The notes beneath the pieces are model-generated. The model saw nothing but the letters and a program-made list of their open reading frames with translations, did no database searches and was not told the DNA's origin. DNA of 29,603 nucleotides from Armatimonadota bacterium (GTDB lineage Bacteria; Armatimonadota; Zipacnadia; Zipacnadales; UBA5352). This document shows positions 1-29,603 of the stretch, piece by piece (positions within the stretch are counted from its first letter, which is position 1; every line of letters begins with the position of its first letter). The position numbers and the translations under genes were made by a program. The stretch lies in contig JAYENL010000199.1 of assembly GCA_034722055.1 (NCBI GenBank), forward strand, positions 1 through 29,603, given 5' to 3'.

Positions 1-20
1 GTCCGCAGAGCCGGCGGAAG

Positions 21-339
21 GGGCGGGCGAGGGCGCCCGCCCCCCAGACTCCCAGGGATACGAGGGCGGGGCGGTCGTGTCGTCAGGAGGGGCGGGCTTC
101 CTTGCCCGCCCGCCGTCGTCGTTCGACGTAGCCTGTGGATGGGCGCGCCTCCGTCTCCCGCGGCCGTCGTTGTTCCGCGCTGACCGCGCGGAACACGGCG
201 CACGCACAGGAGTGTGCGTGCCACGGAAGGAGGGCGCGCGCACAGGAGGGGCCGCCTGAGCGCGCCGCAAAGGGGCGCGAAGTCGGCCCGGCCGTTGAAT
301 GCGGGGAGGGGACGGGGTCGCGCTGGAAGCGCGACCTAC
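21..339. repeat. Cluster of REP-like GC-rich palindromes
   Basis: GGAG-GGGCGGGC-TTCCTT-GCCCGCCC at 86-111 (+); related unit at 21-45 (-); hairpin GGCGCACGCAC-AGGA-GTGTGCGTGCC near 196-221; GTAG-GTCGCGC-TTCCA-GCGCGACC at 316-339 (-). A 5' tetranucleotide plus a short hairpin is the REP architecture. Confidence 0.7.
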
Positions 340-451
340 GCGAAGGCACGCCGCCGCTGCCTTGACGGCAACGGCAGCGGGCGCGTCCGACCACAGCAGA
401 GAGTCCGAGGACGCCGTTGAGCGTGTCGCGGCACTGCTGACGGAGTGGCGA

Positions 452-477
452 AGGGCCGTCGGCAGATGATGGCGAAG
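452..477 (+). promoter_or_regulatory. Putative sigmaH-like promoter (AGG-N16-GGCGAAG) for the aminotransferase-rfbB pair
   Basis: AGG 452-454, 16-nt spacer, GGCGAA 471-476, about 45 nt before the ATG at 521. The same spaced motif recurs upstream of other genes in the window. Confidence 0.5.
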
Positions 478-520
478 CTAGGGGTGCGCCAGGAGGCATC
501 GACCACTGGAGGGAGATGGG

Positions 521-1828
521 ATGTCACAGCAGCGCAGCTACGATGCATCACTTGAGCTGTATCGCCGGGCCATCGAGCTGATTGCGGGAGGCTCGCAGAC
601 GAACAGCAAGCGCCCCACGGCTTTCGCGCTGGGGGCCTTCCCCATCTACGCCCAGGACGCGGAGGGCGCGCGCATCCAGGACGTGGACGGCAACTGGTAC
701 ATCGACTACATCCTGGGGCTGGGACCCATCACGCTGGGCTACTGCCACCCGGCGGTGGACGCCGCCATCCGCGAGCAACTCGACCACGGCATCATCTACG
801 GGCTGCTCAGCCCCCGGGAGGTGGAGGTGGCGGAGGCGATCTGCGAGATGGTGCCCTGCGCGGAGATGGTGCGGTTCCTCAAAGGCGGGGCGGAGGTGAC
901 CACGGCTGCGGCGCGCATCGCCCGCGGCTACACGGGCCGGGAGGTGCTGCTCAACTGCGGCTACCGCGGCTGGGCGGACGCCTGGGCGGCACAGAGCTCC
1001 GGCATGGAGATGGGCGTGCCGGACTGCCTGGGCAGCGTCATCGACGGCTGGACGCGCAATGACGCGGATTCGCTGGAGGAGAAGCTGAGGGAGTACGAGG
1101 GCCGCGTCGCGATGGTCTCCCTGGATCCCGCCACCGGCGGCGGCAAGGTTCCCGACGGCTACCACCAGCGCGTCCGGGAGCTGTGCGATGAGCACGAGGC
1201 CCTGCTGATGTACGACGAGATCGTGACGGGCTTTCGGATGGCGCCGGGGGGCGGGCAGGAGTACTTCGGCGTCACCCCGGACCTGGCGTGCTTCGCCAAG
1301 GGCGCGGCCAACGGCATGCCGCTGGGGGTGGTCTGCGGGCGCGCCGAGGTGATGCAGGAGGCCATCGACAACCTCATAATCAGCGTCACCTACGGGGGCG
1401 AGGCCCTGTCGCTGGCGGCCGGCGCCGCGGCCATGCGCCTGATCCGGGAGGAGCCAGTCATCGATCACCTCTGGGCCACCGGGGCGCGGCTGATGGAGGG
1501 CTTCGAGGAGCTGGGCGCCAGGCACGGCGTCCCCCTGCACTGCCACGGCTACGCCCCCATGAGCAGCCAGACCATCGACTACGAGGACTCGCAGCTCGCG
1601 CAGGACGCCTGGACGCTGCTGCTGCAGGAGATGGCGGCTCGGGGCGTGCTGCTGCGCCGCGGCGGGCTGCTGTTCGTCACCTACTCGCATGGCGACGAGG
1701 AGGTCCAGGAGACGCTCGACGCCCTCGACCAGAGCCTGGCGGTCGTGGCCGAGGCGGTGGAGAGCGGAACCGTCCAGGAGCTGCTGCGCGTTACCGAGGT
1801 AAAGGAGAGCTTCCGCAGCTTCACGTAG
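521..1828 (+). CDS. Class III PLP-dependent aminotransferase (glutamate-1-semialdehyde aminomutase-like, probably polysaccharide-associated)
   Basis: DVDGNWYIDY, MVRFLKGGAE, DEIVTGFR and FAKGAANGMP (PLP lysine) motifs; GGAGGGAG RBS; directly upstream of rfbB. Confidence 0.88.
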   Translation: MSQQRSYDASLELYRRAIELIAGGSQTNSKRPTAFALGAFPIYAQDAEGARIQDVDGNWYIDYILGLGPITLGYCHPAVDAAIREQLDHGIIYGLLSPREVEVAEAICEMVPCAEMVRFLKGGAEVTTAAARIARGYTGREVLLNCGYRGWADAWAAQSSGMEMGVPDCLGSVIDGWTRNDADSLEEKLREYEGRVAMVSLDPATGGGKVPDGYHQRVRELCDEHEALLMYDEIVTGFRMAPGGGQEYFGVTPDLACFAKGAANGMPLGVVCGRAEVMQEAIDNLIISVTYGGEALSLAAGAAAMRLIREEPVIDHLWATGARLMEGFEELGARHGVPLHCHGYAPMSSQTIDYEDSQLAQDAWTLLLQEMAARGVLLRRGGLLFVTYSHGDEEVQETLDALDQSLAVVAEAVESGTVQELLRVTEVKESFRSFT

Positions 1829-1839
1829 GAGTTGGGCTC

Positions 1840-2835
1840 ATGCACCTGCTGGTGACGGGCGGCGCGGGCTTCATCGGCTGCAACTTCGTGCGGCACGTGC
1901 TGCGCGAGCGCGAGGAGGCGCGGGTGCGAGTGCTGGACAAGCTGACCTACGCCGGCAGCCGCGAGAATCTGGAGGACGTGCTGGGCGATCCGCGCCTGGA
2001 GCTGGTGGAGGGCGACATCTGCGACCAGCAGACCGTGGATGCGGCGGTGGGAGGCGTGGATGCTGTGGTCCACCTCGCGGCCGAGAGCCACGTGGACCGC
2101 TCCATCATCTCCGCCGAGGCCGCGGTGCGGACGAACTTCGTGGGCAGCTTTCGCCTTTTCGAGGCCGCCCGCGCGACGGGCGTGGACCGCCTGCTGCACG
2201 TCTCCACCGATGAGGTCTACGGGGCCTGTCTGGGCGAGCCCTTCGCGGAGAATGCCCCGCTGCAGCCCCGCAATCCCTACGCGGCCACCAAGGCCGGCGC
2301 CGACCGGCTGGCGCACTCCTACTTCGTGACCTATGATCTGCCGGTGGTCATCGCGCGGCCCTCCAACAACTACGGGCCATACCAGTACCCCGAGAAGCTC
2401 ATCCCCTTCTTCACCTGGCGGGCGCTCAATGACGAGCACCTGCCTGTGTACGGCGACGGGATGCAGGTACGCGACTGGCTTCATGTGCAGGACCACTGCC
2501 GGGCGCTGCTGCTGCTGCTGGAGCGGGGCGCGCCGGGCGAGGCCTACAACATCCACGGCGGCGACGAGCGGCCGAACATGGAGACGATCCGGCTCATCCT
2601 CGACGAGCTTGATAAGCCCGAGGGCCTCATTCGGCACGTGGAGGACCGCCCCGGCCACGACGTGCGCTACGCCATGGACGCCTCCAAGATCAGGGCGCTG
2701 GGCTGGGAGCCGCGCATCGGCTGGGAGCGAGGCATTCGCCGGACCGTCCGGTGGTTCGCCGAGCACCGCGACTGGATGGAGCGGGCCGTGGCGCGCGGCC
2801 GGGAGTACTTCGAGGAGTGGTACGCGGGGCGGTGA
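1840..2835 (+). CDS. rfbB: dTDP-glucose 4,6-dehydratase
   Basis: LLVTGGAGFIG, DKLTYAG, HLAAESHVDRSI, VSTDEVYG, PYAATKA, NNYGPYQYPEKLIP, DRPGHDVRYA. Real start is the ATG at 1840 after an AGGAG RBS, not 1288. Confidence 0.95.
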   Translation: MHLLVTGGAGFIGCNFVRHVLREREEARVRVLDKLTYAGSRENLEDVLGDPRLELVEGDICDQQTVDAAVGGVDAVVHLAAESHVDRSIISAEAAVRTNFVGSFRLFEAARATGVDRLLHVSTDEVYGACLGEPFAENAPLQPRNPYAATKAGADRLAHSYFVTYDLPVVIARPSNNYGPYQYPEKLIPFFTWRALNDEHLPVYGDGMQVRDWLHVQDHCRALLLLLERGAPGEAYNIHGGDERPNMETIRLILDELDKPEGLIRHVEDRPGHDVRYAMDASKIRALGWEPRIGWERGIRRTVRWFAEHRDWMERAVARGREYFEEWYAGR

Positions 2836-2846
2836 TGACGGCTGGC

Positions 2847-3271
2847 CTCGGGTCGGGGGGGGCAGGTCCCGCGACGACGGCGAACGACGCGGGCGGGCAA
2901 GGAAGCCCGCCCCTCCGTACGGCATAACAGCAACGGCTCACGGCAAACGGCAGGCCCGACACGGGTCCGCGCCCTGCAGCAAAGGGCGTGCGTTTGCCGT
3001 GCGGAGCGGCGGCGTGCCCACGCCGCCGGCCGTTGAGGCCGTTGTCCGTGGTCGTTGCCGCGCCGTATGGAGGGGCCGGACCACTGTCCGGCCCGCCGTT
3101 ACTCGGGTCGGGGGGAGGTGCCGACGGGGACGGCGAACGAGCGGGCCGGAACGGAGGCCGGCCCCTCCAGACGACTGGGCAACTGCGTCGTTGGCCGTGT
3201 TCCCCCTCCCGCCTGCGCCACGTCGTCTGTGGCGCCAGGGAGGGGGGTGGGCCGAGCGAAGCTCGGGTCGG
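2847..3271. repeat. Cluster of REP-like palindromes downstream of rfbB
   Basis: Exact copy of the 86-111 unit at 2891-2916 (-); inverted pair of related units at 3069-3094 (+) and 3143-3168 (-); CTCGGGTCGG three times (2847, 3102, 3262). Confidence 0.7.
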
Positions 3272-3292
3272 CGGAGGCGCCGTTACCAGGCC

Positions 3293-3515
3293 CTACCGCG
3301 CGATGGACCACCAGCACTCCTGGTCGCTGCAGGGGATCTGCGTCGGCCGCAGCCACTTGACGTGCATGTCGCAGAAGAGGTAGTTGCAGCCCTCGTTGTG
3401 ACGGGAGGCCGCCTCGTCCGAGCGCATGAAGCCGTGCCTCTGAGTGCCGTAGTGGCTGATGGAGTGCTCTCCCGTGAAGTCGGTCAGCAGGATGGCGGGC
3501 GAGGCTGAGCCACCG
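3293..3515 (-). pseudogene. C-terminal remnant of a DUF1559-type / prepilin-associated H-X9-DG protein
   Basis: Encodes ...RHNEGCNYLFCDMHVKWLRP...WWSIAR*, i.e. H-X9-D(G>M)HVK. There is no N-terminal prepilin part; the frame runs into the RBS and start of the oppositely oriented nitrilase. Confidence 0.7.
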
Positions 3516-3530
3516 TGAGGAGGGTGCATC

Positions 3531-4907
3531 GTGCGCTGCATTGTGCTGGCTGCACTCGTGCTATCTGGAGGGACCGCCATGGCGGATGAGCTGGTGACGA
3601 ACCCGGACTTCGCAGCGGTCGAGGAGGGCGTGCCTGAGGGCTGGACCCTGGAGCTGGGCAACCCCCGCACCAAGCCGCGCTACGGCGTGGTGGACCGCGA
3701 TGGCACGCGCTGGATGCAGTTCGCGATGCGCGAGAGCGGCGCATCGATGGGCTACATCTGGCAGCACGTGATGCTCCCCGAGGGCACGGAGGCGGTTCGG
3801 TTCCAGGCTGATGTGCGCTGCGACGGCGCGGCGGAGCCGCTGGAGCACTCCCTGGTGCGCATCTACTGGGACGACGAGCCGCGCGTGCATACGGGCTGGC
3901 CGCCCTGGATCTACCGCCACTTCCCGCAGTACGCGGAGGTTGACGGGGGGCTGGCGCGGCTGGATGCGACCATCCCGGTGCCGGAGCGGGCGAACCGGGT
4001 GCGCTTCGACCTCATGGCCCGCTGGTCGCCGGGCGGCGCGGTGAGCTTCGCCAACCCCAGCATGCAGCCGGTGCCGGCCCCGCAGCGACGCATCGTGCGG
4101 CTGGCGGCGGTGCAGGGACACGCGGCGTCGGGGAGCACGTTGCAGGATGCCATCGATTGGGCAGTCGAGCAGGTGCGGGTGGCGGCCGAGAAGGCGGCCG
4201 ACCTCATCTGCCTGGGCGAGGGCATCAACTACGCGGGGATCGAGGACCTCGAGCCCCTCCAGGCCTGTGAGCCGATCCCCGGCGGGCCGATGGCCCGGGC
4301 GCTGGCGGCGGCCGCCGACGAGAGCGACATCATCGTGTGTGCCGGCCTGTATGAGATCGACGGCGACATCTGCCACAACTCGGCGGCGCTGTGGGGGCGC
4401 GACGGCGAGCTGATCGGCGTCTACCGCAAGGTCCACCTGCCCTCACCGGAGGTGGAGTGGGGCTTCACGCCCGGCAGCAGCTACCCCGTGTTCGAGACGG
4501 ACATCGGGCACGTGGGCATGCAGATCTGCTACGACAACTGCTTCAGTGAGGGCGCGAGGGCGCTGGCGCTGAATGGGGCGGAGATCATCTGCCTGCCGAT
4601 CTGGGGCGCCGGGCGCGCCGACGACACGGCCTGGCCGCATGGGGCACGGATGCTGGCGCTGAACAACGCAGTCGCCTACGTGGCCGCCATCTACAGCCAG
4701 CGTGAGAGCTGCGTCATCGACCAGCACGGGATCGTGCTGGCGAGCGCGGGCGGCGAGGATGGCGTCTACGTAGCGGACGTGGACCTCACCCCCCACGCGG
4801 CGCTGAACAACTGGAGCGAGGACGATCAGATCACGCCGCGCTCCTACCGCGGCGTGTGGCGCCGGGAGCGCATGCCGCAGACCTACGGGCCGGTGCTCGG
4901 GTGGTAG
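3531..4907 (+). CDS. Secreted carbon-nitrogen hydrolase (nitrilase superfamily) with N-terminal carbohydrate-binding-like domain
   Basis: Signal peptide [25 protein letters not shown]...PEGW beta-sandwich-type start; E-K-C triad in LGEG, YRKVH, QICYD; GAGGAGG RBS before the GTG. Confidence 0.85.
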   Translation: MRCIVLAALVLSGGTAMADELVTNPDFAAVEEGVPEGWTLELGNPRTKPRYGVVDRDGTRWMQFAMRESGASMGYIWQHVMLPEGTEAVRFQADVRCDGAAEPLEHSLVRIYWDDEPRVHTGWPPWIYRHFPQYAEVDGGLARLDATIPVPERANRVRFDLMARWSPGGAVSFANPSMQPVPAPQRRIVRLAAVQGHAASGSTLQDAIDWAVEQVRVAAEKAADLICLGEGINYAGIEDLEPLQACEPIPGGPMARALAAAADESDIIVCAGLYEIDGDICHNSAALWGRDGELIGVYRKVHLPSPEVEWGFTPGSSYPVFETDIGHVGMQICYDNCFSEGARALALNGAEIICLPIWGAGRADDTAWPHGARMLALNNAVAYVAAIYSQRESCVIDQHGIVLASAGGEDGVYVADVDLTPHAALNNWSEDDQITPRSYRGVWRRERMPQTYGPVLGW

Positions 4908-4925
4908 CGGGGCCTAGAGGGCGAC

Positions 4926-5495
4926 TCAACCGCCGCTGAGGCATAGCAGGAAACCAAGGGTAGCGAGACCAGTCCCGACAACCGCGCATAGCACGGCGCG
5001 GTCGAACGATGCGGCTTTGCGGTCGATTGCAGCGTCGTTACGCTCGACCAGTTGGGAATACGTCCTGGCCAATCGGCCTGCGACGTGGGATGGTTCGTTC
5101 GTCAACTCGTTGTCGGTGACGACGTCACTCAGGTCTATGCGCTCTATGGTCAGTGGCTTCAATCCCAAGAAGGCAAAGCAGATACAGAGGAGTAAGAAGA
5201 TGAGCGACAGCACGAGAGCTGCTTCGCATGCAAAGCCAAGGACGGCGACCGACGGATTGACACCGCGAAGCAATGCTGAGGCCAGCAGCGCGATAAGCAC
5301 CCCGGCGTACGCGAGTACGAAGCCGAGCTTCTGCTCTGTCTGCCGGAAGCGGTCCTGCTCCTCTTCATAGGCGCACTTGGCAGCGGCAAGCACCAGATCC
5401 GCCGCAGCCGCGTCGTAGTTCCGAGGAGAATCTTCAGTGTTGGCTTGGTCGCACACGGTGCACTCCGAGCTGATGAATGTAGCGTGGGTCGCCAT
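4926..5495 (-). CDS. 3-TM membrane protein with Pycsar-effector (DUF5706)-like layout, function unknown
   Basis: YEEEQDRFRQTEQK followed by two hydrophobic helices, LKP, a soluble helix (TYSQLVERNDAAIDRKAASF) and a C-terminal TM helix. An alternative GTG start at 5456 has a GGAG RBS 6 nt upstream. Confidence 0.7.
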   Translation of the reverse strand: MATHATFISSECTVCDQANTEDSPRNYDAAAADLVLAAAKCAYEEEQDRFRQTEQKLGFVLAYAGVLIALLASALLRGVNPSVAVLGFACEAALVLSLIFLLLCICFAFLGLKPLTIERIDLSDVVTDNELTNEPSHVAGRLARTYSQLVERNDAAIDRKAASFDRAVLCAVVGTGLATLGFLLCLSGG

Positions 5496-5509
5496 GCTGA
5501 CGGGTCACG

Positions 5510-5710
5510 TCAGCTTTCGGTATCACTTCGCTCAACAGATCGCTTGACTGGATCATCCGGGACGTCAATGGTCGCCAAAACAGCTCGCGTGTTGTAGGCT
5601 CGAGGCTTCGTGACCTGTTGATTGGAGTTTTGCGCTTGCTCACTGGACTGCGTCTGTACTTGCTGCTGACTAGTCGGCTCTTTCGGGGCCGGATTCTCCT
5701 GGCGCGTCAT
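5510..5710 (-). CDS. Small Gln-rich disordered peptide (66 aa)
   Basis: Strong RBS GGAGGAGG (5719-5726) before the ATG at 5710. Sequence MTRQENPAPKEPTSQQQVQTQSSEQAQNSNQQVTKPRAYNTRAVLATIDVPDDPVKRSVERSDTES*. Confidence 0.6.
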   Translation of the reverse strand: MTRQENPAPKEPTSQQQVQTQSSEQAQNSNQQVTKPRAYNTRAVLATIDVPDDPVKRSVERSDTES

Positions 5711-5846
5711 CAGTCTGACCTCCTCCGCTCCCGTGTCGCCCCACACCCTTCCTAATGGGTCTCGTTTTGTACGGCTTCGGCTTGCTGGGGGCCGATTGTT
5801 TGCCATCGCCGCCCCGGCGAGATGATCGCGTTTCATTCCGAGACAT
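5670..5846 (-). CDS. Small basic Gly-rich disordered peptide (58 aa; absent from the supplied ORF track)
   Basis: ATG at 5846 with AGGAGA upstream, just downstream of the cassette promoter. Sequence MSRNETRSSRRGGDGKQSAPSKPKPYKTRPIRKGVGRHGSGGGQTDDAPGESGPERAD*. Shares KPxxYxTRx[IV] with the next peptide. Confidence 0.5.
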   Translation of the reverse strand: MSRNETRSSRRGGDGKQSAPSKPKPYKTRPIRKGVGRHGSGGGQTDDAPGESGPERAD

Positions 5847-5902
5847 AGTCTCTCTGGTCTCCTGTCAGCATTTGTGGAGGTTAATTGGCTTCAAGCTTTA
5901 CA

Positions 5903-5932
5903 ATCATACGAGAGAATTCTCCCCGCTGTCAA
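5903..5932 (-). promoter_or_regulatory. Sigma70-like promoter of the low-GC cassette
   Basis: TTGACA (5932-5927), 18-nt spacer, TATGAT (5908-5903). The spacer contains the perfect palindrome GAGAATTCTC (5912-5921). Confidence 0.6.
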
Positions 5933-5947
5933 GTTGGCCCTGTGAAT

Positions 5948-7924
5948 TCAATAGCCAAGCAATTCGATGAGCACAACGCGGAAGGAGTTCGCGGGCACGC
6001 ACAGGACCATGCTCCGGCCGATGGGCGGGCAGGGGGCGCCGGTGAGCCCGTCGGTGACGGTCACCTCGCCGCCCAGCTCCGCCTGCGTGGGCCGCAGGTC
6101 CATGCGCGCTGCCAGCTTTGCATCCGTGGGATTGCCCAGCACCAGCATGACATGATCATCCGGGCGGCGATAGGCGCCGACCAGCAGCTCCTCGGGGCCG
6201 ACCGGCAGCCAGTCGGGCGTGGCCTCGGGCGTGAACCACTCCACCGGCGCCTCGCCGAGGCCGAAGTCCCGGCGGGCCTGCAGCACCGGCACGAGCCGCG
6301 AGTAGTCCATCCACGAGGCCACGGACATCATCACATTGCCGAAGGGCAGCAGCCGGCACAGCATCCAGTCGGTGTACTCCTCGCGGAGGTTCAGCGCTGA
6401 GGGCAGGAAGCACGGCTGGGCGCCCCACTGCCGCCCGGTGCCGGTGATGTCCAGCAGCGTCCGCGTGATCTCCTCCGGATGGCCCTTGGACTTGACGCGG
6501 AAGTGCTCGCCGTCGGAGTAGATGTCCACAAAGGTGAGGTTGAGGCTGTTGGAGGTGCGGGAGTTGTGCTCCCAGACGATGCCCTCCTGGGGCTTGCGGC
6601 CGTGGATGACGGTCCACAGGCGCTTGTGCAGGTCCCGGGTGGCGAAGTAGGTGTAGCGGACGCCATGCTCGCCGCCGCAGCCGTGAGCGGCGTTGTAGCA
6701 GTAGTAGGGACCGGGGTTGTCGATGTAGACGCCGTCGAGGTCGTAGTCCTCCATGGCGCGATCTACCGCCCACACCAGCCAGTCGGCGTAGCTGCTGGCC
6801 GCGCAGGTGCTGGCGTAGACCTCGTTGCCCTCCGTGCTGCCGAAGAGCGGATCGCCGTCGGCGTTGGTCATCAGCCACTGGTCGAGATGGCGCTCGCGGA
6901 CCGGCGAGGGACCGGTGCCCGAGAGCGTGATGTACACGACCACGCGCATGCCGGCGTCGTGGTAGGCCTGGATGGCGTCGCGAAAGGCCTCCGGGTCCTG
7001 TGGCTCGGGATAGCTGAAGTACTTGGTGAGGGAGTTCCACATCAGGGCCACGGTCTGGCCTCGCTCACGGGTCTGCCGGGCCTCTTCCGGCGTGACGAGC
7101 CCGCCCTGGCCGACGTGGCGGCCGTGCCAGCCGGCCGGGAGGGGCTTGCCGGGAGTGGCCTGCAGCCCGATCACCCACGTCCGCTCGCCGAGCTGCGTTG
7201 GCTCGCCGACCAGGTTCGCGCGCAGCACCACCGCCTCGTCGGTGCGCTCGACCTGGACCGCCTGCTCCGGCGGACCGATCCACAGCGCCGGTCGCTCGGT
7301 CACGAAGGTCAGACCCCGCTGGTGATCGCCCAGCCACACCAGCGACTGCCAGCCCTCAGGGCGCCACGACCAGCCCGGCTCGCCGACGCGCTCGTAGACG
7401 TACTGCCCCCAGCGCCTGGAGCTGTGCATGAACATCGCGACGTCAGGCCGGACCGGGACCTCAATGCTCAGGCGGTCAACGGTGGCCTCGCCGGAGGCAT
7501 TGAGGGCGATCTGCATCAGCCCATCGTACTCCAGCCAGCCCTCGGCGGAGATGGCGACGGGGCCGGCCTCTCCCGCGCCCGAGAACTCCACGCGATCATC
7601 CCGCGCCTGGCCCACGGTGAGCGGCAGGCCGGCCACCTGGTGGGTGTCGCCGGCGGCTTCAATGATGACGCGCACCGGCGCCGCCAGCAACTCCTCGCCC
7701 CGGCTGGTGATCTGCGCGGGGAAGGGCGCGGCCAGCGAGTACTCGCGGCCCCAGCAGGAGACCGTGTCCCCCTCCACGGCCAGCGGGTCGAAGGGGTGCG
7801 GCACCTCGGTGGAGATGCCGACGGGCTGCTCCAGCCAGGGCTCGGCGGGGTCGCTGAGGTCGGTGTATGCAGACAGGGGCGCGGCGGCCGTCAGGACGGC
7901 CGCGAGCGTGATGGCGATGCGCAT
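5948..7924 (-). CDS. Secreted DUF6067-like putative glycoside hydrolase
   Basis: Signal peptide; VPHPFDPL...CWGREY N-terminal block; GLQATPGKP; TIM-barrel-like YDLDGVYIDN; AGGAG RBS. Confidence 0.7.
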   Translation of the reverse strand: MRIAITLAAVLTAAAPLSAYTDLSDPAEPWLEQPVGISTEVPHPFDPLAVEGDTVSCWGREYSLAAPFPAQITSRGEELLAAPVRVIIEAAGDTHQVAGLPLTVGQARDDRVEFSGAGEAGPVAISAEGWLEYDGLMQIALNASGEATVDRLSIEVPVRPDVAMFMHSSRRWGQYVYERVGEPGWSWRPEGWQSLVWLGDHQRGLTFVTERPALWIGPPEQAVQVERTDEAVVLRANLVGEPTQLGERTWVIGLQATPGKPLPAGWHGRHVGQGGLVTPEEARQTRERGQTVALMWNSLTKYFSYPEPQDPEAFRDAIQAYHDAGMRVVVYITLSGTGPSPVRERHLDQWLMTNADGDPLFGSTEGNEVYASTCAASSYADWLVWAVDRAMEDYDLDGVYIDNPGPYYCYNAAHGCGGEHGVRYTYFATRDLHKRLWTVIHGRKPQEGIVWEHNSRTSNSLNLTFVDIYSDGEHFRVKSKGHPEEITRTLLDITGTGRQWGAQPCFLPSALNLREEYTDWMLCRLLPFGNVMMSVASWMDYSRLVPVLQARRDFGLGEAPVEWFTPEATPDWLPVGPEELLVGAYRRPDDHVMLVLGNPTDAKLAARMDLRPTQAELGGEVTVTDGLTGAPCPPIGRSMVLCVPANSFRVVLIELLGY

Positions 7925-8024
7925 GGCGTCAGCTCCTCCTGATTGCGTCCGGTTGCAGGCCTATTGCTCGGTCGCAGAAGTTCGCGTCCCCTCCGGCGTC
8001 ACGACAGCACGCTCGCGTCCACCA

Positions 8025-8242
8025 TGGAGGGGCCGCCGCGAGCGAAGCGAGCGGTGAGCGGTGCGTTCTGTAACGCAGCGCTCAGGTTCCACCCCGGCCC
8101 ACGCGGTAAGTATCGCAGGCGCCCTCGCGTGCACCTCGTTTGGGCTCTGGGCACAGCTACGTCTTGGGCCGGGGTGGAACCTTCGGCGTGCTCGCTGCCC
8201 CCACACGCCTCACCGGGCGCTCCGCGCCCGGCGGCCCCTCCA
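8025..8242. repeat. Nested inverted-repeat element (REPIN/MITE-like)
   Basis: Outer perfect 14-bp IR TGGAGGGGCCGCCG (8025-8038 / 8229-8242) extending imperfectly to about 40 nt; inner perfect 18-bp IR AGGTTCCACCCCGGCCCA (8084-8101 / 8165-8182). Confidence 0.75.
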
Positions 8243-8341
8243 CCTGAATGCTGACCATCGTCGCGACAGCGAAGCTTGCGGACTGCACTTGTGGTCAACA
8301 TGCGAGAACCTGCGCAATTGACCGCTCCGCGAGCCATCTCG

Positions 8342-9334
8342 TCAGATCTGCGGGACGGGCATGTCGCGCTCGCCGGTATCGGCGGCCCTCTGTGCGGCCA
8401 GCACGGCCATCTGTGAGCGGAAGACCTCCTCGGTGGGGAGGAAGCGCTCGGTGCCATGCTCCAGGTGTGACGCCAGGTCCTCGAACGGCGACGCCGACGG
8501 CTGGTCGGCCTGGGGCTGGATGTGGCGCTCCTCGCCGCCCTCGGGACTGAGCAGCATGCGGTCGTGGTCCACAGCCAGGTAGGCCTCGGATCCGGTGAGG
8601 AAGAACTGCCAGCCGCGGCCGGGCATGTACGAGACGTCCGCGAGCACGTGGGGGCCGCCCTGCATGGCCAGCATGCACTGGGCGCCGACCTGGAAGAAGG
8701 GCACCTCGGGCAGCGATGCGTTCCAGGCCTCGGCGGCGACGACGGTCTCGAACTCCAGGCCGGTGCAGTAGCGGAGCATGTCCGCCCCGTGGATGAAGAT
8801 GTCGTTGATGGTGCCGCCGTGCTTGCCCTCCTCGAAGTACCAGCCGGGGCGGGTGTCCGGGTAGCCCAGGGGGTGCTGGCCGAAGACGCTGGCGGCCAGG
8901 AACTGCCCCAGCTCGCCGTCCTGAACGATGCGGCGCATGGTCTGATAGACGGGGCTGAAGCGCATGGAGAGCTGCATGGCGACCTGAAGGTCGCTCTCCT
9001 CAGCGAGGCGCTTGATCTCCCGCAGCTCGTCGATCTCGGTGCACAGGGGCTTATCGGAGATGACGTGTGCGCCGCTCTGGAGGCCCTTGATCACCACCGA
9101 GCCGCGCCTGGCGTAGTACTCGGCGGTGGCGAGCAGATCGACCTCGACGTCGTCGAGCATCTCGTCAACGGTGGCGTGGGTGCGCTCCAGGTCGGCGCGC
9201 TGCAGGTACTGGAGGTCGTCATCGGACTCCTCGACGACGCCGACGATCTCGCAGTAGTCGAGGTTGCGGGCGGCGTTGACGAACGAGAGGACGTGGCCGT
9301 GCCGGAAGCCTGCAAAGGCAACACGCAGAGGCAT
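8342..9334 (-). CDS. Gfo/Idh/MocA family oxidoreductase
   Basis: LRVAFAGFRHGH, AHVISDKPLC, GGTINDIFIHGAD. Start MPLRV at 9334 after an AAGGGAG RBS. Confidence 0.88.
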   Translation of the reverse strand: MPLRVAFAGFRHGHVLSFVNAARNLDYCEIVGVVEESDDDLQYLQRADLERTHATVDEMLDDVEVDLLATAEYYARRGSVVIKGLQSGAHVISDKPLCTEIDELREIKRLAEESDLQVAMQLSMRFSPVYQTMRRIVQDGELGQFLAASVFGQHPLGYPDTRPGWYFEEGKHGGTINDIFIHGADMLRYCTGLEFETVVAAEAWNASLPEVPFFQVGAQCMLAMQGGPHVLADVSYMPGRGWQFFLTGSEAYLAVDHDRMLLSPEGGEERHIQPQADQPSASPFEDLASHLEHGTERFLPTEEVFRSQMAVLAAQRAADTGERDMPVPQI

Positions 9335-9379
9335 CTGGGGTATCTCCCTTCGGCGGACTGGTCTTCGGTCGGCGACGAG

Positions 9380-9405
9380 CTTCGCCTGAGCGGCGCCGGT
9401 CACCT
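9380..9405 (-). promoter_or_regulatory. Putative sigmaH-like promoter (AGG-N16-GGCGAAG)
   Basis: Minus strand AGG (9405-9403), 16 nt, GGCGAA (9386-9381), about 46 nt upstream of the start codon. Confidence 0.5.
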
Positions 9406-9528
9406 GCCCCGCTGCCCGCTGACGGCCAGCGTCTCCAGCACCGCGGGGGCGACGGCGCCATCAGGTCGGGAGCGCGTGTTGACGCCAGGCCGGACCTCCC
9501 GGGATGGCGCAGACGATCCAACACGGGC

Positions 9529-10296
9529 TCAGTTCCTGAGCTCCCAGGCGAAGCCGTAGACGTCCGGGTGGCGCTCATCGAGCATCGGGGCATCGTCGGC
9601 CTCGGAGAGGTCGATGGTGCACAGCAGGAACGGGCTGGCGCCGACCAGGTGCGCGAAGATGTCGCCCTCGGGGTTGGTGACGAGGCTCTCCTCGGGGTGC
9701 GTGAAGCAGATCCAGCAGGTGTTCTCGTAGGAGCGCGTCCGCAGCCACAGGGCGTTGCGGGGGCCCTTCATGCCGTAGGTGGGCATGAGGATGATGCGAG
9801 CTCCCATCAGGCGCAGGGATCGGATGATCTCCGGCCAGCGCCGGTCGGCGCAGATGGCGATGGCCACGGTGCCGAAGTCGGTCTCGAAGACCGGCAGCGA
9901 GGTCCCGTGGCGGTAGCGCTCGTGGGCCTGGACCTTGTCGTAGCGGCCGACGAGCCGGCCGTCGGGTGCAATGAGATGAGCGGTGTTGTAGAAGCCGTCG
10001 GCCCGGCGCTCCGACAGCCCCGCCACCAGCCAGACCCCGCACTCGGCGGCGACCTCCCTCAGGCGCGTGGCGCGCCGGCCATCCGGGCCCGGCTCGCAGA
10101 CCTGTGCGAAGCGCTCCTCAGTCCAGTCCTCCTCGTGGACGACGTATCCGTCCACGAAGCTCTCCGGGGTGATGACCAGATCGGCGCCCGCATCGGCGAC
10201 GCGCGGGATCAGGTGCCCCAGCGCCGCCATGTTCGCCTCCGGCTGCCACTTCTCAGGGATGACCTTGATCATCCCCACGGTCACGGTGTTCATCAC
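9529..10296 (-). CDS. Carbon-nitrogen hydrolase (nitrilase superfamily), cytoplasmic
   Basis: TPES, FYNTAHLI, YDKV, VFETDFG, ICADRRWPE (E-K-C triad). Start overlaps the stop of the GNAT gene. Confidence 0.88.
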   Translation of the reverse strand: MMNTVTVGMIKVIPEKWQPEANMAALGHLIPRVADAGADLVITPESFVDGYVVHEEDWTEERFAQVCEPGPDGRRATRLREVAAECGVWLVAGLSERRADGFYNTAHLIAPDGRLVGRYDKVQAHERYRHGTSLPVFETDFGTVAIAICADRRWPEIIRSLRLMGARIILMPTYGMKGPRNALWLRTRSYENTCWICFTHPEESLVTNPEGDIFAHLVGASPFLLCTIDLSEADDAPMLDERHPDVYGFAWELRN

Positions 10297-10679
10297 TGTC
10301 TCCCCAGTGCCTGCTCGAAGACGGTGTAGCCGGTCTCGGTCATGCCCACCCGCTCATAGGCCGTGCGGGCGGGGTGATTGGCGCGGTGCACATAGAGGCG
10401 CAGGGCCGCGACGGAGCGGGCTCGCGCGCGGCAGAGGATGTGACGATAGATGGCCGCGAAGACGCCCCGGCGGCGCCACCGGGGGCGGACGTAGACGCTC
10501 TGCAGCCACCAGTACTGGCAGCAGTTCCAGTCGCTCCACTCGGTGGTCACCAGCGCCTGGCCGACGAGGCCCTCATCCGCCTCGGCCACGTAGTAGACGC
10601 CCCTGGCGCGATCCTGCCCGTACACGGAGGCGCCCCCGCGTGGCGCGGGGGCGCCGTGGCCGTCGGTGAGCGGCGTCAC
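10293..10679 (-). CDS. GNAT family N-acetyltransferase, apparently 5'-truncated
   Basis: YYVAE...TTEWSDW...WWLQSVYVRPRWRRRGVF...LRLYV...N..AR..YERVGM. The usual first strand and helices are missing, and the first ~20 codons are a GC hairpin. Confidence 0.7.
   Translation of the reverse strand: MTPLTDGHGAPAPRGGASVYGQDRARGVYYVAEADEGLVGQALVTTEWSDWNCCQYWWLQSVYVRPRWRRRGVFAAIYRHILCRARARSVAALRLYVHRANHPARTAYERVGMTETGYTVFEQALGRQ
10629..10655 (-). terminator. Perfect 12-bp GC hairpin just after the dehydrogenase stop (terminator-like or stabilising stem, no U-tract)
   Basis: GGCGCCCCCGCG-TGG-CGCGGGGGCGCC. Confidence 0.4.
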
Positions 10680-11653
10680 GCCTCGAGGCCCTCGGCATTG
10701 ACCGGCGTGGGCGGCTGCTCTCCGGCGAAGAATGCCAGGAGGTTGTCCACCGCCAGGTCGGCCATGGCGGTGCGGGTCTCGATGCTGGCGCTGCCGAGGT
10801 GGGGCAGAAGGACCACGTTGTCGAGCTCCGCCAGCCCCGGCTTCATCTCCGGCTCGTCCTCATAGACGTCGAGCCCGGCGCCGGCGATGGTGCCGTTGCG
10901 CAGCGCCTCGACCAGCGCGACCTCGTCCACCACCGGTCCGCGCGAGGCGTTGATGAGATAGCCGTTCTCACCGATCAGCTCCAGCTCGCGCTCCCCGATC
11001 ATGTGATGCGTCTCATCGGTCAGGGGTACGTGCAGCGTCACAATGTCGGAGCGGCGCAGCACCTCACGGGTCGGCACCTCGTCGGCGTCGAGGAGGTGCT
11101 CGGCGACCTCTGAGAGGTCGAAGAACATGTCCTGGTAGAGGATCTCCATGTCGAAGCCGATGGCGCGGCGCGCCACGGCCTGGCCGATGTTGCCCATGCC
11201 GATGATGCCCAGGGTCTTGCCGTAGACGTCGGAGCCGAGCAGCAGCATGGGCGCCCAGCCATCGTACTTGCCCGCGCGCATGAAACGGTCGCCCTCGACG
11301 ACGCGGCGGGTAACCGCCATGATCAGGGCCCAGGTGAGGTCTGCGGTGGTCTCAGAGAGCACCCCGGGCGTGTTGGTGACGAGAATGCCGCGTTCGGTGG
11401 CGGCCTCGACGTCGATGTTGTTGAAGCCGACCGCGTAGTTGGCGATGATCTCCAGATTGGGGGCGGCGTCCATGATCTCCGCGTCGATCTCGTCGGTGAG
11501 CAGACACAGCAGCCCGTCGATGTCGGTAACCGCCTCAAGCAGCTCATCGCGCTCGAGGACGCGGTCGTGTGGGCTGACGGACCACTCGACCTCGCCCTCC
11601 AGGCTCTCCAGAGCAGCCTGCGGGAGTTGTCTGGTTACGTAGACACTCTTCAC
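10676..11653 (-). CDS. D-glycerate dehydrogenase / glyoxylate reductase (D-2-hydroxyacid dehydrogenase family)
   Basis: ANYAVGFNNID, TNTPGVLSETTAD, GIIGMGNIG, INASRGPVVDE, GLDVYEDEP, PHLGSA. Likely GTG start at 11653 after GAGAGAAGG. Confidence 0.9.
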   Translation of the reverse strand: MKSVYVTRQLPQAALESLEGEVEWSVSPHDRVLERDELLEAVTDIDGLLCLLTDEIDAEIMDAAPNLEIIANYAVGFNNIDVEAATERGILVTNTPGVLSETTADLTWALIMAVTRRVVEGDRFMRAGKYDGWAPMLLLGSDVYGKTLGIIGMGNIGQAVARRAIGFDMEILYQDMFFDLSEVAEHLLDADEVPTREVLRRSDIVTLHVPLTDETHHMIGERELELIGENGYLINASRGPVVDEVALVEALRNGTIAGAGLDVYEDEPEMKPGLAELDNVVLLPHLGSASIETRTAMADLAVDNLLAFFAGEQPPTPVNAEGLEA

Positions 11654-11689
11654 GTGCGTCACACCTTCTCTCTCGTGCTTGTGCGTGTT

Positions 11690-11802
11690 GGGGGGAGGGG
11701 ACACCGTGGCTACACCCCACCATGCCCGGCCGCAGCCCATCACGGCGGGCCTGGCATCGTGTGCCCGACCGGACTGCGGGCGCAATCCGGTTGCTCCCCC
11801 CC
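11690..11802 (-). ncRNA. Candidate structured leader or small RNA, family unassigned
   Basis: Closing stem GGGGGGAG/CTCCCCCC enclosing the hairpin ACCGGATTGCG/CGCAGTCCGGT and nested stems GGGCAC/GTGTCC and ATGCC/GGCAT. Confidence 0.35.
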
Positions 11803-11854
11803 TATAAGCTGTTTGACGCCCGACGCCGGACACCTGCCCGGATGTTGCGGGCCG

Positions 11855-12706
11855 CTATCGCCGGATGACGGCGGAGTAGTAGCCCACGACCTGCTCGGCG
11901 GGCATGACGTCGCCGGAGGTGGAGTAGGCCAGGGACTCGACCTCCGTGGCGCCCAGGGCGGTGGCGGCGATGATGGTGGCCGCCACAGGGCCCACGCCGC
12001 ACATGGAGATGCCGCGGGACTGGCGCTCTCTGACCAGCCCCTCGGCGTCCAGGGCCTCGATGCGCTGGATGAGCAGGTTGTCCTTACGCTTGGCACTGCT
12101 GGCCTGCTCGTAGTGGGTCATGTCAGTGCTGGCGATGATGACCGCATCGAGGTCAGCCAGGGCGTTGGCCAGGGCCCTGCCGACCGCCCGGGCGGAGTCC
12201 AGGTCCTGATCGCTCATCATCACGGGGACGAACATGAGGTGCTCCTCGTAGAGGTACTGGAGGAAGGGGAGTTGGACCTCGAGGCTGTGCTCCATGGCCA
12301 TGTCCTGGGGATCGAAGGAGAAATCCGGCAGCCGCCCCGCGATCTCCCCGGCCACCTCCTCGGCGATCGGCACGGTGCCCAGTGGCGTCTCCCAGGCGCC
12401 GGAGGTCTGGACCGCTGAGGAGAGGCCCCCGCGGCCGTGATTGAGGCCGACGACGACAAACACGTCCGGCATGCCGTCGGCGGCCAGGGCATCGTAGCCG
12501 TGGGCGGCGGTGGCCCCCGAGAACACGTAGCCGGCGTGGGGGCTGATCACCCCCAGGATGCGGCGGGGGCCCTCGTCGCGGACCTCCGGCAGCGCTCCGG
12601 GCCCCAGCCGGTGGGTGAAGCACTCCTCGATCTGCCGCATCAACTCCGTGGACGTGCCTGCGTAGAACTGGCCGGCCACAACGGGCCTGCGAACCTCTTC
12701 AGGCAT
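11855..12706 (-). CDS. amrB: AmmeMemoRadiSam system protein B (MEMO1 family)
   Basis: RRPVVAGQFY, SPHAGYVFSG, WETPLG, EHSLEVQLPFLQ, ASTDMTHYE, SMCG, VVGY; AGGAGG RBS. Confidence 0.92.
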   Translation of the reverse strand: MPEEVRRPVVAGQFYAGTSTELMRQIEECFTHRLGPGALPEVRDEGPRRILGVISPHAGYVFSGATAAHGYDALAADGMPDVFVVVGLNHGRGGLSSAVQTSGAWETPLGTVPIAEEVAGEIAGRLPDFSFDPQDMAMEHSLEVQLPFLQYLYEEHLMFVPVMMSDQDLDSARAVGRALANALADLDAVIIASTDMTHYEQASSAKRKDNLLIQRIEALDAEGLVRERQSRGISMCGVGPVAATIIAATALGATEVESLAYSTSGDVMPAEQVVGYYSAVIRR

Positions 12707-12721
12707 GGCGGCACCTCCTGG

Positions 12722-14434
12722 CTACGCGTCCTCGAGCATCCTCTGAACGGGCTCGACGGCCTGGTCGATCTCAACGAGCTCCTCGTGGCCGTCGGCCCGA
12801 CGCCGCAGCTCGACCTTGCCCTCCTGGCGCGTGACGCGCCCGATGACGGCTCTGACCGGATAGCCGATGAGGTCGGCCTCGGCGAACTTGATGCCCGGGC
12901 TGGCGTCGCGCTCGTCGTAGAGCACCTCGAGCCCGGCGTCGGTGAGGTCAGTGTAGAGATTGTCCGCGATGGTCCGAAGGTCCTCGTCATCGGGCGAAAG
13001 CAGAAGGATGGCGACCTCGAAGGGAGCGCACTCTCGAGGCCAGATGATCCCGTCATCGTCGTGGGACTGCTCGACCAGGCCGGCCACGATGCGGGAGACT
13101 CCCACGCCGTAGCAGCCCATGATGGCCACCTGCTCGTTGCCATCGGCGTCCTGGAAGGTGGCGTCGAGCGCCTGGGAGTACTTGGTGCCCAACTTGAAGA
13201 CGTGGGCCAGCTCGATGCAGCGGCGGGCCTGGAGCGTGCCACCTTCGCAGTGGGCGCAGCGGTCACCGTGGCAGGCCTCGCGCAGATCGGTGTACTCATC
13301 GACCTCGAAGTCCACGCCGACGTTGACGCCCATGAGGTGCGCGTCGTCCCGGTTGGCGCCGGTGACGAAGTGGCGCATGGCGCCGACCTCGTGGTCGGCG
13401 ATGATGCGCACCTGCTCAGGCAGCCCCACCGGCCCCGCGAAGCCCACCCGAGCGCCGGTGAGCTCCATGACCTCCGCATCATCGGCCATGCGCAGCTCGT
13501 CGCCCTCCACGGCGCGGGCGAGCTTGAACTCGTTGAGCGAGCGGTCGCCGCGGATCAGAGCCGCCACGAAGCCGGCGTCGGTGCGGTACAGGAGGGTCTT
13601 GACCAGGCGGTCGGCCGACACGTCCAGCATCTGTGTGACCTGCTCGACGGTGGTGGCGTCGGGGGTCTGCACCAGCTCCCGCCGGCCGTCCTCGGGCGGG
13701 GCGAGGGCCTCGGGCGGCCGGGCGGTGGCGCACTCGGCGTTGGAGGCGTAGCCGCAGGAGTCGCACATGAAGACGGTGTCCTCGCCCGAGTCCGAGAGCA
13801 GCATGAACTCCCGGGTGTCCGTGCCCCCGATGGAGCCGGCCTCCGCCTGCACCACCACCACCGGCAGGTTGAGGCGCTCGAAGATGCGCAGGTAGGCGTC
13901 GTACATGGCATCGTAGGCCTCGTCGAGATCCTGCTGGGAGCGCCCGAAGCTGTAGGCGTCCTTCATGATGAACTCCTTGCAGCGGATCAGCCCGCCGCGG
14001 GGCCGGAGCTCATCGCGGAACTTCACCTGGATCTGGTACAGGGTCACGGGAAGGTCGCGGTAGGAGTCCAGGTCCATGGCCACCAGGTCACTGATGACCT
14101 CCTCGTGAGTGGGCCCCAGGCAGAACCACCGCTCGGCGCGGTCCTGGGTGCGCAGGGGCGTGGGCTGGAAGGTGTCCCAGCGATCGGACCGCTCCCACAG
14201 CTCCCTGGGGTGCAGCACAGACAGGAGGACCTCATGGGCGCCGGCGCGGTTCATCTCCTCGCGGACGATCTGCTCGACCCTCGACAGCACCCGCTGACCG
14301 AGCGGCAGGTAGGTGAAGATGCCCGCCGACAGCGGGCGGATGAAGCCGCCCCTCAGCAGCAGGCGGTGGCTGGGGATCTCAGCCTCGCTGGGCGCCTCTC
14401 TGAGGGTGGGGAAGTAGTACTGTGATGCGCGCAC
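12722..14434 (-). CDS. proS: Proline--tRNA ligase (bacterial type with editing insertion)
   Basis: PTLRE..SHRLLLRGG, LGPTHEEVI, KFRDELRPRGGLIR, IELAHVFKLGTKYS, MGCYGVGVSR. GTG start at 14434 after AGGAGG. Confidence 0.96.
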   Translation of the reverse strand: MRASQYYFPTLREAPSEAEIPSHRLLLRGGFIRPLSAGIFTYLPLGQRVLSRVEQIVREEMNRAGAHEVLLSVLHPRELWERSDRWDTFQPTPLRTQDRAERWFCLGPTHEEVISDLVAMDLDSYRDLPVTLYQIQVKFRDELRPRGGLIRCKEFIMKDAYSFGRSQQDLDEAYDAMYDAYLRIFERLNLPVVVVQAEAGSIGGTDTREFMLLSDSGEDTVFMCDSCGYASNAECATARPPEALAPPEDGRRELVQTPDATTVEQVTQMLDVSADRLVKTLLYRTDAGFVAALIRGDRSLNEFKLARAVEGDELRMADDAEVMELTGARVGFAGPVGLPEQVRIIADHEVGAMRHFVTGANRDDAHLMGVNVGVDFEVDEYTDLREACHGDRCAHCEGGTLQARRCIELAHVFKLGTKYSQALDATFQDADGNEQVAIMGCYGVGVSRIVAGLVEQSHDDDGIIWPRECAPFEVAILLLSPDDEDLRTIADNLYTDLTDAGLEVLYDERDASPGIKFAEADLIGYPVRAVIGRVTRQEGKVELRRRADGHEELVEIDQAVEPVQRMLEDA

Positions 14435-14480
14435 GACGATCCTCCTCAGAAGCTGTTTCACAACCCACCGGAACGGCCCT

Positions 14481-14504
14481 GTCGGGCAGGGATGCCCGAC
14501 CTGC
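14481..14504 (-). repeat. REP-like hairpin between ispG and proS
   Basis: Minus strand GCAG-GTCGGGCA-TCCC-TGCCCGAC; same architecture as the unit at 316-339. Confidence 0.45.
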
Positions 14505-14524
14505 GCGGGGTCGTGAGACAGGCT

Positions 14525-15652
14525 CTAGTGTCGGACGTCCCGATTCTGCATGGCCGCGGCGACGCGCCGGGCCTCCCGCATAAGCTCGTCCACGGCCCGG
14601 TCGATGGGGACGGTGCGAAGCTGCTCGCCGCGGGCGAAGATGACGGCCCTGCCGCGGCCGGCGGCCAGGCCCACGTCGGCCTGCCGGGCCTCGCCGGGCC
14701 CGTTGACCTCGCAGCCCATGACGGCGACCGTCAGGGGCGCGTCGAGCTGCCGCAGGGCCGCGGCGGCCTCCCGGGCCAGCGGCGCCAGGTCCACGCTACA
14801 GCGGCCGCAGGTGGGGCAGGAGATCAGCCACGGACCCTGGCGCAGCCCCAATGACCGCAGGAGCAAGATGCCCACCTGCACCTCGTCCTCCGGCGGGTCA
14901 GTCATGGACACGCGGATGGTGTCGCCGATGCCCTCGGCCAGCAGTATCCCCAGGCCGGCCGCCGACTTGACCGCCGCTGCACAGCCGAAGCCGGCCTCGG
15001 TGATCCCCAGGTGCAGGGGCAGATCACTATGGCCGGCGAACTGGCGGTTCGCCGCCACCGTCATGGGGACCTCCGCGGCCTTGATCGACACCACCAGGTC
15101 GTCGAAGCCCAGCCGGCGCATGCGCCCCACCGTGCGCCGGGCGCTCTCGGCAAGGGCCTCCGCCGTCACCCCGCCGTGGGCCTGGAGGAGATCGCGCTCC
15201 AGAGATCCGGAGTTGACGCCCACGCGGATGGGGATGCCGGCGGTGGAGGCTGCGGCGGCGACCTGCTCGAGCCGCTCATCGTCGCCGATGTTGCCGGGGT
15301 TGATGCGCAGCTTGGCGGCACCGGCGTGGGCGCAGGCGACGGCGATGCGGTGATCGAAGTGCACGTCGGCGATAAGCGGGACGGCCGCCTCGGCGGCCAG
15401 CTCGGCGAAGGCATCCACGGCCTCACGGGACGGCACCGCCACCCGGACGAGATCGGCACCGGCCTCGGCGGCCCGCTCGATCTGCGCGAGAGTGGCCCCC
15501 ACGTCGCGGGTGTGAGTCTTGGTCATGGTCTGCACGCTGACGGGCGCGCCGCCCCCGATCTGAACGTCGCCGACCATGACCGGGCGAGTGTGTCGGCGGG
15601 GCCAGGGGGAATCCTCGGAGCCGTCGTCAGCAGTCATGACCGCACGCCTCAC
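14525..15652 (-). CDS. ispG: (E)-4-hydroxy-3-methylbut-2-enyl-diphosphate synthase
   Basis: IGGGAPVSVQTMT, ADVHFD, RINPGNIG, IRVGVNSGSL, PLHLGITEAG, GIGDTIRVS, SCPTCGR, MGCEVNGPGE. Start may be the ATG at 15637. Confidence 0.96.
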   Translation of the reverse strand: MRRAVMTADDGSEDSPWPRRHTRPVMVGDVQIGGGAPVSVQTMTKTHTRDVGATLAQIERAAEAGADLVRVAVPSREAVDAFAELAAEAAVPLIADVHFDHRIAVACAHAGAAKLRINPGNIGDDERLEQVAAAASTAGIPIRVGVNSGSLERDLLQAHGGVTAEALAESARRTVGRMRRLGFDDLVVSIKAAEVPMTVAANRQFAGHSDLPLHLGITEAGFGCAAAVKSAAGLGILLAEGIGDTIRVSMTDPPEDEVQVGILLLRSLGLRQGPWLISCPTCGRCSVDLAPLAREAAAALRQLDAPLTVAVMGCEVNGPGEARQADVGLAAGRGRAVIFARGEQLRTVPIDRAVDELMREARRVAAAMQNRDVRH

Positions 15653-17055
15653 GGGGCCTGCATCTGCACGATGTTGACGATGTCGATGTAGGTGATGACA
15701 ACGAAGAAGCCCAGGATGATGGCCACGCCGGCGACGGTCACGCCGATCTCGATCCGCTCGTTCACGCGGCGTCCGATGATGGCCTCAATCGCCAGCAGGA
15801 CGATCCGGAAGCCGTCGAACGGGGGGATGGGGAAGAGGTTGATGATGGCGAGGTTGGCGCTGATGATGCCCAGGATGGAGGCCACCGCCGTCCAGCCGAT
15901 CTGTGCGCGCTGGGCGGTGACGGCGGCGATCCCGACCGGTCCGGAGGCCTGGGGCGCCATCCGCCCCGTCATCATCTCGACCAGCCCCTTGGTCACCACG
16001 TGCACCGCTCCTATCGAGGCGAGCACCCCGTAGCCGATAGCGTCGGTGACCGGAATGCTGCGCATCTCCGGCGACAGGACGACGCCGACGCGCCCCACCT
16101 CCCGCACGACGATGTCCAGGCGCCCCTCCTCATCCTCCTCGGGGATCCGGGCCCTCTCTCTGCGCGGGACCACCCCGAGCTGCAGCCTCTGATCGCCGCG
16201 CCGGACTTTGAGAGCGATCCGCTCGCCGGGGCGCTCGGTGATGTGGGCCAGAGCCGTGTCCTGGCTCAGCGGCGCCAGGGCCAGGTCCAGGCGACTCTCA
16301 AGCTCGGGTCCGGCCTGGCCCGGGGTGGCCCGCTCCGGAAGGCCCTGCGGGACCGGGAGCGTCAGGTCCTCCTCCCCGATGCGGTCGCCGTTCTCGTTGT
16401 AGTGCGTCACCTCGATGGGAAGGGAGTCACGGCCGGCGTCCCGGGCCTGGATCATCGCCGCGAGCAGCTCGGGTGGAGTGTCCACGGGCTCGCCACCGGC
16501 GCGGGTGACGCGATCGTAGCGCTGCAGGCCCGCCCGCTGGGCCAGCCCCCCGCGGCCCACGTCGGCGATCATGAGGCTGTGCCGCATCCCGTCCATGGCC
16601 AGCACCTGGTCGCCGCGCCGCAGGCCGGCCGCCTCGGCGGGGCTGTCGGGGATGACCTTGGCGATGTTGACCTCATCGCTGGGGAAGACGGGAATGCCCG
16701 CCACGACCCCGATGGCGATGAAGGCCAGGGCGGCCAGCACCACGTTCATCACTGAGCCGGCCGCCAGCACCCCCGTGCCCATCCACCGGGGGAAGCTGTG
16801 GAAGCCGCGCTCCTGCCGCTCCGCGCCCGGCTCCATGCCCGTGATGCGCACGTAGCCCCCCAGCGGGACGGCGTTGATGCGGTACACGGTCTCGCCGCGG
16901 CGGAAGCCCCACAGCCGCCAGCCGAAGCCCAGCGCGAACTCCTCCACCTTCATGCCGATGAGCTTGGCGAGGGCGAAGTGCCCCAGCTCATGGAAGAAGA
17001 TGCAGGCGCCCAGCACCACCGCGATGCTGAGAATCCCGTTGATAGTCTCCTGCAT
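15649..17055 (-). CDS. rseP: RIP metalloprotease RseP (M50, PDZ-containing)
   Basis: HELGH zinc motif, PLGGYVRI, SGPVGI, NLFPIPPFDG; conserved position between dxr and ispG. Confidence 0.92.
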   Translation of the reverse strand: MQETINGILSIAVVLGACIFFHELGHFALAKLIGMKVEEFALGFGWRLWGFRRGETVYRINAVPLGGYVRITGMEPGAERQERGFHSFPRWMGTGVLAAGSVMNVVLAALAFIAIGVVAGIPVFPSDEVNIAKVIPDSPAEAAGLRRGDQVLAMDGMRHSLMIADVGRGGLAQRAGLQRYDRVTRAGGEPVDTPPELLAAMIQARDAGRDSLPIEVTHYNENGDRIGEEDLTLPVPQGLPERATPGQAGPELESRLDLALAPLSQDTALAHITERPGERIALKVRRGDQRLQLGVVPRRERARIPEEDEEGRLDIVVREVGRVGVVLSPEMRSIPVTDAIGYGVLASIGAVHVVTKGLVEMMTGRMAPQASGPVGIAAVTAQRAQIGWTAVASILGIISANLAIINLFPIPPFDGFRIVLLAIEAIIGRRVNERIEIGVTVAGVAIILGFFVVITYIDIVNIVQMQAP

Positions 17056-17149
17056 TCCGTCTGTGCTCCGTCTGCGTAACGCCCCGGGCGTGTCGGCCCG
17101 AGGTCGCGCGGTCAGGGCCCGGTTCCTGCCGGCCGTGTCGCCGGCGGTC

Positions 17150-18295
17150 TCAGAGCAGCCCGCGGACGTAGCGCCGCGCCCACTGGTCGGCCTCCTCTAC
17201 GTCCGCAAGGTCATGGGGCTCGAAGGGCTGATGCTCCTCCAGGGCCCGCTCGATCAGCTCCGGTATGCGCAGGAAGCCGATGCGCCCGTCCAGGAAGGCG
17301 CCGACTGCGACCTCGTCGGCGGCGTTGAGCACCGCCGGGTAGCTGCGGCCGGCGCGAGCCGCCGAGAAGGCGAGCCGCAGGCACGGGAAGCGCTCCGTGT
17401 CGGGCTCGGCGAAGGTCAGCGAGCCGATCTCCGGCAGGGACATGCGCGGCAGGTCATTCTCGAGCCGGTCGGGATACAGCAGCGCGAACTGGATCGGCAC
17501 CCGCATGTCCGGCAGCCCCATCTGGGCGATGGCCGAGCCATCCTGGAACTGCACCATGGAGTGGATGATGCTCTGATGGTGCACGACGACCTCGATCTGA
17601 CGCACCTCCACGCCGAACATCCAGCGGACCTCGAACACCTCAAAACCCTTGTTGGCGAGGGTGGCGGAGTCGATGGTCACCTTCTGACCCATCTGCCAGG
17701 TGGGGTGGTCGAGTGCCCGCTGAGGGGTGACGTTGTGCAGCTCCTCGGCGGAGAGATCCGAGAACGGGCCCCCGGAGGCGGTCAGCAGTATCTTCTCCAC
17801 CTCCGAGGAGCGCTCGCCGCGCAGGCACTGGAAGATGGCGGATATCTCGCTGTCGATGGGGAGCAGCAGCGCCCCGCTCTGCCGGGCGGTCTCGGTGACG
17901 ATGCGGCCGGCGGCCACCAGAGGCTCCTTGTTGGCCACCGCGCAGTCGATGCCCGCCTCCAGGGCCACCATGAGGGGGCGGAGGCCGGCGACGCCGGAGA
18001 TGGCCCCCACCACGAGGTCCGGCTCGCACGCCCCCACCAGCGCGCAGATTCCCGCCGCGCCAGCGAAGACTCGCGCCCCAGGGGCGGCGAGCCCTCCGGC
18101 GGCACGCTCATCGGCCAGGGCCAGCAGCGGCACGCTGAACTGCTCCGCCTGCTCCGCCAGGCGACGGCAGTTCCGCCCGGCCGCGAGTCCCACCACCTGA
18201 AGCCGATCGGGGTGAGCGCGAACCATCTCGAGCGTCTGCTCGCCGATGGAGCCCGTGGAGCCGAGGACGAGGACTCTCCTGGTCTGCTCGCTCAC
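17150..18295 (-). CDS. dxr: 1-deoxy-D-xylulose-5-phosphate reductoisomerase
   Basis: LGSTGSIG, ANKE, LPIDSE, LTASGGPF, HPTWQMGQKVTIDSAT, QSIIHSMV, PDMRVPI, LNAADEVAV. Confidence 0.96.
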   Translation of the reverse strand: MSEQTRRVLVLGSTGSIGEQTLEMVRAHPDRLQVVGLAAGRNCRRLAEQAEQFSVPLLALADERAAGGLAAPGARVFAGAAGICALVGACEPDLVVGAISGVAGLRPLMVALEAGIDCAVANKEPLVAAGRIVTETARQSGALLLPIDSEISAIFQCLRGERSSEVEKILLTASGGPFSDLSAEELHNVTPQRALDHPTWQMGQKVTIDSATLANKGFEVFEVRWMFGVEVRQIEVVVHHQSIIHSMVQFQDGSAIAQMGLPDMRVPIQFALLYPDRLENDLPRMSLPEIGSLTFAEPDTERFPCLRLAFSAARAGRSYPAVLNAADEVAVGAFLDGRIGFLRIPELIERALEEHQPFEPHDLADVEEADQWARRYVRGLL

Positions 18296-18328
18296 GGGCA
18301 GCCGCCTCCCCCGACACCGGACGGGCGG

Positions 18329-19048
18329 TCAGAACTCCGGCCAGATGTACCGCTCGGTGCGCTCGATCTCCGGGCCCGGCCCCGGCGCCCGCTCAACGGA
18401 GCCGGGAATCGGCTCGAAGGCGAAGCTGGCCGGGTGCTCGAGGTCCCGGCGGATCTCCCATTGGCGGTGGCGCTGATGCAGCCACAACTGCTTATCGACC
18501 TTCTCGACATGCCCATCATAATAGGCCATAGTAGCGTGTGGATGGAAGTACTCGTCCACCGCCAGCGGTATGAGGCCCTCACTGAGGTTGGCCTTGGAAT
18601 GACTGAGCAGCCTGCGGTCAAGATACAGGTACGAGACGGTTGAGTCCGTCGGATCGGACGGGCACTTGCGCGGATCCAGCTCGCCGCCCGGCTCCACGCG
18701 CAGGTCCTCCGCCCGCGGATTGTCGATGTAAGGCCAGATGGCCCTGTGCCAGTTGCGCGAGAGGGGGGCGGCGTCGTGGTCGATGGCGTACATGTCAATG
18801 GCCGCGGCCAGCTCCCGGAGCTTGGTCATACACTTGGCCTCATAGGTCGGCTCCCGTGCCTGCAGCAGAGCCGGCACCAGCATCGAGACCACGATGAGAA
18901 TGATAACCGGCGCCACGAGGAACTTGGCGGCCGTGAGCCACTTGCGGGTCCAGACTGCCTCGTGGCCGCGACCGAGCTCGCCGGGCTCCCCCTCGGTGTG
19001 ACTGGGCCTGACATCGCGCTCGCCGTGACCGGAACGATAGAACTGCAT
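18329..19048 (-). CDS. Pilin-like / DUF1559-type membrane-anchored protein
   Basis: VIILIVVSMLVPALLQARE...CMTKLRELAAAIDMYAIDHD...KCPSD...SY...HPHATMAYYDGHVEK. Lacks the G|FTLIELL prepilin cleavage site. Confidence 0.7.
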   Translation of the reverse strand: MQFYRSGHGERDVRPSHTEGEPGELGRGHEAVWTRKWLTAAKFLVAPVIILIVVSMLVPALLQAREPTYEAKCMTKLRELAAAIDMYAIDHDAAPLSRNWHRAIWPYIDNPRAEDLRVEPGGELDPRKCPSDPTDSTVSYLYLDRRLLSHSKANLSEGLIPLAVDEYFHPHATMAYYDGHVEKVDKQLWLHQRHRQWEIRRDLEHPASFAFEPIPGSVERAPGPGPEIERTERYIWPEF

Positions 19049-19124
19049 GGTGTCTCACCGTCCCGCGACGCGCCTGTTGAGATGGCCGGTGGTCGAGCGC
19101 CCCGCCACCCCTCACAGTAAGAGC

Positions 19125-19150
19125 CTTCGCCACGCGCCCTGCAGACTCCT
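19125..19150 (-). promoter_or_regulatory. Putative sigmaH-like promoter (AGGA-N18-GAAG)
   Basis: Minus strand AGG (19150-19148), 16 nt, GGCGAA (19131-19126), between rho and the pilin-like gene. Confidence 0.5.
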
Positions 19151-19195
19151 TGCCGCACGTGAAACGCCGGGCCCGCTGGCGGTGCGGATACGGTC

Positions 19196-20464
19196 CTATG
19201 AGCTGTTGCGGAACGTCTCCTTGGCCATGGCCATGAACTCCGCGTTGTCGGCCGTCTTCCTGATTCCGGAGATGAGGGTCTCCGTGGCGGCCTCCATGTC
19301 CATGGAGTGCAGGGCCTTGCGGAGCTGCCAGATGCTCTGCATCTCGTCGTCGTTGAACAGCAGCTCCTGATGACGCGTGCTCGACAGCTCGATGTTGATG
19401 GCGGGGAAGATGCCGCGGTCGGCGAGCTGGCGGGAGAGCACCAGATCCATGTTCCCGGTGGCCTTGAACTCCTCGAAGATCATGTCATCCATGCGGCTGC
19501 CCGTCTCCACCAGGATGGTGGCGAGGATGGTCAGGGAGCCGCCGTCCTCGATGTTGCGGGCGGCGCCGAAGAAGCGCTTGGGCCGGTAGAGGGCGGTGGG
19601 GTCCAGGCCGCCCGAGAGGGTGCGGCCGCTGGGCTCGACGGTGAGGTTGGATGCCCGGGCCAGGCGGGTGATGCTGTCGAGCAGCACCACCACGTGCTCG
19701 CCATGCTCCACCAGCCGCTTGCATCGGGCCTGCACCAGCTCCATGACGTTCATGTGGTCCTCGGGCATGCGATCGAAGGTGGAGGCGACGACCTCCCCGT
19801 CCACGGAGCGGTCGATGTCAGTGACCTCCTCGGGCCGCTCGTCGATCAGCAGCACGATCAGGCGCAGGTCATTGTAGTTGGCGGTCAGGGAGTTGGCGAT
19901 CTTCTTGATGATGGTGGTCTTGCCGGCCTTGGGCGGAGCCACGATGAGGCCTCGCTGGCCGCGGCCGATGGGCGTGATCAGGTCCATGAAGCGCCCGGTG
20001 ACGTTGTCCGGTCCGCTGGTCTCAAGCCGCAGGCGATCCTGGGGGTAGATGGGGATGAGGTCCTCGAACTGTGGCCGGTGGCGGGCCTCCTCAGGCTCCC
20101 GCTCGTTGATGGTCTGCACCCGCAACAGCGACCAGTAGCGTTCGTTCTCCTTGGGCGGCCGGACCGGGCCGGAGACGAGGTCGCCGGTGCGCAGGCCGAA
20201 GCGCTTGATCTGCGTGTCGGCCACGTAGATATCAGTCAGCGGCTTCTGCTTGCGCTCATCCACGCGCAAGAAGCCCCGGCTGTCGGGCATGATCTCCATG
20301 ATCCCGTAGCCGTGGCGATGGCCGTTCTCCTCGCTCTGCGCCACGAGTATCTTCAGGCACAGGTCGTGCTTCTTCAGCCCCGAGGTTTTATTGACGCCGA
20401 GGTCGTCGGCCATGTCCCGGAGCTCCTGGACGGTCTTCTCTTTCAGTTCAGCAAGATCGAGCAT
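19196..20464 (-). CDS. rho: Transcription termination factor Rho
   Basis: ELKEKTVQELR N-terminal domain, QIKRFGLRTGD, GRGQRGLIVAPPKAGKT P-loop, LIDERPEEVTD, LDSITRLARA, SGRTLSGG. ATG at 20464 after GAGGTG. Confidence 0.97.
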   Translation of the reverse strand: MLDLAELKEKTVQELRDMADDLGVNKTSGLKKHDLCLKILVAQSEENGHRHGYGIMEIMPDSRGFLRVDERKQKPLTDIYVADTQIKRFGLRTGDLVSGPVRPPKENERYWSLLRVQTINEREPEEARHRPQFEDLIPIYPQDRLRLETSGPDNVTGRFMDLITPIGRGQRGLIVAPPKAGKTTIIKKIANSLTANYNDLRLIVLLIDERPEEVTDIDRSVDGEVVASTFDRMPEDHMNVMELVQARCKRLVEHGEHVVVLLDSITRLARASNLTVEPSGRTLSGGLDPTALYRPKRFFGAARNIEDGGSLTILATILVETGSRMDDMIFEEFKATGNMDLVLSRQLADRGIFPAINIELSSTRHQELLFNDDEMQSIWQLRKALHSMDMEAATETLISGIRKTADNAEFMAMAKETFRNSS

Positions 20465-20504
20465 CTGTACATCGCACCTCGCGACGCGCCGCTGCGGCCA
20501 CGCC

Positions 20505-21062
20505 TCATTGGGATTGATACAGTTCCGGGCGGAGGACCCCGATGAACGGGAGATTGCGGTGTCGCTGGGCAAAGTCCAGTCCGTAGCCGACCACGAAGCG
20601 GTCGGGGATCTCGATCCCCACGTAGTCGGCCTCGAAGTCAACCGTCCGGCGTGCGGGCTTGTCAAGCAGGCAGCAGGTGCGAACGCTGGCCGCACCGCGC
20701 CCGGTCACGTGTCGCACCAGCCCCTGCAGCGTCTGGCCGGTGTCGAGAATGTCGTCCACGAGCACCACGTGCCTGCCCTCAACATCGAGGCTGAGGTCGG
20801 TCTGGATCTCGAGCCCCTCGCTGACGGTGCCCTCCCCGTAGCTGGAGGCGTTCATGAAGTCGATCTCCAGCGGGAAGTCCAGCCGCCTGACCAGGTCCGC
20901 CAGGAAGACGAAGGCGCCGTTGAGCACGCCCACCAGGATGGGCGACAGCTCACCCACGTCCTCGGTCAGCTCGCCCGCCAGTCGCTCCACGGCATCGCGG
21001 ATCTCGGCCTCCGTGGCGATGACCTCGGCGATGTCCTCGCGGGGCGAATGGGTGGTGGTCAT
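20505..21062 (-). CDS. hpt: Hypoxanthine phosphoribosyltransferase
   Basis: GVLNGAFVFLADL, ASSYG, VVLVDDILDTGQTL, LLDKP, FVVGYGLD, RNLPFIG. ATG at 21062, 1 nt after the guaA stop. Confidence 0.95.
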   Translation of the reverse strand: MTTTHSPREDIAEVIATEAEIRDAVERLAGELTEDVGELSPILVGVLNGAFVFLADLVRRLDFPLEIDFMNASSYGEGTVSEGLEIQTDLSLDVEGRHVVLVDDILDTGQTLQGLVRHVTGRGAASVRTCCLLDKPARRTVDFEADYVGIEIPDRFVVGYGLDFAQRHRNLPFIGVLRPELYQSQ

Positions 21063-21063
21063 G

Positions 21064-22629
21064 CTACTCCCACTCGATGGTTCCCGGCGGCTTGGAGGTG
21101 ATATCATAGACCACCCGGTTGACCCCACGGACCTCGTTGACGATGCGGTTGGAGATGCGCCCCAGCAGGTCGTGGGGCAGGTCCGCCCAGTCGGCGGTCA
21201 TGAAGTCGTCGGTGGTCACGACGCGCAGGATGATCGGGTGCTCATAGGTGCGGCCATCGCCCATCACGCCCACGCTGCGCATGGTGGCCAGGACCGCGAA
21301 CCACTGGGCCAGGCCGTCCACGCCGGCGGCGTCGATCTCCTCCCGGAGGATGGCGTCGGCCTCCCGCACCATCTCCAGCCGCTCCGGCGTCACCGCCCCG
21401 ATGATCCGCACCGCCAGCCCCGGCCCCGGGAAGGGCTGGCGCCAGACGATGCTCTCAGGCAGTCCCAGCTCCAGCCCCACCCGCCGCACCTCGTCCTTGA
21501 ACAGGGACCGGAGGGGCTCGATGTTCTCAACGAAGCGCATCTCCTCGGGCAGGCCGCCGACGTTATGATGGGTCTTAATGGTGGCGGTCTCGTCGCCGCC
21601 GCTCTCGATGACGTCGGGATAGAGGGTCCCGTGCGAGATGAACTTGAAGTCCCCCAGCCTCTCGGACTCTCTCTCGAAGGTGCGGATGAAGGTCTCGCCG
21701 ATGATGGCCCGCTTGCGCTCGGGATCATCGACCCCCCGGAGCCTCCCCAGGAAGGTCTCCGACGCGTCCACGAAGACGAAGCGGTCGCCCAGCCGGGGCC
21801 GGAAGGTCTCGATGACCTCCTCCGCCTCGTTCTTGCGCAGCAGCCCGTGGTCGATGAACATGCAGGTGAGCTGATCGCCGACGGCGCGGTCCATGAGCAT
21901 GGCGACCACCGAGGAGTCCACGCCGCCGGAGACGGTGCACAGCACCCGCTCGTCGCCGACACGCTCCCGAATCTCCGCCACCGCCTGCTCGATGAAGGAC
22001 TGGGTGCGCCAGGTGCCCTGGCAGCCGGCGATGTCATACAGGAAGTTGCGCAGGATCAGCGAGCCCTCCGGCGTGTGCTGCACCTCGGGATGGAACTGCA
22101 CCGCGCAGAGCCCGCGGTCGGGGTCCGCCATCGCCGCCACCGGGCTGTCCCCGGTCCTGGCCAGCAGGCGGAAGCCCTCCGGGACCTCCTCCACGCGGTC
22201 GCCGTGGCTCATCCAGCAGGTTGTGTGCCGCGGAACGCCCGCCATCAGCACGTCCGGATCCACGACCTCCAGCTCCGTGCGGCCGAACTCGCGGTGCTCG
22301 CCGGGGCGGACCTTCCCGCCCAGCGCGTGAGCCATGAGCTGGCATCCGTAACAGATTCCCAGCACCGGCACCCCGCACTCGAAGATAGCCGGGTCGTACT
22401 CGGGCGCGCCCTCCTCGTAGACGCTGGAGGGCCCTCCGGAGAGCACCAGGGCGGCTGGGTTGAGGGCTAACAGCTCCTCCGCCGGCGTGTCGCAGGGGGC
22501 GATCTCGGCGTACACGTTGTGCTCCCGGATGCGGCGCACGATGAGCTGGACGTACTGCGCGCCGAAGTCCAGTACGAGCACTCTCTCCTGCTGGGAGGGC
22601 AGTTGCGTCAGACGTGCTGCTCGGCTCAT
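21064..22629 (-). CDS. guaA: GMP synthase (glutamine-hydrolysing)
   Basis: [80 protein letters not shown]. Confidence 0.97.
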
Positions 22630-22850
22630 GCTGTCAAGTCCCGAGTCGGTGCTGGCCTGAAACACGGGGTCTCAACGGCTGACGTCGGCTGTATCAGAGG
22701 CGGGTGCGACCGGTCTGCGTTGAACGTTCACTGGCCGGCTCCGCCAGATACGCAACTGTTGAGGACCGGCGCGGCATGCAAGGGAAAAAGCGCGGTAGAC
22801 AGCGCCAAGACTCGGAAAGGACCCACCGAGGAACTACGTCCTACGCGGCT

Positions 22851-22879
22851 ACTATAGCAACGCAGTCTCCACTTGTCAA
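22851..22879 (-). promoter_or_regulatory. Near-consensus sigma70 promoter of the guaA operon
   Basis: TTGACA (22879-22874), 17-nt spacer, TATAGT (22856-22851), with an extended -10 TG. Confidence 0.8.
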
Positions 22880-22919
22880 CGCCTCCTCCGAACTTTTTCG
22901 CAGCGCGGCGGTGAAGCGA

Positions 22920-23564
22920 CTACCATTCGACGGCCCACAGGCTCCAGCTCAGCGCCTCGCCGCCGTGGATGAAATCGGTGTCGCCTGCGATGAGGGAGCG
23001 GGCCGGCCGGTCCGAGGAGCGGAGCAGCAAGCCGCCGCTGCCCAGGGAGCGATCGGCCACGAGGAGGCCGAGCGCGGCGCCGGCGAGGACCTGGTCGAGA
23101 TCGTGATAGCCCTCCTCCACCCGCGCCCAGCCCACCGCTGAGGCGAAGCCGTAGAAGGCCGGCCAGCCATCGGATCGCCACTCGGTGATCGCCCGCGCAA
23201 AGCCGAAGGCTATCGCCGTGTGGCCGCTGGGGAAGCCGTCGTCCGCCGACGGCTCGCGGGGCCGAGACTCGTCCACCACCGCCTTGAGCGCCCCGGCGGC
23301 GGCGGCCGAGACGACGGCGGCGTCAAGCGCGCGCTCGCCACCGTCGGTAGTCTCATCGTCGCCCGACAGCAGCATGGCTGCGCTCGTGGCGCCGATGAGC
23401 TCCAGGGAGTGCTCGTTGAGCCAGCGCGCCACCGGGTCGCGGTCCCAGTCCTGAGCCGCCACGCCGCCCGCGGTGAGTACGACGAGCAGGAGAGACGCTG
23501 CGAGCTGGTAGTGCCGCCGCACTCGCCTGCACGATGCTGCGACAGGTGCGATCCTACCGATCAT
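22920..23564 (-). CDS. PAP2 family phosphatase
   Basis: [15 protein letters not shown] and [13 protein letters not shown] motifs; N-terminal hydrophobic signal-like segment. Start uncertain. Confidence 0.85.
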
Positions 23565-23852
23565 ATTGGACGACGGCCTCCGCCAGCACCCGTTCGCGGA
23601 AGTGAGGGCTGAGGTCCTCCGGCGTCCGCAGATCGACCTCGCGGCCCATGATCGCGCTCAGCTCGTCCTCCATGCGAACGATGCCGAACAGACCCGGCTC
23701 GTGGCCGGACTCGAACTCCACCAGGACATCCACATCGCTCTCGGGCCCGAAGTCGTTGCTGAGGATCGAGCCGAATACGGACAGGCGCCGGATCCGGTAC
23801 TTTCACAGAAGTCGGCGATGCGCTGGCTATCTATGTGGACCGCCGGCGTCAT
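23554..23852 (-). pseudogene. Frameshifted minimal nucleotidyltransferase (MNT/MntA-type antitoxin)
   Basis: [17 protein letters not shown], then in a shifted frame [82 protein letters not shown] (FGS...SDVD motif). One A is missing at about 23801-23803. Confidence 0.85.
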
Positions 23853-23868
23853 CGACAGCTCACGCCTC

Positions 23869-24705
23869 TCAGTCCAGCTTGCCTTGCTCCCGCTCCCGTT
23901 CGAGGTGCTTCTCGATGCGCTCCCGGGCCTCCTCGATGACCGGCTCCATCTGGGCCATGGTCCAGGTGCGCTCCTCCCAGCTCCGCTGCTCGACGGTCTC
24001 CAGGAAGGCCTCCATCTCCTCGAAGTAGGAGCCGTAGATGTGGAAGGAGTCCACCATGTGGTTGTACTGGCCCACGTGGATCTGGCGCCCCAGACGCTCC
24101 GAGAGTCGCTCGGCGACGAGGCGCTGCACCTCGGTGAATGCGTACATGTTCATGTAGGAGGCCTTGAATGCATCGTTGCTGCGCATGTGACAGGCCATGA
24201 CCAGGCGGTCGTCGAAGACCCGGAACCACATGCGCTGGAGGCAGGCCGGGTCATCGATGCCGGCGTCCTCCCAACACTTCCAGATGACCGCCTGCGCCCG
24301 GCGGGTGTGCGGAGCTCCAGCGAGGGCATCGACCACGTAGTCAAGCTGGTTGACGACGCGGCCGTCGGGGAGGGAGTAGGCCTCCAGGCGCTCGTGGTAG
24401 GTGTACTGCCACTTGCCGGCCTCGGGGTCGATCCAGTGGTCGTGGATGCCGTAGACGACCTCCTGGCGGTAGACCTCCAGATCGTAGATGCCGCCGGGCA
24501 GGGCGCGGTGGATGCGCGGCTCGGCGAAGGGATCGCGGACGGCAAGCGCCACCGAGACGTCGCGGCTGGGCGGGTCGCCCTCCCGATCGTACTGGGTGGG
24601 GATGGAGGCGCCCCGCTCCCAGCACTCGATGACGGCCCGCTCCCAGCCCTCGGCGAGAGTCGGGGCCTCAACGCACACCAGCGGAAGGTCGAACGAATCG
24701 GTCAT
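23869..24705 (-). CDS. thyA: Thymidylate synthase, archaeal-type/divergent ThyA family
   Basis: YTYHERL, TRRAQA, DPACLQ (catalytic Cys), MRSNDAFKASYMN (RSxD..N), SFHIY. Confidence 0.8.
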   Translation of the reverse strand: MTDSFDLPLVCVEAPTLAEGWERAVIECWERGASIPTQYDREGDPPSRDVSVALAVRDPFAEPRIHRALPGGIYDLEVYRQEVVYGIHDHWIDPEAGKWQYTYHERLEAYSLPDGRVVNQLDYVVDALAGAPHTRRAQAVIWKCWEDAGIDDPACLQRMWFRVFDDRLVMACHMRSNDAFKASYMNMYAFTEVQRLVAERLSERLGRQIHVGQYNHMVDSFHIYGSYFEEMEAFLETVEQRSWEERTWTMAQMEPVIEEARERIEKHLEREREQGKLD

Positions 24706-24810
24706 GTGATTCCACCTGGGAAGGAGTGTCGCGGCTTCCGGCTGCGTGGCTGCGCATACTTTGGGCGCCCGCCGCCGGGATTCCTTCCCGGGCCCCCGGA
24801 ATCCGTGCGG

Positions 24811-27270
24811 TCACTGGGCGAGGCGCACCAGCCGGGCCGGGTGCGTGGCGAGGTAGGGCAGAGCGCCGCGCAGCTCGACGCGCACGTCCTCGAGGTAGCC
24901 CTCCGGGGCCTCGCTCGCCTGCAGCGACAGCGGCCGTTCCGCGCTCGGCTCGATGGTGAGCCGCACCGTCTCGTCCTCGCCCGTGTGCCCGGCCCCCAGC
25001 TCCTCGCCGTCGGGCCCGAAGACGGTCAGCGCCGCGGTCTCGCCCGGCGCGTCGGTGTCCATGATCACGGCCACCTGGTCGGCGTCGGGATCGGGCAGGA
25101 AGTACATCCGGGGCGTGGCGCCGACAAAGCTCTGGTCGCGGCCCGCCAGCACGAAGCCGGCGGCGTCGCAGGTGACCCGAGCGGCGTTGGCTCCTGCATT
25201 GACCAGGAGCTGATAGGTCCCGTCAGCGGCCGAGTCCACGGTCAGCGTGTCCTCCGCGAGCGGGCCGACGGTGGCGGACGCGACCTCCTCCCCGTCGGGG
25301 CCTAGGAGTGAGACGGCGGTGGGGTCGAGATAGCGGCCCAGCTTGCGCGGCGCGATGGTGGCCGCGAACGGCGCGCCCGGCTCAGGGAGGATCAGGTAGA
25401 CCGCGCCGTGGCGGACGGCCGGCGCGCGCTCCAGTGCCTCGGCGGGGACCTCGCCGTCGGATGCGCGGATCACCGGAGGGCCGTCGTAGCGCAGGTCGCG
25501 GGGGATCGTGGTCTGCCGCGGGGCCTTGATCGACCGCCGGTGCAGGGTCTGGTCGAAGCCCCAGGTGTCCGGGTGCTCCACCACGAACTCGTCCAGCGCT
25601 GCGATGGCCTCCTCGCTGCCTGTGAGCTGCATCTGGCGCAGAAGCTGCACGTACTCGAAGTGATCGATGGCGAGCTGGATGCGCCCCCGCTGCTTGTCGG
25701 TCTCGGCCATGCCCATGGCCTCGTCGAGCAGCGCGCGCAACGGCGGGAAGTCCTCCTCGGTGAACAGCTTGCTCTTGAGGTAGCGCTCCCGGGCGATGTC
25801 GCGCAGAGTCTCGAAGTACTCCCGCATGGGCTGCGCCGCCAGCCCGTACATGCCCTCGAAGTAGTCGTCGAGGATGGCCTCCACGTCCGCGTCGGCGTCC
25901 CACATGAGCCTGCCGGCCAGGTAGAAGTTCAGCCCGCAGGTGCCCCACATCGCCAGGGCCTCGGAGCTGATGCCCACCACGTTATGGTCGCGGTACCAGG
26001 GGATGTCCTCGGCCAGCGCCCAGGCGGCGGCCACGCGCGCCAGCCCGTCCATCTCGTCCAGCAGCCCCGTGTAGTACTCCCGCGCGAAGATGGTATCAGT
26101 GACCTCCGCCCAGCCCTCCACGATGGGGATGTAGCCGGGGTTGCGCGGGGAGTCCGGGTCGGTGATGGGCCGCAGCTTGTCGGAGACGCCGCCGTAGTGC
26201 GCCACCGCCACGGCCACCTGCGGGTGGGCCTGCAGGTCGGTGGGCGGCTCGGCGGTCGGCGCGTAGGCGTAGAAGCAGACGTGCCTGTCCGGGTGCGTCT
26301 GCTCCAGCAGCTCGGCGACGCGGTTGGCGAAGACCAGCATGCGGCGGCCCTTCCCGTGCCTGGGGTTGCCGCGGAACTCGGGCGGGTCCTGGGCCACGCA
26401 CGCCTCGCACTCGCACCATCCGCCCCAGCCGTCGTTGGGCGAGAGGGAGTAGGACCACAGGTCGGGGCTCTCGTCGAAGGCCCGGCGGGCGGCCTCGGCG
26501 GCGATGCGGATGACGTCCTCGTTGGAGGTGCAGGGCTGCCAGCTGTGGCCCTCGGTGGGGATCATGCGCTCCCCGTCGATGAGCGGGAAGTACTCCGGGT
26601 GGGTCTCGGCGTACCTCTCCGGCGGGATGATCCGCGCCAGGTTGTGGCCCATGGAGGCGCGGACGCCGCCCATCTTATTGCGCCGCTGCCAGGTGGCGTA
26701 GGCGTTGCGCACCTCCTCGGGACGGCCGCTGTAGGCCAGCCACATGCTGCGGAGGATGAAGTCCGGGCTCTCAGTGTTCTGCAGCCACCCTACCCGGATC
26801 GTCTCCCGCGTGGGGACGTGCTCGCCCAGCTCGGTGGGCATGTACCAGCGGACGCCGAGCTGCTCCAGGAGGTCGTAGACGCCGTAGAGGAGGCCCTCGG
26901 GGTCCTTGCCCAGCACGCCCAGCAGGCCGGCCCCGTCGCACATCTGGTGGAAGCCGTTGGCCTGCAGCGGCGGGACGTCCAGGCCGAACTGCCGGGCGGT
27001 CTGCTCGCCGACGGCAACCGCCAGGAGCTGCCGGCCCTCGAAGTAGGCGGTCTCCATCTCCTGCGGCGACATCCGGCGGATCTCCAGCACCGCGCCGCTG
27101 ATGGCGTGGATGTAGCGCTGCAGCTCATCGGCGGCCTCATCGCAGCCGGGCTGGCCCAGATGCACGATGGTCGCCACCGGCTCGCCGTCGCGCACCAGCG
27201 TGACATCCCCCGCGGCCGGTGCCAGCGCTACCAGTGCCATGACGATGCCACACAGGACCGGTCGGCTCAT
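24811..27270 (-). CDS. Secreted DUF4838-like protein (putative glycoside hydrolase-related)
   Basis: Signal peptide; AADELQRYIHAISG, LLYGVYDLLEQLGVRWYMP, HPEYFPLIDGER, QPCTSNEDV, SPNDGWGGWCECEAC, YAYAPT, LMWDADAD. Confidence 0.8.
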   Translation of the reverse strand: MSRPVLCGIVMALVALAPAAGDVTLVRDGEPVATIVHLGQPGCDEAADELQRYIHAISGAVLEIRRMSPQEMETAYFEGRQLLAVAVGEQTARQFGLDVPPLQANGFHQMCDGAGLLGVLGKDPEGLLYGVYDLLEQLGVRWYMPTELGEHVPTRETIRVGWLQNTESPDFILRSMWLAYSGRPEEVRNAYATWQRRNKMGGVRASMGHNLARIIPPERYAETHPEYFPLIDGERMIPTEGHSWQPCTSNEDVIRIAAEAARRAFDESPDLWSYSLSPNDGWGGWCECEACVAQDPPEFRGNPRHGKGRRMLVFANRVAELLEQTHPDRHVCFYAYAPTAEPPTDLQAHPQVAVAVAHYGGVSDKLRPITDPDSPRNPGYIPIVEGWAEVTDTIFAREYYTGLLDEMDGLARVAAAWALAEDIPWYRDHNVVGISSEALAMWGTCGLNFYLAGRLMWDADADVEAILDDYFEGMYGLAAQPMREYFETLRDIARERYLKSKLFTEEDFPPLRALLDEAMGMAETDKQRGRIQLAIDHFEYVQLLRQMQLTGSEEAIAALDEFVVEHPDTWGFDQTLHRRSIKAPRQTTIPRDLRYDGPPVIRASDGEVPAEALERAPAVRHGAVYLILPEPGAPFAATIAPRKLGRYLDPTAVSLLGPDGEEVASATVGPLAEDTLTVDSAADGTYQLLVNAGANAARVTCDAAGFVLAGRDQSFVGATPRMYFLPDPDADQVAVIMDTDAPGETAALTVFGPDGEELGAGHTGEDETVRLTIEPSAERPLSLQASEAPEGYLEDVRVELRGALPYLATHPARLVRLAQ

Positions 27271-27377
27271 GGATCATCCCTCACTTCGTGAGACGAGGAC
27301 GCCGCTGGCGCCGTCGCCTCTGCTGCTCTCGTTCCCCTGGCCGCTGCCGTGCAGGGCTATACGCATTCCGCCGACGC

Positions 27378-27386
27378 TGCTATAAT
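27378..27386 (+). promoter_or_regulatory. Extended -10 promoter element (TGcTATAAT) for the DUF6785-like gene
   Basis: TGC-TATAAT at 27378-27386 in the divergent intergenic region; no good -35 seen. Confidence 0.55.
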
Positions 27387-27478
27387 ACCTCCCGGCTGCC
27401 GGAGCGTGATGGGAGTTCCGGCGGCCCTGCACTTGAGCGGATGGACCCGCGGGCGGAAGGCTCCTGGAGGCGCTGGTG

Positions 27479-29473
27479 ATGGCAAAGGACGTGCAGCCGC
27501 AGTTCCGGAGCAGAGACGAGAAGGCGCTGGAGGAGGCACATGGCGTCACTCTGCGGGCGGCGATCCTGTCTGTGGGGTTCTTCGTCATCTCGCTGTTCTG
27601 GATGCAGCAGGCCGGGCTGATCGCCCTGGGCGCGCAGATCGGGGAGAGCGTGCCCGTCATCCCGGCCATCGCCGCGGTGCTGATCCTCACCTTCCTGGGC
27701 CCACTGCTGCAGCGGCTGCCCCGGATATTTCATATGCCCGAGCACCAGGTGCTGCTGGTCTACTCCTTCCTGGTGATCGCGGTGTCCATGCCCTCCGTGG
27801 GGGTGGTGCGGCAGATCCTGCCTCAGGTGACGGTGCCCTACTACTTCGCGGGCGTCGAGAACAACTACGAGGTGCTGGTGGAGGACGTCCCCGGCTGGGT
27901 GTCGCCCAGCCGGGACGTCATCCAGAGCATGTACGAGGGCAGCGAGACCGGGCTGGTGCCGTGGCGGGCGTGGGTGACGCCGCTGGCAGGGTGGACGCTG
28001 TTTCTGCTGGCCACCTACGTGACGATGTACGCCCTCATGCTCATCTTCCGCCGCCAGTGGATCGAGAAGGAGCATCTGACCTTCCCGATCGTGCGCCTGG
28101 TGCTGGACATGGCCGACCAGACCGGGCACCGCGTGGCCGGGGGCTTTCTGCGCAACCCCATCATGTGGATGGGCTTTGGGCTGGCGGCCATCTACAACTT
28201 CATGAACATGCTCAATGCCTGGAACCCGGCGGTGCCGGCGCTGGGGAAGTACTTCCAGATCGGGGCGCTGTTCACGGAGCGGCCGTGGTCGGGAATGGGC
28301 GGGCTCTCGATCGCCTGGCGGCCGGAGAACTTCGGCATCGGCTACCTGGTGCCCGCCGACATCCTGCTGTCGGTGTGGGTCTTCGCAATCCTGATGCGCC
28401 TCGCGAACGTGGCCCAGATCGCCATGGGCTACGACATCTCCGGCTTCCCCTTCGAGCGCCAGCACGCCTGGGGAGGCTACCTGGCATTCGGACTGGTGCT
28501 GATCTGGGTGGGCCGGCACCACATCGCCGCGGTGCTCAAGAAGGCCTTCACGGGCACCTCCGAGATCGATGACAGCGACGAGCCCTTCAGCTACCGCACC
28601 GCAGTCATCGCCGGCATCCTGGGCTTCGTGGGCATGATGGTCTTCGGCGTGATGAGCGGACTGTGGCTGTGGGTGGCGCTGATCTACTTCGGCGTCTGCC
28701 TGCTCTTCGCGGTGGTCTACGCCCGGGCGCGGGCCGAGGCGGGGGCGGCGCTGGTGTGGCTGTTCCCGATCATGCAGGCCTGGGAGATGCTCTTCAACGT
28801 CGGCGGGTCGAAGGTCTTTCAGCGCGGCTCGAGCTGGCGGAACATCGGCGCGCTGGGGATGCACTACTGGCTGTCGCGGGGCTACTTCCCGTCGATGAGC
28901 GCGTATCAGATGGAGGGCTTCCGCATCGCCCGGGACGCCGGCATCCGCCAGCGCAGCATGGTCTACTGGATGCTCGCGGCGCTGCTCATCGGCCTGGTCG
29001 GCGCCTACGTCATCCACCTCAACGTCTACTACAGCTTCGGCGCCAATGTCCTGGAGGGCGGGACGACGCAGGGCGGCGCCAGAGTCCGCGCGGCCGCCCA
29101 GGCGTGGGACGCCCTGTCGGCCCATGTGGAGGCCCACAAGGTCACGGACTGGAGCCGCACCGGCGCCGGCATCTCCGGCTTCGTCATCACCATCATCCTG
29201 GTGGTGCTGCGCACCATCTTCCTGCGCTTTCCCCTCCACCCACTGGGCTTCGTGATGGTCATGTCCTACGCCACGCCGATCTGGGGCCCGTTCTTTATCA
29301 TCTGGGTCCTCAAGAGCCTCATCCTGCGCATCGGCGGCATGGGATCGTACCGCCGGGCGATTCCGTTCTTTCTGGGTCTGGTCATCGGGCACTTCTTCAC
29401 CGCCGGCGTGGTGTGGGGCTCGGTGAGCCTCATCAACGACATGTACCGCCGCTACGGCGTGTGGTTCGGCTGA
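27479..29473 (+). CDS. DUF6785/DUF6784-like polytopic membrane protein (putative transporter)
   Basis: Many TM helices; VPWRAWVTPL, RRQWIEKEHLTFPIV, RARAEAG, FPLHPLGF, WVLKSLILRIGG...YRRAIPFFLGL. GGAGG RBS; alternative GTG at 27476. Confidence 0.78.
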   Translation: MAKDVQPQFRSRDEKALEEAHGVTLRAAILSVGFFVISLFWMQQAGLIALGAQIGESVPVIPAIAAVLILTFLGPLLQRLPRIFHMPEHQVLLVYSFLVIAVSMPSVGVVRQILPQVTVPYYFAGVENNYEVLVEDVPGWVSPSRDVIQSMYEGSETGLVPWRAWVTPLAGWTLFLLATYVTMYALMLIFRRQWIEKEHLTFPIVRLVLDMADQTGHRVAGGFLRNPIMWMGFGLAAIYNFMNMLNAWNPAVPALGKYFQIGALFTERPWSGMGGLSIAWRPENFGIGYLVPADILLSVWVFAILMRLANVAQIAMGYDISGFPFERQHAWGGYLAFGLVLIWVGRHHIAAVLKKAFTGTSEIDDSDEPFSYRTAVIAGILGFVGMMVFGVMSGLWLWVALIYFGVCLLFAVVYARARAEAGAALVWLFPIMQAWEMLFNVGGSKVFQRGSSWRNIGALGMHYWLSRGYFPSMSAYQMEGFRIARDAGIRQRSMVYWMLAALLIGLVGAYVIHLNVYYSFGANVLEGGTTQGGARVRAAAQAWDALSAHVEAHKVTDWSRTGAGISGFVITIILVVLRTIFLRFPLHPLGFVMVMSYATPIWGPFFIIWVLKSLILRIGGMGSYRRAIPFFLGLVIGHFFTAGVVWGSVSLINDMYRRYGVWFG

Positions 29474-29550
29474 GGACGGCAATCGCGGAACGGCTGGACG
29501 CATCTGAAGATGCGTCCCTCCGAACCGAACGGCGTCGGCCGTTGTCGTGC

Positions 29551-29576
29551 GGAGGGGCGGGCTTCCCTGCCCGCCC
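29551..29576 (+). repeat. REP-like palindrome, third copy of the 86-111 family
   Basis: GGAG-GGGCGGGC-TTCCCT-GCCCGCCC; one mismatch (in the loop) versus 86-111, and followed by GTCGTTCG like the other copies. Confidence 0.75.
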
Positions 29577-29603
29577 GGCCGTTTGTCGTGCGTCGTTCGG
29601 AGC

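Follow-up and report, generated by a model that had tools for sequence, protein, structure and literature searches.

A horizontally inserted, low-GC cassette in an Armatimonadota genome joins a PycTM-like membrane protein gene to small peptide frames, a pairing conserved at related loci

The window, i.e. the whole 29,603-nucleotide stretch of DNA analysed here, contains an inserted low-GC cassette (4908..5963, unstranded) whose neighbours are a nitrilase-family gene on the left and a glycoside-hydrolase-like gene on the right. The left neighbour (3531..4907, + strand; Pfam PF00795, E 3e-35) encodes a carbon-nitrogen hydrolase that is conserved in relatives, and is a host gene outside the module. 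The right neighbour (5948..7924, - strand) is GH123/GHL6-like and convergent with the left one. Its final codons (LLGY-stop) lie inside the insertion, which supplies a new stop in place of the last codons of the gene (window 5948-5963), and the relatives' versions of the protein terminate in PAQ, PQDTGE or PAAAP. In a DNA search against 30 relatives, with both flanking genes matched, similarity ends at 4907 and restarts at 5964, and none of the 30 has a match inside 4907-5964; the two genes stand 170-470 bp apart in the genomes G007, G005, G016 and G003. The cassette is AT-rich relative to its host only, with a GC content over 4908-5963 of 0.579 versus 0.684 for the genome, so low that 12 of 5649 genome tiles of equal size are as GC-poor, and the GC3 of its three ORFs is 0.58-0.70 versus 0.92 in each flanking gene. 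Collectively, these data support a horizontal insertion, in agreement with the earlier note, which had read the segment as a possibly acquired, AT-rich stretch of about 1 kb between convergent genes; the alternative of a core, syntenic segment of genome-average composition does not fit. No tRNA gene was found in the window, the region 4700-6200 gave no match to Rfam, and at the cassette ends neither a target-site duplication nor a terminal repeat is convincing. No defence or mobility genes lie near the window copy. The same intergenic site carries different DNA in G015, G001, G010 and G004, in G015 with an ORF for a 568-aa membrane protein, and hence looks like a rearrangement hotspot.

The cassette is headed by a sigma70-type promoter-like site, TTGACA-N18-TATGAT (5903..5932, - strand), with 11 of 12 matches and presumably active; one such site was found against 0.2 expected in shuffles. 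It is followed by ORF-A (5670..5846, - strand), a basic hydrophilic peptide of 58 aa with a GRAVY of -1.74 and a Shine-Dalgarno (SD) site of -7.1 kcal/mol, and by ORF-B (5510..5710, - strand), a Gln/Ser/Thr-rich peptide of 66 aa with a GRAVY of -1.39 and the SD site GGAGGAGG (-11.3 kcal/mol), which overlaps ORF-A by 41 nt. The third gene (4926..5495, - strand) encodes a 3-TM protein of 189 aa if started at ATG 5495 or 176 aa if started at GTG 5456, the latter having the better SD site (-6.1 versus -3.3). The promoter and all three frames thus lie where the earlier note had placed them. ORF-B is annotated as a gene in the public protein collection; ORF-A is absent from that collection and has no usable Atlas match, and the dN/dS of ORF-A versus ORF-B is saturated and gives no value. 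A rival 108-aa frame from 5836 was rejected, as it has almost no SD site (-2.9).

The membrane protein has three hydrophobic stretches, and AlphaFold2 (55 sequences) predicts long helices at residues 29-76, 84-111 and 135-188 with a pLDDT of 90. The layout had been likened to that of Pycsar effectors, and the profile comparisons bear this out. The PADLOC PycTM model matches the window protein at E 1.7e-5, and HHalign aligns the profile of the 55-member clade over 163 columns with one built from 16 Pfam PycTM proteins (97%, E 1.2e-10); the window protein is a remote PycTM homolog over its full length. The clade was collected by an exhaustive phmmer search at E<=0.001, which returned the window protein and 54 relatives sharing 22-37% identity with it; in the alignment, PADLOC PycTM matches 28 of the 55 and Pfam PycTM one. 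Pfam scans gave no significant match for the window protein, though a precomputed PF18967 mark is listed, and in the top Atlas clusters near it PF18967 lies on 23-33% of the members. Profiles were needed, since single-protein searches retrieved only the own protein or genome: a word-index search with the window protein found only itself, and a search of 300 genomes of the phylum found nothing beyond the own genome. NCBIfam yielded nothing useful.

In a quick unrooted tree of 61 rows, the 16 Pfam PycTM proteins split from the 45 clade rows, including the window protein, with an SH-aLRT of 98; the clade rows leave out L040, L045, L035 and L036. The FFG loop, present in 9 of the 16 PycTM proteins, is found in 2 of the 55 clade members. 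Because of this split and the mostly missing loop, the clade is, as judged by its sequences, sister to PycTM, and the window protein is not a typical PycTM member. Of the comparisons proposed in the earlier note, the profile search matched PycTM, and Foldseek found no PDB match at E<=0.001; a sequence search of the PDB gave no relative either (best E 0.1), and the best VIA structural match (Z 11.4, rmsd 5.1, 166 aligned) points to generic helical bundles. Longer fused forms (596-2000 aa) were not found, which is weak evidence.

Outside the window, 42 distinct loci were read after the duplicates L047-L051, L059 and L097 had been dropped; L035 and L036 are ordinary Pfam PycTM loci, leaving 40 clade loci. 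By reading, 35 of these 40 have a hydrophilic, Lys/Thr/Ser/Pro-rich ORF of 36-97 aa that either lies immediately 3' of the TM gene or continues its frame, and five have an intact TM gene without a detectable peptide (L031, L037, L055, L071 and L076), mostly on long branches, although L055 matches at E 7e-31. A fixed rule (SD site, 35-100 aa, GRAVY <= -0.75) selects a peptide at 30 of the 42 loci. Among the controls it does so for 3 of 72 further genes from these loci, 46 of 3385 long ORFs in the window's genome and none of 18 Pfam-PycTM loci. The locus counts are not independent, as 14 loci come from one Bacillota clade. In the quick tree the peptide loci are distributed over the branches of the clade. 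The dN/dS is 0.15-0.32 in all eight peptide pairs compared, taken from non-window loci and with dS near saturation, and the peptides of the other loci are under selection. The link of the clade TM protein to small disordered peptides is thus conserved. A linkage to small ORFs upstream had been anticipated; it is the linkage that stands and not its position, the peptides of the homologs lying downstream and the window being the sole locus read with peptides upstream of the TM gene.

Tandem peptides occur at L032 and L053 (three each) and at L056, L064 and L067 (two each). L064, the sole metagenome match, carries two peptides with PYGT-x-TL cores, much like ORF-A and ORF-B. The in-frame 'fusions' L032, L034 and L073 retain a separate SD site and ATG, from which we infer that the peptide is separately translated. 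L073 (459-1671) also has an N-terminal extension of ~130 aa ahead of the TM domain, its in-frame peptide being acidic and 97 aa long. The SD site of the peptide is stronger than the best TM SD site in the window and at 26 of 34 other loci, a comparison that is biased, since an SD had partly guided the choice of peptides and one Bacillota clade contributes 14 loci. At L040 and L074 an interrupted TM gene stands beside an intact peptide, and at L045 the TM gene is apparently frameshifted near its end with the peptide ORF intact; these breaks may be assembly errors.

Gibbs sampling on 29 peptides from outside the window gave a motif with an information of 12.4 versus 9.9-10.6 for shuffled sets and with Thr/Ser as its best-kept position; of 13 peptides kept out of the training, 8 have a score below 2. 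The matrix, trained without the window, nonetheless selects a segment in each of its peptides, KPKPYKTRPIR in ORF-A (residues 22-32, 5783-5751, - strand) and KPRAYNTRAVL in ORF-B (residues 35-45, 5608-5576, - strand), in agreement with the motif sharing claimed for the two. The first score is equalled in 27 of 5000 shuffles and the second in 64 of 5000, and that motif score is also reached by 189 of 10923 (1.7%) SD-led small ORFs of the genome; the common motif exceeds chance yet is loose. It was seen by eye in the P0004 and P0005 tails, which the matrix missed. An interpretation as an FHA-binding or graspetide motif was dropped, because Ser often stands in for the Thr and Lys/Arg often occupies the acidic position. 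The motif is repeated internally in the L052 and L054 peptides. Two or three internal copies are seen in the peptides of L052 (1292-1480), L054 (1240-1446), L068, L069, L070 and L072, the L052 peptide with three FGT units, and such multi-motif peptides resemble multi-core precursors.

Within the window's phylum the profile matched 8 of 300 genomes, and within its class 5 of 78; in Bacillota it matched 7 of 400 genomes, and in one Bacillota order 6 of 300 (centres excluded in each case). The module is patchy and occurs in about 2% of the sampled genomes, in two phyla. It is also present on two plasmids, in two Bacillus phages, in prophages and on IMG/VR contigs. A viral scan for peptides without a TM gene returned the known locus only, a viral scan with the window's subclade returned no match, and tblastn found no match for P0013 in phages or for P0015 and P0035 in plasmids. 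P0055-P0102 form a large, tight subfamily of the clade with 195-aa proteins, one member being named from Veillonella.

A second, distant copy of the module exists in the same genome (G000:C3, L002 = L029, 1498-2170, + strand), with a 159-aa TM protein and a 55-aa acidic peptide downstream. Its GC content is 0.60, and it lies behind an aminotransferase gene, as does its ortholog in G016 (L075); because the same gene precedes both, the second copy and its ortholog look inherited. The two peptides are identical at 27 of 54 residues. Several other copies, too, sit among housekeeping genes (L033, L034 and L073 in addition to L029/L075), and some lie in prophage accessory regions adjoining lysis or integrase genes. 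Eleven peptide loci have an integrase, recombinase or IS gene as a neighbour. At 18 peptide loci with hand-picked neighbours, PADLOC gave a match at 13 as a raw count uncorrected for background, a ParA-like match at L069 being ignored; clear defence systems stand at seven of them (L038, L041, L052, L054, L062, L068 and L072), namely a retron, type I RM twice, IetS, HamB and DRT4 twice.

The lack of a cyclase pointed out in the earlier note was confirmed and extended, as there is none on the window's contig and none beside 34 peptide loci (flanks mostly 1.5-3 kb). A scan of 136 of the 162 listed neighbour ORFs at 41 loci, the 26 dropped being mostly likely shadow frames, yielded a sole cyclase, which adjoins L036, a locus without a peptide, and PADLOC found none among 35 scanned neighbours of peptide loci. 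Among the control Pfam-PycTM loci, 7 of 18 have a cyclase: PycC stands beside six of them, in a scan that took in 21 of 46 neighbours, and the seventh is L085, the same locus as L036. Peptide and cyclase partners co-occur in no locus read. The module is hence not Pycsar, as no cyclase adjoins the peptide loci and the defining neighbour is missing.

Several known systems can be compared with the module. Type II toxin-antitoxin and abortive-infection pairs are mobile, patchily distributed two-gene operons in which a labile, disordered antitoxin has the stronger ribosome site. The module shares the two-gene operon, the small disordered partner, the mobile, patchy occurrence and, in the SD comparison biased by the choice of peptides, the stronger ribosome site, whereas its putative toxin is an integral membrane, PycTM-like protein and its partner, which has no DNA-binding domain, is usually encoded downstream and sometimes in tandem. 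In AgrB/AgrD quorum sensing, a membrane-protein gene is directly followed by a gene for a peptide of ~45 aa, an arrangement similar to that seen here; however, the module has neither an amphipathic leader nor a linked sensor kinase. No AgrB match was obtained among the 55 clade members, no conserved Cys/His is present in the TM-family alignments A1/A2, and no modifying enzyme recurs among the 136 neighbours. The peptide-signalling variant raised in the earlier note is unsupported, as neither a signal peptide nor a processing enzyme accompanies the module. The Pycsar/Pucsar TM systems (PycC or PucC cyclase with PycTM/PucTM; pJV1-spdB3 family 3TM; PF18967) have a 3-TM effector that is homologous along its full length and share the defence-island context at many loci, but in place of their cyclase the module has one to three peptides of 36-97 aa, and its TM proteins form the separate branch in which FFG is rare (2/55 versus 9/16). 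By its description, Streptomyces SpdB3, the namesake of the 3TM family, is toxic in E. coli when induced without a cyclase (PMC4447253); it belongs to a conjugative spd-tra operon, and genes of that kind are not conserved beside the module. Panoptes OptSE, also compared by description, offers the working logic of the proposed peptide plug: according to PMC12657218, its transmembrane effector is silenced by a ligand in constant supply, and toxicity is freed once phage removes that ligand. There, the ligand is a cyclic dinucleotide from the mCpol enzyme and the effector is OptE, whereas here no enzyme is present and the proposed ligand would be an encoded peptide.

Physical contact between the partners was addressed by complex prediction, as the earlier note had suggested. 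For four TM chains with two ORF-A fragments, the score is 0.53 versus 0.02 for the best control; the runs have at least 48% of contacts in common, with a partner pLDDT of at least 45. Of the reference complexes, 116 of 157 solved and 2 of 215 mismatched ones come up to that mark, but in the range of 0.60 or under lie only 18 of the solved ones and both mismatches. This gives weak predicted support for binding of ORF-A to a TM oligomer. In AlphaFold2 on the natural TM-peptide fusion P0039, the tail is undocked, with a pLDDT of ~54 over the motif.

Based on these comparisons, we tentatively propose, with somewhat less than even confidence, a mobile two-part module in which the peptides keep a toxic pore closed and phage-driven loss of the peptides would kill the infected cell. 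The loose motif, the inherited look of the second copy and the window copy's lack of defence or mobility neighbours weigh against it. The proposal draws on the peptide link, the dN/dS values, the tandem sets, the missing cyclase, the rarity of the FFG loop, the defence and mobile-element context, the broken TM genes beside intact peptides, the weak complex prediction, the stronger SD sites of the peptides, the Panoptes precedent, the pore formed by PycTM, described as an abortive-infection effector in parts of PMC11224242 and bioRxiv 10.64898/2026.08.12.744502, and the high toxicity of SpdB3 induction to E. coli reported in PMC4447253 (passages). The TM protein would oligomerise into a pore, as reported for PycTM, and the peptides would be free in the cytoplasm and in excess through their stronger ribosome sites. 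Their central P-x-hydrophobic-x-T/S-x-x-V/I/L motif may then dock on the cytoplasmic part of the oligomer, replacing the cyclic-nucleotide input. The disordered flanks could make the peptides short-lived, or serve as bait for phage proteases or kinases, such that host shut-off or an attack on the peptide would free the pore; having several peptides in tandem would broaden or adjust the trigger. That a PycTM-superfamily pore gated by gene-encoded micro-peptides, and not by a second messenger, represents a new immune class, its interchangeable, tandemly duplicated guard or decoy modules reporting phage proteases, kinases or host shut-off, we place just short of an even chance.

The peptides may instead act as sensors or activators of a pore that is closed alone and opens upon peptide cleavage, phosphorylation or stabilisation in infection, each tandem peptide detecting a different phage enzyme. 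Several different peptides per locus, as in the diverged tandem sets of five loci and the window, fit sensors better than an antitoxin, and the internal repeats of L052 and L054, the preference for Thr/Ser at the best-kept motif position and the ligand activation of PycTM described in passages of PMC11224242 point the same way. Moreover, the five intact TM genes without a peptide (5/40) count against an obligatory antitoxin, which should not allow them. However, strong ribosome sites suggest a constant excess of peptide, broken TM genes stand beside intact peptides and no modifying enzyme is conserved near the module, and we regard activation as rather unlikely. A mobile-element membrane function that does not kill the host (superinfection exclusion, SpdB3-like DNA spreading or a peptide-tuned ion channel), in which the peptide would serve as a subunit with a structural or regulatory role, would agree with the copies beside lysis or integrase genes in prophage accessory regions, with those among housekeeping genes (L029/L075, L033, L034 and L073) and with the work of SpdB3 in plasmid spreading (PMC4447253, in the passages available). 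Immunity fits the patchiness (~2% of genomes sampled) and the frequent defence neighbours at least equally, and such a function is in our judgement unlikely.

Two further explanations give the peptides a smaller part. A cyclase encoded elsewhere could supply the cyclic nucleotide that gates an orphan Pycsar effector in trans, the peptide being accessory only; full-length PycTM homology and five class III cyclase domains, located on other contigs of the genome, are compatible with this, but the separate clade (SH-aLRT 98, quick tree), the mostly missing FFG loop and the loci read, in which peptide and cyclase never come together, make it quite improbable. The small ORFs of the window could also be chance frames in a long leader, with the TM gene acting alone, given that ORF-A is missing from the protein collection, that the upstream position is seen at this locus only, that 1.7% of small ORFs reach the motif score and that the dN/dS values for selection come from peptides of other loci and not from ORF-A or ORF-B. 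Against this stand the peptide link at 35 of 40 loci, the fixed rule (30/42 versus 0/18 Pfam-PycTM loci) and the presence of both an SD site and the motif in each of ORF-A and ORF-B, and we consider chance frames very improbable.

The module is recurrent, two-part and built on a known effector fold, and is apparently undescribed: no account of a PycTM-like protein paired with micro-peptides was found in full-text literature, a body that mostly leaves subscription journals uncovered and may use another name, and the main-text passages of PMC13728456 and of the discovery preprints hold no such pairing. A sister clade that exchanges the cyclase for tiny peptides implies that the same membrane scaffold accepts a different input, and the module may account for some of the 'orphan' PycTM annotations. 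If true, the proposed closure by peptides would be the peptide counterpart of Panoptes, overlooked because the partners fall under annotation cut-offs, and a defined peptide ligand would offer a handle for the structure of PycTM-type proteins, for which the PDB searches found none.

The Pfam-PycTM loci used for comparison show arrangements of their own. At L079 (1167-1826) and L086 (1913-2626), the PycTM gene stands next to a small protein without a PADLOC PycC match; by eye, we take these small proteins to resemble SatD, a palm-domain family, and they are possible hidden cyclase partners. Tandem pairs of PycTM genes occur in L083/L095 and L089/L096, with no cyclase among the L083 neighbours scanned. 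In L085 (1872-3299), L090 (1872-3302) and L092 (1692-3224), PycTM is followed by a long cyclase-domain protein, which in L085 apparently runs on into a P-loop NTPase region.
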